A DNA stretch of 64,000 bases from the IMG/VR virus record IMGVR_UViG_3300020042_012680, positions 10,248 to 74,247 of that record; one strand, 5' to 3'. Below are positions 1 to 64,000 of this stretch, in pieces (position 1 is the stretch's first letter; every line of letters begins with the position of its first letter). The DNA comes from a virus (lineage: Duplodnaviria > Caudoviricetes). Below the pieces are notes generated by a model. That model saw nothing but the letters and a program-made list of their open reading frames with translations. It was not told the DNA's origin and searched no databases. A program made the translations under genes and the position numbers.

Positions 1-1
1 G

Positions 2-1840
2 AAATTTAAAAATTGGTGCGATGAGAATAAAGAAACATTTCAAATTGCTTTAAAATTAAGAGATTTAATCAAGAACAAAGGGGTTCATCCATCTGGGGTT
101 CTTCTTTCTTATTACGATTTAGAAACAGTATGTCCTACCGAATTTTCTTCTGATAAAGAACCAGTTTCTAGTTTTGATATGAATTGGGTTAGTATATTTA
201 ATATTAAGCTTGATATTCTAGGCTTAAGAAGCGTTTCTGTAGTTGATGATGTTTGTAAAAGTATAGGAATTAAAGTAGAAGATATTGATTTAAATCATGA
301 AACTATTTATAGAAATTTACAAGAATTAAGATCACCTCATGGACTATTTCAAATTGAAGCAGAAACTAATTTCAGAGTTTGCCAAAAAGTAAAACCTAAA
401 AATCTTGAAGAACTTAGCGGAGTATTAGCCTTGGCAAGACCTGGAGCATTACAATTCGTAGATAAATACGCGGCTCATACAAATTATCAGCAATCAGAAA
501 GTATTCATCCGTTTTTTGATGAAATTTTAAAAGAAACAGGTGGCGTAGCACTTTATCAAGAACAGCTGATGAAGATGGCTCATAAAATTGGATTTAGTTT
601 GGATGAAGCAGAAATCTTAAGAAGGATCGTAGGTAAAAAGAAAACAGAAGAAATTAAAGCATGGAAGAAGAAAATTGAAACTAAGATTAAAGAAAATAAA
701 ATTCCCAAAGAAGTAGGAGACATTCTATGGAAAATATTGGAAGATTCTGCGAATTATTCATTTAACAAGAGTCATTCATTGGCGTATGCAGCCCTAGCAG
801 CGGTTACAATTTATTTAAAATTCAATTATCCTCAACAATTCTTTTTATCATTATTAAAAATGAGCAGAAATGAACCAGATCCAATTGGTGAAATTTCTAA
901 AATTCAAAAAGAAATGCATGAATTTGATATCAAACTTCTTCCTCCGCATATTATTAAATCAGAAATGGATTTCTCAATAGAAAATAAAGATATTAGATTT
1001 GGCTTGTTATCTATCAAAGGAATTAGTGATAAATCTATTGAAAAACTAAACAGTTTCAGAAATAAGTATTCTAATAAGTTTGAAATCTTTCAAGCAGCAG
1101 AAGAAGCCAATCTAAACATTGGAGTATTATCTTCTTTGATTCAGGCAGGAGCATTGAGTGGTTTTAATCAATCTAGAAGTAAAATTGTATTAGAGGCTCA
1201 ATTATGGAATATTTTAACAGCTAAAGAGAAAAAGTATTCAATTTCATTCGCAGATAAGTTTGATTACGATTTGATTAAAATTATCAAACATCTCAATAAA
1301 TTTACTGACGAGAAGAATCACTTGGTTATTAAAGATAATAGATTAAATACTATTAAAGCAAAATATGCGCCATATCTTGAAATCTATAATCAGAATAGTA
1401 AAAGTGAAAGCTTTGCTAATTGGTATTATGAAAAGAAACTGCTAGGATATACATATAATAAAAATTTAAGAGATATCTTCGCAGAGAAAAGAGAAAACCT
1501 TAAATATGTTAGTGATATTATAGATGAACCAGTTAATAGTAAAGTGGCATTTGTTGGTCAAATAGAAGAAATATATACTGGCGTATCTAAAAATGAAAAG
1601 AAAACTAGGTATGTAAGGTTAAAAATATCAGATGAAACCAGTTCAATAAGCACATTAATATTTAATGATAATATTGAGAATAATAAATTATTAAATAATA
1701 AAGCTTTTGAAGAAGGTAATATTGTTATAGCGAAAGGCTCTAAAAGAGATGATTGTATATTTGGAGATTTAATAGCTATTCAAGATCATCAAATTTATAT
1801 GAAATTAAATGATTTAAAAAAGACAGATAAAAATAATTGA
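2..1840 (+). CDS. dnaE: DNA polymerase III alpha subunit (C family), 5'-truncated by the window edge
   Basis: Frame is open from base 2 (KFKNWCDENK...GVHPSGVLL, the DnaE G-x-H-x-x-G motif), upstream of the track's ATG at 179. Also KLDILGL, ALYQEQLM, YSFNKSHSLAY, IRFGLLSIKGI and a C-terminal OB fold. Confidence 0.92.
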   Translation, partial: KFKNWCDENKETFQIALKLRDLIKNKGVHPSGVLLSYYDLETVCPTEFSSDKEPVSSFDMNWVSIFNIKLDILGLRSVSVVDDVCKSIGIKVEDIDLNHETIYRNLQELRSPHGLFQIEAETNFRVCQKVKPKNLEELSGVLALARPGALQFVDKYAAHTNYQQSESIHPFFDEILKETGGVALYQEQLMKMAHKIGFSLDEAEILRRIVGKKKTEEIKAWKKKIETKIKENKIPKEVGDILWKILEDSANYSFNKSHSLAYAALAAVTIYLKFNYPQQFFLSLLKMSRNEPDPIGEISKIQKEMHEFDIKLLPPHIIKSEMDFSIENKDIRFGLLSIKGISDKSIEKLNSFRNKYSNKFEIFQAAEEANLNIGVLSSLIQAGALSGFNQSRSKIVLEAQLWNILTAKEKKYSISFADKFDYDLIKIIKHLNKFTDEKNHLVIKDNRLNTIKAKYAPYLEIYNQNSKSESFANWYYEKKLLGYTYNKNLRDIFAEKRENLKYVSDIIDEPVNSKVAFVGQIEEIYTGVSKNEKKTRYVRLKISDETSSISTLIFNDNIENNKLLNNKAFEEGNIVIAKGSKRDDCIFGDLIAIQDHQIYMKLNDLKKTDKNN

Positions 1841-1865
1841 CATTTTAAAATATAAGTAGTAACAT
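1837..1865 (+). promoter_or_regulatory. sigma70-type promoter TTGACA-N17-TAACAT
   Basis: TTGACA at 1837-1842, 17-nt spacer, TAACAT at 1860-1865; ATG 8 nt later at 1874. Confidence 0.7.
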
Positions 1866-1873
1866 AAAGTAAT

Positions 1874-2407
1874 ATGATATCATTTTATAAACCAAATAGT
1901 AAGAATACAGGCACAGCTTGTAGTTTTAGCGTAAATTCAAAAGATAATTCAGTATGGGGATCATTAATTAAACAAAGCTCTTGGAATGATGCCAAAAAGA
2001 TTGGATCTTTCTCCGAAAACCAAAATAATCCAAATAAAAGCGTTAAAATTAAATTTTCATTAACAGAAGCTGCTGGAATTCTTGACGCAATAGAAAGAAA
2101 TACAGAGTTTTCTGCTTATCATAACTCGGAAAAACAAATTACTAAGATTAAATTGTCTCCCTATATTAGGGAAGAAAAACAAGTGGGTTTTTCTTATAGC
2201 GTTCATAAAGAAGATAAACAAAATATAGAAAACAAACAATCTTATTTAATTGGTTTTTACTTCAACGAAGCTAGACTTTTAAGAGAGTTTTTAGCGTATT
2301 CTTTAAATTGTGTTTTCGAAACTCAAAGAATTGAAGCGATAAAGAAAGCTAAAAATTCAACAAAAGAAACCATCAATAACTCACAAGAAGATAGCGAACT
2401 TTGGTAA
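1874..2407 (+). CDS. Hypothetical protein, possible ssDNA-binding protein
   Basis: Beta-rich, aromatic/basic body with an acidic tail ending in an aromatic residue (QEDSELW), as in SSBs; directly follows dnaE. Function inferred. Confidence 0.35.
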   Translation: MISFYKPNSKNTGTACSFSVNSKDNSVWGSLIKQSSWNDAKKIGSFSENQNNPNKSVKIKFSLTEAAGILDAIERNTEFSAYHNSEKQITKIKLSPYIREEKQVGFSYSVHKEDKQNIENKQSYLIGFYFNEARLLREFLAYSLNCVFETQRIEAIKKAKNSTKETINNSQEDSELW

Positions 2408-4323
2408 TCGTGAAAAGAAAAAAGATTTTATTTCAAAGTGATTTTTCTTTAGCGAAAACTGGTTTCGGTAGAAACTCTAGAGCTTTATTAAAGTATCTAT
2501 ATTCCACAGATAAGTATGATATAACTCACTACTGTTGTGGTATGCCTTACGATCACCCAGAGCTTAAAAAAACCCCATGGAAATCAGTAGGCTCACTTCC
2601 GAATAATCAACAAGAACTAGATCAACTCAATAGAGATCCAAACTTGGCAAGAATGGCTAGTTATGGGGCTTATTCTATAGATAGAATAATTAACGAAGAA
2701 AAACCAGATGTGTATTTCGCTGTACAAGATATTTGGGGGGTTGATTTTGCAATTGAAAAAAATTGGTTTTCTAAAATTAGTTCTGTTATTTGGACGACAT
2801 TAGATTCCTTGCCTATACTTCAATCTGCTATTACAAATGCAAACAAGATCAAAAATTATTGGATCTGGAGTAATTTCGCAACAAAAGCGCTGCATAAACT
2901 TGGTTATAGTCATATAAAAACAGTTCACGGGTGTTTAGAGGATAAAGATTTTTACAGATTATCAGATTTTGATAGAAAAGAACTTCGCAAAAAGAATAAT
3001 CTTCCAGAAAATGCTTTTATTATAGGATTTGTGTTTAGAAATCAGTTAAGAAAAAGTGTTCCCAATCTTTTGCAAGGCTATGCTTTATGGAAAAAAGAAA
3101 ATCCAAAAATTGAGAATACTTATTTATTGCTTCATACACATTGGGGAGAAGGTTGGAACATACACAAGTTAGCTTCAGAAATTGGAGTAGATCCTAAAGA
3201 AATATTAACGACATATGTATGTAAAAATTGTGGTGAATACGAAATTAAACCCTTTATTGGTCAAGATTTAAACTGTAAATATTGTGGAGCAGAAAAGAGT
3301 CAGACAACTACAAACGTAGGATTAGGAGTCATAGAGTCTCAATTAAATGAGATATACAATTTTATGGACACATACTGCCATCCTTTTACAAGCGGAGGTC
3401 AAGAGATACCCATTCAAGAAGCAAAATTAACAGAATTAATTACGTTAGTTACCAATTATTCTTGTGGAGAAGAGATGTGTGAGCCAGAAGCAGGTTCATT
3501 AGCTTTAGAATGGACCGAATATAGAGAACACGGAACAGAATTTATTAAAGCTTCTACAACTCCAGAATCTATAGCTAAACAAATTAATATTGTATATAAA
3601 ATGCCTGAGCATAAAAGAAAAGAGTTAGGTAAAAAAGCTAGAGAATGGACAATTAATAATTTTGCAGTAAAAAACATAGGCAAAATTCTAGAAGATTTTA
3701 TTGACTCTCAACCCTTTGCTGATTGGGAAAAAATAAAAGAAAATCCAGAAGACAAAAAAGATCCTTACTATCAAATGCCAGAAATTCCAGATGACGCAAG
3801 CTGGTTGATTCATTTGTATCATAATATTTTAAAAATGAAAAATATTGACGGTAACGATTCTGGACATAAATATTGGATGCAAGAATTATCTAAAGGGACA
3901 AAAAGACAAGACGTAGAAAATTATTTTAGGAACGTCGCCTTGAAAGAAAATGAAAATAAAAAACAAGTAAAATTTGAAGATTTACTTGATGAAAAAGATA
4001 AAGGTAGGGTTATATATGTTATGCCAGAGAGCGCGGGAGACATATTCTTAAGTACTGCTTTATTTAAATCTATTAAAAATAGATATCCAGATTATAGCTT
4101 GTATGTGGCTACAAAACCGCAGTATAAAGACATACTAGATGGTAACCCTTATGTTCACAGATGGATAGAGTATAATCCTATTATGGACAATTTAATTTGG
4201 TTAGAAGGAAATAGTCAACACGATGGATACTTTGATATCGCTTATTTACCTTATACCTGCACTCAAAGAAATTTAAATTATCTTCACAATGGTTTAGATA
4301 AAATAGATTTTGAACTCGAATAA
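2401..4323 (+). CDS. GT-B (GT4-like) glycosyltransferase with Zn-ribbon insert and a C-terminal GT9 N-terminal-type domain
   Basis: SDFSLAKTGFGR N-motif; FRNQLRKSVP; HPFTSGGQEIPIQEA (E-x7-E-like); CKNC...CKYC insert; C-terminal PESAGDIFLSTALFKSIKNRYPD...ILDGNPYV. Start may be GTG at 2410. Confidence 0.8.
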   Translation: MVIVKRKKILFQSDFSLAKTGFGRNSRALLKYLYSTDKYDITHYCCGMPYDHPELKKTPWKSVGSLPNNQQELDQLNRDPNLARMASYGAYSIDRIINEEKPDVYFAVQDIWGVDFAIEKNWFSKISSVIWTTLDSLPILQSAITNANKIKNYWIWSNFATKALHKLGYSHIKTVHGCLEDKDFYRLSDFDRKELRKKNNLPENAFIIGFVFRNQLRKSVPNLLQGYALWKKENPKIENTYLLLHTHWGEGWNIHKLASEIGVDPKEILTTYVCKNCGEYEIKPFIGQDLNCKYCGAEKSQTTTNVGLGVIESQLNEIYNFMDTYCHPFTSGGQEIPIQEAKLTELITLVTNYSCGEEMCEPEAGSLALEWTEYREHGTEFIKASTTPESIAKQINIVYKMPEHKRKELGKKAREWTINNFAVKNIGKILEDFIDSQPFADWEKIKENPEDKKDPYYQMPEIPDDASWLIHLYHNILKMKNIDGNDSGHKYWMQELSKGTKRQDVENYFRNVALKENENKKQVKFEDLLDEKDKGRVIYVMPESAGDIFLSTALFKSIKNRYPDYSLYVATKPQYKDILDGNPYVHRWIEYNPIMDNLIWLEGNSQHDGYFDIAYLPYTCTQRNLNYLHNGLDKIDFELE

Positions 4324-4337
4324 TATACAATAAAATA

Positions 4338-5489
4338 ATGAGACTTTTAGATACATATGCAACTAATACTGGTTCAAAAATTGACAAACCTTTTATCTAT
4401 ACTAAATTTTTTCCCTTGCCATTAGAAAAGTATATAACTTTTCAAGCTCAAACTCCTTATGACTCTAGAAATTACTCTTATTGGCAAGAAGTAATTGGAT
4501 TGATTCATGCCCCTTTATTAAAAGAAAACATTCATATATTACAAGTTGGTATAAAAGACGAAAAAGTTTTAAATGGAACAATTAACATTGTTGGTCAAAC
4601 AACGCTAAATCAATTAGCTTATGTTATTGAAAATGGTATTTTACACTTTGGCGCGGATAGTCTTTCTGTTCATTTAGCTTCTTATTTTGATAAGCCTATA
4701 GTTTCAATTTACAGTATAAGTAACCCCGATGTTGCTGGTCCTCATTTTGGAAATAAAAATAAACATATACTACTAAAAGGGTACGAAAAAATTGGAAATA
4801 AAAAACCATCATACTCTCAAGTAGAAAACCCTAAATCAATAGATACCATAAAACCAGAAGAAATTGCTAAAGGAATTTTAGATTTATTAAATATAAGTCA
4901 TCCTAAATTACCAGAAACTATACATATTGGACCAGATTTTAACAATAGAAGCTTTGAAGTTATATTAGACGATGAGATCGATGTTAATTCAATTCCAATA
5001 GAAAATCCTATTATAAGAATGGACTATCTTTTCAATGAAAAAGTTCTTGAAAAAGTCTTATTAATTAAAAAATCCATAATTTTCACAGATAAACCTATCA
5101 AAAAAGATATACTTAAAAAGTACAAAAGTAATATTATGCAATTAATTTACATTATAGATCATAATAATGATCCAGACTTTGTTAAAACATTAAAGAATAA
5201 TTCAATAAACTATGTATTACTTTCTTTTTTGAAGGATGAAGAGCTTAGTAAGTATAAATTAAATTATATGGACTATAACTTAATTATAAATAAAAACCAT
5301 AAGACTAAAAAAGACGCTAACATAAAAGAGGTTGATAATCTTTACTATAATTCGTCTAGAATACTCCATACTTCAAAAGGTCAGTTTAGATCAAAATATG
5401 ATTGGTTAAATAAAACAGGAGATAAAGTGGTAGATCATCCTGATTTTTGGAAAGAGGTTGATAATTTTTATATTTTTAAGTTGACTTAA
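4338..5489 (+). CDS. Glycosyltransferase carrying the GT9 (heptosyltransferase-like) C-terminal domain plus an unknown domain
   Basis: GQTTLNQLAYVIENGILHFGADSLSVHLASYFDKPIVSIYS matches the GT9 C-terminal pattern (GxTSLxELAALL...GNDSGPMHLAAALGxP). Confidence 0.65.
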   Translation: MRLLDTYATNTGSKIDKPFIYTKFFPLPLEKYITFQAQTPYDSRNYSYWQEVIGLIHAPLLKENIHILQVGIKDEKVLNGTINIVGQTTLNQLAYVIENGILHFGADSLSVHLASYFDKPIVSIYSISNPDVAGPHFGNKNKHILLKGYEKIGNKKPSYSQVENPKSIDTIKPEEIAKGILDLLNISHPKLPETIHIGPDFNNRSFEVILDDEIDVNSIPIENPIIRMDYLFNEKVLEKVLLIKKSIIFTDKPIKKDILKKYKSNIMQLIYIIDHNNDPDFVKTLKNNSINYVLLSFLKDEELSKYKLNYMDYNLIINKNHKTKKDANIKEVDNLYYNSSRILHTSKGQFRSKYDWLNKTGDKVVDHPDFWKEVDNFYIFKLT

Positions 5490-5509
5490 AGTTTAATATA
5501 GGGTATCAT
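5481..5509 (+). promoter_or_regulatory. sigma70-type promoter TTGACT-N17-TATCAT
   Basis: TTGACT 5481-5486, 17-nt spacer, TATCAT 5504-5509; ATG 6 nt later at 5516. Confidence 0.7.
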
Positions 5510-5515
5510 TCTTAA

Positions 5516-6322
5516 ATGGGCCCTAAAATTAAAACAGAAGAAAATACAATTTCAGTAGCCAGTTCTGAGCTTTTTAATATGCCAATACAACAAGAAAATA
5601 AAGACTTACCTATTCAGGTGGTCCCACCAAGGCTAATAACAAGAAACAAATATGGCTTAATTGAAGATGCAAATATAAATTACATTTATAATGATGATGG
5701 AACGATCAACTGGCGCAAAATGGTCAAAACAGAATATCTTGTTAATAACAGACAAAAAACCCAAGAAACAGATGTATCTAAGTTAGAAGACAAAGATCTT
5801 CTTATTCTATTAGGTGGAATAAAAGAGCTTGCTCAAATCAGAGGATATTCTAAAGTAGAATACAATGTTGTATCTGCAAATGATACATACTTCGCTACAA
5901 GCTGTAGAATTACTTGGCTACCTAATTACGAAACAGACGGCAGAGAGATAGTTTTTGAATCGTTAGCTGACGCTACAGTAAATAATACCAAGAGCTTTGC
6001 TAAATTCTTCTTAGCCGCAATTGCTGAGAATAGAGCCTTTGTAAGATGTGTTCGTAATTTCTTAAAAATCAATATTGTATCTCAAGAGGAGCTAGGAGAA
6101 GCAAAACTATTTGATTTTGCTCAACCTTCTAATGAAAATCCCACTTCGCCTCAATCTGTTTTAGAGAAAACTATGAAAGAAAAAGGTGTTAATTTCGAGT
6201 CACTTAAAAAAAGACTAATTAAAGATAATTTTGATAATGCAGAAAATTTAAACTCTATATCAGATATACCTAAAGTCAAGTTGTTTGAATTGATAGATAG
6301 AATCAAGAAGATCAAAGATTAA
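5516..6322 (+). CDS. Probable single-strand annealing protein (Rad52/Sak/ERF-like)
   Basis: LLGGIKELAQIRG ... AIAENRAFVRCVRNFLKINIVSQEEL resembles the SSAP C-terminal helix (AETRAxxRALR...ExxEE); replication context. Confidence 0.5.
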   Translation: MGPKIKTEENTISVASSELFNMPIQQENKDLPIQVVPPRLITRNKYGLIEDANINYIYNDDGTINWRKMVKTEYLVNNRQKTQETDVSKLEDKDLLILLGGIKELAQIRGYSKVEYNVVSANDTYFATSCRITWLPNYETDGREIVFESLADATVNNTKSFAKFFLAAIAENRAFVRCVRNFLKINIVSQEELGEAKLFDFAQPSNENPTSPQSVLEKTMKEKGVNFESLKKRLIKDNFDNAENLNSISDIPKVKLFELIDRIKKIKD

Positions 6323-6358
6323 TATAATATAATATAATATAATATTATATAATATAAT
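6321..6358 (+). repeat. Pentamer tandem repeat (AATAT)n, about 7.5 units, pure A/T
   Basis: aatataatat aatataatat aatattatat aatataat read directly between the SSAP stop and a GTGTAA motif. Confidence 0.85.
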
Positions 6359-6372
6359 GTGTAAATTATATT

Positions 6373-7071
6373 ATGACTAAAAAACAAGCCTATTGTTGTT
6401 TAAATTGCTCACATTTATCTCCTCCTTGTGATGGAGCTATAGACTGTAATATTTGTTGCGAAGATTGTGGGGATACTAGCGCGTGCAAGTCGAGTGCATA
6501 TTTTAAAGATGGATCATTTTATCTAAATCATACTACCACTATTACTTTTAATCTAAACGCAAACTTCACTAATGGCCTTGCTGTTTTCGAGGATTCTGGT
6601 TCTGGCACATCTACATATACAAGCAAACAAAATAAATGTTTATCGAATAGCTCATATACTAGTAGTACAACTTTTGATGATGGAGATCAATTTTATGATC
6701 AGACTGGTTGCGGTGGGACTGAATGTTACGGTTGTAGTTGTAGTGATAATGAAGAATGTTGGACGGTCGATCGTAGATGTGGTCCAGATTGCTGTGGTAC
6801 ATCTTCCGCAAGCTGTGATACGTGTATTGATGATGAATGCCCAGGTTTTAATTCTGGATGTAATGGATTAGAGTGCATTTGTACTTCTCCCGAGGATGAC
6901 TGCGAAGGTACCTATGAAACAGCAAATACAGCAAAAATTACTTTTGAAGATCCAGTAAAACTTTATAATAAAGAGGGACAAGATGTTGGTAATATAATAG
7001 GTGCAACTTATGATCCATGTGCTCCATGTGAAATATGGAGTGCTCCAGCTTGTCACTTCTTTGCACCTTAA
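6373..7071 (+). CDS. Cysteine-rich acidic protein of unknown function
   Basis: 28 Cys counted in 232 aa, in three clusters; GTGTAA motif 8 nt before the ATG; no signal peptide. Confidence 0.7.
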   Translation: MTKKQAYCCLNCSHLSPPCDGAIDCNICCEDCGDTSACKSSAYFKDGSFYLNHTTTITFNLNANFTNGLAVFEDSGSGTSTYTSKQNKCLSNSSYTSSTTFDDGDQFYDQTGCGGTECYGCSCSDNEECWTVDRRCGPDCCGTSSASCDTCIDDECPGFNSGCNGLECICTSPEDDCEGTYETANTAKITFEDPVKLYNKEGQDVGNIIGATYDPCAPCEIWSAPACHFFAP

Positions 7072-7368
7072 TTAAAATTCTTTATATTTTACTAATTGAT
7101 TTCTAACGAAATATAAATTAATAAAAAATCCACAAAAAGCACTTAATAAGTTACTAAAATAAGGATAAGTTAATAAATCAAAAGGATTAACGAAAAAACT
7201 AATAGCTAAGGATATCCAAAAACTAGAACATTCATGACAAAGCAAAGGCTTATGAATATATGGTATTTTAGCTATAAAATTTCTAAAAGGTCTAGCGATC
7301 TCAGTGTCACTCCAAGCATAAGTTACTCCTAAACAAAGGAATAAATATACTACAAATTGATAAAACAT
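7072..7368 (-). CDS. Small membrane protein with CxxC-S-x-W motif (DUF1360-like)
   Basis: Three hydrophobic segments and PLLCHECSSFWIS; family name from recollection. Confidence 0.5.
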   Translation of the reverse strand: MFYQFVVYLFLCLGVTYAWSDTEIARPFRNFIAKIPYIHKPLLCHECSSFWISLAISFFVNPFDLLTYPYFSNLLSAFCGFFINLYFVRNQLVKYKEF

Positions 7369-7842
7369 TTAAATAAAATAAACAACTAGTTTATCTGGTT
7401 TCTCTACTATTGAGAAAGACTTAAAAGGTATCTTTTCTTCAGTTAGTTTTTTAGCAAGATTTTTCCAATCTTCTTCACTCTTGCCAATTTCGAATACTCT
7501 TCCGCCACTATTTCTAAACACGTTTTGTTGCATCATTTGCATATGTTTCTCCATTGGGTTGTTTGGTACTTGAGAAGCTTTAATTTCTTCTGTTTTTTCT
7601 TGCATTAGGCTCTTAACTTCTTCATTAGTTATTAAGTTATTAAAGTAATCTTGTTCAGTAGCAATTTTTCCTTGAAGATGAGCCTTTACTCTATTTTTGC
7701 AAGAGCAATTTGGGTTGTCTCTAGAGCTAGTAAGATCAGCTAAAATTTCTGGAAATTTGTCTTTTATAGAAGTAAAAAAAGTGTCATTTTTAAGGAAAGT
7801 ATTAAAAAATACTGGAGAATTGATGAGTTCTTGAAATGTCAT
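7369..7842 (-). CDS. Hypothetical protein
   Basis: Intact 157-aa ORF with NPNCSC motif, abutting the next gene. Confidence 0.6.
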   Translation of the reverse strand: MTFQELINSPVFFNTFLKNDTFFTSIKDKFPEILADLTSSRDNPNCSCKNRVKAHLQGKIATEQDYFNNLITNEEVKSLMQEKTEEIKASQVPNNPMEKHMQMMQQNVFRNSGGRVFEIGKSEEDWKNLAKKLTEEKIPFKSFSIVEKPDKLVVYFI

Positions 7843-7849
7843 ATAATTT

Positions 7850-7878
7850 ATTATATATTAATATTCCTTATATTTCTA
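7850..7878 (-). promoter_or_regulatory. TAGAAA-N17-TATAAT promoter-like element
   Basis: Minus strand TAGAAA 7878-7873, TATAAT 7855-7850, 7 nt before ATG 7842. Confidence 0.4.
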
Positions 7879-7882
7879 AAAT

Positions 7883-8692
7883 TTATAAACTGCCGCTCAA
7901 TATATATGTATCAAAGCTTAATGTCAATTTAGCATCATTATTTATTGAGTACGATAATTGAGTATTATTATTAATTAAATTAGCCAAATTTATCTTTAAC
8001 AAAGACTCATTAGTATTATATTTTCTAAAATTAACACTAAAGTCTCTACTTGATATAGATTTAAATATATTAGTTACTTTTTCTTGATCATAATCACTCA
8101 TTGAAAATTGAAAATTTAAACTTATATTTATAGGATATTTAATTATAACAGCATCTGGTAAATAATTACCAATAGTGTAGACTGGAATTCTATTTATATT
8201 TATATTTAATCCGAATGATTCTAACCTATTAGAGTTGGCTTCATTTAAATCTAGGTCAACGTAGCAACTATCACCTATATCAAAATTATTTATTGGTTTT
8301 GGATTAAAATTAAAAGTTCCAGAGGTGTTTCCTAATTCTCCTAATAATAAAGTTCTTACGTTGACTTTTGGGTATTCGTTTAATCTATATTCTATGGAAT
8401 AATTATTTAAATATCCGCTAGAAAATGTAAAAAATTTATTTCCATATTCGATTTTTCCAGAAAAGGAATTATTGCCTGTATAGGATATAAAAGGGTCATT
8501 CGAACTCAAAATGTAATTTAAATCCAAATTACTTATAATTGGAGCAGAAACGGAGTAATTGATGTCATTGCTATCTATAGATAGATAAGGATTAATATTA
8601 TTACCGTAAGATATACTTAAGTCTTCAATTCCAGAAATAAGAGAGTTATTTAAATAAAAGTTTTGGTTTTCTACAGAATATACGTTAAACAT
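7883..8692 (-). CDS. Tail-tube-like paralog (possible tail-tip/baseplate tube protein)
   Basis: RIPVYTIGNYLPDAVIIKYPINISLNFQF aligns with RTPIQRLGNKFAFTREIDFPLTVSLSVEA of the tube gene at 25066-26214. Confidence 0.5.
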   Translation of the reverse strand: MFNVYSVENQNFYLNNSLISGIEDLSISYGNNINPYLSIDSNDINYSVSAPIISNLDLNYILSSNDPFISYTGNNSFSGKIEYGNKFFTFSSGYLNNYSIEYRLNEYPKVNVRTLLLGELGNTSGTFNFNPKPINNFDIGDSCYVDLDLNEANSNRLESFGLNININRIPVYTIGNYLPDAVIIKYPINISLNFQFSMSDYDQEKVTNIFKSISSRDFSVNFRKYNTNESLLKINLANLINNNTQLSYSINNDAKLTLSFDTYILSGSL

Positions 8693-8700
8693 TAAACATG

Positions 8701-8724
8701 ATTACACTATATTTTAAGTGTAAA
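8701..8724. promoter_or_regulatory. Divergent pair of GTGTAA late-promoter-like motifs
   Basis: TTACAC 8702-8707 (faces gene 8692-) and GTGTAA 8718-8723 (faces gene 8745+). Confidence 0.7.
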
Positions 8725-8744
8725 TTATTAGAGGTAAAAGGTAT

Positions 8745-9287
8745 ATGGCAAGTATTTACGATACAGTTTCTAACTGGAGCAATGGAACTACTTATAAAAA
8801 GTATGATATTGTGAAAGGTAGTGATAATCGTTTCTATTATTCAACTAAAGATTCTAATACGTCTAATAACCCTATAACCCCTGCAAATCTCCAGGTTCAT
8901 TGGGATGGATATATTTCTTTGAACGGAATTTTAGTCCCTAATTTTTGGTGGAAACCATCATATAATGCATCGATAGAAATTAGCCCTGAAATTATAGTTT
9001 CTCAATTTGGAAACGGGTATCAGCAAAGAATTTCTGACGGAATAAACTCAGCTCTTGCAAAATTTACTTTAAATTTTGAAGGCAGATCTGAAAATGAAAC
9101 AGTTTCAATCTTGCATTTTTTAAAAGAAAGAGCAGCCGTAGAGTCTTTTATTTATAATCCTCCAACCATATATAAAAAATCAAATAATAAACTTGACACA
9201 AGATATGTTTCTATAAATTGGACGGCTTCATATGTATCATACGATATGTACGTTGTTCAAACTACCATTCTAGAAGTACCTGTTTAA
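8745..9287 (+). CDS. Minor tail protein, lambda gpM-like, with N-terminal CBM-like motif
   Basis: FWWKPSY...QFGNGYQQRISDGINS...FTLNF is the gpM-family pattern; first gene of an M-L-K-I-J order. Confidence 0.8.
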   Translation: MASIYDTVSNWSNGTTYKKYDIVKGSDNRFYYSTKDSNTSNNPITPANLQVHWDGYISLNGILVPNFWWKPSYNASIEISPEIIVSQFGNGYQQRISDGINSALAKFTLNFEGRSENETVSILHFLKERAAVESFIYNPPTIYKKSNNKLDTRYVSINWTASYVSYDMYVVQTTILEVPV

Positions 9288-9292
9288 TAAAT

Positions 9293-10696
9293 ATGAACAC
9301 ATCTTCTGAAATATATAATTTGATCGTAAGTGGAAGTAAAGACATAAACTCCAACCTAACTTCTTTAACACCATCGACACCAATAAACTTTTATGAGATA
9401 GACCTTTCAGAAATATCACCAAACTTAAAAAACTTTAATAATACGGGAGAGCAGCCGTTAAATGGAGGAGTATTAAGGTTATATAATGAATATTTCTTAT
9501 ATAACATTAGCAATAACCCATCCGCTGCCATAAAATGGAAAAATAATTTTTATTATCCATTTCCAATAGTAGCAGATGGATTTGATTATACAAGCGCAGG
9601 TACTCTTCCAACACCTAGGCTTGCCATGGGTAACTTTAGTCCAGATAAATCTTTAAACTCTTTTTATAAATACATTAGAATGCAAATTGAATCTTTAGGC
9701 GATATAGTCGGGGCAAAGTTCACGAGAATAAAAACTTTTGTTAAATATCTAAAAGGTGAAAATTTTCAAGGAGGAACGAATATATTCAATACTCAATCTA
9801 GCATATATGAAGTTGAGCTACCAAAAGAAATCTATTATATAGACAGAAAAACTATAGAAAATAAAGTCATGGTAGAGTATCAATTAGCTTCTATACTCGA
9901 CATAGAAAACGTAGTTCTTCCAGCTAGGACGATACTAGCAAAAAAATGTAACTTTCAATACAGAGGAGAAAATTGTTGCTATGAATACAATTCAAGACTA
10001 ACAGAAAAACATAGTGGCTGTTACGCTGGTATTGAAAATAATTACGCTACAATTCGCGGTTTACAATCTGCACCTCCAGTAGCAACAGAAAATGACCAAT
10101 TATTTATTGGAGGTATTTTTTCTGAAGGGCCAGCCGCAGTATCAGCTGCAGCCAGAATTACTGGCGGGTTAGGTAATTCTGGAGTCTGGCAAAATACCGC
10201 TAATTACGTTTCTGGAGATTTTGTTTTTATTGAAAAAAATAAATTAAAATATTATTTTGTTTGTATTAATAATCATCATGCAGACGAGTTTAATTACCCA
10301 CCAAACACTAACTATTGGACTTCAGATACATGTGCAAAAAATATAAATTCTTGCAGACTAAGATGGTTAAAGAATCCAGCATTTAGACCTGTAATTTGGC
10401 CTACAGATAGAAATGGAGAAACTTACGATCAAACAATTAGTAGAATCTTTGCTCAACAAAGAGCTAACTCAACAATCTATGCAGCAAAACCTGGAGCAGT
10501 ACAATATACTGCAAACGAAGTTAATTCTCAATGGTTAACGGGAATAAATGGAGCTCCAGTTTATTTTCCTAGAAGGCCAGGAGCAGAAAATCCAACATCT
10601 GAACAAGCGCATGGTATTCCCAAAGATTATCAAGGTAATTACTTAAATGGGCATTTACCTTTCGGTGGATTTCCTGGTGCAGGAAAACCGTCATGA
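9293..10696 (+). CDS. Minor tail protein L (lambda gpL-like, probable Fe-S binding)
   Basis: GAKFTRIKTFVKYL, YYIDRK, LPARTI..CNFQYRGENC, CAKNINSCRLR and terminal LPFGGFPG. Start moved from 9218 to ATG 9293. Confidence 0.88.
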   Translation: MNTSSEIYNLIVSGSKDINSNLTSLTPSTPINFYEIDLSEISPNLKNFNNTGEQPLNGGVLRLYNEYFLYNISNNPSAAIKWKNNFYYPFPIVADGFDYTSAGTLPTPRLAMGNFSPDKSLNSFYKYIRMQIESLGDIVGAKFTRIKTFVKYLKGENFQGGTNIFNTQSSIYEVELPKEIYYIDRKTIENKVMVEYQLASILDIENVVLPARTILAKKCNFQYRGENCCYEYNSRLTEKHSGCYAGIENNYATIRGLQSAPPVATENDQLFIGGIFSEGPAAVSAAARITGGLGNSGVWQNTANYVSGDFVFIEKNKLKYYFVCINNHHADEFNYPPNTNYWTSDTCAKNINSCRLRWLKNPAFRPVIWPTDRNGETYDQTISRIFAQQRANSTIYAAKPGAVQYTANEVNSQWLTGINGAPVYFPRRPGAENPTSEQAHGIPKDYQGNYLNGHLPFGGFPGAGKPS

Positions 10697-11040
10697 TAAC
10701 CAACGAAATACTCAATTTTATTAAAAATAAATCTTTGACAGATTTACCTAATGAGACATGCGGATTTGTCATAGAAAATAACAATGAAAATTTATGTATT
10801 CCAGTAAAAAATATATCTTCTCAACCTAAAGAAGCTTTTAAAATTGATGCGCTGGATTTTTTAAAAATAAAAAATAAATATAAAAAAATACAATATATCT
10901 ATCATAGTCATCCAGGTGAAATTAAAAACTTTTCTAAATTAGATATACAAATTTCTAATGCAATTTTAATACCTTTTGTATTATATTGTGTTGGTTTGGA
11001 CGAATTTAATTTTTATTATCCAGGAGAAATATATGATTAG
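10693..11040 (+). CDS. Tail assembly protein K-like, JAB/MPN domain only
   Basis: ETCGFV ... YHSHP...FSKLD JAB motif; no NlpC/P60 half. Confidence 0.8.
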   Translation: MITNEILNFIKNKSLTDLPNETCGFVIENNNENLCIPVKNISSQPKEAFKIDALDFLKIKNKYKKIQYIYHSHPGEIKNFSKLDIQISNAILIPFVLYCVGLDEFNFYYPGEIYD

Positions 11041-11800
11041 AGTAAATATTCATGGTAAATTAGGTCAAGAAATTGGAGAATTTTGGGATTTAGATGTTGT
11101 TAGTGTTTCTGAAGCTCTTAGAGCAATAGAAGCAAATACAGGTAAATTGAGAAAATTTCTTTTAGAAAATAAAGAAGTGTTTGAATACGAAATTTTAATT
11201 AATAAAGAAAATCTATTTAGTGAAGTACCTAAATTTGAAACTATTGAAGATTTTAAAAATTCAGAATTTTTCTTAGACATATCAGAAAAAGTAGACACAA
11301 TAGATATTATACCAGAAATTATTGGTAGCAGTTTTTGGAAAAGAGCAGCTGGGATTTTTCTGGGTGCTGTTTCGGTTGCGGCAGCAATATTTATACCTTT
11401 TGTTGCTCCTGTCTTAGCTTTTGCTGCACCTGCACTCTTATTTGCTGGAATTGGTTTAATTGCGGCTGGAGTAAGTTCATTACTATCTAAACCTCCGCCA
11501 AACGTACCTTTTACTGCTCAACAAGCCGATGCTATAGATGGTAGCGCTGGTGGACCAAGTTCTTATCTATTTAATGGTCCCAACAATACTGTTGGAGAGG
11601 GTGGGCCAGTCCCAGTTGGATACGGTGAACTTATAATTGGCGGGCATAATATTATGAGTAATTTTAGTTATAATGTGAATGCATCAAAATCAAGCGTCGA
11701 TTCAAAGACAAAACAAGTATCTCTATACGCAACTCCAGCATATATTTTTAATAACAGAGGGTTCTTAATAAATCAAGGCCCTAGTACGACGGAAGTATAA
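11033..11800 (+). CDS. Tail assembly protein I-like
   Basis: IHGKLG...SVSEALRAI ubiquitin-like N-terminus, hydrophobic Gly/Ala middle, FNGPNNTVGEGGPVPVGYGE. ATG 11033 has a GGAG SD. Confidence 0.82.
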   Translation: MIRVNIHGKLGQEIGEFWDLDVVSVSEALRAIEANTGKLRKFLLENKEVFEYEILINKENLFSEVPKFETIEDFKNSEFFLDISEKVDTIDIIPEIIGSSFWKRAAGIFLGAVSVAAAIFIPFVAPVLAFAAPALLFAGIGLIAAGVSSLLSKPPPNVPFTAQQADAIDGSAGGPSSYLFNGPNNTVGEGGPVPVGYGELIIGGHNIMSNFSYNVNASKSSVDSKTKQVSLYATPAYIFNNRGFLINQGPSTTEV

Positions 11801-11805
11801 TCTTT

Positions 11806-14800
11806 ATGGCAAATAGCCCTAATAAATATGCAGAAGGTTTTAGGAATATATTAAATACATTTAATATAGGGTTTACTTACTGTGGCTATAATTTTCCAGA
11901 AAGCACTGCTCAAGACAGACCAGGCGCATTAGCATTTTCATTTCAAGGAGGAGATTCTTCAAGTATACCGTATTCTACTTCGAAAACCAGAGGCTATGGT
12001 TATGGACCAAGCGGATTTGATGCCTATTGGACGACTATAAGAACATTAAACGATGCAGACATATTCAGATTTCAAGAAAATGGTGGAAACAATGGACCAG
12101 GATTTACAGCATCAGCTATATCTCCAAGTTCTCCAAATTTAAAAACAATTTTTCAAGAAAGTCCACCTGCTAGCGCCACTGTAAACAATCAGAGATCTTT
12201 TACATCGGTCAATACTATCGCTACCGCAGACCTTGTCTGCGAAGGCCCAATTGAAGGTTTTGTCACAGGGCAATATTCCTATGGATTTGAAAATAAAACA
12301 ACTGGAAGTATAGGTTATTCAAGTGCAACTTTTACACCATTTTCTAATTTAAATTCTAGCTTAGAATCTCCATCAATATATTGGAATAATACTCCTGTAG
12401 CAGATATCAGGGGATTTTCTAATTTTCAATATGTTAATTATAGATACACGTATGGAGAAAATAATAACGAACACACAGTATTTAATCCTAAAATATATTT
12501 ATATGAAGATAGATACGATTATTATGGTTCGCAAGTTGATAAATTTAAAATTCCTTTAGAAACAACCACGACAAGATCAATTGGAGAGAGACTGTATGGA
12601 GCATATCTCTCAAATACAGACACAAAAATAAGGTATCCCAAAACATATTATATATATAACACAGACTTAAGTGCAATAGAAGTGAATATAAAAGTTTTGG
12701 CTTTATTTGAACAAATTTTAGACGGAACAGAAACAGCAGGGGATGTAGAATATCAAGATGTAGAAGTAGAGATCCAAGTTTCTAGAGTTTTAAATGACAA
12801 TACTTTAGTGGCGTTAGATACATCTAAATATTCTCCACACACCTCTTCAGCTTATTCTAATGATTTAGTTTATGTAGAGGGAAAAATCCAATCCTCTCCA
12901 AATGTATTTACATATCATATAAATTTAAGACCATACGCAGAAAATTTTCCAAACTTTAGATTATTTGATAATCAAATTGGTTGGGCAGTTACATTAACAA
13001 AAAATACTTTAGAAGGTGGAGGAAGCACGCTTCAAACAACGACACAAATAGATTCTATATCAGAAATATATTCTGATCGATTTGTTCATCCAGGTTGCGC
13101 AATAGTATATTCTAGATTTGACGCAAGATATTTTGGTTCAATTCCAGAGAGATCTTATAATCTTCGTTTACTAAAAGTAAAGATTCCTATAAACTATAAC
13201 CCTATTACAAAAACGTATGATGGCGCTTGGAATGGAAAATTTAAATTAGCTTGGACAGATAATCCAGCTTGGTGCTTTTACGATATGATTACAAACAATA
13301 GATATGGTCTTGGGAAATATATCGATAAAGATCTTACAGACAAATGGACTTTATATGAAATTTCTAAATATTGCGATGAACTCGTATCAAATGGAATCGG
13401 AGGCTTAGAGCCAAGATTTACTTGTAATTTATATATAAACACTAGAGAAGAAGCTTACAAAATTTTAAATGATATGGCTAGTATTTTTCGGGGTATTATA
13501 TACTATTCAGCTGGTCAAATATTAACATCGCAAGATTCTCCAAAAAAACCAATATATATTTTTAATAATAGTAATGTAATAGGTGGCGAATTTATTTATT
13601 CAGACGCTTCAAGAAGAGCAAGAAGTACCACGGTATTAGTAAGGTATAATGATAAGAATGATAATTATAAACCTGCAATTGAATATGTTGAAGACAGACA
13701 AGGAATATTGAAACACGGAATCAGAGAAAAAGAAATCAGCGCGTTTGGATGCACATCGAAAACTCAAGCAAGAAGAATAGGCAAATGGTTGTTAGTTACT
13801 GATAACGAAGATACAGAAATGGTAGATTTCAGAGTAGGGCTCGAAGGGTATTATATAAAACCTGGAGATGTAATCTCTGTGTATGATCAAAATAGAAGAA
13901 ACAAAATATACGCAGGTAGAACATTAGAGTTAAGCGCAAATCACGCCGTTTTAGATTTAGATTATAATCAATATAATTTAAATATTTTAACTGGAATTAA
14001 TGAATCTTTTAAATTTCAAATTGTAACCCCTACTTATAATTTACAAATGGGCACGGACCTAGCAAATCTATATTCTACAGGATTTTCAGATATTAAATCT
14101 GATGGAATAAGTGGTATTAATAGTGAATTTATAAAACGCCCTCATATTCAAGATATAAATATAAATAATGCATCGAGCTTTTTAACAAGTGGGTCTGGAA
14201 TTTATAAAGATTACATAAGATTAAACTTACCACAACCTTTAGATTCAATTAATTATAATCTATTAAATAATACTAATTGGATTATAGAAATTAATCAATC
14301 AAGTTTTAATGGAATTTTAAATGCTCGATCCGAGATTAATAATCCATCACTTAGCGTCTATCCAGGATATTATCTAGAGCCATTTTTAGATAAACCTCAA
14401 AAATATAGAGTTTTATCGATCAAAGAAAATGAAAATAACAACTTTAGTATTTCTGCATTGATGTATAATGAACAAAAATATTTTAACATTGATAATTCGG
14501 CTACTTTAATAGATAAACCAATAAAACCAGAAGTACCTCCACCACCAAACTTATTTTTAACTGGTTTATTTAGAGATCTACCCAGATCAGGATACGGTGG
14601 CAATAATTACGCTCCAACAGGTACCCCAAGTATTCCTTATAAAGAAAATCAAAGTGGGATAAACAGTATTATATATCAAATTTTACCAACAGGAGATACA
14701 GAATATGCGTCTCTATATACCGTATATGTAAAATCTGGTAATTTTGATGGAGATGGAATAGACAATCAATTTTTAGAAAAGACCCTCTCGCTTACGGAAG

Positions 14801-15006
14801 TATTACAAAATGGATTAAACGGCACAGACTGGGAAAATGGTACTATACCTCCGTTTGTTACCCCACTTTATACGGGTGTATACTCCTTTAGAGTATATGC
14901 TTCAAACTTCTTGAATGAGAGATCTAGTTATGTAGAAAAGAAGTTTAATTTTATAAACCAAGCTCCATTAGATAGCGTCACGATATCTGGAGTAAATTTA
15001 TTATAA
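11806..15006 (+). CDS. Central tail-tip / host-specificity protein (lambda gpJ-like)
   Basis: DLVCEGPIEG, WTDNPAWCFYD, EPRFTCN, FGCTSKTQARRIGKW, PGDVI and a terminal FN3-like YSFRVYASN. Confidence 0.9.
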   Translation: MANSPNKYAEGFRNILNTFNIGFTYCGYNFPESTAQDRPGALAFSFQGGDSSSIPYSTSKTRGYGYGPSGFDAYWTTIRTLNDADIFRFQENGGNNGPGFTASAISPSSPNLKTIFQESPPASATVNNQRSFTSVNTIATADLVCEGPIEGFVTGQYSYGFENKTTGSIGYSSATFTPFSNLNSSLESPSIYWNNTPVADIRGFSNFQYVNYRYTYGENNNEHTVFNPKIYLYEDRYDYYGSQVDKFKIPLETTTTRSIGERLYGAYLSNTDTKIRYPKTYYIYNTDLSAIEVNIKVLALFEQILDGTETAGDVEYQDVEVEIQVSRVLNDNTLVALDTSKYSPHTSSAYSNDLVYVEGKIQSSPNVFTYHINLRPYAENFPNFRLFDNQIGWAVTLTKNTLEGGGSTLQTTTQIDSISEIYSDRFVHPGCAIVYSRFDARYFGSIPERSYNLRLLKVKIPINYNPITKTYDGAWNGKFKLAWTDNPAWCFYDMITNNRYGLGKYIDKDLTDKWTLYEISKYCDELVSNGIGGLEPRFTCNLYINTREEAYKILNDMASIFRGIIYYSAGQILTSQDSPKKPIYIFNNSNVIGGEFIYSDASRRARSTTVLVRYNDKNDNYKPAIEYVEDRQGILKHGIREKEISAFGCTSKTQARRIGKWLLVTDNEDTEMVDFRVGLEGYYIKPGDVISVYDQNRRNKIYAGRTLELSANHAVLDLDYNQYNLNILTGINESFKFQIVTPTYNLQMGTDLANLYSTGFSDIKSDGISGINSEFIKRPHIQDININNASSFLTSGSGIYKDYIRLNLPQPLDSINYNLLNNTNWIIEINQSSFNGILNARSEINNPSLSVYPGYYLEPFLDKPQKYRVLSIKENENNNFSISALMYNEQKYFNIDNSATLIDKPIKPEVPPPPNLFLTGLFRDLPRSGYGGNNYAPTGTPSIPYKENQSGINSIIYQILPTGDTEYASLYTVYVKSGNFDGDGIDNQFLEKTLSLTEVLQNGLNGTDWENGTIPPFVTPLYTGVYSFRVYASNFLNERSSYVEKKFNFINQAPLDSVTISGVNLL

Positions 15007-15010
15007 TAAA

Positions 15011-16417
15011 ATGAAAAATAACAATATTAATATAAAACTTGAATGGAAGACCATATTAAATTCTTTAGGTACTTCATCAAAGATTAGTGTTCCTCCGTCT
15101 TTTAGCGTAACTTTGAAAGATAAAGATTTAATTATTGATAAGTTTTTAAATTTAAATAATCATATGATCGCAAACGACAAAACTTTTTCTTCAGAAAATA
15201 ACTCTAAAAAACTTAAATATGATCGGAGTGAGGATAGGAATAAAGTTAATTCAAGTTTTGACTATCTTTTCGAAAATAATTTTAATAAATACAAAGAAAA
15301 TAATAAAAAAATTGGTTTTTATAAAAATATAAACTTTAATGTGGCGTATGATAATCAGGACAAACAGCATTTTAATTTAGATGTTGAATATGAAATGTTA
15401 GAAGACATAGATAAAAATATTTTATTTAATAAAATATATAGAAGCGATGACTTTTTGAGTATAAAAATCTTATCAAATAAAGAATACGTAGAATCAAAAG
15501 GAATATATTCATATTTAATATTATCAACCTTATCTAATCATGTAGAAAAAAATCTTCAACTTAAAAATTTATTTATCGAAAATGTTGCTTCAAAATGGTT
15601 GGATAATAATAATTTTACTACTTTACTTACAGTTCCTTTTATAGAATCTAATATAGTCGAAATATCAGAGAATATAAATATTAAAATTTTACCTCTAAAA
15701 AAATGGCAATCAGAAATGTATAAATTTCTAAAAGATAGAGAAAAAGAAGAAGATATAAACGCTTTTTTAACAGAAAATTTTGAAAAACAAATTATAAATA
15801 TTGGAAAAATATACAAACAATCAATAAATTACGAAACATTAATATTTTTTCAAAATTATTTATACTTATTTAACGAAGAAAGTTTAAGCAGTTCTATTCA
15901 TAAGATACAGGTTGGAGATGTTAATTTTGAGAATTATTATCCAATTTTGAATAAAAATCTTAAAGATAAAATGATTTGTTTGTCAGAAGATCTAAATTCT
16001 GATGACGTAATAGATAATAGCTATAACATAAAAAAAGATTATCTTGGATACTATAATCAAAGTCAAACTAAATATGTAGATATTAATATGGATTTAGATT
16101 ATTTTCAATCTAGAAATATTAAAGACGTTAAAATTTTAGAAATTAAAGAAAATGAAACAGAATGTTTCTTGTACATAGAATTTATTACAAATTTTTTTGA
16201 AAAAGAAAAATTTTATGTTGAATCGAGCCCAAATTTAAAATATATAGAAAAATACAAAACTCTTTTAAACGATAGAGAATATATTACTTTTCTTTTTGAA
16301 TATAAATATTCGTTAGAAAAATTAAAAAATTTTTTATCTTTAAATCAAAATTTACAAAAAAATCAAATTTTATCTGAAAAAGATTTAATAAATTTTTCTG
16401 CAAAATTTATAATTTAA
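15011..16417 (+). CDS. Hypothetical Asn/Lys/Ile-rich protein
   Basis: Long intact ORF 4 nt after gpJ; no recognisable motif. Confidence 0.55.
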   Translation: MKNNNINIKLEWKTILNSLGTSSKISVPPSFSVTLKDKDLIIDKFLNLNNHMIANDKTFSSENNSKKLKYDRSEDRNKVNSSFDYLFENNFNKYKENNKKIGFYKNINFNVAYDNQDKQHFNLDVEYEMLEDIDKNILFNKIYRSDDFLSIKILSNKEYVESKGIYSYLILSTLSNHVEKNLQLKNLFIENVASKWLDNNNFTTLLTVPFIESNIVEISENINIKILPLKKWQSEMYKFLKDREKEEDINAFLTENFEKQIINIGKIYKQSINYETLIFFQNYLYLFNEESLSSSIHKIQVGDVNFENYYPILNKNLKDKMICLSEDLNSDDVIDNSYNIKKDYLGYYNQSQTKYVDINMDLDYFQSRNIKDVKILEIKENETECFLYIEFITNFFEKEKFYVESSPNLKYIEKYKTLLNDREYITFLFEYKYSLEKLKNFLSLNQNLQKNQILSEKDLINFSAKFII

Positions 16418-16419
16418 CT

Positions 16420-19400
16420 TTATCTTTTCTTGTATATACTGCTACTCAGCATTCCACCAGGTCTTTGTTGCTCTGTTAATACTCGAATTACTTGACCTTT
16501 TATTTTTTCTGCAAGGTCTTTATTTTTAACTGTTTCTTCTTTTGCATCCTCTTCTGATGCCGAACTATTTTGATTTTGAGATACGACTTGTGATTGTTCT
16601 TTTGCTACATTAACAGTTATATTAATGTTATTTACAGGCGAGTAGGCTGAAGTATTTGATGCTGGAACTGAAGAGGGAGAAGAAGATAAATTTCCAACAG
16701 GACCTCCTTCAGCAAATTTTTTAATCCTGCCCCTGTTGAGATCATCAAAAAATTGCTTGCCATACATGTTTACAATATCTTTTTTTATTACAAATTCTCC
16801 AGCCATAAGTAAGGCGGGTATATCATCTACATTTGACCCTCCTGCTGCAAATTTTTTAATTTGTCCTCCGCTAGCCTTACCTAATTTTAATCTTCCTCTT
16901 GCATCAGGCGGATAATTCCGATCAAAGCCACCATACGGTTGACGCAAGCGCATGTTTGGAGTAGAAGATTTACCAAAGAAAGAGTCTTTGCCACCAGGCA
17001 TAAATCCTGGAGCAAAAGCACCTGCTACTCCTAAACCAAATCCTACAAGCGCTCCTGTTTGCTTCTGATTTTGTTGGCGATTATAATTGTCTCTGATTTC
17101 TTTGTTTAATCTTTGGTTTTCTTTATAAGCTTCTTCATTTCTTTCCTTTAAATCTTTTAAATATATTAAATAATTAAATAAAGTCGTTTCTCTTTCTTTT
17201 CTTATTGCATTTTGAGGATTATCTTCATCTAAAATAGCTAGAAGACTTAGATTTTCACTTATTACAGATTCTCCACCAGTTGGGTAAAGAGGATCATTAT
17301 ATTTATAGAAATTTTTTCCTAAAAATCCTACTTCTCCTCCACCAGCAAATTTTTCGTATTCGCGCGGGTTTACTCGTCCTGATTGTCCAGGGGCTACTTG
17401 CATAGATTGTTGGCTTGTACCCCTCATAGATTTTTGACCTATAGGGAAGCCAAACGCTGGAGCTATATTTGTAAGCATAGAAGCAGCTCCTGGGTTTGTT
17501 TTTGCGCCTTGAGCAAGTGCTGCTATAGTTAGACCAAGAGCTCCTCCCAAAAAGCGTTTTTCAACTTTTCCTTCATTTAGCATTTGTAAATATTCTGGAC
17601 CATATTTTTTAACTGCACTTTTTCTTATAACATATTCTCCACCACTTAACATAGCTGGAACATCATCCTTTGTGCCTGATCCACCAGTTACATTACCACC
17701 AGACGAATAACCTTTTATGATTCCGCCCTTTGATTTGGATAGACCGCTTAAAAAATCTCCGATTGCACCACCGATTCCACTAGTGCTACCTAGTGAACCA
17801 AAAATTTGATTTGTTGCAAATTCTAATGCTAATTGTTGTATTCTATTACTTATATTAAGAGCCATTTTTGTAAAAGCGTCACTAGCGGTTTCTGTTCCAT
17901 CAGCAAAAGATAAGAAGGCATTATTAAATTCACTTTTAATTGTTCTTGCTGTATCTGCTGCTCCAAGTTGAGCTTGTCTATATGAATCTTCTGTTCTAAA
18001 ATCAAATTCATCAAAAAATGCAGCAGGAATATCTTCTAGTTTTGCGTCTCCACCTAATATTCTTTTTTCTCTTCCAGCTTGTCTTGCTCCTTTAAAATCT
18101 TCAGCAAACATTAAACCTCGCGCTCTTTGATTTAAAGCTACAAGTTCTTCTTGACCACCTTGAACAGCTAAAATAAATTTATCTAAATCTATAACACCTT
18201 TTTTCTGTAAATTATTAGTTTGCTCTATGAATTTAGCGTTAACTTTTCTTCGTTCTGTTTCATTTAATATAGATGAATATATTTGTTGTTGAGCGTCTAA
18301 AACTCTTCCAGTAGCAATACGATTAGCATTCAAACTCATGTCTTTATCTAAAACTTCTTTGCTGTATTCTTCTAGAGATTTTACGTTTATATTCTTTCGG
18401 AAAGCGTCGGCTGAAGCTGGATTTGAAGAAACATCACCTGCAAGCCCTGCTCTTCTTAAAAGATCTTCTCTCGTGTATTTAAGCAGTACTTCAAGTCCTT
18501 TATCTGTCTTTTTAACCGTAAGACCAAGTAGACCTAAAGCTTGATTTAAAGCTTGCGCTTGTGTGCTTGTTTCATCAAACGGGAGACCTCTTAATGGTTG
18601 TATTATAGAATCTATAGTATTTTGACTAATTTCTGCATCTTTAAAAAGTTGCTCAATTGAATTGATTACTATATTTTGACTTTTTTCTTCAAATTCTTTT
18701 TGTTTTTGTTTAAATACATCTGGCGCAACAATGCTCTTTAATCGATTTAATTCTTTCTTATCTATTTCTTGCTTCTGCAAAACGAAGTTGGGGTAGTTTG
18801 TAGACTTAGCGTAAGCTCTATCCCCATCCATGTTAGTTCTGTATCCAAATCTTTTTTCTACAGCATCTGTAAGATCTCTGTTTGATACGTTTATACCTTC
18901 TTTCCCTAAACTTTCATTTAAATTTTTTTGAAAATTTTCAAGTATCCTAGGGTTATTCATTACTGAGCCAGCTAAAGATATACCTCTTTCATTTTGCACG
19001 CCTAATATGGAAGAAACTAGTTTACTAGATTCTGCTTGACTTACTTTTTTATCAGAAGTAATTTCAAGTACATTTGCTAGGTTTTGTGTATTTGCGCTTT
19101 GTACCTGCAAAGCGGTCTGCACTTGACTTAATCCTTCTGCAATTTTTTCAAAATCTCCAGTAGATAATGTATTCGCAAGGCTTTCTCTAAGATTATCTGG
19201 AGTATTAAGAAGTATTTTTGATAATTGTTCATTATTTTGTGACAGAATTTTTTGTTTTTCTCCCAAAGAAATATTTTCATCTTTTAATTTTTCTAAATTC
19301 GAACTGTAAGAGGAGAACGCAGAATTAAACTCTTCAATTTTGTCTTTATTCTCTTCAGAAGCAACAATTAAATCTTTAATTGTTTGATCTGTAGATGTAA

Positions 19401-22400
19401 ATGCGCTTATCAATCCTGAAGTTAAAGTTGACAAAGCTATCGTTCCTCCAAATTTTGCTCCACCTCCTAAAGATGCAGCTCCTAAACCAAATGAAGCAGC
19501 TTGACCCACAGTCGAGACGATTTGTTTATTTCTTTCACCTTCAATTCTAGAATTAACAGTATCTACCAATTTATTAATTCCAATTATAACTGCTGTTACT
19601 ACTGCTTGTTGAAGAAGAAATCTAGCTGTAGAAGAAGTTGCTAGAGCTACTCCTCCCGCTACAATTGGTGCAGCAAAATTAGGTATAAAACCATTAGATG
19701 CTCCTGCAGTTTTAGCTTTGTTACCAGCCCTAGATACTCCTTGACCCAAACCAAGTGGCTCATCTTTTGTGTTGTAGACTCCTAGACCAAGAGGGTTCGA
19801 AGCAGAAGTCAATCTTTGGTCTTTACCAATTTTTATTCTAGATGGAGATGTTCCAGCCATAACTTCTCTATTTATAGAATCATTTAGTGCTGAAAAGTTA
19901 GGTATAAAACCTTTAGATTTACTTTTACTAGAAGAAGTTTTTTGAATTTTACCATTTAATAATTCTGTAAATGGGAGACCAGGTATATTAGAATTGTAAG
20001 CTTTTTTAATTATAGATCTAATTGCTGTAGAATCAGAGGTTAATTTTGCATCAGCTTTAATTAAGTTAGATTTAAATCCAAATCTTGATTTAAATTGTCC
20101 GCTTGCTGCTCCAGATTCTTCAAAATCAAACGGCCTTCTGAAATCGTCATCTACAGATTGTACAAATTTTCCTGGATTTTTTGTAGCAATTTTTACTACT
20201 GTTTCAAAAAGATCTCCTATAGCTCCTGGAGGTAAGAAGCTTTTACCATTTTTAATTTTTCCAAGCACTTCATTTACTCCATCTCCTTGATTCCCTAACG
20301 CACTACCCATAAACTGTGTTGCCACATTAGCTAAAGGTGGTAAAATTTGCTCTGTTAATAATTTAATAAACTCGTTGGGCTTTTGCTTATCTAAAGCATC
20401 TAAAGACCTAACTTGTACCTTATCAAATCGAACCATGTTTTCACCTATAGATGGGTCGGTTTTAACTGCGTTAGAAAACATTGGTAATGTAGCCAGCGAA
20501 GTAGAGGTAGGCACATCACCGCTTTTGCCTCTTAAAGATAAAACTCCTAAAGTTTCTGCGTTAAAAGGTTTAGTTATTCTAGTTGGACTTTTAGTAGAAG
20601 CTCTACCTGCCAATATCTTTTGTTTGGCTAAATTTACAGCTGTTGATTCGGCCGCTGTTAAACGATTAGTAAATGTTGAATTTGATGTTAGTGATCTTAT
20701 GTCTCCTTTGGATAAAGCTTTAGTTATTGCTACTTGTACAGCTGGAGATATTGCTGAGAAATTTGGTATAAAACCAGAGCTTGCATATGGATTAAATCCA
20801 TATACTGAATCAAATTGACTTTTATAATTTTTCCCAGCTTTGCTAGTTTGAGGAGGCATAATTGCTGGTTGATCCATTCCAGGAAATTTTTTAACTTTTT
20901 CTGCTGAATTATAAGTTACAGAACCTTCTCCAGGAATATTCATTTTACGAACATATCCAGGGTCATATCCACCAGCTAATGCTCCTAAAATTTCTGAACT
21001 AGCAAAATTAGGAATAAATCCTGCACTCTTTGCTTTTAATACTCCACCTTTAGCAGATAATCCTTTTCCAATTAATCCAGTAGTTAAAGTAGTTGATAAT
21101 GAAGCGGCTTTTTGTCTTTCTAAAGTTTGCTGTCTTATAATTGCAAGAATTTTATTTTCAACATCTAAAACAGTTATTTCTTTATTGTAAATTGCTTGAA
21201 CGAGAGCAGGTTCTTGAGATAAAACTTGATTTATTTTTGCTTGTATTGCTGCTCTTTCTTCAGATTTTGTATTTAAACTCAAAAGAACTTGTAATGATTG
21301 TGCAGCAAATTTTCCTAGATTAAATACTAATTTAGCAACAACCGCAGTAAGCAAAACTATTCCAGGACCAGAAACAAACGCCCCAATTTGCTCAAATATA
21401 CCTTTGGCAATTTTGTTTCCAATACCACCTCCATCTACATCAATACTTTCTAGTCCTTTATTTAATAAATTTAATAAATTTTCTATACTTGGCCCAAAAG
21501 ATACTTTTCCAAGATCAGAACCTACTTTAGTTAAATTTACAAAAGTTTTATTAATTAAAGAAGATAAAGTTTGATTTAAAGCTTCATTTCGAGTTATGGC
21601 TTGATCTGTTGCGCTAGATGAAGTTCTAAGTGCATTGTTATAAACAGAATATTCTTTTCCTAAGTCTGCTAATGCTGCTTTTAAAATATTGATTTGGAAA
21701 ACGCCACCAACAGTTTCTGCTACTTGAGCTCTTTGGGAATCACCTAAAGTTCCGAAAGTACTTGCAAGATTAGATAATACTTGAATTGCTGGTAAGGTAG
21801 TTCCTTCTAAAGTTCTAACTTGAATACCTAATTGTTCTAATTGGTCAAGAGTATCTGTCCTTTGTATTCTAGTAAAAATTGTTTTTAAAGAATTTCCGAT
21901 AACTGCTCCGCCTCTAGCAGTGGTTTGCTGAACACTTGTAACAATTGCTAATAATTCATCAAAATCAACTCCTGCATCTTGAGCAGAACTACCAACACGC
22001 TTAATAGCTTCTGCAAGGTCTGCACTACTAACAGCAAAAGCAGCGTCAACGTTAGCTAATTTATTAATAATAGTGGTAGAATCTAAAGCGGCATCACTAA
22101 AACTATTAATTGTTGCTGTTAAAGCTTCCACAGAAGCTACTGTATCTAAACCGCTTAAACGAGTTAAAATAAGAGCATCTTTTGTTCTTTTCAGTGTTGC
22201 TTCTAAACCTAAACCTTGACGAGAAAACTCTGTTGCAGCTCGAGCAACTGCGTCAAAACTTTGGCCAGTGCTTTTTGCTATATCAAATAGCCCAGAGCCG
22301 AAAGTGTTTAGACTTTTTGTGCTTACATTTAATATAACATTAATATCAGTTAATGATTTTTGCACATCTATAGTGCTTCTTATTAATGAAGAAAATGCCT

Positions 22401-22635
22401 TCTCTACCCCATATATTAATCCTGCACTAGCACCGAAAGCGATAACTCTAGCATTTGATGCATCTAGTGATTTTTGAAATTCATTAGAAGCACCAGTAAT
22501 TCGACCTAAAGGTTGAGTAAAGGCTTTTTCATTCAATCCTTTGAATTTAAAATCACGCGCTAACGCGCTCTGAATATCTCTTTCGAGCTGTCTTGTGTCT
22601 GCGCCTACTGAAATTGTAGCTGAAGTCCTAGCCAT
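16420..22635 (-). CDS. Tail tape measure protein (TP901-type core) with internal modules
   Basis: 2071 aa; TP901-like core (FSRQGL...INKLANVDAAFAVSSADLAEA...ARGGAVIGNSLKTIF); four GFIPNF motifs; C-terminal FAxGG and duplicated D(V/I)PA(M/L)L..GE(Y/F)VI modules. Confidence 0.92.
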   Translation of the reverse strand: MARTSATISVGADTRQLERDIQSALARDFKFKGLNEKAFTQPLGRITGASNEFQKSLDASNARVIAFGASAGLIYGVEKAFSSLIRSTIDVQKSLTDINVILNVSTKSLNTFGSGLFDIAKSTGQSFDAVARAATEFSRQGLGLEATLKRTKDALILTRLSGLDTVASVEALTATINSFSDAALDSTTIINKLANVDAAFAVSSADLAEAIKRVGSSAQDAGVDFDELLAIVTSVQQTTARGGAVIGNSLKTIFTRIQRTDTLDQLEQLGIQVRTLEGTTLPAIQVLSNLASTFGTLGDSQRAQVAETVGGVFQINILKAALADLGKEYSVYNNALRTSSSATDQAITRNEALNQTLSSLINKTFVNLTKVGSDLGKVSFGPSIENLLNLLNKGLESIDVDGGGIGNKIAKGIFEQIGAFVSGPGIVLLTAVVAKLVFNLGKFAAQSLQVLLSLNTKSEERAAIQAKINQVLSQEPALVQAIYNKEITVLDVENKILAIIRQQTLERQKAASLSTTLTTGLIGKGLSAKGGVLKAKSAGFIPNFASSEILGALAGGYDPGYVRKMNIPGEGSVTYNSAEKVKKFPGMDQPAIMPPQTSKAGKNYKSQFDSVYGFNPYASSGFIPNFSAISPAVQVAITKALSKGDIRSLTSNSTFTNRLTAAESTAVNLAKQKILAGRASTKSPTRITKPFNAETLGVLSLRGKSGDVPTSTSLATLPMFSNAVKTDPSIGENMVRFDKVQVRSLDALDKQKPNEFIKLLTEQILPPLANVATQFMGSALGNQGDGVNEVLGKIKNGKSFLPPGAIGDLFETVVKIATKNPGKFVQSVDDDFRRPFDFEESGAASGQFKSRFGFKSNLIKADAKLTSDSTAIRSIIKKAYNSNIPGLPFTELLNGKIQKTSSSKSKSKGFIPNFSALNDSINREVMAGTSPSRIKIGKDQRLTSASNPLGLGVYNTKDEPLGLGQGVSRAGNKAKTAGASNGFIPNFAAPIVAGGVALATSSTARFLLQQAVVTAVIIGINKLVDTVNSRIEGERNKQIVSTVGQAASFGLGAASLGGGAKFGGTIALSTLTSGLISAFTSTDQTIKDLIVASEENKDKIEEFNSAFSSYSSNLEKLKDENISLGEKQKILSQNNEQLSKILLNTPDNLRESLANTLSTGDFEKIAEGLSQVQTALQVQSANTQNLANVLEITSDKKVSQAESSKLVSSILGVQNERGISLAGSVMNNPRILENFQKNLNESLGKEGINVSNRDLTDAVEKRFGYRTNMDGDRAYAKSTNYPNFVLQKQEIDKKELNRLKSIVAPDVFKQKQKEFEEKSQNIVINSIEQLFKDAEISQNTIDSIIQPLRGLPFDETSTQAQALNQALGLLGLTVKKTDKGLEVLLKYTREDLLRRAGLAGDVSSNPASADAFRKNINVKSLEEYSKEVLDKDMSLNANRIATGRVLDAQQQIYSSILNETERRKVNAKFIEQTNNLQKKGVIDLDKFILAVQGGQEELVALNQRARGLMFAEDFKGARQAGREKRILGGDAKLEDIPAAFFDEFDFRTEDSYRQAQLGAADTARTIKSEFNNAFLSFADGTETASDAFTKMALNISNRIQQLALEFATNQIFGSLGSTSGIGGAIGDFLSGLSKSKGGIIKGYSSGGNVTGGSGTKDDVPAMLSGGEYVIRKSAVKKYGPEYLQMLNEGKVEKRFLGGALGLTIAALAQGAKTNPGAASMLTNIAPAFGFPIGQKSMRGTSQQSMQVAPGQSGRVNPREYEKFAGGGEVGFLGKNFYKYNDPLYPTGGESVISENLSLLAILDEDNPQNAIRKERETTLFNYLIYLKDLKERNEEAYKENQRLNKEIRDNYNRQQNQKQTGALVGFGLGVAGAFAPGFMPGGKDSFFGKSSTPNMRLRQPYGGFDRNYPPDARGRLKLGKASGGQIKKFAAGGSNVDDIPALLMAGEFVIKKDIVNMYGKQFFDDLNRGRIKKFAEGGPVGNLSSSPSSVPASNTSAYSPVNNINITVNVAKEQSQVVSQNQNSSASEEDAKEETVKNKDLAEKIKGQVIRVLTEQQRPGGMLSSSIYKKR

Positions 22636-22696
22636 ACCTTATTCCTTTACTATAAGGAATTACACGAAATATTATTAATTATGATAGTATTAGACT

Positions 22697-23707
22697 TTAA
22701 ACTCCATGCATCTTCATTAAATCTTCCATGCTAAGAACGCCACCCTTTTTTTGAGCTTCTTTATGTAAGCTGAGTCCATTTTCATCTTTTCCTATTTTTG
22801 CAAGATCTTCTTTGGTAGCTCCTATTATGGAAGTAGCGATTGCACCTTCTGTTTTCTTTGCATTACCTTCATTTTTACTTAAGACTTCTTCCGCATTTCT
22901 GCTGCTTTCTAACCATTCAATAAGCTTATCAGGATCTTCGTAATATTCTGCTGGGGGTTGATGCTTTGCTTGAGACAAGATATTCTTAAAGTATCTAGCA
23001 TATCCAAATATTTCCATTTGATAGAAAGTTAAATATACAATAGGTTTGCCATATAAGCTATATGCGCTATCATCACAAATATTAAATAAGCTCAAATAAT
23101 AAGATGACAAAGCTATTTTCTTAAGATTTTTATCATTATAGTTTTTATTAATGTTATTATAGATTTCAAGCACATCAGATAGATCCTTATTTTCTAACTG
23201 ATCAAAGTCTTCTTCTGAAAAAAATCTTTCTTTTAAATATTGGTCTTTAAATAAAGAATTAAACATGTAATATTCATTAATTTTTTTATTACTATAATCT
23301 TCTACTGTAAAGCCTAGTAGCTCTTTTCTTTCTGATATTAGATTGATTAGTTTTATATTTTCTTCACTGATTTGTTTGGATAACTGAGCAATATCTTCAT
23401 TTTTAAAAACTTTAGATTTTGTTTGCTTTAATTCATCAATATAAGATTTTATTTTTTTTATTTCCTCATTATTCTCTTTAGACCAGAGTTTTTCGCTAAT
23501 AATATACTCTTCTTTTTGCTCTTCCGTGGGCAAGCCATTCTTTATGGCTTTTTGCATGAATTCTTGTTTTAAGTGATCTATATCACCAGAATCAATTGTA
23601 GTATTATGCTTAAAATATAACTTGTTATTTTTATAGTAGGAAACACTATAACCTTTTAAAATATCAACAAAAAGTATTCTTAGTTTATTTTTATCTAAGA
23701 TCTCCAA
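22697..23707 (-). CDS. Probable tail assembly chaperone (GT-like)
   Basis: Directly upstream of the TMP; charged helical protein; TTG start with AAGGA SD. Role from position only. Confidence 0.45.
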   Translation of the reverse strand: MEILDKNKLRILFVDILKGYSVSYYKNNKLYFKHNTTIDSGDIDHLKQEFMQKAIKNGLPTEEQKEEYIISEKLWSKENNEEIKKIKSYIDELKQTKSKVFKNEDIAQLSKQISEENIKLINLISERKELLGFTVEDYSNKKINEYYMFNSLFKDQYLKERFFSEEDFDQLENKDLSDVLEIYNNINKNYNDKNLKKIALSSYYLSLFNICDDSAYSLYGKPIVYLTFYQMEIFGYARYFKNILSQAKHQPPAEYYEDPDKLIEWLESSRNAEEVLSKNEGNAKKTEGAIATSIIGATKEDLAKIGKDENGLSLHKEAQKKGGVLSMEDLMKMHGV

Positions 23708-23710
23708 GAC

Positions 23711-24469
23711 TTATTCCTTAGATTTTTCTTCTTTTTTAGAAATATTCAAAAGTTTCTCAAACTCTTCTTGAGAGGCTGCTCTTCCAATATACCAAAAACT
23801 AATTAAATAAAGAAGCTTTTGTAGAGCTATTTTTTCTAGGTTACTTTCGCTCTCTTCAATTTCATCATATCTCTTTAGCTTATCTTCATAAGAACCTTCG
23901 TTGAATAAATCTTTGAATTTTTTACTTTCATCTTGAATAAGACTTAATTGTAGAACCCACCACATGATAGTTTTATTACGAGCCCTATTTTCTGCAGTTT
24001 GCTCGAATAAGTTTGCTTGGGCCATTTCATATTTTTGAAGTCTTTCTCTAGCGTCGTTCATTTTTTCTATATTATTTTGAATAGCTTTCTTCTCTTCTTC
24101 TGTTCTTATAGATTCTTCTTTTATTGATAATTTTTGAAATTCATTTTGAAGATTAAAGAAATCAAGATAAAGTTCATTATATTCTTTTTGCTCTTCATCG
24201 CTTAGAACTCCTCCGTCGTTATTAAATCTTTTAGCTAATAAGGCGCGAGTTAATAATCCAGCCTTAATACCCTCTGAAAGTCTAACTCCATAAAATAATT
24301 CGGCTTCATCAAATAAACTTCTTGTTGGTTTTCTAATAGCTAATTTAACAGGAACAGTAGTCTTTACTTTAGAAGTTGTTTTTACTTCTTCACCTTTTTC
24401 GTTAGTAGATATTTCTACTTTATCTATTTCCTTTTCATGATATATATCAAATTCAAACATTGTTTTCAT
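23711..24469 (-). CDS. Probable tail assembly chaperone (G-like)
   Basis: Between tube and TMP; coiled-coil rich; same frame as the next gene. Confidence 0.45.
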   Translation of the reverse strand: MKTMFEFDIYHEKEIDKVEISTNEKGEEVKTTSKVKTTVPVKLAIRKPTRSLFDEAELFYGVRLSEGIKAGLLTRALLAKRFNNDGGVLSDEEQKEYNELYLDFFNLQNEFQKLSIKEESIRTEEEKKAIQNNIEKMNDARERLQKYEMAQANLFEQTAENRARNKTIMWWVLQLSLIQDESKKFKDLFNEGSYEDKLKRYDEIEESESNLEKIALQKLLYLISFWYIGRAASQEEFEKLLNISKKEEKSKE

Positions 24470-24741
24470 ATTTTTTCTCCATTAGTATTAATTAGGTCAT
24501 CTAAATAGTTTTTAACTTTACCATAATAAACTACTCCACCAATTGTTTTAATAAATCTGTGTTTTTTATCTTCGTCCCAGCGTTGATAATTTTTAATAAA
24601 ATTTAAATTTTTAAATGTTGTTAAAGTTGGTTTTGAAATTCCAAAGTTGTCCTTTAAGCTTTTTTGTATGCTTTGAACAGAAAGATTTCCTTCGATTATC
24701 TCGTCTATAGGGAAGTTATAGTTTAATTTTTTAAGTTTCAT
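24466..24741 (-). CDS. Hypothetical protein
   Basis: 91-aa ORF with 4-nt overlaps on both sides. Confidence 0.6.
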   Translation of the reverse strand: MKLKKLNYNFPIDEIIEGNLSVQSIQKSLKDNFGISKPTLTTFKNLNFIKNYQRWDEDKKHRFIKTIGGVVYYGKVKNYLDDLINTNGEKI

Positions 24742-24962
24742 TTTAATGTTATATTTAACTTAGTAAAGCTTTCTTCTATTTCCCTGAAAGCGTCATTAGC
24801 GTTATCAAGTACTCTTTTACGTATTTTTTGATAAGTTTCATCATTTATATTATAGCCAGAATCACCTAAATCTTCAAGAATAAAAAAGAAATTCTTATAT
24901 ATATTTGTGATTTTTCTTTTTATCTGAAAAAGAGTTATATCTTTTAAAGCTTCATTTTCCAT
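24738..24962 (-). CDS. Hypothetical protein
   Basis: 74-aa ORF downstream of a GTGTAA motif (25003-25008). Confidence 0.6.
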   Translation of the reverse strand: MENEALKDITLFQIKRKITNIYKNFFFILEDLGDSGYNINDETYQKIRKRVLDNANDAFREIEESFTKLNITLK

Positions 24963-25006
24963 ATTCTTTTACCTTTTAACCAACCTTTAACCTTACATGG
25001 TATTAC

Positions 25007-25046
25007 ACAAAAAATAACCCCCGCAGAACGCGAGGGTTATTTTGTG
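25007..25046 (-). terminator. Rho-independent terminator after the major tail tube gene
   Basis: AAAATAACCC...GGGTTATTTT stem (25011-25043) followed on the minus strand by a T-run, then immediately GTGTAAT. Confidence 0.8.
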
Positions 25047-25065
25047 ATATATATTTTACTGTCTA

Positions 25066-26214
25066 TTAGATTTGACCGTTAATAAACAATCCGTTAGTTG
25101 TATCTTGAGGACCGCCAATTTGAGAACTAAATGTAAGAGTAACAGATTTATTACTTCCGATATCAGTACTGTATTCTTGGCTATCTAGTTTTGCGCCTTT
25201 GAGCAAGAATTTAGCCATAGTCACAGTAGAGTCAGTAGGACTCTTAATTGTAATAGATGGGGTATATGTTGCACTATCGTCTGCTACAAGAGTTGCTAAA
25301 TTGCCTGCGTTCATTTCTGTTACTTGAGCTTCTACGCTAAGTGAAACAGTTAATGGGAAATCAATTTCTCTTGTAAATGCAAACTTGTTACCTAATCTTT
25401 GAATTGGAGTACGACCCAAATCTAAGCTTAAAGTATAGCTTTGAATATTCATGCTGTTAACATCTACTCCGCTAGCGAGCGAGTCACTTAGTGATAATGT
25501 TATATCTCCTGGACGTAGAGCGGAAATTGTATTTCCGATACCAACTCCAACATTTTGAGTAGCTTGAGATAATTGATAATAATTTTGTAGAGGGGATCCG
25601 TTTACAGGATTTACTGCTGGCACAAAATTACCGCTTATTCCTTTTTGAAAGTTCATATTTAAACCTTCAACATTTATGGTTGTTGTTGGGAAATTACCAA
25701 CAGATCCCTCTGTCGAATAAGAGGTTATTGTTCCGTTGCCAATACCTATGACTCCATTATCACCAGAAGAGCTACTTGTTAAGCCTACTGCGTCTGTGCC
25801 TTCTGGAGTTGTGCGAATAAAGTAATTTCTTTCATCAGAAGTTTTATTTAAAAATCCAGATATAGCAGAAACTGTAGAATCACTACTGCCACTAGCTATT
25901 GTAAGGCCGAGTATATTTTCGTTTGATAAGTTTCCTAGTAAATAACTAAAATCAAGAGATACAGTTGGACTGTTTAAAATAACTCTATCAATAGCTGCTA
26001 ATTGACCATATTGATTAACATCTGTGCGTTCTACATTAAAACTATAATTAGCGGTTTGAATTCTTTGTAGTTGTTTAACTAGACTTGTGGATTCATTCAT
26101 CACATTGCTGTTGCCGCCTATTCCAGGGGTAAATGTTCCATAATGCAAACCTGTTGCGGGTGCAGGTCCAGCATAAAGAGCTTCTGATTGATAAATTATT
26201 CTATTTCTAGGCAT
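25066..26214 (-). CDS. Major tail tube protein with two tandem tube-like halves
   Basis: Beta-rich Ser/Thr/Gly protein between neck genes and chaperones/TMP; own promoter motif, GGAG SD and terminator; internal repeat (IQTANYSFNVERTD...PTVSLDFSY vs IQSYTLSLDLGRTP...PLTVSLSVEA). Confidence 0.8.
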   Translation of the reverse strand: MPRNRIIYQSEALYAGPAPATGLHYGTFTPGIGGNSNVMNESTSLVKQLQRIQTANYSFNVERTDVNQYGQLAAIDRVILNSPTVSLDFSYLLGNLSNENILGLTIASGSSDSTVSAISGFLNKTSDERNYFIRTTPEGTDAVGLTSSSSGDNGVIGIGNGTITSYSTEGSVGNFPTTTINVEGLNMNFQKGISGNFVPAVNPVNGSPLQNYYQLSQATQNVGVGIGNTISALRPGDITLSLSDSLASGVDVNSMNIQSYTLSLDLGRTPIQRLGNKFAFTREIDFPLTVSLSVEAQVTEMNAGNLATLVADDSATYTPSITIKSPTDSTVTMAKFLLKGAKLDSQEYSTDIGSNKSVTLTFSSQIGGPQDTTNGLFINGQI

Positions 26215-26270
26215 ATTAGTATTTCTCCGTTTCTATTTATTACACAGTTTTTTTCTATTTTTCTATTTTT

Positions 26271-27134
26271 TTATTGTCTTGGATATCTATTTTGACTTAA
26301 ATCAAAGTCTATAAATGCAGTAAAAAGGTTAGGATTTAATCTATTATAGCTATTAGTTAATCTGCTATCTATTTTAGAAACATTTACATTATCTATATAA
26401 AGATAATCATAATCTGCTTGTTTATTAGCTGTGGATTCTAAGTAATTAAAGCAGTCTCCAGTGCAACTACCTAATGAATTAAATGGCATATCATACTCAT
26501 ATAATAATGGCACAAGCGTTTTGCTTGTGTCTCTGAATATGCTAGTTAATGCGTCTAATTTAAATACATTATCAGATAATACTATAGCTCTTACTCGAAT
26601 ATTTGTTTTATCTAATCCTCCAAATGCTAATGGCTCATTTTCACCACCTTGATATTTTAAGTAAACAACAGGGTAAGTTTCAGCGTTTGAAGCTAATCCT
26701 GTTGGATTTTGTGAAACTCTAGGATTTATTTCAAATTGAGTTTCAAATAAAAGATCCTCTTCTGTTTCACTAGTTAGATAAATATTAAAATCTTTGACTG
26801 CATAATTTCCGCTTATAGAAGATGGAGCCCCAGCAACTGGTTGACTAAAATACAGCTGTCCTTGAGAAGCATTTATTCCACTCAAATAATTTTGACCGAC
26901 TTTAGTAAATGAACCATTTATATAGACTCCACTAATTATATTAGCGCCACTTATAGATTCGTCGATTACCATCTGTTTGAATGGTGCACCATATGTATAA
27001 TAGCCGTAATATGTAGTATCTATAGGCCAAAAATTACTAGAATGATTTACGAAAGCTTCTCCTTTTGTTAATAACTTATTATCAAACCAGAAAATCATGC
27101 TACTCATTACTATGTTATTAAATTGAATTTTCAT
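26271..27134 (-). CDS. Probable tail terminator/completion protein
   Basis: Directly upstream of the tube gene; YPVVYL...EPLAFGG pattern. Mostly positional. Confidence 0.4.
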   Translation of the reverse strand: MKIQFNNIVMSSMIFWFDNKLLTKGEAFVNHSSNFWPIDTTYYGYYTYGAPFKQMVIDESISGANIISGVYINGSFTKVGQNYLSGINASQGQLYFSQPVAGAPSSISGNYAVKDFNIYLTSETEEDLLFETQFEINPRVSQNPTGLASNAETYPVVYLKYQGGENEPLAFGGLDKTNIRVRAIVLSDNVFKLDALTSIFRDTSKTLVPLLYEYDMPFNSLGSCTGDCFNYLESTANKQADYDYLYIDNVNVSKIDSRLTNSYNRLNPNLFTAFIDFDLSQNRYPRQ

Positions 27135-27135
27135 T

Positions 27136-27717
27136 TTAATTAAAACTTTCTATAAAATTTTTATACAAACTACTAAAATATTTTGTTGGTTTATAATTTG
27201 CTCTACGCACTCTATTCTTGGATTGGATCGCTTTACCAGACCTACTACTAGGAAATATTAAACCATAAAAATAATAACTAAAACCAGATATTCCTTTTTC
27301 TAATCCACTTAGCCAACTATTTCCCACTTCAAACGGCATTCTAGTAGTATTTTTTAATTCATCCATGGAAGGAGAGTATACCTCAAACCTAAAGATTCCA
27401 TTTTTTGCATCTTTTTCTTTTATGCTAGTATTTTTTTGTATAACATCAATTAAATCTTCTACTGGTTTATCAGAATCATTGAACCCAATAAAACTAAACA
27501 AATTTCCTTCTCCGTCTAGTGTCCTAGAAATATTTTCTGCGCTTGGACCGTTAGATAGTTCTTCTGATATAGGGTGATTTTGTATTTTTTCAATATATTG
27601 TTTTTTCTTTTCAATCAATAAATCATTAGCAATAACTGCTGCTTGTTTTCTTAAGGACTCTGATTGAGCTTTTGAAATTTCGTTTTTAAGTATAGACTTG
27701 TTTATTCTAGCTGCCAT
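27136..27717 (-). CDS. Probable tail completion / neck protein
   Basis: Basic protein in the neck cluster; positional inference. Confidence 0.35.
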   Translation of the reverse strand: MAARINKSILKNEISKAQSESLRKQAAVIANDLLIEKKKQYIEKIQNHPISEELSNGPSAENISRTLDGEGNLFSFIGFNDSDKPVEDLIDVIQKNTSIKEKDAKNGIFRFEVYSPSMDELKNTTRMPFEVGNSWLSGLEKGISGFSYYFYGLIFPSSRSGKAIQSKNRVRRANYKPTKYFSSLYKNFIESFN

Positions 27718-28154
27718 TATTTTGTTTCCTCAAGATAATATTGATAGTAAGTATTGTTTAAATATTTTCTAACTCCACCACTAGTTATTTTATTAAAAGT
27801 TTTACCATCAAATTGAATATTTAAAGTTGCACCATTTTCTATATAATTTCTAGCAGGTTCTTTTACGACAATAGTTACAATTCCTTTGGCTATAGTTAAT
27901 CTTACGTCAGTTATAATATCTTCACTTTGTTTTTTGTTATAAGATATTCTGCCTTTAAAAGTAGCATTTACAGGAATATAGGTATAAGTTGCAGGATTAG
28001 ACTGATTATCGTATCCGAATAATGGTGCTGTGGCTGGAGATAATATTTGTCTTAATGGCTGTTTGTTAACTACAAAATCCCTAGAAAAATATTCAAAGAA
28101 TTTATCAAATTCTGCCGAAAACTTTTCTGCCACCTTTGGATTTATAAAACTCAT
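27717..28154 (-). CDS. Probable head-closure (stopper) protein
   Basis: 145-aa beta-rich ORF in the neck cluster; positional inference. Confidence 0.4.
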   Translation of the reverse strand: MSFINPKVAEKFSAEFDKFFEYFSRDFVVNKQPLRQILSPATAPLFGYDNQSNPATYTYIPVNATFKGRISYNKKQSEDIITDVRLTIAKGIVTIVVKEPARNYIENGATLNIQFDGKTFNKITSGGVRKYLNNTYYQYYLEETK

Positions 28155-28156
28155 AT

Positions 28157-28666
28157 TTATCCAGCGTTATATATTGTTCTTATATTATATAATGCATCCT
28201 TTTCAGAATCGTAGGTTCCTGGTATTGTATCGTCTCCAGCAACTTGTAAGGGACTAACTTCATTAAGTTCGTATTTATTAACAAAATCTTGTAATTCTTT
28301 ATATTCTTGTTGTCTAATCTGGTAAAAACCTTTTAAAATCTCATTTGTGTTTAATTTTTGCACGCTACCAAAATCATCTTTTATAGAGGTATAATCGCTA
28401 AGAGCAAGGCTTCCTGCGCTTTTTATCTTAATATCAAAAAAATAAATAGAATACATTTTTTTGAATATATATTTTTCGATATCAGATAAATTAGGGGTTA
28501 TCTCTAGAGTAGAACTGTTTATTTCGTAAGAAATATTAAGCATGTTACCCAGTCCACCAATGTTTCTTCTAACCCATGCTGCTATTGCTGCTATACTAAA
28601 ATCTTCTGGTTCGCCCATTTCTTCATATATCTCTTGGGCAATAGATGTAACAGTATTTATAATCAT
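28157..28666 (-). CDS. Probable head-tail adaptor protein
   Basis: Helical 169-aa ORF, first of the neck cluster, GTGTAA motif 8 nt upstream. Confidence 0.4.
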   Translation of the reverse strand: MIINTVTSIAQEIYEEMGEPEDFSIAAIAAWVRRNIGGLGNMLNISYEINSSTLEITPNLSDIEKYIFKKMYSIYFFDIKIKSAGSLALSDYTSIKDDFGSVQKLNTNEILKGFYQIRQQEYKELQDFVNKYELNEVSPLQVAGDDTIPGTYDSEKDALYNIRTIYNAG

Positions 28667-28697
28667 ACTTTAAATTACACTTTAAATTATTATAAAT

Positions 28698-29567
28698 TTA
28701 AATCAAAGTTGATAAGATTTCTTCTGCATCAAAGGCTTCTGGTATGTTATATTCGCACTGATGAGCTAAGCCAGAGAACTCCTTTTCCATAACTATACCA
28801 TCTATATTATGAATAAATATCTTACTTTGGTCTTTTGCAAGTATATTCTTATGTATATTATAACCTAAAATATCTGGCGATGTGCCTATCCAGCAAACAG
28901 TTGATGGAAGCATAAGGCTAGCCGCCGCATGTTGAGCAAAAGAGTCTATGAATAATCTCTTTTGACTTAAACTAATCAAACAAAATAGGTCACGAAGATT
29001 CGCATTTACTTTTTCTGTATTTTCAAATGATATCTGATCATTTCTAGCAAGATGATATATATGATATTTATCTTTTAATTTATCTACTAGATTTTTGACT
29101 AAAAATTCTGGTAAATCTCTAGCCCAATTATAATGATTTCCTTCGTTTCCTCCGCCATTAGTTTGAAGAAGTAATAATGGTTTATTTTGATTATATTTTT
29201 TTGCTAAATCAATAACTTCTGCATAATTTAAAAATAATTTAGGATTTTCTCCAGTATATTTTAATCCAAACATATTGCACCATGCTTCAATTAAATGTTT
29301 TTTTCCTACAACATATTCATTACTTTGGTATACTTCATTTCCTAAAAATATAACATCTTTATTTTTAATAAAATCTTCATAAAAATATTGAGCCGAGTTA
29401 GATCTATATACTCTATAAACATTTGGATTATTAAGAAATACTTCTGGATACGGACAGATTACGATTAATTTTCTATCTGGAAAATTTTTATTAATATTTT
29501 CAACCACAGCAGTTGCGGCTATATGCTTGCCTATTCCACCTTGAAGAAAAAATATTACTGTTTTCAT
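28698..29567 (-). CDS. GT9-family (heptosyltransferase-like) glycosyltransferase
   Basis: FFLQGGIGKHIAATAVV..INKNFPDRKLIV and LRDLFCLISLSQKRLFIDSFAQHAAASL; ATG 29567 overlaps the sulfotransferase TGA (ATGA). Confidence 0.75.
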   Translation of the reverse strand: MKTVIFFLQGGIGKHIAATAVVENINKNFPDRKLIVICPYPEVFLNNPNVYRVYRSNSAQYFYEDFIKNKDVIFLGNEVYQSNEYVVGKKHLIEAWCNMFGLKYTGENPKLFLNYAEVIDLAKKYNQNKPLLLLQTNGGGNEGNHYNWARDLPEFLVKNLVDKLKDKYHIYHLARNDQISFENTEKVNANLRDLFCLISLSQKRLFIDSFAQHAAASLMLPSTVCWIGTSPDILGYNIHKNILAKDQSKIFIHNIDGIVMEKEFSGLAHQCEYNIPEAFDAEEILSTLI

Positions 29568-30376
29568 TTTAAATTTCTCCAAAATTGTAGGTTTTTATAA
29601 GAATTTGCTATTTCTTCGCCTAGTATTTCATTTGCTTTTAAAGGAACAGGTTGAACTATGGGTCTAATTGTATGTAGATCTTTTATTCTATGGATATTAT
29701 CATCATCTTCTTTTGTGTATTGAGGCACATTATTAAAATCATGATCATAGTATTTTAATCCAAGATAATTATAAATATTTTGTATTGTTTGTTTTGGGTT
29801 CTGAGTCAGATCATCAAATTCCATAAAATATAATCTATCTTTATAGCCTCTATCTACTGCATCTTTTAATCTGTTAAAAGCATCGCCTAATGGTTGACCA
29901 GCTTCTGACCAAAGTTCTGCGCGGCCTTTTATTGTAAGAGATTTATTGTAATTATTTTGTTCTATATTCCATTGGCTTTGGCCTGTTGTTTTTCTCCAAA
30001 TACCTTCAAAAGAAGCAAGAATTTCATTGATATTTCTTACTGTGCAAATTATTTTAACGGGTCTATCTAAAACAAATTCAAGAGTTTCTATAAAAGACAA
30101 CCAACCTCGACCTTTGTCAAATATTACATTTTTATCTGTGAGATGATAAGAATTTAATACATTCTTAAGAACATTTTTTAATTGATTTCGATTTACGCCT
30201 TCTGCTTGATGTTCTGTTGTGCGATCCCATTGATTTCTAATTGAAAATAATATTTCAATACAACCGCTTGTAGCTTTATTGACAAAAAAATCTGGATTCT
30301 GAGCTAATATGTTACAAAGCAAAGTCGAACCTGATCTTGGAAGACCAGATATAAAGAATATTTGTTTATCTTGCAT
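29564..30376 (-). CDS. PAPS-dependent sulfotransferase
   Basis: FFISGLPRSGSTLLCNILAQNP 5'-PSB loop; FDKGRGW; KIICTVRNINEILAS 3'-PB motif. Start moved to ATG 30376. Confidence 0.88.
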   Translation of the reverse strand: MQDKQIFFISGLPRSGSTLLCNILAQNPDFFVNKATSGCIEILFSIRNQWDRTTEHQAEGVNRNQLKNVLKNVLNSYHLTDKNVIFDKGRGWLSFIETLEFVLDRPVKIICTVRNINEILASFEGIWRKTTGQSQWNIEQNNYNKSLTIKGRAELWSEAGQPLGDAFNRLKDAVDRGYKDRLYFMEFDDLTQNPKQTIQNIYNYLGLKYYDHDFNNVPQYTKEDDDNIHRIKDLHTIRPIVQPVPLKANEILGEEIANSYKNLQFWRNLK

Positions 30377-30385
30377 TACAATATA

Positions 30386-30413
30386 ATTATAATGCAAGAA
30401 ATAAATTTATCTA
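30386..30413 (-). promoter_or_regulatory. TAGATA-N16-TATAAT promoter-like element overlapped by a 9-bp inverted repeat
   Basis: TAGATA 30413-30408, TATAAT 30391-30386; CTTGCATTA (30370-30378) / TAATGCAAG (30390-30398). Confidence 0.5.
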
Positions 30414-30451
30414 GTAAAGATTAATATAATTTATTTTTAAATTAATTAAAT

Positions 30452-31987
30452 TTACCAGGCAAAGCCACTAAATCTTTTCCAAGTATTATCTTGTACGCAT
30501 ACATATAAATAATTTGAATCCCAACTTATATCACCTCTTAATCCCGTAGATGCTGAAGATGCTATAGTCCTTGAGTGATTAATATTAATTTTATTAGATA
30601 ATATTAATGGAGGATTATTTATTAATAAATTATTATATCCAGAGTAATTCAAATGAGAAAGATAAACCTTACTACTAGATACTGTTACTGTTGCAGGAGG
30701 AAATCCGCAACTAACTGCATATAGATTAGCAAGCTGTGTTTGACTATTACCAGGAATGTAATATCTAAATGAAGTAATTGAAGTTACTTCATTTACAGCA
30801 TATGTTCCATTTAATAAGCTATCATTGCAACCCGCAGTTTTTAATCCTGCCACTATAACCGTGTCTCCAGCTCTATAACCATGTGGAGAAAATGTTGTTA
30901 TATTGATTGGATTTGTCCCTCCTGCTGATTTTTGAATAGCGGCAATTTGTAATGGAATAGAATTAACATTAGTGGCGGTCGTAGAATCTAGCTGGAAATC
31001 ACCGTTAATTAAATTTATCCCAGAACTATTTATTCTTGTTCCAGCGCTCGAAGAATTATTAATAACAATAGTGGAATTTGACATAGAAATATCTAAGCCT
31101 GATATTAATAATTTATCAATATTATTTAGATCAAGAGAATTAGTAGAAATACCATTTCCAGAAACGATAATACCAGTAGCAAAAGTTTTGATTCCAGAAA
31201 TAGTTTGATTGCCAAATGTTAATACTGAAACTCCACTTAAATTATTGATTTTAGTATTTAAAGTTGAACCAGTTGAAGCGAGGTTAGCTGAAGTAGCATA
31301 TAAAGTTGAAGATCCAGTTAATACTTGGTTGCCGCTAAGTAAAATATTTCCAGTTACATTTAAATTACCAACTATATTTGTATTATCAAAAATATTTAAA
31401 GCACCAGAACCATTAATGTTTATGTTATTACCTGTAATTACTACATCTCTTAAAATTCCACTTTGAGATTGTTGAGAACCAATTATAAATTGATTATTTC
31501 TCCATCCAATTAATCCAAATTCGCCGCTGTTAATTCCTGTGCTATTGAATATTCTTAAACTTTGAGGACTTGTTTCACTATAAATATCTATCCCAGAAGT
31601 AAATGTTTTTAAACCGTTGATGGTTTGATTGCCAAATGTTAATACAGAAACTCCACTCAGATTATTTATTTTATTATCAAGAGTTGAACCAGTAGAAGCC
31701 AGATTAACTGAAGTTGCATACAAAGTTGAAGATCCAGTTAGTACTGCGTTTCCATTAACAAAAAGCCCACTAGTAAAATTACCACTTCCATAAACTGTAA
31801 AATTATTACCAGAAATAACTAAAAAGTCACCTTGCGCCGAGTCACCAAATGTTGTATCTTGTATGAAAGTTTTAGTTCCAGAGATAGTTTGATCGCCAGT
31901 ATTATATACAAGATTTGGAGCAATTACTTCGTGAGAAAATATTCCCGTGCGACTTACAAGAGTTTTCGCTTTAAATATATTTGCCAC
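30452..31987 (-). CDS. Tail fibre-like structural protein with internal duplication
   Basis: Two ~50-aa copies of GNxVLTGSSTLYATSxNLASTGSTL..KINNLSGVSVLTFGNQTI.G.KTF; TFSPHGYRAGDTV domain; terminal RGDISWDSNYLYVC module; GTG start with AAGGA SD. Confidence 0.7.
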   Translation of the reverse strand: MANIFKAKTLVSRTGIFSHEVIAPNLVYNTGDQTISGTKTFIQDTTFGDSAQGDFLVISGNNFTVYGSGNFTSGLFVNGNAVLTGSSTLYATSVNLASTGSTLDNKINNLSGVSVLTFGNQTINGLKTFTSGIDIYSETSPQSLRIFNSTGINSGEFGLIGWRNNQFIIGSQQSQSGILRDVVITGNNININGSGALNIFDNTNIVGNLNVTGNILLSGNQVLTGSSTLYATSANLASTGSTLNTKINNLSGVSVLTFGNQTISGIKTFATGIIVSGNGISTNSLDLNNIDKLLISGLDISMSNSTIVINNSSSAGTRINSSGINLINGDFQLDSTTATNVNSIPLQIAAIQKSAGGTNPINITTFSPHGYRAGDTVIVAGLKTAGCNDSLLNGTYAVNEVTSITSFRYYIPGNSQTQLANLYAVSCGFPPATVTVSSSKVYLSHLNYSGYNNLLINNPPLILSNKININHSRTIASSASTGLRGDISWDSNYLYVCVQDNTWKRFSGFAW

Positions 31988-32085
31988 TTTTTATTCCTTT
32001 TATTAGCTTTCGCTAAATTGCTGCTTTTAGGGCAGACTAAAGAGTAAAAGAATTATTAATTCTGTTATTCTAGCAAATATTACAC
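31988..32085 (-). promoter_or_regulatory. GTGTAA motif plus a 92-nt structured 5' leader
   Basis: Motif 32080-32085; hairpins CTGC-N7-GCAG and TTAGC-GAAA-GCTAA; TTCTTTTA complementary to the SD region TAAAAGGA. Confidence 0.45.
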
Positions 32086-32093
32086 TAGATTAT

Positions 32094-32798
32094 TTATTGT
32101 GTGGAAGCGAAAGTATGGATTTTTGCGCCAGCTTCTAAAATATTATCAGAAAGTAATCCTGTATATCCACCAGACGTAATAGATCTAATAGATAAATTAT
32201 ACATAACATCTGAATTTTGGTCTACTTCTAATGTAGCTTGTACTTTTGGTATTGTGTTGTATGGAAATGGTACTGGATAAATAACTGCATATGCATCTGA
32301 TCCAGCATCTAATGTTTTTGTAAATACTTGATTACTAGATTTTGCAACAAATTGTGCATTTGCCCAACCACTATAAGCTGTATTATACTCAGAAAGAGCT
32401 TTACCAGTTCCAAATAAATTATTTTTAGTAGCAAAAGTATCAATGTAATATGAGCCACTTTGATCTAAACGAGCAGAAAGACTATCTGTAATAGCTTTAA
32501 AATATCCACTATTGCCTACTACTTTAATTTCCCCAAGACCAACATCTACTTCTATAGTAACTCCATCTCCACCAGTTATATAAAGATCGCCTTGTAAATT
32601 ATTTAATTTACTAACATCTGCATTGGCTGTGTTAATTAAGCCTTGCAAATAGCCACTAATTCCAGTAAGTTCACTGTAATAAGCTAATCCACTCCCTTGA
32701 AATCCTAAACGTAACGAAGAGCTATTATCGTAGGCACTTCCTTGAATAGGAGTAACATTGTATCCGCTGAGTCTAATATGTTTAAATGCGCTTATCAT
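32094..32798 (-). CDS. Structural (fibre/collar-like) protein
   Basis: SG(Y/F)-rich with VSKLNNLQGDL fibre motif; late motif and AAGGA SD upstream. Confidence 0.5.
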   Translation of the reverse strand: MISAFKHIRLSGYNVTPIQGSAYDNSSSLRLGFQGSGLAYYSELTGISGYLQGLINTANADVSKLNNLQGDLYITGGDGVTIEVDVGLGEIKVVGNSGYFKAITDSLSARLDQSGSYYIDTFATKNNLFGTGKALSEYNTAYSGWANAQFVAKSSNQVFTKTLDAGSDAYAVIYPVPFPYNTIPKVQATLEVDQNSDVMYNLSIRSITSGGYTGLLSDNILEAGAKIHTFASTQ

Positions 32799-32835
32799 AA
32801 ATTTTTAATTCCTTTTATATTATTACACATTTTTT

Positions 32836-33390
32836 TTATTTTTTAACTTGAATATTTAAAAAATATCCATTATTTAATAGAGTATCACTAAAATTAATAT
32901 TAAAACCATTAACATCTATATTTCCTATAGTAAAATAATAGGCCATATCATCAACTATATTTTGAAACGCACAAGTCACAGCTTTAGGATTAGAAGCAAG
33001 CTGTTGCGGGAAATTAATAGTATAACTATCAGATCCTGGCGCAAGACTAGCTTTATATCCAATTATGTTCTCTGCTTCAAAGTATCCACTAAGCGGCGCA
33101 GCATTTATCGTTATTGATTTAAGGTTTTGAGAATTATCTGTTAATACATTTATACCTGTTTGACCAATAAATTTTAATGATTCTATACCAGTTGGGATTA
33201 AATCTGACTGACCATCCACTTTAATGGTTTTAAATTGATTTAGTGGGCCTTCTGGACCTTGTGGACCTTGTGGACCTTCTGCGCCTTGTGCGCCTGGAAT
33301 AAAAACATTTGCATCTCCTTGCAGACTTGGTGAAAATACATCTGCTGCAATTTGAGATGGTAGAATAACATCTACATTTATTTCTGACAT
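32836..33390 (-). CDS. Structural protein with short collagen-like segment
   Basis: GAQGAEGPQGPQGPEGP; C-terminal domain resembles that of 32094-32798. Confidence 0.55.
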   Translation of the reverse strand: MSEINVDVILPSQIAADVFSPSLQGDANVFIPGAQGAEGPQGPQGPEGPLNQFKTIKVDGQSDLIPTGIESLKFIGQTGINVLTDNSQNLKSITINAAPLSGYFEAENIIGYKASLAPGSDSYTINFPQQLASNPKAVTCAFQNIVDDMAYYFTIGNIDVNGFNINFSDTLLNNGYFLNIQVKK

Positions 33391-33394
33391 AAAA

Positions 33395-33769
33395 TTAAAA
33401 AGCTGTTACTTCTGGACTTACAATAAACTTTCCTCTGATTAATTTAATGCTATTTCCAGCAGGAATGTTATAAGGAAATCTTTCAATATCATATACAAAT
33501 GTGCCAACTGGTAAATAGGTTGTTAAGCTTGAGTCTACGCTTATATTTACTATGCCAGAAGCGAGGTTTGATCCGTTTATCCCAGAATTAATAACTGGAT
33601 TCAAATTTAAAATAACTTGATCGTATCCAGTATAACCATAGGAATATTTTACAACACCTCGAACATCATAACCGCTTAAATTTATTGGGTTGCTATTTGA
33701 ATCTTTTATTCTTAAACTTAATTGTAAATGATCGCCTTGAATTGTATTTATGTTATATGAAGTAGCCAT
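33395..33769 (-). CDS. BppU-N-like small structural protein
   Basis: IQGDHLQLSLRIKDSNSNPINLSGY...GTFVYDIE...GKFIVSPEVT pattern. Confidence 0.55.
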   Translation of the reverse strand: MATSYNINTIQGDHLQLSLRIKDSNSNPINLSGYDVRGVVKYSYGYTGYDQVILNLNPVINSGINGSNLASGIVNISVDSSLTTYLPVGTFVYDIERFPYNIPAGNSIKLIRGKFIVSPEVTAF

Positions 33770-33800
33770 ACAACAAATTACACGAACAATTAAAAATTAA

Positions 33801-35957
33801 TTAATAAAAGAATGGAATATAAATCGTACCAAATGATGAAGTGCTAACAGACATATATCCTGATGTAGCTATTCTGAGGTTAACTCCAAAGTTATTACTT
33901 GTTCCTGTATATAATCTACTACCATCTCTAAATCCAGTAGCATACCATCCACTTTGAGGGGTTCTATTAAATGGAGTAATATCATTTTTATAGTAAACTC
34001 CAGAAGTCGAGTTATCAACAACTAACCATGCTGGAGAGAATTTAGGACTAGTATGATTACCATATATAATATTAAATCCACTAACACCTGTATAAGAGGT
34101 TGGGCCGAATATATTAAATTTATTTAAAAACAAACTAGAAACTCCACTAGCTTCCCCAGCAGCAGATGTTAAAGTATTAGATGCTCCAGTTTTATAATTA
34201 AAACTTGGTAAAAATACCTTATTAGACAATTTATCGTAATATGAATCTTGAAATGTATTTGTTGAGAATGTTGGCCCATTTTGTTTTAATGAATCTGCCA
34301 TAGTATCAAATTCGCTTTGAATTATAATATTTTCACCATTAATTTTTGGTCTAGTTACAGAATCAAGTCTTATTTCAGATGGATTAATTTCTATTTTAGA
34401 ATCAGCGGCTGCTAAAGAAATTGTTGCTGTTTTATTTGCTCCTGTTGGCGTATAATTAATTCCAATAAATATAGAATTATAATCTCCAGACCTTACTTCG
34501 TTATTATTTCCAATAACATAATTTTGAGAACCAGAAATAGAATTACTTTGTCCAAATACATATGAATTAAATGCTTTGCTTGCTATATTTTCATTACCAA
34601 TTATGTAACTATTATAACTATCTAGCCCAATATTAGATTCACCAAATGTAAATAAATTTTCGTTATTCTTGCCATAATTCGATCTGCCAAATATATACAA
34701 ATTTTTTCCAGCTAACCCCGTAGTAGGCAATAGATTAGCTCCTGTATTTAAGTATCCTTGACCGTTAGATTCGCCAACTATGATACCATTTAACAATCCA
34801 CTTACATCATTACCTTTACCAATAACAGTTATAGCAAAGGAATTATTTAAATTGTTTACTTCACCAATACTAGTAGAATCTGTTAATCCTTTGATTTCAG
34901 AAAAGTTTCCAAAAAAGTTTAGATTAGTAGAATTACTAATTAAATTATCATCTCCAATAATATGAGATTCTTTATTTAGAGTAGATTCATTATCCCTACC
35001 CAAAATATAGTTCCTATCATCTCCTGTAGATAAGTTATTTTCGCCTATTAGATATACTTTGGAAGAGTCAAAAATCTCGCTATCGACACCTAAAAGGGTA
35101 TTTTTATATGTATAATCTAGGGTATTATATGTGCCAATAACTATATCATGAAATGCTTCATTAATAGAAAGATTTTTGCCAATTGCATTTATTTGACTTG
35201 ATTTTTCTAAAAATATATTTTCTCCAAGTACCACAGCATCTGTAACTGATTTAATTGAATTTGCTTCTCCAAAAACTTTTACTCCAGTAGTATTCACGCT
35301 CTTATTTCCCCAACCAATATTATATGTATCTTGAGACTTTGGGTTGTTTAAACCGCTTATTAAATTACTAAAACCTAAATTTAAATTATTATATGTGCCA
35401 TTTGTAGTTTGATTACTATCGCCAATAGATATTGATAATTGAGCTGAGTCAATTTTATTATTAAACCCAAATATGTTTGAAGAATCAGATTTATTTAAAG
35501 TATTTAATCCTCCCAATATATAACTTTTAGTTTGTAGTCCACTGCTTGCATTATTATCAATCCCAAGCATATTAGCTCTTGACCCGCTAAAGTTTCGATT
35601 GTTAAGACCTAAATTTATTTGGTTTTGTAAAAAAGATCCTGCTGAACGAATATCACCTTTAAACTCATGTCCACTAAATGTATTTAGATTTTCAATCTTA
35701 TAGGAAAATGGTTCTGAAAAGAACCCGTATCCAGTGAAATTTATATTGCCATTTGCGCCCGTACCATAACCAGTTACTTGTAAACCTGTAACAGTACCTG
35801 TCTCTACATAACTATACCCAGTAGTTTGTGTAAATTTTGGAAGATCTCTAAAATAACTATTTTCAGAGAGACTTTTAGCAAGAGCAGTTAAATTTGTCTC
35901 TAAGTATCCATTTCCAGATTTATTAACACGTTGAAGATAAAAAGCATCAGGAATCAT
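33801..35957 (-). CDS. Trimeric beta-roll (YadA-head-like) fibre/adhesin
   Basis: Long run of ~14-aa S-x-(I/V)-(F/I)-G-x-x-N repeats. Confidence 0.65.
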   Translation of the reverse strand: MIPDAFYLQRVNKSGNGYLETNLTALAKSLSENSYFRDLPKFTQTTGYSYVETGTVTGLQVTGYGTGANGNINFTGYGFFSEPFSYKIENLNTFSGHEFKGDIRSAGSFLQNQINLGLNNRNFSGSRANMLGIDNNASSGLQTKSYILGGLNTLNKSDSSNIFGFNNKIDSAQLSISIGDSNQTTNGTYNNLNLGFSNLISGLNNPKSQDTYNIGWGNKSVNTTGVKVFGEANSIKSVTDAVVLGENIFLEKSSQINAIGKNLSINEAFHDIVIGTYNTLDYTYKNTLLGVDSEIFDSSKVYLIGENNLSTGDDRNYILGRDNESTLNKESHIIGDDNLISNSTNLNFFGNFSEIKGLTDSTSIGEVNNLNNSFAITVIGKGNDVSGLLNGIIVGESNGQGYLNTGANLLPTTGLAGKNLYIFGRSNYGKNNENLFTFGESNIGLDSYNSYIIGNENIASKAFNSYVFGQSNSISGSQNYVIGNNNEVRSGDYNSIFIGINYTPTGANKTATISLAAADSKIEINPSEIRLDSVTRPKINGENIIIQSEFDTMADSLKQNGPTFSTNTFQDSYYDKLSNKVFLPSFNYKTGASNTLTSAAGEASGVSSLFLNKFNIFGPTSYTGVSGFNIIYGNHTSPKFSPAWLVVDNSTSGVYYKNDITPFNRTPQSGWYATGFRDGSRLYTGTSNNFGVNLRIATSGYMSVSTSSFGTIYIPFFY

Positions 35958-35995
35958 TACTAGATATTACACGACAAATTATTTTAATATAAAAA

Positions 35996-36343
35996 TTATT
36001 TTCCTTCAGATAAAATATTTTTTGCTTCTTTATTTAGCTCTGTATTATCTTCTTTGTTTTTTGGAACTTTATAAAGAGAAGTAAATTTTCTAAATTCAGC
36101 TATTAATCTTTTTGTTATTGTTTCGCGATTATCTACTGGAATTAAGCCTATTTTTCTTGCATGAGTTTGTAAGTCGCTTTTATTAAGGTCATTTAAATAT
36201 TCCATATACTTTGACTCGTCTAACGTCTTATACTTGGTTGAACCATCTTCTCCCCAGATTTGTTCTAGGCTTTTATATTGAATATCCTCTAATTTTCCGT
36301 GGGTCTGAGAAAGGTCTTCTAATTTTTTTCTTTGTTTTGGCAT
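35996..36343 (-). CDS. Hypothetical basic protein
   Basis: 115-aa ORF with AAGGAG SD and its own promoter-like element. Confidence 0.65.
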   Translation of the reverse strand: MPKQRKKLEDLSQTHGKLEDIQYKSLEQIWGEDGSTKYKTLDESKYMEYLNDLNKSDLQTHARKIGLIPVDNRETITKRLIAEFRKFTSLYKVPKNKEDNTELNKEAKNILSEGK

Positions 36344-36359
36344 ATTATCTCCTTAATAT

Positions 36360-36387
36360 ATTATAAATCTAGCACATGTAATATCTA
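36360..36387 (-). promoter_or_regulatory. TAGATA-N16-TATAAT promoter-like element
   Basis: TAGATA 36387-36382, TATAAT 36365-36360, just downstream of the capsid terminator. Confidence 0.5.
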
Positions 36388-36399
36388 ATATTTTTAAAC

Positions 36400-36437
36400 A
36401 AAAAAAGACCCAGCAGGGATTATCCTGCTGGGCCTTT
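36400..36437 (-). terminator. Rho-independent terminator after the major capsid gene
   Basis: CCCAGCAGG (36409-36417) / CCTGCTGGG (36424-36432) stem followed on the minus strand by TCTTTTTTT. Confidence 0.85.
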
Positions 36438-36456
36438 AAATTTAATCTAATTTAAC

Positions 36457-37527
36457 TTAGATTTTGATACCAACGATTGCGCGAGCATCGATACAAACGC
36501 GACCTTCTTCGAGAGAACCGTAGAAACCAGTTTTCTCAGAACGGCCAGCGAATTGATCATCTGGAAGAACACTAAATGTTGAACCAGAATCAGCATTGCG
36601 AGCGATTGGACGAATAAACGCTTCTTTGCTTAGATCAAGACCGATTGCCAATTCATCAGCACCAGCATTGAAGGTATAAGAGCCTTTGAATGCACTAAAG
36701 AGTGCATTGTATTTAGCATTTACGCCTAGTTCTACTAGCTCATGAATTGTTACTCCATAGAGTGATTCTGTGCCAGCACCACGATAGATCTCTTCACGAA
36801 CACCAGCTGGAAGATCTGTTTTTGTACTTCCACCAATTGGGTTATAAGCAAAAGCACGAATTTCTGCTTTAACTTCTGGGCTAACAAATAGATCTGTTAA
36901 TCCATAACTATCAGATGTGGTTCCACCAGCATAAGAAGTATTAATTCTTTTTACTAGTGTCATTAGAGTGTTAAGATCGCCTAGATTAAATGTTCCTGGT
37001 GTTGAAGCAGAAACAATGTGGTTAGGGGTTGCTGAACCAACACTTTTTGCTTCGGCAAGAGCTTTAAGAACTACTGCCCAAGCGTTGCGCTCTTGTTTAA
37101 CAAGAACTTCGTTGCTCATTCTCTCAACAGCTTTGCTTACTACATCAATACGACCGCGACGAGCATAGCGCTTTAAAAAGCTAACTGCTGCGTCCAAGCG
37201 GTAAGTAGAGACTTTTAGTTCGCTAAAACCTTCTACTGCAGAAGAAGGAAGACCACCTGCTACATTTTGACTCCAAACTGTAACATAATCTTGTCCACCT
37301 TGATCGTGCCATAGGTCCAAAGGAAGACTAGGATTATCGTCTTCATCATATGGTGCATCGCTATAAATAGCGCTTGCTGTTCCAGCTTGCATTAGCACTT
37401 TGCTAACAACTGGACCAATAAATGCTGCAAAAGCTTCAGTTGCTTCGCGAGCTACGGTAAGATCTCTGCTGCCCATAGCTTTTACGAGCTCAACTTGCTC
37501 TGGTGTATTTTTTAGTTTAATTTTCAT
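36457..37527 (-). CDS. Major capsid protein (HK97 fold)
   Basis: 356 aa; downstream of protease-scaffold and decoration genes; AAGGA SD and strong terminator; backbone-helix-like segment DVVSKAVERMSNEVLVKQERNAWAVV. Confidence 0.8.
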   Translation of the reverse strand: MKIKLKNTPEQVELVKAMGSRDLTVAREATEAFAAFIGPVVSKVLMQAGTASAIYSDAPYDEDDNPSLPLDLWHDQGGQDYVTVWSQNVAGGLPSSAVEGFSELKVSTYRLDAAVSFLKRYARRGRIDVVSKAVERMSNEVLVKQERNAWAVVLKALAEAKSVGSATPNHIVSASTPGTFNLGDLNTLMTLVKRINTSYAGGTTSDSYGLTDLFVSPEVKAEIRAFAYNPIGGSTKTDLPAGVREEIYRGAGTESLYGVTIHELVELGVNAKYNALFSAFKGSYTFNAGADELAIGLDLSKEAFIRPIARNADSGSTFSVLPDDQFAGRSEKTGFYGSLEEGRVCIDARAIVGIKI

Positions 37528-37547
37528 TTTATATTTTTTTCCTTAAA

Positions 37548-38168
37548 TTAGAAGTTAAGCTTAACTAAAGCGATACCATTTACTGGTTTGCTTAGTAAAG
37601 TTCCAACTTTATTAGCAGGTGTAGCACCATTTCTAGTGCTGTCTACTGTGCTAAGTTCTCCAGCGTTCAAGTTGCTGATGAAAACTCCATCGCCAACATT
37701 AGCGCTAGCAGAAATTTCAGTTCCGCTATAGACTACAACGCCTTTAGTGAGAACTGGAACTCCTTGACCACTAATTACAACGCCTTTTTCAGCGGCTTTG
37801 CGTGGATTGAAAACTAGTTTTTCACCGTTTTCATCAAGTTCTTGAGTGCTCATTAGAGTAATACCAAGAGGGGCAGAACCAGAATTGGCTGCTTGAACTT
37901 TAGCTGTTAAAACATAACGGTTAGAAACAACATTTGATAATCCAGGGATGGAAAGTGTTCCGCCTAGATCAACTGGTATTGTTCCAAGAAAACCGGTTCC
38001 ACCACCAAGAGTAGAATCTGCTACTGGTTGAAAACCGTTTCCTGCTACTTTAACTACTGTGCCTGCGGTTGCAATAACGCCATTAGCGTCTTGTGCACCA
38101 TCAAAAGCAAATAGATTGATTACATCGTGTTCGCTGTAATCTCTGTATGGTCTGAGTGTATGTGCCAT
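37548..38168 (-). CDS. Probable capsid decoration/cement protein
   Basis: Gly-rich beta protein between scaffold and MCP; AGGAG SD. Confidence 0.55.
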   Translation of the reverse strand: MAHTLRPYRDYSEHDVINLFAFDGAQDANGVIATAGTVVKVAGNGFQPVADSTLGGGTGFLGTIPVDLGGTLSIPGLSNVVSNRYVLTAKVQAANSGSAPLGITLMSTQELDENGEKLVFNPRKAAEKGVVISGQGVPVLTKGVVVYSGTEISASANVGDGVFISNLNAGELSTVDSTRNGATPANKVGTLLSKPVNGIALVKLNF

Positions 38169-38182
38169 ATATTTATTTCTCC

Positions 38183-39706
38183 TTATTTAATATCAAATCC
38201 TTCGAAACCAAAAGCTTTGCTGTATTTTTCGCGTAGCGAAACTTCAGCAGTTGCTGTTGAATTTGGAATAGAATTTTTCTCAACGTTAGAATTGTCGAGA
38301 ACTTCATCTACAACTTCGGTTGCAGATTGTTCTGAAGATGCTGAAGCTACTACTTCCTCTTTAATTTCAGAAGCCTTAGCTTTTTTCATTTCTTCTTCTT
38401 TTGCTTTTTTAGCAGCTTTATTTTTTTCTTTCATAAGAACTGCCATCTTGTTTTTATAAGCAGCAAAAGTTTCATCATTTAAATCTTTAATATCTGTTGC
38501 AAGAACTTGACGATCTTCATCGTTTAGATCGTATTCTTCATCAAAAGAAGCCATTCTTAAATTAAAAGCCTCTTCTTTTGCTTTAGCAACTTTTTCTTCT
38601 TCAAGTTTAGCAAGAGAAGCTTTGACTTTTTCTAGTTCTTCTTTTACTTTTTCGCTTTCTGTAGAAAGTGCTTCGTATTTTTCTTGAGCGGCTTTAATAG
38701 CGTTATCTTTTTCATTCTTTTCTGCTACGAAAGTTTCTGAGGCTTTCTTTAGCTCTTCTTGAATAAAATCAGTTAAACTAGAAGCAGTTACCTGCTTCAA
38801 AAGTTCGTCTGTTATTTGGTTAATATTTTCTATTTTCATAATTATTCTGTTTATAACTCCTTCTTGGTTTACAGTGTTTTCTTCCTTTTGTGAAATATTA
38901 TTTTCAGCATCAATATTAGATGAATCTATAGATTCTTCTTCTTCTTGCTTAATTTCTATATTTTGGTTATCTTTTGTAGCTACGCCTTGTACGTCTGCAG
39001 CAGGATTTGCTGTTAAACCTATTCCTAGCGGAATAACGTTTCCTAATACTTGGCGATAAATAGACTTATCTTTGTCTATTTTACCACTACCACCAAAAGC
39101 TTTTAAATTTTTCTTTAATTTATCTTTTTCTTTTTCATCTGATATAATTTTAGCATCTTCTATATTTTTATTGTTATTCTCCAAAATAACTAAATCATAT
39201 TCATTAAATCCTAGTTCCCAGCTAGCACTAACATTCATGTAGTTTTCGCTAGAAGGATCGTTGCTTTCCTCTATGAGATTAGATAATTGAGGATTTATAA
39301 TTTTCCAAATTACTCCACCAAGAGTAATATAAAATGGCTCTTTCATGTCTTTTGCTTCTTCTTCAGAAAGAGATTCATTTGTGCCAAATTTACTAAAATT
39401 AGCAGTCAATATACAACCAACGACTTTTGTTCTATCGTGCTCTACATTAATTGGTTTGTTAACAAAATTTTTAAGCATTTCGGTTGCTGTTAAAGAATCT
39501 ACCACGTCTCCATTTTTGTTGACTCTATTAACAACGCAAGCATCAAAAGCAATTGGCAATAAATCTATATTTTTATCTGTATCAATATCTGGTAAAAATT
39601 TCTTTAAGCTATTAATAGAAGCTAATGATAAGTACTTATCTTTATCTTCGCTAACTATAGGCTTGATTTGAAGATTTGCGAAAGTTGTTATATATTTTAA
39701 ATTCAT
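38183..39706 (-). CDS. Prohead protease-scaffold fusion
   Basis: N-terminal protease-like domain (NKNGD, KPINVEHD, SASWELGF) then acidic linker and long KE-rich coiled coil; in-frame ATG at 38839 may start a nested scaffold. Confidence 0.75.
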   Translation of the reverse strand: MNLKYITTFANLQIKPIVSEDKDKYLSLASINSLKKFLPDIDTDKNIDLLPIAFDACVVNRVNKNGDVVDSLTATEMLKNFVNKPINVEHDRTKVVGCILTANFSKFGTNESLSEEEAKDMKEPFYITLGGVIWKIINPQLSNLIEESNDPSSENYMNVSASWELGFNEYDLVILENNNKNIEDAKIISDEKEKDKLKKNLKAFGGSGKIDKDKSIYRQVLGNVIPLGIGLTANPAADVQGVATKDNQNIEIKQEEEESIDSSNIDAENNISQKEENTVNQEGVINRIIMKIENINQITDELLKQVTASSLTDFIQEELKKASETFVAEKNEKDNAIKAAQEKYEALSTESEKVKEELEKVKASLAKLEEEKVAKAKEEAFNLRMASFDEEYDLNDEDRQVLATDIKDLNDETFAAYKNKMAVLMKEKNKAAKKAKEEEMKKAKASEIKEEVVASASSEQSATEVVDEVLDNSNVEKNSIPNSTATAEVSLREKYSKAFGFEGFDIK

Positions 39707-39710
39707 AATA

Positions 39711-40304
39711 TTAAATAATAATATCTAAACCATATATTGATATTCCATCTTCTTCATCATCAAGATAAAGCTCATCTGGAGATTCAAAATCAAAATCATT
39801 TAAGTTGTAATTTTTAATGTCCGCTTCTGATTCAATAAAATCTTCTTCGCTTGACTCAAGATTTACTTCTATTATATAATCGGTCTTTGATGCTTTTGCT
39901 ATGTCGCTATCAGCTTTGCGATAAGAATCTTTTACTTTACCTCCACTTACCATTCTGAGAAAAGTATTTACTCTTGCCATTGCCCAAGAAACTCGTGATT
40001 GTCCTGGTCTATGAGAGGAAGAAAATGCACCTGCGCCCCTTCTGAAAACTTTTTTTAATTGCCCAAGTGTGACTTTTTTCTTATTTTTACTATTATGTTC
40101 TTTGACTTTATTTTTGAGAGCTTCTATAACTTTTTTAGAAAATTCAATAGCCTTATCGCTTTTAGTTCCTGCGCTGCCTGGCTTGTTTTTGGCTGAACCC
40201 TTTCGTCTTTCGTTTGGTTTTGCTGGGGTTTGAGCAGATGATTTTGGTCCAGGTCTTGCAGCTTTGATAAATTCAAAGCCATATTGTTCTGAATTAATAC
40301 TCAT
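39711..40304 (-). CDS. Head-module protein with DUF5824-like motif
   Basis: LKKVFRRGAGAFSSSHRPGQSRVSWAMARVNTF, a motif recalled from viral proteins; GTGTAA motif upstream. Confidence 0.5.
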   Translation of the reverse strand: MSINSEQYGFEFIKAARPGPKSSAQTPAKPNERRKGSAKNKPGSAGTKSDKAIEFSKKVIEALKNKVKEHNSKNKKKVTLGQLKKVFRRGAGAFSSSHRPGQSRVSWAMARVNTFLRMVSGGKVKDSYRKADSDIAKASKTDYIIEVNLESSEEDFIESEADIKNYNLNDFDFESPDELYLDDEEDGISIYGLDIII

Positions 40305-40343
40305 ATATTTATATATATTACACGCTAATTTAATTAATTTAAA

Positions 40344-40490
40344 TTATTTATTATACAATTCTCTACTGGCGTCATCTGCAGAACCCATAGTTGGAGTTTC
40401 TGGATATTTAGTTGGTAATTCTCTACTATCAAAATTGGGTTCTGAACAACCTATTAATAATAATGGTAATATTAATATTAGTTTCCTCAT
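40344..40490 (-). CDS. Small proline-rich lipoprotein (o-spanin-like), missed by the ORF track
   Basis: MRKLILILPLLLIG-CSEPNFDSRELPTKYPETPTMGSADDASRELYNK*; lipobox LIGC; GTGTAA 8 nt upstream; follows the endolysin. Confidence 0.65.
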   Translation of the reverse strand: MRKLILILPLLLIGCSEPNFDSRELPTKYPETPTMGSADDASRELYNK

Positions 40491-40498
40491 AACAACTA

Positions 40499-41125
40499 TT
40501 ACACTTTTAAAGATTCTTCAATTAATTTAGCTTCAGCATCTCTTCTTCTGCTCATTCCTTTTTCGATACTTCCACCAATCCATATTCTTTTCATATTTCT
40601 TATTTGGTTTGCAATAAATGTAAGAGCTTTTTGATCATAAACTGATACTAATTTCATGCCATCTCTTATTAATTTCATTTCGCGGCGACGATCACCTTCT
40701 AAGGCTGCTCCTCTATTAAAAACTAAACTAACTAATCCACCTTTTGCATCTTCTGGAAGATTATCAAAATTAGGAAAAGTTTGTTTAGTTAAATTATAAA
40801 ATTTAGTTACTGTTTTATTGTTAAATACTTTTAATGCAAGATCCCAAGGAATATTAATATTTTTTAATCCTATAATAAGATTCTTTGCATTATACCCTTT
40901 AATACCAACTACTTTATATAATCTATCGAATATTTCTTTTGGTAAATCTTTCCAGTCTTCACTAAATTCAGCTTTATTAACGTAACCCAAATCGTAACCT
41001 ATGCCAATTGTAACTCCGCTTTGCTCTCCTGGCCAAGTTGGATTTTTTAAAAATTTATTATAATAGTTTTCACCACCGCCAACTTCAAATTCGAGAATAA
41101 GATCTAAGGATTTTTTGCTTAACAT
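40499..41125 (-). CDS. Endolysin, lysozyme-fold (pesticin-C/T4-lysozyme-like)
   Basis: LILEFEVGGG...PGEQSGVTIGIGYDLG, GLVSLVFNRG, RRRDAEAKL. Confidence 0.82.
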   Translation of the reverse strand: MLSKKSLDLILEFEVGGGENYYNKFLKNPTWPGEQSGVTIGIGYDLGYVNKAEFSEDWKDLPKEIFDRLYKVVGIKGYNAKNLIIGLKNINIPWDLALKVFNNKTVTKFYNLTKQTFPNFDNLPEDAKGGLVSLVFNRGAALEGDRRREMKLIRDGMKLVSVYDQKALTFIANQIRNMKRIWIGGSIEKGMSRRRDAEAKLIEESLKV

Positions 41126-41128
41126 AAT

Positions 41129-41977
41129 TTATTTATTATAAAAATATTCTTTTATTTTCTTTAAAACTAAATTTGGTTCATAAACTGATTCGAAGCCTTC
41201 GAATTTAGCAAAGAAATTTATTTCTAATACATATATTTTTTTAGTATCATTATCCACAATAAAATCTATAGCGCAGTAATCTAAGTCTAATAAATTGCAT
41301 ATTTTTTCTGCAATTTGTTCTATTTCTACAAAATCAACTTTATGAAAAAGTGCTCCTGAATAAAAATTAACAATTTCATTGTTTTGATTTTCCTTAAAAA
41401 CTACACCTAATGATTTTTTGTTTACCAACATTACTCTATAATCTTTTTTATTTGATATAAATTTTTCTAAAAAAGTATTATGTTTGTTCATGATATTTTT
41501 AAATTTTGATTCGTTTTTATCCTTTGGAAGGCATATTCCTTTACCAAATGAACCTGCTGTCATTTTAAAAATAAAATTATCTTTATTTTCTATTAAAAAG
41601 TCATTTGAAATACCTAAAAATGGAATATTATTTTTTTTAAAGAAAAGGTGTTGATTGACTTTGTCGTTAATTAAAGTATAATTTTTTGAGTTTAAAAAAT
41701 TTCTATTAAGTAAATTAATATTATTATTGTTAATTTTTTCTAAAAAAAGATTAAAATTATACGGTTTTGAATAAACGACTATATTTTTAAAATTTTCAAT
41801 GTCTATATATTCATTATTTAAACAAATACCTAATTTGAATTTATCATCATTTATAGAGTAGTTGTATTCATCCTGGTCAGCAATGACAAAATCATTATCT
41901 TGAGTCAATTGCTCTAATATATAATTATTAGTATAAACTAATGGATTAATTATAAATAATATTTTATCTTTACTCAA
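41129..41977 (-). CDS. RimK-like ATP-grasp ligase
   Basis: NDKVNQH, FKMTAGSFGKGI, FLEKFI, DYRV, LDYCAIDF, VLEINFFAKFEG. Confidence 0.75.
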   Translation of the reverse strand: MSKDKILFIINPLVYTNNYILEQLTQDNDFVIADQDEYNYSINDDKFKLGICLNNEYIDIENFKNIVVYSKPYNFNLFLEKINNNNINLLNRNFLNSKNYTLINDKVNQHLFFKKNNIPFLGISNDFLIENKDNFIFKMTAGSFGKGICLPKDKNESKFKNIMNKHNTFLEKFISNKKDYRVMLVNKKSLGVVFKENQNNEIVNFYSGALFHKVDFVEIEQIAEKICNLLDLDYCAIDFIVDNDTKKIYVLEINFFAKFEGFESVYEPNLVLKKIKEYFYNK

Positions 41978-41979
41978 AA

Positions 41980-42186
41980 TTAATCCTCAGAACCTTCGGT
42001 TGGATCAATTCCCTCTTTTTCTATCCAATCGTCTAAGATCTTTTGAACAGCCTGTGGAGTCATTTGTTTTAATATATTAGGTACCTCATCATGATTTTCT
42101 GATAAAGCATGCTCTTCAATTATACAGTCCTCTATGAGATCTTTTTCTTCTTGCGTTAATTTATCAAAATAATCTAAACCGTTCAT
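41980..42186 (-). CDS. Small acidic protein
   Basis: 68 aa, D/E-rich, ends GIDPTEGSED; 2 nt upstream of the ATP-grasp gene. Confidence 0.6.
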   Translation of the reverse strand: MNGLDYFDKLTQEEKDLIEDCIIEEHALSENHDEVPNILKQMTPQAVQKILDDWIEKEGIDPTEGSED

Positions 42187-42208
42187 TTATCTATTTTTTT
42201 CTATTATA

Positions 42209-42286
42209 TTACACGTTATTATAATAGTTTTCACCGCCACAAACTTCAAATTCTAATATAAGGTCAAGAGATTTTTTGGTTAACAT
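42209..42286 (-). pseudogene. Truncated duplicate of the endolysin 5' end
   Basis: Translates MLTKKSLDLILEFEVCGGENYYNNV* versus endolysin MLSKKSLDLILEFEVGGGENYYNKF (21 of the first 23 aa identical). Confidence 0.85.
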
Positions 42287-42291
42287 AATTT

Positions 42292-42828
42292 TTAATTAGA
42301 AGTAAAGTATTCAATATCTGCTAAAGCTTTTTCGCTTTTATTTAATATTTTTAAATTTAAAACTACTTTTGGGTCTTGATATTTAAAAATTATTGATCCT
42401 ATTTCTTTTTCTATAACTAGATCATCTAAAAATCCTGCGCCTTGATATAATTTATTAGGATGTTTTTTCATAGCTTCTGAATAAGTTGTCCAAACGTCTA
42501 TTTTAATATCATTTAAGAGCCAATGAGATCTTCTTAATCTATCTGTCCAAGGGGTTCGATCTTGAGGTATATTGTTTTGATTAAAAGATTCTATATAAGA
42601 TTCATTATCCTCGCGCTGTATTAATAGATCAATATCTTTAGGGATTCTATTCATCTTTTGATAATGTAAAATTAAAGCTGTGCTACCAACAATAGCATAT
42701 TTTACCTTAGAAGAATCTAATATAGAAGAAATTTGAACTATAGTATTAAAATAATTTTCTATATTTGTTATGTCTTCTGTTGAGATATTTTCTATTTTAA
42801 AATTTTGAATAAATGAATTAGAGTTCAT
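42292..42828 (-). CDS. Pol-beta-superfamily nucleotidyltransferase
   Basis: YAIVGSTAL...PKDIDLLI (hG[GS]x9-13DhD) plus IKIDVW third acidic residue. Confidence 0.7.
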   Translation of the reverse strand: MNSNSFIQNFKIENISTEDITNIENYFNTIVQISSILDSSKVKYAIVGSTALILHYQKMNRIPKDIDLLIQREDNESYIESFNQNNIPQDRTPWTDRLRRSHWLLNDIKIDVWTTYSEAMKKHPNKLYQGAGFLDDLVIEKEIGSIIFKYQDPKVVLNLKILNKSEKALADIEYFTSN

Positions 42829-43964
42829 TATAATAATTTATCATAATATTTTCTTTGTAAATATCTATTTATCAAACCGTCCTCTTCAGTACTTAAAGAT
42901 TTATCATAGACAAGAACTTCACTTAAGTATAAGTCGCTAGGTATTACCCCCGCAGCGGGGGGATATGGTAGTCCTCCGCCAAAATTATTATGACCAAGAA
43001 ATAAATTACCCACGCTCTGCTGGAAAGATGCTGTTACACTCTTAAAAGCGGCGCTCCCAGGAAATTCATTATAATAACTGCAAGTCACATCTCTAATTGG
43101 TGATGCTGAATTAGTTTGATAATTACTTGATATTTTTAATATACTTGGGCGATAGCCTGCAAACATACTTTTAGATACTGAGAAGATTGCAAAGGGTGAA
43201 CCAAAAATATATAATGTAAAATTATGAAGCCCGGCGACAGGAGTAGTAGAAGTAGATTGTAAATATAAAATTTGACTGGGACCATTAGTTATTCCAAGTA
43301 TATTACGCGTGGCATTACCTAAATATTGATCTACAAGAACTATATAAATTGTAAAAGGAAGAAAAGCATTAATAGTATTAGTTGTTTGAAATGGAGTTTT
43401 TAAGAGTTTAGCTTCTAAGCCTTTTATTGTTGAAGATATTATTCCTTGGTTAGAGGGATCTTTTCTTGTGGTAAGATGATTATTTTTTCCACTAACATCA
43501 GACCATACATATCCCGAGTATGCTCCTTCCGTTTCGGAGAGGTAGTCGTAATCATTAATTTCAAAATTATTTAAGTCGTTATATGTGGTCCATGGACCAA
43601 ACAAGCTTTGAGCGTATCCATAATCATTATCATTTACATCATATAAAATCCACAAACCGTTGTACACACTATAAGATATATAAAAACCAAACTCATCTCC
43701 TAAATATGATGAATTATTGTCAAGATAAAAAGTTGTATCTATATCTCCACCATCGTAATTCGCTATGAAATTCAACCGAAACAGTATATAATATTCTGCA
43801 TCTGATGTCAAACTACCTTGTTTTGTCCATAATTGAATATTAGAAATATTTTTAGGATTATCAAATTCAAATAAGCTTAATTTTCCACCACCACCAAGGT
43901 TTTGTTTATTAATAGAAATCTTGTTATCTTTACTTAAATTAGAATTAGCTTGTAAACGACCCAT
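42828..43964 (-). CDS. Probable lectin/LamG-like surface or virion protein
   Basis: WSDVSGKNNHL ... SEVLVYDKSLS.EE...INRYLQRKY ConA/LamG-like pattern. Confidence 0.5.
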   Translation of the reverse strand: MGRLQANSNLSKDNKISINKQNLGGGGKLSLFEFDNPKNISNIQLWTKQGSLTSDAEYYILFRLNFIANYDGGDIDTTFYLDNNSSYLGDEFGFYISYSVYNGLWILYDVNDNDYGYAQSLFGPWTTYNDLNNFEINDYDYLSETEGAYSGYVWSDVSGKNNHLTTRKDPSNQGIISSTIKGLEAKLLKTPFQTTNTINAFLPFTIYIVLVDQYLGNATRNILGITNGPSQILYLQSTSTTPVAGLHNFTLYIFGSPFAIFSVSKSMFAGYRPSILKISSNYQTNSASPIRDVTCSYYNEFPGSAAFKSVTASFQQSVGNLFLGHNNFGGGLPYPPAAGVIPSDLYLSEVLVYDKSLSTEEDGLINRYLQRKYYDKLL

Positions 43965-43969
43965 TTTAT

Positions 43970-44386
43970 TTAATTATTTATTTTATCTATGGTCTTGTCT
44001 AGTATATTATCTTGAGCTACTTTTTCTTTTAGCCAAGAGTTAAGAACTCCAAAATAAACAAGATGCTCACTATCAATTAAAAACAATTCATTGCCAAAAG
44101 TATCCTTATAAGGTTTAATTCCAGAATCTTCAACTAGATCAATTGCTTTTTCTTTTTTAAATTTGATTCTATACATTTTAATTAAATTATTATATCGTTC
44201 ACGCGCCTGACGAGTAATAAGAGCATCATCACCAACAAAAGAAATCAATCCACCATTATCTTTATCATATTGTTTTGGTGTTGTGGCGTCATAAGAAGAT
44301 TTATCATCTTGTATTTTATTGGGAGTCACAGTAGCACAACCAATAAAAAGAAAATTAAGAGCTAATATGCTTACGAGCTTCTTCAA
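43970..44386 (-). CDS. Lipoprotein (o-spanin candidate)
   Basis: MKKLVSILALNFLFIG-C lipobox; overlaps the upstream membrane-protein gene. Confidence 0.6.
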   Translation of the reverse strand: MKKLVSILALNFLFIGCATVTPNKIQDDKSSYDATTPKQYDKDNGGLISFVGDDALITRQARERYNNLIKMYRIKFKKEKAIDLVEDSGIKPYKDTFGNELFLIDSEHLVYFGVLNSWLKEKVAQDNILDKTIDKINN

Positions 44387-44555
44387 GATATTTTTCCTTT
44401 ACTGCTTTCTCAATTTCACTTTGATGGTCAACTTCTTTTTGAGCTTGTTGACGATCTTTCATTTCTTTTGTATTCTTGGCGCCGAATACGTTGTTAATTG
44501 CTGCGAATATTCCAGATACTGCTGAAAGTATAGCTGTTAATATTCCAGTTGGCAT
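44355..44555 (-). CDS. Small N-anchored coiled-coil membrane protein (i-spanin candidate)
   Basis: MPTGILTAILSAVSGIFAAI hydrophobic helix then KE-rich helix; start moved to ATG 44555. Confidence 0.45.
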   Translation of the reverse strand: MPTGILTAILSAVSGIFAAINNVFGAKNTKEMKDRQQAQKEVDHQSEIEKAVKEKYLEEARKHISS

Positions 44556-44557
44556 GA

Positions 44558-45007
44558 TTACTCTACGTAACTTGCTGTTGCATCTTTGCATCCAGATGCA
44601 ATAGCGTTAAGTACCTTGATGGCGAGTGCGGTATTACCATCTAGTCTTGCAAATTGTTGAGCATAAAGATCTTTGATTACAGTAACATAATTTGCCCAAT
44701 GAGTTTTTTCTGCTGGAAGATAATCATTAAGAGCTTTTTGAAGTTGCTCTGGAGTTGGAGTATTTCCAGCTGTTAATCCTTCTACAATAGCAGCAACATG
44801 ATTAATCATTTTAGCTTTTTCAATTCTATCATTACCAGAAACTGCTTGATCAAGAACTACTGTGCAAGCTAATACTACTGCTGGCTTAACATAAGGAAGA
44901 GTATTTTCAACACTTGTTGCAACATCAACTTTTCCAGTATTGGTTGTAGCGCAAGCTCCAAGAAATACGCTCAAGAGAGCAACTGCAATTAGATTTAATT
45001 TATTCAT
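44558..45007 (-). CDS. Lipoprotein
   Basis: MNKLNLIAVALLSVFLGA-C lipobox; helical body. Confidence 0.65.
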   Translation of the reverse strand: MNKLNLIAVALLSVFLGACATTNTGKVDVATSVENTLPYVKPAVVLACTVVLDQAVSGNDRIEKAKMINHVAAIVEGLTAGNTPTPEQLQKALNDYLPAEKTHWANYVTVIKDLYAQQFARLDGNTALAIKVLNAIASGCKDATASYVE

Positions 45008-45285
45008 ATGTTTTCTCCAGTTCTTTTTTCTGCTTCATTTGTTTGAGCTACTGTTCCACCAGTAACTGCTGCATCTTTTACTGTTAATGCAAAAATAATA
45101 CCAGATACAACTGCAACTAATTTTGAAATTCCTGTGATATAAACTTCTGCTTTGTCTGGAAGAAATGCAACCAATGAGGGATCAGAATGAATTGCTATTG
45201 CCGTACAAACTGCTACAACTGTTATAACGCCAGATGAGCTAGATCTCCAATTTGGACCAAATATTTTAGATAGCATAGTTTTCAT
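45004..45285 (-). CDS. Holin-like protein (two TM helices)
   Basis: 93 aa, two hydrophobic segments, NWRSS motif, first gene of the lysis cluster. Confidence 0.55.
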   Translation of the reverse strand: MKTMLSKIFGPNWRSSSSGVITVVAVCTAIAIHSDPSLVAFLPDKAEVYITGISKLVAVVSGIIFALTVKDAAVTGGTVAQTNEAEKRTGENI

Positions 45286-45291
45286 AAGATA

Positions 45292-45329
45292 TTACACATT
45301 ATTATAAAAGAAAAAATATGTAATATCTA
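45292..45329 (-). promoter_or_regulatory. Tandem promoters: TAGATA-N17-TATAAT followed by GTGTAAT
   Basis: TAGATA 45329-45324, TATAAT 45306-45301, GTGTAA 45297-45292, ATG 45285. Confidence 0.55.
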
Positions 45330-45332
45330 ATA

Positions 45333-47927
45333 TTAATTATTGCTAATATTAGACTCTAGATTCCATACCTTACTTTTTAAGTTATTAACTTCTAAAGATA
45401 ATTCTTTGACTGCTGATGTTAATATAGTTATTAAACTAGTTTCTGCAATTTGAAGAAATTTTTCTTCTTCAGCTAAAAGTTCTCCACTAAAACCGTATAC
45501 AGGAGGCCGCGTACAATGTTGAATTACATTTTCAGACCAAGGTTTACCTGAAATTAGCTGCTGTACTTCTTGCGCTATAAATCCAACTTGTACTCCTTTA
45601 TCAAAATTATAAGCCTCTCTTAAAATCTCGATTTTATTTTTAGTTGGATTATATGCGGTTACTATTCCTTGGTTTTCTTTCCAAGTAAAGGTTTTCGGGC
45701 TCAAATTATTTATTATATTTAAACCCCCGCTTAATGGATGAATATTTTCTTTGTATTTAATATCCGAGGTGGTAACTAAAGCGGTCAGTGATGAAATTCG
45801 ACCATTTACCTGAAGCATAAGGTTCGCGGGACTACTTAATGGTGCTGTTTGTCCAATTAAGACTGATCCTGTATTCCAAATTCTCATCCTTCTATTTTCA
45901 GTGGAATCACCATTAGCCGTCCAAAAATCAATAATATTTGCTCCTGGGGAACTAGAATAAGCTGAACCTCCTACCTCTGCTATTCGTAATGTACCGTTGT
46001 CATATCCGCCAAAAGCTGTAAATGGCTGATTAGCATTATTGAACCTAGCGCAACCAATTGTCATTACTTTCGTTGTGTTATCACCAGTAGTATTACTCGA
46101 TACAATGCCTTTATATGCTGCGCTTGAGTCAATAACCCTTAATGCTCCTGCGGTTATAGATGCACTTGTACTTGTAAATGAACCAATAGAAACATGTTTA
46201 TTTCCATTTATTTCCATAATCGAGCTACTTGCCCCGTTATCAGTTTCGTTATAAGGTCCTGCGTGAATCTTTACTACTGTAGCGTCTGGTGAACCCCACC
46301 CTCCTCCTCCAATAGTTACTTCTCTTATGCTACCATCATCATATACTCCAAGACCGTTAAATGGCGTATTTGAATTCGTCTTTCTTGCTCCTTTTAATAC
46401 TCCGCCTTTATTCGTTGCATCACTGCTAGTGCTAGTAAGTACGATGTTATCATTTCCTTCATCAGTTACGATTAATCTACCATGGGGGACTCCATTACTT
46501 ACAACGCTAGCTAAAGTGGTTGACCCAATTGATGTGCGACCTGTGATGTAAATTTCTCCTCCTGCACTCGCTCTTAATCTTGAGGTACTGTTGGTCATGA
46601 AATTTACGTCATGATTTGTGCTCGTTCCAAAGAATGATGATCCCGTATCTGATTGAATCACTGAGTTCATAGAGTTCGCGGTATTTTGCACTAAAGCTCT
46701 AGCAACGCCGCTATTGTTAACAAAAAGATTCGCAGTATTTGTTACTGCAGGGTTTCCTATTGAAATCCTTCCTGTCAAAGAGACAAGACCATCATTGCTA
46801 AATATTGCCATAGGAGATGGTGCAGAGTTAGAATTTTCGTTATAAGGTCCTGCGTAAATATTTACTAATGTAGCATCTGGTGAACCCCACCCTCCTCCTC
46901 CAATACTTACTTCTCTCACGCTACCATTATCAAATACTCCAAGACCGTTAAATGGCGTATTTGAATTCGTCTTTCTTGCTCCTTTTAATACTCCGCCTTT
47001 ATTCGTTGCATCACTGCTAGTGCTAGTAAGTACGATGTTATCATTTCCTGCGTCAGTTACGATTAATCTACCATGATTACTTGCAACGCCAGATAAAGTG
47101 CTTGACCCAATTGATGTGCGACCTGTGATGTAAATTTCTCCTGCTTTTGTTATATTTAAACGAGTAAATGCATTTGTACCGAGTAATAAATCGTTTCCAG
47201 ATATATTCCCTATAAAAGAAGATTCATCTCCAGCAGAAATAATAAATTGATTACCTTTACAATTTGTAATCTGTAAATTGGTTGTACCTGAGTTATTTAA
47301 ATACAAAAGTGTCCCACTATAAAAACTATTTGAGTAACATTGTCCAGTTCCAATAATTAATCCGCCTTGAATATTGTTTACTCCTTCACTAAATCCATTT
47401 CCTGCTGGGCCAGTAGCTCCTGTGGCTCCCTCTGACCCAACCAATCCAGTCGCTCCTGTTGAACCTCTTGATCCAGCAACTCCAGTTGCCCCTTCTGGTC
47501 CAGTCGCTCCCGTAGGGCCAATAGGTCCTGTTGACCCAATATAATTAGGTCCAACAGATGGACCTGTAGCACCCTGCGGTCCAGTGGGACCTATTATCCC
47601 ACTTGCTCCTTGTGGTCCAGTAGATCCAATTGGTCCTGTTGCTCCTGTGGCTCCTAAACCTGTAGATCCTTGTGGTCCAGTAGGTCCAGTTGGTCCTGTT
47701 GCGCCATTTGATGCAGTAGAATCAATAATTATATCTCCTGCTCCATAACCATTAACATCAAGACCATTAGAAGCTGTAACTGTTATATTTGTTCCACCTT
47801 TAATTTTAGAAACAATTTTAGTTAAGTTTTTTAAATTTCCATTTTGAACACTTAATACTGTGTCGTTGCTATTTAAATCTATACTAGATACATTTACGAA
47901 ATCTTTAACATTTTTTTTAATAGACAT
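45333..47927 (-). CDS. Long tail fibre with collagen segment and C-terminal intramolecular chaperone (peptidase S74-like)
   Basis: G-x-T/G-P-x collagen; [11 protein letters not shown]...GFIAQEV...[12 protein letters not shown] chaperone signature. Confidence 0.85.
46244..47141 (-). repeat. Recent ~300-nt intragenic duplication (copies ~46244-46559 and ~46835-47141)
   Basis: Near-identical DNA encoding [13 protein letters not shown]...[46 protein letters not shown]...[11 protein letters not shown]...AGPYNE. Confidence 0.92.
47400..47705 (-). repeat. Collagen-like Gly-X-Y repeat, Thr-rich
   Basis: [16 protein letters not shown]...[10 protein letters not shown] in the fibre translation. Confidence 0.9.
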
Positions 47928-47950
47928 ATGTTTTTAATATTTACACTATT

Positions 47951-49231
47951 TTAGTATACCAGCGGCGCAGTAGTTATCCATGATAAATCGTAATCTATTG
48001 AACTTTCTGTCCCTAGAAGCTCATATTCATTAATTCCAGAATTTCCTAATAAAAATCCATCATATTTTATATTTATTAAATTACCGCTAGCAAAAAGACC
48101 TCTTGTGGAAAAATCTGGATCTATATCAAATTTAAATAAAATTGATATATTTTTATTTCCTTCTATAGAAGAGTCATAATTAATATTATTAAATTTACAT
48201 CCACTGAATATATATCTTGTATTATCTACTCCAGCTCTATTTGAATTAAAATCACATATTATATCATAATTGTTGTCTAAATTTAAGTATTCAAAAAATG
48301 AACCTGTATTTATATTTTTGTTAATGATATTTAAATTTAAAGTTCCTTGTACTGGAAATTGAATTTTATTTAGTAATGGAAATTTATAATTTACAGATTT
48401 TAATTCTGATCTATTAAAAGTAATGTTATAATTTAAACTATATATATATTCTGTATCAAAGATTATTTTTTTGGCGCTAGATAAGATCTGTATGTTCATA
48501 TCTTGTGGTAAAAGAATATTTTTACCCAAAATATTTGGACTTTTTAGATCGAGATGTCTAGGGATTATAATCTCTTCGCTAGCAATTTTTAGATCTCCAG
48601 ATTTTAAATCTAGTGTTCTATTGAATAAATTACTTCCAGAGTTATAAAAAGTTAAATTATCGCAAGCATACCTTTGATTTACAATAGGTAAATTATTTGT
48701 AGTAATTTCAAATTGATACTCTTTTAAATAACAATTTTGAAAATGTAACATGCCATAATCACTAGAATTTAAGTCTAAAATATTATTTTTTGTTTTCGGG
48801 TTGATAGACTCTTCTGAAGGTTCAAAAGTATATTCAGATAAATCATTTTCATTCTTTTTGATTACCAAGAAAAAATCTTTTTTATCAAATAAATTGGATT
48901 TCATCATGCTTGAAAACATTGGGTAAATTTCATGATAGTTAAAATAACCTACATCAAAATTTAAACGATACTCGTTTGTTATTCCATCTGGAATGTATGA
49001 AAAGTCTAAATCAACTGTTGGATAATCAAATCCTCGAAAAACTAAATTTTTTGATATTAATTGATTTTTTTTATTAGAATTTATGGTATAATTTACGGTT
49101 TGAATTTTTTCTAATTTTTTTAAAATATTGAACCCACTTAAATAATAGTTTCCCCCATTATTCCTTTCGCTTTGCTCCCCAGAATAAGGAGACAAGTATA
49201 GTCCCTGCATGTTGTAGATAATTCTGTTCAT
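47951..49231 (-). CDS. Tail tube paralog
   Basis: MNRIIYN, KIQTVNY, PTVDLDFSY, SGCKFNNINYDSSIEGNK align with the tube gene (RNRIIYQ, RIQTANY, PTVSLDFSY, KGAKLDSQEYSTDIGSNK). Confidence 0.7.
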   Translation of the reverse strand: MNRIIYNMQGLYLSPYSGEQSERNNGGNYYLSGFNILKKLEKIQTVNYTINSNKKNQLISKNLVFRGFDYPTVDLDFSYIPDGITNEYRLNFDVGYFNYHEIYPMFSSMMKSNLFDKKDFFLVIKKNENDLSEYTFEPSEESINPKTKNNILDLNSSDYGMLHFQNCYLKEYQFEITTNNLPIVNQRYACDNLTFYNSGSNLFNRTLDLKSGDLKIASEEIIIPRHLDLKSPNILGKNILLPQDMNIQILSSAKKIIFDTEYIYSLNYNITFNRSELKSVNYKFPLLNKIQFPVQGTLNLNIINKNINTGSFFEYLNLDNNYDIICDFNSNRAGVDNTRYIFSGCKFNNINYDSSIEGNKNISILFKFDIDPDFSTRGLFASGNLINIKYDGFLLGNSGINEYELLGTESSIDYDLSWITTAPLVY

Positions 49232-50418
49232 TATAGAAGATAATTTTCATATCTCAACAGATTGCCGCTAGCGAATAATCCGCGAGAATTAAAATCAGTA
49301 TCAAGATCAAAAGTAAAGTTTAAAGTTGCCGACTTATTGTCTCCAATATTTGAATTATAATTAATATTATTAAATTTACATCCACTTATAATAAATTTTG
49401 TTAATTCTATCTTTTTTGATAAATTTGAATTAAATTCTAGAACTATATTATAATCATCATCTGCTTTTAAAGTATCAAAAAAAGAACCACTTAATGTACT
49501 ACTAGTAACTAATGATAAGTTTAATTCTCCGTTTACAGGAAAAGTGATATTACTAATTATTGGAAATTTATAATTTATTGATTTAACAATTTTTCTATTA
49601 AAATTTATGTTGAAATTTAAACCATTTATATTCTCTTCATAAAATTTAAGAGTTTGATTTTTTGTGATAAGATATAAATTTAAATTATTTGGGGTTAATA
49701 CGTTTACACCGCTAATCAAGGATTGCTTTAAATCTATGTCTTTAGGTATTATGATAATATCTTGTGATTTTGTGTTTAATCCTGATTTAATATCTAAGCT
49801 ACTGTAATTTAGATTACTACCACTGGAATAAAAAAATATATTATTAAATAAATAATTTTGTTGTATCGTTGGCATTTGATTAACTTGTAGATCAAAGCTA
49901 TAATTATTTAAGTAACAATCTTGAAAATGAATAACTTGAAAATCTTTTCTTTTCGGATGAGCAATGTCCTCTTGCGAATTAGGAAAAATGAAAGACGAAT
50001 TAATAGTAGATTTTGAATCTACGTCTTCTTCGGTTTTATTTACAATTAGATAAAAATCTTTGCGATTTGTATCTTTATCGTTTGTACAGATCCCAGAAAA
50101 CATATTTCCATAGAAATTTTTATTGAAATGACCTACATCAAATCCTAGTCTATTTTCGTTTGTTATGCCATCTGGTATATAAGAAAAAGTTAGAGTTCCT
50201 TCTGGTGAAGACGTAATTCCCCTAAATATGCTAATTTTTTGGCCAAAAGCTTTCGCGTCTTGTCTTGGTTGTTCTATTGAGTAATTAATATTTTGAATTT
50301 TTTCTATCTTTTTTAAAATCTTAAAATTAGGCAAATAAAAGGGGAATCCATTTTGCTCTTCTTGCGACTTGGGTAAGACAAAAAGCTCTTGTTGATTATA
50401 TATTATTCTATTAACCAT
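49231..50418 (-). CDS. Tail tube paralog
   Basis: MVNRIIYN, KIQNINY, FSYIPDGITNENRLGF, SGCKFNNINYNSNIGDNK; close paralog of 47951-49231. Confidence 0.7.
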   Translation of the reverse strand: MVNRIIYNQQELFVLPKSQEEQNGFPFYLPNFKILKKIEKIQNINYSIEQPRQDAKAFGQKISIFRGITSSPEGTLTFSYIPDGITNENRLGFDVGHFNKNFYGNMFSGICTNDKDTNRKDFYLIVNKTEEDVDSKSTINSSFIFPNSQEDIAHPKRKDFQVIHFQDCYLNNYSFDLQVNQMPTIQQNYLFNNIFFYSSGSNLNYSSLDIKSGLNTKSQDIIIIPKDIDLKQSLISGVNVLTPNNLNLYLITKNQTLKFYEENINGLNFNINFNRKIVKSINYKFPIISNITFPVNGELNLSLVTSSTLSGSFFDTLKADDDYNIVLEFNSNLSKKIELTKFIISGCKFNNINYNSNIGDNKSATLNFTFDLDTDFNSRGLFASGNLLRYENYLL

Positions 50419-50465
50419 GCACCTTAATCCTTGTATAGGATTACACTTTTATTTTAGTTTATATT

Positions 50466-50984
50466 TTACCAAGTGGACATTGCTGTTCTTGTCCAATAAT
50501 TGCCATTATGTCTATATAAATAATTTTTATCAAAAGCAACTTGACCACTTATACCAAATGAAGTAGAATTAACTGGTATTTGATTATCATTTTGAATAAT
50601 AACTTTATTTTTAATATAAGTGCCACTTGCAAAATCTAATGTTAATGTATTAGGTCCAGAGGTAGAATGTGTCCGAGTTTGTGAGTCGGAAATTACTCCA
50701 GCGCCACTATGAATTGCTGATCCAAGTTTACCACCAATAGTAAAAGCATGATTTGCTTTAACGACATTTGCTTCTCCGCCTAAACTAAATCCGTATCTTC
50801 CTGATACACCATTTCTAAATCCCCCAATAATAAAAGCGTAATCTCCAGAAAGATTATTATATCTTCCACCAAGAATCCCTTGATCATTTGCCAATCCAAA
50901 AGAGTTATTATTTACTTCGTAGTAAGATTTTAGCGAACCGTCATCATATACTCCTTTATAAATTATTTCGTTATTTTGTATCAT
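50466..50984 (-). CDS. Short fibre-like protein, truncated paralog of 52626-53864
   Basis: Few GG..N repeats and shared TLTLDF.SGTYI.NK plus STSFG.SGQ C-terminal module. Confidence 0.6.
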   Translation of the reverse strand: MIQNNEIIYKGVYDDGSLKSYYEVNNNSFGLANDQGILGGRYNNLSGDYAFIIGGFRNGVSGRYGFSLGGEANVVKANHAFTIGGKLGSAIHSGAGVISDSQTRTHSTSGPNTLTLDFASGTYIKNKVIIQNDNQIPVNSTSFGISGQVAFDKNYLYRHNGNYWTRTAMSTW

Positions 50985-51005
50985 TTTGATATCCTTTATT
51001 CATGA

Positions 51006-52154
51006 CTATTCTCCCTCTCCTGGATTTGACCCTCCTGCATTTGAATAATTGCCCATTAAACCAGCTACGGTTCTACCATATTCGTACCTTATAAAATTTC
51101 CATTATTATATAATTGTGTTACTTGAGCTTGATTTAAAGCTGTACCTTTCCAAAAAAGCATATATCTTAAAGCATCTACTTTAGAGTAAAATTCAACAGA
51201 AGTTGCTGGGTTGCGTCGTGCAGATCCGTTTGGACTTGCTCCTATTCCCCATCCTTGGTAACTCGGATTCTGGTAAATTGATCCTATTTTTTGTCCAACA
51301 TTCATATATGGAGGCGCATATGAAGCGGTAGATTGTAAAATTCCATTAACATAAAATTTAATTAGTTTAGTTGCTGCCTCATTAGTAACAACTACTTGAC
51401 AAAATTGTGATGTACTTGGAGGCGTAAGTGTTGTTTGTCCTAGCCATCTATAATCAAAGTAGAACGCTCCAGAAACAGTGTTATGAGTATTAAAAGAAAA
51501 ATTTAAATAATCTCCATTAGTAGGGTAGCCTCCATTCAGAGTCTTGGAGTCTGGATTTACCCAACTTAAGTAAAAACCTAATTTTCCAAAAGGTTGTCCC
51601 ATGAAAAATCTGTGGACGGGACCTGGAACTAAAGGTCTTTTTGTTTCAAAACTAAGAGTAAAATTTTCATTTAGTGTACTTGGTTCTATAAGATTTGATG
51701 TACTATTAAGTAAATACCCACCAAGATCATTTGAATAACCACTGACTGTATCAAATCTTGATGGACCATAACTATAGAAATGGTATTCTCCAATTCCGTC
51801 TGTTCCATTTGAAGTAAGTTTCCAGGAATTATTTGGAATAGGAATATAAGTTTGACTAGGGCTAGTTAATCCTGGTTTCACATCTGCATTATTTTCTTCT
51901 TCCCAATAAGCTAATTTTGATCTTACCCATTTATTTATGCCTATGCAATAATATAAATGATGGTCATCAAAAGCTGTATTTCCCCTTTCTCCTATTGAGG
52001 TAGATGCAGTTGGAGCGGTAACCTTTAGCGTATCTCTATTAAAAAGTGGATCGACGATCAATCTATAACCAGAAATAATAAATTGATTAGTATTTGAATC
52101 AATAAATAAACCCTTGTTAGGTGCAATAGAAAATACTGTATTTAAACTTGCCAT
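51006..52154 (-). CDS. LamG/ConA-like fibre-associated protein
   Basis: FTLSFET...QVVVT...KFYVNGILQ...ALNQAQVTQLYNNG LamG-like pattern; N-terminal RGNTAFDDHHLYYC module. Confidence 0.6.
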   Translation of the reverse strand: MASLNTVFSIAPNKGLFIDSNTNQFIISGYRLIVDPLFNRDTLKVTAPTASTSIGERGNTAFDDHHLYYCIGINKWVRSKLAYWEEENNADVKPGLTSPSQTYIPIPNNSWKLTSNGTDGIGEYHFYSYGPSRFDTVSGYSNDLGGYLLNSTSNLIEPSTLNENFTLSFETKRPLVPGPVHRFFMGQPFGKLGFYLSWVNPDSKTLNGGYPTNGDYLNFSFNTHNTVSGAFYFDYRWLGQTTLTPPSTSQFCQVVVTNEAATKLIKFYVNGILQSTASYAPPYMNVGQKIGSIYQNPSYQGWGIGASPNGSARRNPATSVEFYSKVDALRYMLFWKGTALNQAQVTQLYNNGNFIRYEYGRTVAGLMGNYSNAGGSNPGEGE

Positions 52155-52155
52155 A

Positions 52156-52593
52156 TTATGATACTCCTTGTGTAAATGATGTACTTACCCAACCTGTATA
52201 AAAATTATTTTTAATTCCAAGAAAGGTTACTCCGTGTTTTTGATAAATTTCCAAATATTCATCAGAATATTCAAATTTTTGATTTGGTGAATATCCACTG
52301 ATATATAATGGAATGGTTGAAGTAGAATGATTTTTAATTGTTATCATTTTACCGTTAGAAACATCTGGTAGAAAACCAGTAAAATTACTATCATTTTGGT
52401 CAGAAACAAAAATATTTATACTTTTATTTATATTAAAATTTGTATTTTTATGAAAATCAAAATCTTGGGTCAAATTTCCAAGATAAATATTTGCAGGTTG
52501 ATCATTTCCACTAATACGAACATACCTTAAATCTAGTTGACCAGAATTAGTTAACTGCTCTGTGAATATTTGTAAGCCATTAAATGTACGCAT
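52156..52593 (-). CDS. Small fibre-associated protein
   Basis: N-terminus shared with 53869-54147; FLPDVSNGKMITIKN fibre motif. Confidence 0.6.
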   Translation of the reverse strand: MRTFNGLQIFTEQLTNSGQLDLRYVRISGNDQPANIYLGNLTQDFDFHKNTNFNINKSINIFVSDQNDSNFTGFLPDVSNGKMITIKNHSTSTIPLYISGYSPNQKFEYSDEYLEIYQKHGVTFLGIKNNFYTGWVSTSFTQGVS

Positions 52594-52625
52594 TTAATAG
52601 AGTTACACAAAAAATATGTAAAATA

Positions 52626-53864
52626 TCACCATTCAGCAAGAGCTGTTCTACGCCATTTTACTCCATCATGAGAATAAATAAAATTAGAATCTGTTGTAAT
52701 TTGACCAGAAACTCCAAATGAGGTTGATAAATATGGAATATATGAATTATTAAAAATTAATTTATTTCTAATATAAGTTCCACTTATAAAGTCGAGGGTT
52801 AAAGTATGTGGACCAGCGGATTGGTGGACTCTATTTTGACCATCACCAAGAACTGCTGATCCAGAATGAGAAGCTTGAACTACTGAACATCTGCCCCCAA
52901 CTATATAACTATAATCTGCAAAAGCGCAATTTCTTTCGCCACCACCTATTATAGAAAAGTTTCCTGTTGCACAATTAGAAGCTCCTCCACCAATAGTTGA
53001 ATAGTCTCCTATTGCACAATTAGAAATTCCTCCACCAACAGTTGAATAGTTTCCTATTGCGCAACTAATTCTTCCTCCACCAATAGTTGAATAAAACCCT
53101 GCTGCACGATTAATTTGTCCTCCACCAATAGTTGAAAAAGCTGCTGTTGCACAATTAGAAACTCCTCCACCAACAGTTGAAGAAATCCCTGTTGCACGAT
53201 TTTGATTTCCTCCACCAACATTTGCATAATTTGCTGTTGCAGAATTATATCTTCCTCCACCAACATTTGCATAATTTGCTGTTGCACAATTTCTATATCC
53301 TCCACCAACATTTGAAGAGTATCCTGTTGCACAATTACGGTTTCCTCCACCAATAGTTGAAAAAGATCTTGTTACACAATTACAGTTTCCTCCACCAATA
53401 GTTGAAAAAGCTTCTGTTACACAATTACAGTTTCCTCCACCAATAGTTGAAAAAGACCCTGCTGCACGATTAAATTGTCCTCCACCAACAGTTGAAACAG
53501 CTGCTATTGCACAATTAGAAGTTCCTCCACCAACGTTTGAATAAGTTTCTGTTGCACAATTAGAAGCTCCTCCACCAACAGTTGAAGAAAGCCCTATTGC
53601 ACAATTTCTATTTCCTCCACCAATAGTTGAAAAAACTGCTGTTGCATGATTATTTTCTCCTCCAACAACAATTGCATAGTTTTGTGTAGCAGTATTACTT
53701 CTTCCACCAAGAATAACGCTTCCAAAACAACCGCTAGATACACTTTGATGACCAAAATTTACTGTTCCAGATATGCCCATCAAAAGATCTCCCTCTGCTG
53801 CAGATATCTCGCGTTTAGAGCCATCTGGATCTCTCTTAATAAGATATATTGAATTTAAACTCAT
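52626..53864 (-). CDS. Beta-roll fibre/adhesin with 15-aa Cys-containing repeats
   Basis: 16 S(T/N)(I/V)GGG..NCA-type units plus 3 degenerate flanking units. Confidence 0.8.
   Translation of the reverse strand: MSLNSIYLIKRDPDGSKREISAAEGDLLMGISGTVNFGHQSVSSGCFGSVILGGRSNTATQNYAIVVGGENNHATAVFSTIGGGNRNCAIGLSSTVGGGASNCATETYSNVGGGTSNCAIAAVSTVGGGQFNRAAGSFSTIGGGNCNCVTEAFSTIGGGNCNCVTRSFSTIGGGNRNCATGYSSNVGGGYRNCATANYANVGGGRYNSATANYANVGGGNQNRATGISSTVGGGVSNCATAAFSTIGGGQINRAAGFYSTIGGGRISCAIGNYSTVGGGISNCAIGDYSTIGGGASNCATGNFSIIGGGERNCAFADYSYIVGGRCSVVQASHSGSAVLGDGQNRVHQSAGPHTLTLDFISGTYIRNKLIFNNSYIPYLSTSFGVSGQITTDSNFIYSHDGVKWRRTALAEW
52890..53720 (-). repeat. 45-nt coding tandem repeat array
   Basis: Recurrent cctccaccaa(t/c)agttgaa...gttgcacaatt on the plus strand at 45-nt period. 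Confidence 0.9.
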
Positions 53865-53868
53865 AATT

Positions 53869-54147
53869 TTATAGTTTTGTCCAGTCTACATATATTGGAA
53901 GCGCAAACCATCTTCCCTGCGTTCCATTTCCGCTTGAGCAAATATATAGAAATTGATTATCCCAAGCTATCTGTCCACTATATCCAGGAAAATAAACCCC
54001 AGTTGGTGAATTGCTTGCCCCGATTCTAGCTCCTGCGTTAAGATTTACTTCAGAATCATTTCCTGTAATTCTAGTGTATCTAAGGTCTAGTTGACCACTA
54101 TTAGTTAATTGTTCCGTAAATATTTGTAAACCATTAAATGTGCGCAT
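53869..54147 (-). CDS. Small fibre-associated protein
   Basis: MRTFNGLQIFTEQLTNSGQLDLRY N-terminus and GQIAWDNQFLYIC module. Confidence 0.6.
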   Translation of the reverse strand: MRTFNGLQIFTEQLTNSGQLDLRYTRITGNDSEVNLNAGARIGASNSPTGVYFPGYSGQIAWDNQFLYICSSGNGTQGRWFALPIYVDWTKL

Positions 54148-54170
54148 TTAATAAGATTACACTTTATAAA

Positions 54171-56093
54171 TTAATTTTTACTATGATACAATAGACTTGC
54201 TAAATAATTTGCGACTTGATGCTCTGAGGCTATTTCTTGAATTTTTGTAACTTGATCTTGATTTTTATCAAAAGGCTTTTCTAGATATTCTTCTATTTTA
54301 GACTTCCAATTTTCTGGAGATTCATTAGCAATAATAATCTCTGATATATTTTCTGCATTCTCTTTTTGTTGGTTACTTAATTTCTTGACATTGAATTTTT
54401 TTCTTACAGCAGATTTAACTTCTTCTTCTAAATCTTGAGCTACAAGTATATTTTCTTTAATTTTTGTAATAGAGAAATTAGAGCTTGCCCCAATTGGCTT
54501 TATGTTTTTAGTAGATTGAGGTATTCCAGTAGAACCAGATGGTCTTCCAGCTTGATTTGCTCCTCCACCAATAACTGGTTGATAGAGTCCTTGATCTTTG
54601 AGTTCTCTAAATTTATTTTGAGATTCAATTGATTCTTGAGTTGTTGGAAGTCTGCCAGTTTGAATAGCTTGAACTCCTTCTTCTGGAGTAAGAATTCCAA
54701 GTTCAATAAGGCGATTATATATTCTTGAATATTGAACATCATCTTTTAGGCTTATATCTTCAAAAGCTGGAGTTGGGAAATTTTTAAATCCAAGATCTTT
54801 GCTCATTCTACGTATTTCAGGAATTAAGAATTCATTTATAAAAACTTCTCTGGCTTGCTTTAATCTTTCAACAAATACTTGAATTTTAATACTTTGGTTG
54901 GCGAATTTTTCACTACCAATAAGCACATTGTTAAGTCCAATTTGAATATCTCTATCAACAACTTCATATTTTTGTGGTCCAATAAGATTACCAATATCTG
55001 GAATAACAAATTCTGCTTTCGTTGTGTAATCTGCAATTAAAACTCTCCCAACGCTTTGATTTTCAAAAAGAGATTGCATAGCTTGCAAGTTCTTTTGATT
55101 AACTCCACCTTTATCTGGATCAGTTCCCATGGTAACGAGGAGAACTGCTTGTTGCATCGTTCTTGTTACTGCCATGTCCATTTTTTTCATTTCAAGTTTC
55201 CAATTAATATCGTCAAGCACTGGGAATCCCATCGGAATAGATAATGGCTCATAATCTTGTTTTTTATAAAAAACAGCAGCAAGCCTTTTAGAGTCGAGAG
55301 GTAATAAAATATAAGAATTACTTTTATTTTTAACTTGTTCTTTAGTTTGTTCTGGAAGCGAATCATAAACTTCCTTATCTTCCTCTGTTTTTGGATCTCT
55401 TAATTTCTCTAATTCATAATCGCTTAAGAGTTTGTAATAATTATTAAATGCATAATTTACTGTGCCACCAACATAAACATCAGCAGGATTAATAATGGTA
55501 TATCTTGCTGGAAGTTTTACTGCTCCATCCTCGGCGATTGATTTTAATTTTGAGCCAAATGTTTGAGTAATTCTGAGTAATTGTTCTGGAGTTAGAGACG
55601 TATCAAATCTATAAACAAAAACATTTCCACCTCGATAGTATTCACGAAAAAATTGATCTTGAAAGCTAGCAATATTAATTTTCTTGAAATAAGCTTCAAA
55701 AAACTCTCTAGCTTTTTGACTGCCCCCACTTAAATATATTGGACTACTAGAAAACTCTGTCATTAAATCGATAGTATTTCTAAATACTGCAACATTATAA
55801 TAAGCCTTTTGACAAAGAATAATTGCGTCTCTAACGTCTAGCGTAGAAAGATTTTTAACATAATTTGAATATCTAAAAGGAATTAATCCAGTATCAATAT
55901 TTGTGAATCTGTTAGTTTTTTCAATAGTAGAAGAGGCGTTTCTGCGTGTTCCCGTGGCTGCTGCTCTTATTTCTGACATTTTAATTTTTGCTTTATCTGC
56001 ATCGGTACCATAAACCATAAGTGGTGTGGCTTCAGATATTGGTATTCCTATGGAAGCTTTAATTTCTTGGATTTTTTTCGTTTTTTTGCTCAT
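54171..56093 (-). CDS. Portal protein
   Basis: 640 aa directly downstream of terL; RNTIDLMTEF, GNVFVY, PMGFPVL, GILTPEE, late GRP motif. Partly positional. Confidence 0.7.
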   Translation of the reverse strand: MSKKTKKIQEIKASIGIPISEATPLMVYGTDADKAKIKMSEIRAAATGTRRNASSTIEKTNRFTNIDTGLIPFRYSNYVKNLSTLDVRDAIILCQKAYYNVAVFRNTIDLMTEFSSSPIYLSGGSQKAREFFEAYFKKINIASFQDQFFREYYRGGNVFVYRFDTSLTPEQLLRITQTFGSKLKSIAEDGAVKLPARYTIINPADVYVGGTVNYAFNNYYKLLSDYELEKLRDPKTEEDKEVYDSLPEQTKEQVKNKSNSYILLPLDSKRLAAVFYKKQDYEPLSIPMGFPVLDDINWKLEMKKMDMAVTRTMQQAVLLVTMGTDPDKGGVNQKNLQAMQSLFENQSVGRVLIADYTTKAEFVIPDIGNLIGPQKYEVVDRDIQIGLNNVLIGSEKFANQSIKIQVFVERLKQAREVFINEFLIPEIRRMSKDLGFKNFPTPAFEDISLKDDVQYSRIYNRLIELGILTPEEGVQAIQTGRLPTTQESIESQNKFRELKDQGLYQPVIGGGANQAGRPSGSTGIPQSTKNIKPIGASSNFSITKIKENILVAQDLEEEVKSAVRKKFNVKKLSNQQKENAENISEIIIANESPENWKSKIEEYLEKPFDKNQDQVTKIQEIASEHQVANYLASLLYHSKN

Positions 56094-56111
56094 TTAACTT
56101 GTATATTACAC

Positions 56112-57956
56112 TTAATTTAACATTATTGGGGTAAAAGTCTGTGATATTTCTTCTTTTGGTGCGTTTATTATATCATTATAGCACTTCAAACCCCAATTCA
56201 CTAATAAAAGTGCAGAATAATTATCTTTTCTTGCTTTATTTGCAGAAGAGCTTCTTTTTAAATGCTGTGGCAAATCGAACGATTGAGTGCCTCTGGCTGT
56301 TGATGAATGCTCTACTAATGTGCATTGTTTTTTAGTTTGATATATAAAATCATCTTGATTTTCAATAAAGTCTAGAGTAGACCAATCTTTTTTTTCTTCT
56401 GTTTTCATTAAATCTATTGGCATGTTTTGATTAAATTGAGATTCAAAAAAACTATCATTTGCACAAGTTTTGCTCGCAAACCATATTTTCTTGTAATCAA
56501 TAGAGGCTTGTAGATGTTCGTTTGCTTTACGAATAAAATTGCTAGTGAACACTTGATTAAAGGCTATTTTCTTTGATTCTAAATTGTAGCTATTCCTAAC
56601 TTTACGAACTTCTTGCTCATAATCTGCACCTTCTAAATCAGAATTAAATTCAAAAGTATTAAGTATCAGATTATTGCTTTTGAATAATTCAGATTGATTA
56701 CAAGCAGAAAGAAATACGTCTGCCCCAGCATTATCCAAAATCATAAATACAATATTAAAATTAGTCATGATATAGTATAAATAATTAACATGATTTTTTA
56801 AATTTCCTAATCCAGCATAAGTATGAACTAATGTGCCAGTTTTAGTTTCTTCATCGATCTCCATTACTGCCATCGCGAAATAATCCGCATTAGGACTATC
56901 ACTCATATTAGGATCAATGCCGAGTATATATTTTTTTCCTGAAGTCCCTTTCATTAAAGTGTGAGGAGATTGACCATTTGGAATAGTGCATTCTTCCATT
57001 TTTTTTGCACTAAAATAACTATCACTGCCATCAATAAATCTAGCGCAATATTCTCTCAAAAAACTACTATGACTTGATCCTCCATTTTGCGCTTCTTCAA
57101 TAATTGTTTTATCTATCATTTCTAACGGCAGAGCTTCGTAACTTAATTGAGATACAAAATAAGAAGCTTCTGTCTTTTCTTTTGAATGAATTTTTTCTAC
57201 CCATTCGTTATATGTTTTATAAAGATTTTCGAATGTATAACTTGCAGAAGAAAGAGCTATCATTTTACTATTATTTTCAAAAACCATTCGATCTTCTTCT
57301 TTCATTGCTCCTTCTCTTATTAAAGCGTCTTCCATTTCCCTAATTTCCATTCGTTCCTTCATGTTTTGTGGAGCAACCAAGAATGGCATCAATACAGTTT
57401 TAACAATATCCTCTGACAACAAAAGGAACTCGTCAAGTACTAATACGTTAGCACGAAATCCTCGAATCTTTTCTCCGCTTAAAGGAATAGCTACAATACT
57501 TCCGCCATTAATTGACCATTCGTATTGATCATTTCTTTTACTTTTTGAACCAAAAGCTTGTTGAAGAAGTTCTGCACCTTTACTATTTACAATTTTTTCT
57601 AGATTATTAAATATGAATCTAGCTGTTCGAAAAGTTGGTCCTGCAATTAGAATTTTAGTATTAGGCTCAAAAACACATTGAAGAAAACAAAATACGCTTG
57701 CGATAAAACTCTTGCCACAACCTCTACCAAATACGCACATACTAAAGTTTCTATTTAATAAAGCTTTAAGATGAATTTCTTGATACGGAGCTAATTTGAT
57801 ACCACTTATAAGTTCAGTAGTAAAGCCTAAATTGGCTCTTAAAAATTTAGCAAGAGATATTTTTGCATCTTTATCGTTAAGAATACCTTTAAGATTCATT
57901 AATTCTTTATTAATATCTGGATAATTTTTTTTATATTTATCTGGAGAGTATATCAT
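56112..57956 (-). CDS. terL: Terminase large subunit
   Basis: APYQ, FGRGCGKS (Walker A), IRGFRANVLVLDEF (Walker B), ALSSA, FLREYCARF, ILGIDP and RKDNYSAL nuclease motifs. Confidence 0.92.
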   Translation of the reverse strand: MIYSPDKYKKNYPDINKELMNLKGILNDKDAKISLAKFLRANLGFTTELISGIKLAPYQEIHLKALLNRNFSMCVFGRGCGKSFIASVFCFLQCVFEPNTKILIAGPTFRTARFIFNNLEKIVNSKGAELLQQAFGSKSKRNDQYEWSINGGSIVAIPLSGEKIRGFRANVLVLDEFLLLSEDIVKTVLMPFLVAPQNMKERMEIREMEDALIREGAMKEEDRMVFENNSKMIALSSASYTFENLYKTYNEWVEKIHSKEKTEASYFVSQLSYEALPLEMIDKTIIEEAQNGGSSHSSFLREYCARFIDGSDSYFSAKKMEECTIPNGQSPHTLMKGTSGKKYILGIDPNMSDSPNADYFAMAVMEIDEETKTGTLVHTYAGLGNLKNHVNYLYYIMTNFNIVFMILDNAGADVFLSACNQSELFKSNNLILNTFEFNSDLEGADYEQEVRKVRNSYNLESKKIAFNQVFTSNFIRKANEHLQASIDYKKIWFASKTCANDSFFESQFNQNMPIDLMKTEEKKDWSTLDFIENQDDFIYQTKKQCTLVEHSSTARGTQSFDLPQHLKRSSSANKARKDNYSALLLVNWGLKCYNDIINAPKEEISQTFTPIMLN

Positions 57957-58888
57957 AATAGTTTTAGGTCATAAGCTAATTGAAGATCTACTTGTTTATA
58001 AAAACAATTTGATGTAAAAATAGACTCAATTACTCTTGTCATCTCTCCTCTTCCATCTACAAAAAGAAATTGTAGATTATCATAGTTCTGAAGTAACTCT
58101 CGAACATTATGAAATATATATTCTGGAGTTGCTTTAATTTTTTTACTAATATGTGGAAGATACTGAAAGCTAAGTGCATTAGATAATTTTTCTTCTACTA
58201 TAACAATCAAATATGCTCCGCTTTTCTTTGCTCGATCTATTTCGTTTTTAAATCTATCAAAGTTTTTAACGCTTAATGTACTAATGAAATCGCTTAAACT
58301 TTTTCTTTCTATAAAGCATTTACAATTATCATTACTACAAGAATAATCTCCAAATGGTAAAGTCTTAATCTCAAACTTTGTGTCAAATTTTAACCAACTT
58401 TGTTCTCTGGTGTCAATATATATAATTGATTTCTTGTTTAATTTATTTTTAAATTGATCTATTATATTAGATGGATGAATGAATCTGTTCTCTAATCCTA
58501 AACTTGAGCAAACATCATAATAATCATCAAATATCTTATTATAAAAAATAATAGAGGGTGCCATAATTGTTCTTAGTTCTACTTGAGATGGACTATAGGT
58601 TAAATTTTTATCGGCTTTTCTTTTTGATAATAGTTGTTTGCAATATTCTTGAGCTTTTTCAACTGATTGTTGCTTAAGCCATTTTTTCATATTGTTTTTA
58701 TCATTAAAATCACTATTTAAATATTGTTCTTTAGTCTTAAAATTAATAAGTTCATTTGTTAATAAATCTCGTCTTTCAAAATATGTTTGATAATATTTTA
58801 TTTTATTCAAACCATAACCCTTGAGGGACATATGTAATGCCTTATCACTTGGAAACTCTTTTCCATCTACTTTACATATAACTGACAT
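57953..58888 (-). CDS. ERCC4 (XPF/Mus81-type) nuclease-domain protein
   Basis: IYIDTREQ, LPFGDY, FIERKSLSDFISTL, RFKNEIDR..K; overlaps terL start. Confidence 0.82.
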   Translation of the reverse strand: MSVICKVDGKEFPSDKALHMSLKGYGLNKIKYYQTYFERRDLLTNELINFKTKEQYLNSDFNDKNNMKKWLKQQSVEKAQEYCKQLLSKRKADKNLTYSPSQVELRTIMAPSIIFYNKIFDDYYDVCSSLGLENRFIHPSNIIDQFKNKLNKKSIIYIDTREQSWLKFDTKFEIKTLPFGDYSCSNDNCKCFIERKSLSDFISTLSVKNFDRFKNEIDRAKKSGAYLIVIVEEKLSNALSFQYLPHISKKIKATPEYIFHNVRELLQNYDNLQFLFVDGRGEMTRVIESIFTSNCFYKQVDLQLAYDLKLL

Positions 58889-58892
58889 AAAA

Positions 58893-59987
58893 TTATCCGT
58901 TTAAAATATCGTCTTCTGATATTCCAAGTATTCTAGCTTTTAATTCGTCCATTGAACCAAGCCGTTCGATTTCTTTCTTGATGCTATTTTTTCTGAGCTC
59001 TGCTATTTTTAGCAATTTTTGCCTTGACTCTTCTTGCTTCCACATTTCAACAAGATTCAAAATACTGGCGTTTTCTTTAACTTGCTTGCTGAGTCTTTCG
59101 CTTCTTTTTACTTTAAGATCTTGTAATAATTTTTGTTGACGATTAACGCAGTCATTATACTCTTTTCTTGCTGTACTGCTAGCTTCTACTACTGCCATTG
59201 GAATTTTACCGTCTTCTTGAGTTGCTATATCTATTTGATCTTGTAATGCCGTAATTGTTTGTTGAATGCTAGATGATATTACTACTTCTGTAGCTAGTAC
59301 GATATATTGATCTACTTCTTCTTGAGTTAAATCACTTTTATCATAAGTATATCTAACGAAACTGCTTTCAAAAAGATCTCTATCATTTTCATCACGATAA
59401 AGATTAATTTGATGGGTAAATCTATAGGTATTCATGTAGCCAATCAAGGAGTTTACTTCTTTCTTTTGTCTTGGGGTGATCTTTTCTTTATCAATTCCAT
59501 CTAATATATATTTATTAATTTTGACAACCATTCTATCTTCGCTTCTTGGCGCTTTATAAGCTTCTGTGGCAATATTTTCATTAGTATCATTAAGATATTT
59601 AATATTACTAGGTATAGTTTTCATATAATCAAGAATACTCCTAGTTTCTTGGGAAAGATTTGTTAGTGATTCATTTTTAAATAAAATTTTCGCTATTTCC
59701 ATCCCTGTCATAGTCGCACAATTATTGCTAATATATTCTTTTTGATCTTCTGTTAATTCTATAAGACCTTTAGCTTGATATTCGTGACTCTTTCGTGGTT
59801 TAATTTGTCTTGCTGCAAGAAATTGCTTAACAGCTTTCCCCTCTTTGCTTCTACCATCAAGATCATCTCTACCAAAAGCTAATTTAACCAATTCAGTAAG
59901 AGATGGCGGATTATTAGCGCGATCATTCCATTCTTCTAAAAGCTTTAATTGTTGCTGTTCTGTTAATTCTGGTAAATTTTCACTCAT
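58893..59987 (-). CDS. Hypothetical helical protein (terminase small subunit candidate)
   Basis: N-terminal HTH-like segments, C-terminal coiled coil, upstream of terL. Positional only. Confidence 0.3.
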   Translation of the reverse strand: MSENLPELTEQQQLKLLEEWNDRANNPPSLTELVKLAFGRDDLDGRSKEGKAVKQFLAARQIKPRKSHEYQAKGLIELTEDQKEYISNNCATMTGMEIAKILFKNESLTNLSQETRSILDYMKTIPSNIKYLNDTNENIATEAYKAPRSEDRMVVKINKYILDGIDKEKITPRQKKEVNSLIGYMNTYRFTHQINLYRDENDRDLFESSFVRYTYDKSDLTQEEVDQYIVLATEVVISSSIQQTITALQDQIDIATQEDGKIPMAVVEASSTARKEYNDCVNRQQKLLQDLKVKRSERLSKQVKENASILNLVEMWKQEESRQKLLKIAELRKNSIKKEIERLGSMDELKARILGISEDDILNG

Positions 59988-59988
59988 A

Positions 59989-60672
59989 CTAATTTATATC
60001 TATATCTCCATTATACAGATGTTTTTTAACTTTAATCATGATAGCTTTTTTTAAATTTTTTACTTGTTTATATCCTATCTTGCGATTCTTTTCGTTCGTT
60101 TTATATCCCATTAATTTGGCTGAATCTTCTTCTGATTTATGTTTAATGTAGTAAAGCTCATAAAATTTCCACTCTATAGGTTTAAGAATTTGATGCATCT
60201 TGTTGTGAATATTTTTCTCAGCCTTATCTATGTTAAGTTCGTTTTCTTTTATATTATGAATTTCTTGAACATGATTTTCGTAAGCTACTGGTAGTTTTAT
60301 ATCATATGCTGATTTTTTACTTTTTTCCCATTTAGCATATAATGGACATTTACTGCATTGAGTTGCATATATACTACAACCATTTTCGTTCTCTGCAGCA
60401 GCACACTTCAAGCATGGTCTAGAATAATTACCGTAATTATTTCTTATTAAATTTTTAATTTGATTACTAACTATTCTATTTAGCCAAGGAGCTAGGGGTT
60501 GTTTTTGATTATACATGTGCCATTTTTTATAAATGTGAAGCCTTAATATTTGAGACACGTCATTAAAATCCATCCAAGCCAAAGAAGTTAAGTTCCACTT
60601 ATATTTTCTTTTATTTATCTCTTGATTTATCTCCAAGATTTTACTTTCAAAACTTGCTTTTGGAGAATTCAT
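59989..60672 (-). CDS. Phage sigma70/ECF-like RNA polymerase sigma factor with Cys-rich insert
   Basis: DFNDVSQILRLHIYKKWHMYNQKQPLAPWLNRIVSNQIKNLIR (region 2); LKPIEWKFYELYY...SEEDSAKLMG (region 4 HTH); CLKC..C..CSKC in between. Confidence 0.75.
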   Translation of the reverse strand: MNSPKASFESKILEINQEINKRKYKWNLTSLAWMDFNDVSQILRLHIYKKWHMYNQKQPLAPWLNRIVSNQIKNLIRNNYGNYSRPCLKCAAAENENGCSIYATQCSKCPLYAKWEKSKKSAYDIKLPVAYENHVQEIHNIKENELNIDKAEKNIHNKMHQILKPIEWKFYELYYIKHKSEEDSAKLMGYKTNEKNRKIGYKQVKNLKKAIMIKVKKHLYNGDIDIN

Positions 60673-60675
60673 TAA

Positions 60676-61095
60676 TTATTTTTTATTTTTTCTTAACGAT
60701 CCTGCTTCTCTGGCAAAGTCTTCTAAAGTTTGTTTTTTTGAAGGTCTTTTGCTTTTTATTTTAATTTTATTTGATTTTTGATTTTCTGAAGTTCCCATTA
60801 AATCTCTCAACTTAACTCCTCTGCTTGTACTGTCGGCTTGTGTTTCGAGTTGAATTTCTGAAATTTCTGGTACGCTTATACTTTCATTATCATCAAAATC
60901 TGAATCATCTTCAATATCTAATTCTGATTTATAAGATTTTTTGGCGATAGCCGACTTTTGATCTGTTTCTCTTTTTACAATAGGTTGAGGGTTTTGAAGG
61001 TTTTTCTGAAAAGGACTACCGCAGTTTGAACAAAATAATGGTTTTTTTAAACTATATTCTGTTGGTGCACCACAATCAATACAATATATCTTCAT
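60676..61095 (-). CDS. Double Zn-ribbon protein
   Basis: YCIDCG...FCSNCGSPF N-terminus; low-complexity tail. Confidence 0.7.
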   Translation of the reverse strand: MKIYCIDCGAPTEYSLKKPLFCSNCGSPFQKNLQNPQPIVKRETDQKSAIAKKSYKSELDIEDDSDFDDNESISVPEISEIQLETQADSTSRGVKLRDLMGTSENQKSNKIKIKSKRPSKKQTLEDFAREAGSLRKNKK

Positions 61096-61103
61096 TTAAT
61101 ATT

Positions 61104-61132
61104 ATTATATAATAAGTATTAATTTAAATCTA
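61104..61132 (-). promoter_or_regulatory. TAGATT-N17-TATAAT promoter-like element heading the sigma/terminase operon
   Basis: TAGATT 61132-61127, TATAAT 61109-61104, ATG 61095 8 nt later. Confidence 0.4.
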
Positions 61133-61174
61133 ATTAAAATAATTATTTAAGATTATATAATATTAATAGATACT

Positions 61175-61546
61175 TTATTTTGCTTTTGATTCTGATGCGG
61201 GAGACACAGCTTCTGTATTGATTGATTCGGAAAGTGGAGCTTCTACTTTTATTTCAGCTATAGGAGCTGGAGTTTCAATTTTTTGTTCAATTATTGGTTC
61301 TATTTTAGCTTGTTTATCGGCTTCTTCTTGAGCTTTTTTCTCTTTAATTTCTTTGATCTTATCTGAGAAATCAATTTCTATGCCGTTTCTGTCTGCTGCT
61401 TTGCTCTTATCTTTTGGCCCACTATATGTATTTAAACAAATTGCCACTTTTTGCTTTTGAGGATATTTCTCATCTTTCATGAATTCCATGCAGCGACCCA
61501 TATAGTCATTTTGTTTTTCGTTATCTTTTTTTTCAGGTATAGGCAC
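61175..61546 (-). CDS. Conserved phage protein (P.P...E...F/Y..RCM...Q..AIC motif)
   Basis: PIPEKKDNEKQNDYMGRCM...QKVAICLNTY. The track ATG at 61555 lies inside the GTGTAATG motif, so GTG 61546 is the likelier start. Confidence 0.55.
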   Translation of the reverse strand: MPIPEKKDNEKQNDYMGRCMEFMKDEKYPQKQKVAICLNTYSGPKDKSKAADRNGIEIDFSDKIKEIKEKKAQEEADKQAKIEPIIEQKIETPAPIAEIKVEAPLSESINTEAVSPASESKAK

Positions 61547-61552
61547 ATCTAG

Positions 61553-61582
61553 CATTACACATGTTTTTTAACTAGTGTAATG
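61553..61582. promoter_or_regulatory. Divergent pair of GTGTAAT motifs (8-bp inverted repeat)
   Basis: CATTACAC 61553-61560 and GTGTAATG 61575-61582. Confidence 0.7.
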
Positions 61583-61590
61583 AGGTTTAT

Positions 61591-61665
61591 ATGACCTTTT
61601 CTACTATTTTAATTTGTTTTGCTGTGTTAGTTTATATATATTATTTAGTAGAGAGAGTTAAGTAA
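61591..61665 (+). CDS. 24-aa single-TM microprotein, missed by the ORF track
   Basis: MTFSTILICFAVLVYIYYLVERVK*; preceded by GTGTAAT and GAGGT SD. Confidence 0.55.
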   Translation: MTFSTILICFAVLVYIYYLVERVK

Positions 61666-61672
61666 AAATTAA

Positions 61673-62053
61673 TTAAGCGGCGGTGATGGTGATTGTGGGG
61701 CCAGTTCCAAGAGTATAAGTCCATCCAGTTGTAGGAATGATAAGCGGATTTGTGCTGGGATTTGTTGCCTCTATAACCAACGCACCTTCTTCTCCAGAAG
61801 AATGCTGAACCAATGACCAAGTATTTGCCACATCATAATTAAAGGTCAATCTTTGAAAGGATATGCTTTCAGTTGGATTATAAACGGCATAAAATGTATA
61901 AGCAGGGTAATCACTCCTAGCATAGTTAATTCCAGAAGTATCTCCAAACGTAACGACTACATTTGTGGTTGTAGCTACGACAATCCCGCTAGATGCTCCA
62001 GATCCTGTTCTTGGAATTTTGAAGGTTGTATTTTTTTTAATTATTAAGCTCAT
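61673..62053 (-). CDS. Small beta-rich protein, paralog of 62059-62382
   Basis: MSLIIKK..., GIVVATT..VVV, ends TITAA. Start moved to ATG 62053. Confidence 0.6.
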   Translation of the reverse strand: MSLIIKKNTTFKIPRTGSGASSGIVVATTTNVVVTFGDTSGINYARSDYPAYTFYAVYNPTESISFQRLTFNYDVANTWSLVQHSSGEEGALVIEATNPSTNPLIIPTTGWTYTLGTGPTITITAA

Positions 62054-62058
62054 ATTTT

Positions 62059-62382
62059 TTAAGCAGCGGTGATGGTCTCTCCATTGGGCCAACCAGACAT
62101 AGGAATTTGAGTTTCATCGCTCCAAGTTTGATGCGTTACAACAGCGTTTGTATCTAAATTACAGAGCGACCACCTATTGGGGATTGCTGCATCTCCGAAG
62201 TTCCAAATCAAATTCCAATTCCCATCATCAGATCGTTGCCATTGATCTGGTATAATCTTATAATATGTCCCGTTAAACCCACTTGATGAACCAGATACAA
62301 TAACTGCACTCGTACTCGCCACAGGAATCCCACTTGGCGCAGCTGGAATTACAACAGCATCTCTTTTAACTATAAAAGCCAT
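62059..62382 (-). CDS. Small beta-rich protein, paralog of 61673-62053
   Basis: MAFIVKR..., GIPVAST..VIV, ends TITAA; GTGTAA 8 nt upstream. Confidence 0.6.
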   Translation of the reverse strand: MAFIVKRDAVVIPAAPSGIPVASTSAVIVSGSSSGFNGTYYKIIPDQWQRSDDGNWNLIWNFGDAAIPNRWSLCNLDTNAVVTHQTWSDETQIPMSGWPNGETITAA

Positions 62383-62395
62383 AAACTATATTACA

Positions 62396-62662
62396 CTACT
62401 CTTTTAAATAGGTTTTTATATCTTTAATTAACTTTTTTCTATTATTTATTTCTAAAACTGTTACTAAAGTAGCTATTGATATTGGAAAGAATACTCTAAG
62501 AAAGAATTGAAGGTGATCTTCCTTACTTAATAAATCAAAGTAATTAATGTAAAGGTCACTTAGCCCCCAAAGCGTTAAAAGCATACCCAAAGTAAATGAG
62601 ATAAAAAAGAACTTATCATAAGTTTTTAAATTAGCCCACCAATTTTTTATTTTGATCGCCAT
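62396..62662 (-). CDS. Two-TM membrane protein
   Basis: Two hydrophobic helices and a basic C-terminus; GTGTAA 8 nt upstream. Confidence 0.6.
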   Translation of the reverse strand: MAIKIKNWWANLKTYDKFFFISFTLGMLLTLWGLSDLYINYFDLLSKEDHLQFFLRVFFPISIATLVTVLEINNRKKLIKDIKTYLKE

Positions 62663-62680
62663 ACGTAGGCTTACACAAGA

Positions 62681-63064
62681 TTAAATTGGAGTTGCTTCTA
62701 GTGGATTTGGATTAGAATTTACTGGCGGTATAAGTAGAGGGTTAAATTGTTGAGATCCAAATGGCTGCGAGATATTACTGCTACGATTTTCAGATCCACT
62801 CTCAGCATTAACATCTAAAGCAGGATCAACCTCTGTTTCTGTTTTAGATTCAAATCCTTTTGATTCAACTTCTACTGATCCACCACCAGATGGAACATCA
62901 TAGGTTTTGCCCATAATATCAAAAGATATTGGAACTGAATGTCCAGAACTAACTAAAGTTATCTTGCCATTCTTATCTTTATTGATTGATATTTTGATTT
63001 TATCTTCAGCATAAGAAGTTTGAATTAAAATTACTGCTAATAGTATATATATTAATTTTTGCAT
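62681..63064 (-). CDS. Secreted protein
   Basis: Sec signal peptide MQKLIYILLAVILIQTSYA-E; Pro-rich tail. Confidence 0.65.
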   Translation of the reverse strand: MQKLIYILLAVILIQTSYAEDKIKISINKDKNGKITLVSSGHSVPISFDIMGKTYDVPSGGGSVEVESKGFESKTETEVDPALDVNAESGSENRSSNISQPFGSQQFNPLLIPPVNSNPNPLEATPI

Positions 63065-63354
63065 AAATTTGTTTTTAATCTTACTTCTTTTATCATATAT
63101 CCTACTGATACATAGATTGCTTCATTGTAAATTGGATTAGATGGTTTGTGGCTATTTAAATTTAATATCCATTTATGGGAATCCAATTCTATAGGCTCAA
63201 TACCTTTGGTAAAGCATGAAGCTTCTTTTGTAACATATACAAACTCTAATCCAGATTTTTTTATATCTTCTTCTAATGTAGACTCAGGCATATAAGCTAA
63301 ACAAAAAATAAGCCCTGTTATAAAAATGCTAAATGTATAATAAATTTTATTCAT
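63052..63354 (-). CDS. N-anchored membrane protein
   Basis: ATG 63354 overlaps the upstream TGA (ATGA); N-terminal hydrophobic helix. Confidence 0.5.
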   Translation of the reverse strand: MNKIYYTFSIFITGLIFCLAYMPESTLEEDIKKSGLEFVYVTKEASCFTKGIEPIELDSHKWILNLNSHKPSNPIYNEAIYVSVGYMIKEVRLKTNLCKN

Positions 63355-63569
63355 TGAATTGTAAAAATAGAATATCTTCCTTTCCCCAAGCATTGGTAAT
63401 AGTACCTGTACTTTTCTTCTCCAACTTTATGAACTCCAAAAACTTCATCTTTAAAGTAATCTTTTAAACTAACTGTATCGTGATCTCCAACATGTTTTTT
63501 AATCCAAGTAGAAACTTCACCAACGTTTCCTTCAAAGACTACTACTTTTCCATGACTTGTGTATTGCAT
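63351..63569 (-). CDS. Hypothetical protein
   Basis: 72-aa ORF in a chain of overlapping genes. Confidence 0.4.
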   Translation of the reverse strand: MQYTSHGKVVVFEGNVGEVSTWIKKHVGDHDTVSLKDYFKDEVFGVHKVGEEKYRYYYQCLGKGRYSIFTIQ

Positions 63570-63808
63570 TTTTCTGTTCCGCTAGCTGTTTGTATATCTA
63601 AATTGTTTTTAGTTTGTTTAGCTACTATTGATCCTATCATAGTTAATACTAAAACGCAAGCAAAAATTAAAGCATAATGTGTTTTTTCTTGAGCTTTCTT
63701 TTGAGCTCTATATTGATGGAAATTACTTATAAAATCTTCTGTGTCTCTTTTAGAAGGAAGACTCTTTTCATAATTATTTAATAATAAGTTTCTCAATTTA
63801 TTATCCAT
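63542..63808 (-). CDS. Single-pass membrane protein (anti-sigma-like topology)
   Basis: Short cytoplasmic N-domain, basic stretch, TM helix YALIFACVLVLTMIGSIV. Confidence 0.5.
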   Translation of the reverse strand: MDNKLRNLLLNNYEKSLPSKRDTEDFISNFHQYRAQKKAQEKTHYALIFACVLVLTMIGSIVAKQTKNNLDIQTASGTEKCNTQVMEK

Positions 63809-64000
63809 TTCTTCTTCTCATAAGTTTTAAAGCAATTAATCCAGTGAGTCCACCAAACATTAGTGACCATGTAGAAGGCTCTGGTATAACATTTACTATT
63901 CCATCTGCATTAAAGCTATTAACATCCCATGCGAGATTACTGTTTGCTGTATCAAGATCTGGTAAAGCAGCTAAAAGTACTGCGTTATCAAATGCTGATA
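63801..64000 (-). CDS. PEP-CTERM sorting-domain protein, 3' end only (missed by the ORF track)
   Basis: Translates ...LPDLDTANSNLAWDVNSFNADGIVNV-IPEPSTWSLMFGGLTGLIALKLMRRRNG*: PEP motif, TM helix, Arg cluster. Confidence 0.9.
   Translation of the reverse strand, partial: SAFDNAVLLAALPDLDTANSNLAWDVNSFNADGIVNVIPEPSTWSLMFGGLTGLIALKLMRRRNG

Follow-up and report, generated by a model that had tools for sequence, protein, structure and literature searches.

Results

A Long Tape Measure Protein Carries Four Copies of One Hexapeptide

The window analyzed here is a 64,000-nucleotide stretch of a viral genome that forms a single 74,247-bp contig (31% G+C). On its minus strand, which bears every feature located below unless otherwise stated, a gene at nucleotides 16420–22635 encodes a tape measure protein (TMP) of 2071 aa. 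In the translated open reading frame, the PhageMin_Tail domain (residues 120 through 311; 21703–22278) matches Pfam PF10145 with an E-value of 2e-26 and 93.5 bits against a gathering cutoff of 33.2, and many tape-measure families in PHROG are matched, down to E 7e-49. The length of the protein and its setting in a tail gene cluster are those of a long, largely helical TMP. Its gene is the last of its strand block; close by on the opposite strand lie a tail L-like gene (9218–10696) and a J-like gene (11806–15006), as in a lambda-like tail tip. The source virus is probably an uncultured 74-kb siphovirus with such a tail tip. Kyte-Doolittle profiles of the TMP show two hydrophobic segments: one that is membrane-helix-like, at residues ~416 through 445 (21301–21390; 19-aa windows scoring >1.5), and another at residues ~1006 through 1024 (19564–19620).

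Between these two segments the hexapeptide GFIPNF occurs four times, at residues 539 through 544 (motif 1; 21004–21021), 621 through 626 (motif 2; 20758–20775), 909 through 914 (motif 3; 19894–19911) and 982 through 987 (motif 4; 19675–19692), exactly where the initial annotation had placed it. The four copies differ by synonymous codons and bracket segments of 76, 282 and 67 aa (herein modules A, B and C), also as first described. The composition of the TMP predicts only ~5e-5 chance occurrences of GFIPNF, and in 2000 shuffles no hexapeptide was seen more than twice. Elsewhere in the 74,247-bp genome, GFIPNF is absent from every frame. A literature search for the peptide found no paper on it; the lone match to a variant was an unrelated human serum proteomics paper.

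A word-indexed search with residues 530 through 1000 as the query returned 947 relatives of TMP size. Among the 120 of these that were listed, 101 carry, at aligned positions, four copies that fit G-[FYL]-[IV]-P-N-[FY]; across relatives the consensus widens to G-[FYLH]-[IV]-P-N-[FY], each protein having 2 to 14 copies, and distant relatives show GHVPNF or HGVPNF at the corresponding places. This conservation, combined with the varying synonymous codons, shows the motif to be selected at the protein level and upholds the earlier statement that it is conserved there. A stretch rich in Lys, Ser, Ala and Gly precedes each motif (the linker before motif 3 is Lys/Ser-rich). A DNA pattern of two motifs spaced 66 to 76 codons apart identified 69 IMG/VR loci with motif pairs, with 2 to 8 motifs per open reading frame.

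Searches of cultured-phage genomes with tblastn gave matches limited to the TMP's N-terminal domain, and a double-motif scan of 185,579 species genomes matched just two contigs of metagenome-assembled genomes (MAGs), for which no host was assignable. One relative carries a Flavobacteriales MAG label, which is weak evidence of a host. The TMP family is large, uncultured and probably virulent, the last because it is almost absent from bacterial genomes.

The Hexapeptide Marks the Boundaries of Exchanged Modules

Where related phages have swapped, gained or lost modules, the boundary falls exactly on the GFIPNF-type peptide. Sliding-window identity to relatives is 80 to 100% over residues 1 through 630, falls to ~20% over residues 631 through 900, recovers to 60 to 90% over residues 901 through 990 and drops again to ~20% over residues 991 through 1080. 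When the junctions are aligned, motif 1 is kept in relatives; near-identity runs through motif 2 and is followed directly by unrelated sequence; similarity returns precisely with motif 3 and ends directly after motif 4. At fourfold-degenerate sites, comparison with four relatives (L055, L065, L072 and L076) gives 82 to 91% identity in module A and 51 to 56% in the N-terminal 538 residues, while module B cannot be aligned. Because fourfold-site identity is so much higher in A than in the N-terminal region and B is unalignable, A must have been exchanged recently, with a recombination breakpoint at motif 2. Given these fourfold-site identities, uneven constraint is insufficient to explain the pattern. 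The swapping of modules at hexapeptides, put forward in the initial annotation, is thus supported by the sharp drops in identity at motifs 2, 3 and 4 and by recombination at the A/B junction.

Relatives have from 1 to 13 modules, and each junction between modules bears a motif. The window has A-B-C; in L104 the array is A-x(155)-B-C, with an additional 155-aa module between A and B that has a motif on either side; seven modules are present in L098 and thirteen in P0172. A relative of 4831 aa carries 14 motifs and 13 modules. In most, but not all, of the arrays examined, a C-type module comes last.

The two small modules are strongly conserved. Module A (residues 545 through 620; 20776–21003) is 76 to 79 aa long in about 100 relatives, with 67 to 99% identity and dN/dS of 0.12 to 0.27; module C (residues 915 through 981; 19693–19893) is 65 to 70 aa long, with 70 to 93% identity. 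Neither has a match in Pfam, PHROGs or PDB sequences, and ESM Atlas gave no usable match for the segment from motif 1 through motif 2. The idea that A and C are repeats of one small domain was dropped (hhalign E 0.31 between them). The segments between motifs are not invariant across relatives: A and C are highly conserved and B diverges. The expectation that they would vary holds for B (~20% identical) and for the number of modules; the companion expectation, that some would carry other enzyme domains, is not supported in seven multi-motif TMPs, whose extra modules contain no Pfam domain (PhageMin_Tail is the sole Pfam hit in these proteins) and were rejected as known enzymes.

Module B Is a Divergent, TMP-Specific Domain with an Invariant Core

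Module B consists of a hypervariable linker with predicted helices (residues 627 through 690; 20566–20757) and a domain proper (residues 691 through 890; 19966–20565). In P0014, a relative with 97 to 100% identity elsewhere, the linker still reaches only ~20%. Against the closest relatives, dN/dS is 0.97 to 1.17 in the linker and 0.11 to 0.14 in the domain. Divergence of B in place under positive selection was rejected on the low dN/dS of the domain and on the near-identity of synonymous sites in adjacent A where B is unrelated.

Among the 101 relatives with aligned motifs, out of the 120 listed, B is 227 to 296 aa long and is split by BLAST into three unconnected families, although the A and C flanks are 75 to 96% identical. 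The three families have a C-terminal core in common, with the blocks GxxFE, hDF, FxF, (D/E)xK and KxY. Alignment of family profiles by hhalign gave E-values of 5e-3, 4e-4 and 1e-4 (probabilities of 7 to 53%) and paired the same motif blocks; bridging modules match two of the family HMMs. A jackhmmer search from the core of the window's B (residues 787 through 891; 19963–20277) unites 121 of 140 non-identical large modules, with E-values set by a small custom database. Column conservation in these 121 sequences shows G807, F810, E811, D/E862, K864 and K878 to be invariant, and D837 to be present in 118. Sequence comparison indicates that the three families are remote homologs belonging to one old TMP-specific domain superfamily, and that recombination at the motifs has carried the deeply diverged B alleles from phage to phage. 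An HMMER search of 1.8 billion representative proteins found B solely inside large TMPs, at residues ~660 through 930, or in short fragments. The B variants are divergent homologs of one domain rather than enzymes of differing kinds.

The Invariant Residues Resemble a Nuclease Site, but the Predicted Fold Does Not Confirm One

The initial annotation described the 282-aa segment as non-helical and as bearing a PD-(D/E)xK nuclease signature. AlphaFold contradicts the first description, predicting an α/β domain with long helices (model 1, 33 sequences, pLDDT 81.3, pTM 0.65; model 2, 48 sequences, pLDDT 83.1, pTM 0.74). As for the second, the residues are present and conserved: E811 of GDLFE (codon 20203–20205; 121/121) lies on a predicted helix (118 through 133 of model 2), D837 of PFDF (20125–20127; 118/121) in a low-confidence loop where its block has a pLDDT of 61 to 69, and D862-A-K864 of ADAK (20044–20052; D/E and K each 121/121) on a predicted β-strand (175 through 181 of model 2). 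The E...D...(D/E)xK pattern is in keeping with an active site of the restriction-endonuclease type, but the predicted fold gives no confirmation. The model topology is β-β-β-α-β-α-α-α(E811)-α-loop(D837)-α-β(DxK)-α, with the DxK strand added to four strands from the N-terminal part and the D837 loop as the least confident region (pLDDT 57 to 69). The canonical core is α-β-β-β-α-β, with the Asp at the start of β2 and (D/E)xK on β3; the B models differ from it, with no β1/β2 at the expected place.

Database searches likewise gave no nuclease. Fold searches with the B models (Foldseek, VIA-align and BFVD) found none, so that the AlphaFold/Foldseek check proposed earlier yielded the α/β fold but neither the canonical nuclease core nor a nuclease match. 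PD-(D/E)xK clan profiles from Pfam, NCBIfam, PADLOC and PDB did not match B, HMMER being weak for so divergent a clan. PDB profile searches with A2 and A1 returned chance-level matches only (E of at least 0.04), Pfam found no common family in 33 B-containing members, PADLOC and NCBIfam found nothing meaningful in ten diverse modules, and ESM Atlas offered no usable match for the B domain. Taken over Pfam, PHROGs, NCBIfam, PADLOC, PDB sequences, PDB folds, BFVD and ESM Atlas, B has no detectable relative with known function.

Could B nevertheless be a true PD-(D/E)xK nuclease, carried as TMP cargo into the host to cut DNA there or to handle the phage DNA end? The predicted placement of E811 on a helix and of (D/E)862-x-K864 on a strand agrees with the canonical one, D837 sits in a hydrophobic-Asp-Phe context, and a helix with invariant K878 follows. 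Residue order and spacing (26 and 25 residues) match the canonical ones in 118 to 121 of the 121 sequences, which span the three families left unconnected by BLAST. The low confidence around D837 also means that the model may be wrong there. Set against these points, the predicted topology lacks the canonical core and neither folds nor profiles match, and we regard the nuclease as a possible but unlikely identity for B. The invariant charged residues could instead be structural, forming a salt bridge or a metal site, rather than catalytic.

Hydrolase and Interaction Roles for Module B

TMPs often embed muralytic domains, which are the usual enzymes found in them, and a peptidoglycan hydrolase of unrecognized fold is one candidate for B. 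Glu/Asp pairs are typical glycosidase catalysts, and one relative (P0030) does bear a glucosaminidase domain. That domain (residues 2145 through 2277) lies far outside the array, however, and accompanies B rather than replacing it; an invariant Lys would be unusual for such enzymes; and no likeness was detected to lysozyme, transglycosylase, amidase or peptidase families (A, B and C) or folds (B). A hydrolase therefore seems improbable.

A non-enzymatic role has better prospects, though it too is doubtful. B may be an interaction domain that engages an entry factor in the inner membrane or periplasm of the host, or that presents a surface seen by defense or superinfection-exclusion systems, with its diversity reflecting host range or evasion and its invariant residues being structural. 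In lambda and Bas14, the ejected TMP contacts inner-membrane factors and is recognized by a defense nuclease, and TMP regions in lambda-like phages and Bas14 determine ManYZ dependence and SNIPE sensitivity (bioRxiv 10.1101/2025.11.03.685801). The exchange of deeply diverse B alleles between otherwise similar phages, the dN/dS of ~1 in the B linker and the position of B between two hydrophobic segments would all suit such a domain. The strong purifying selection on the B core does not, and seven invariant residues, four of them charged, across alleles that are ~20% identical would be more usual for an active site or a metal site. By analogy with these phages, the TMP's ejection, its contact with inner-membrane factors and its recognition by host defense offer a plausible driver of B allele exchange.

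Putative Roles of the Junction Peptide

In the AlphaFold monomer model of B, motif 3 is disordered and makes no contacts. The initial annotation raised the release of cargo at the hexapeptides, in which case G-φ-[IV]-P-N-[FY] would be a processing site, cut either by itself through the Asn or by a protease of the phage or the host, and the TMP would be a polyprotein whose modules are freed at assembly or after ejection. Processing would be in keeping with a strictly conserved hexapeptide that sits, at each boundary between modules, within a flexible basic linker. Asn-dependent cleavages are known, and the invariant Pro-Asn-aromatic sequence resembles them; TMP maturation also has precedent in other phages, for example in the processing of lambda gpH to H*. 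Yet no protease domain was found beside the TMP, no relative was seen whose gene is naturally split at a motif, and a disordered hexapeptide is unlikely to cleave itself without a structured catalytic environment, which together make processing rather unlikely. The fuller version, a tail-delivered polyprotein whose motifs are cleaved to release recombining modules, among them a new and topologically unusual nuclease-like enzyme, is less likely still, and we consider it a long shot.

Discussion

With a probability of roughly 0.6, a figure that covers the whole reading and includes the assignment to a siphovirus, we favor the following account. The TMP carries an array of modules between two hydrophobic segments, with each junction formed by G-[FYLH]-[IV]-P-N-[FY] after a flexible Lys/Ser/Ala/Gly-rich linker, and B represents a recombining superfamily bounded by these motifs. 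B may have a catalytic or metal-binding function, exerted upon ejection of the TMP at genome delivery. The junction peptide would be a short linear element that is functional, whether as a strand for docking or assembly or as a site of processing, and its conservation would make in-frame module shuffling viable, much as VENN or DPxGL do in polymorphic toxins. Some points weigh against this account: three copies of a folded 200-aa domain in a TMP trimer would be hard to fit into the tail-tube lumen, and the homology of the B families rests on modest hhalign scores and on jackhmmer against a small custom database.

Several known systems share features with the array. TMPs of the TP901/PhageMin_Tail type with embedded functional domains include those of mycobacteriophage TM4, with Rpf-like motifs, and T5, whose pb2 has a peptidase. 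The TMP described here resembles them in its N-terminal PF10145 domain, great length, hydrophobic segments, place in the tail cluster and embedded non-ruler domains; it differs in that the embedded domains form a hexapeptide-bounded array whose large domain matches no muralytic or other family. The PD-(D/E)xK superfamily is matched in residue order (E...hD...(D/E)xK...K), spacing and predicted secondary structure, but not in predicted topology or by any structural or profile hit.

The initial annotation likened the array to MuF polymorphic toxins. As in the polymorphic toxins (VENN-bearing CdiA, PxxxxDPxGL-bearing Rhs and the MuF toxins of temperate phages; PMC3482391, PMC5576092), a short peptide bounds a variable module that is swapped at it, and the carrier is delivered into another cell. 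In other respects the two differ: the variable module is internal (residues 627 through 908 of 2071) rather than C-terminal, its alleles are homologous rather than unrelated toxin folds, no immunity gene follows it, and bacterial genomes contain almost none of the family. Among the genes around the TMP, none was found to co-vary with the type of B, the neighbors being 66 to 90% identical whatever the B family, so that the analogy lacks an immunity partner.

The polyvalent proteins found in phages and in conjugative elements (PMC5512222) are likewise large and multidomain, are delivered with the invading DNA and vary in domain number. They are, however, head- or DNA-associated, with recognizable enzyme domains and often a processing peptidase, whereas the array in this TMP has neither a known domain nor a peptidase; the polyvalent-protein paper (PMC5512222) makes no mention of tape measure proteins.

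The motif-delimited modular architecture is real and apparently not described before. In it, the embedded domains of a TMP form a motif-delimited, recombining array, with a central domain of unfamiliar fold and a defined invariant site. TMPs are the first phage proteins into the cell and are targeted by host defenses; how they cross the envelope, and their roles other than that of ruler, are poorly known. The family, which has at least 947 relatives in databases but none among cultured phages, obeys simple rules: a junction peptide of six residues, two small modules that stay constant and at least one large module shuffled between phages. Were the polyprotein reading true, the tail ruler would house a polymorphic system for delivering effectors. 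Four charged residues and one hexapeptide offer concrete mutable targets for asking whether siphophage tails deliver enzymes, and the same targets bear on how the exchange of modules alters host range or escape from defense.

Gene Order Around the Tape Measure Protein

The lambda-like tail-tip genes (tail L-like and J-like; window 9218 through 16417) lie on the plus strand, whereas the 2,071-residue tape measure protein (TMP) is encoded on the minus strand (16420 through 22635). The usual order is co-linear from TMP to tip; here the tip genes run toward TMP and meet it tail to tail, only 2 bp short of its 3' end. Immediately upstream of TMP, also on the minus strand (22697 through 24469), are two genes of 336 and 252 residues that occupy the position of the tail assembly chaperones; neither has a match in Pfam or PHROG, and both are 60 to 90% conserved among relatives.

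Repeats and Modules of the Tape Measure Protein

The C-terminal part of TMP, which has matches in other TMP families of PHROG (phrog_3547 and 13338), contains a second repeated element (window 16700 through 17720; residues ~1640 through 1690 and ~1926 through 1978). The motif [FY]-[AS]-x-G-G occurs there at residues 1643, 1763, 1929, and 1974, and two of these four copies are followed by DD[VI]PA[ML]L..GE[YF]VI[RK]K..V..YG.

P0172, a giant relative of 4,831 residues, carries 14 junction motifs and is divided into 13 modules. One of these is B-type, two are C-type, and the last is A-type; for the remaining nine, the module HMMs (A, C, and B core) gave no match. A search of 185,579 species genomes for the double motif, a DNA pattern of two junction motifs 66 to 76 codons apart, returned only two loci (L107 and L108). 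Both are on MAG contigs, labeled Saccharibacteria and Proteobacteria, and are probably phage contigs binned into MAGs.

Module B overlaps an antisense ORF of 147 residues within the TMP gene (window 20375 through 20818, plus strand), which is most likely spurious; its sole counterpart among the loci (L062, 82% identical) likely reflects nothing beyond nucleotide conservation of the TMP gene. Module B itself begins with a predicted helical linker (residues 627 through 690; window 20566 through 20757) that has a dN/dS of ~1 and is replaced in the relative P0014, although the rest of that TMP is 97 to 100% identical to the one studied here. The linker is a hypervariable submodule in its own right.
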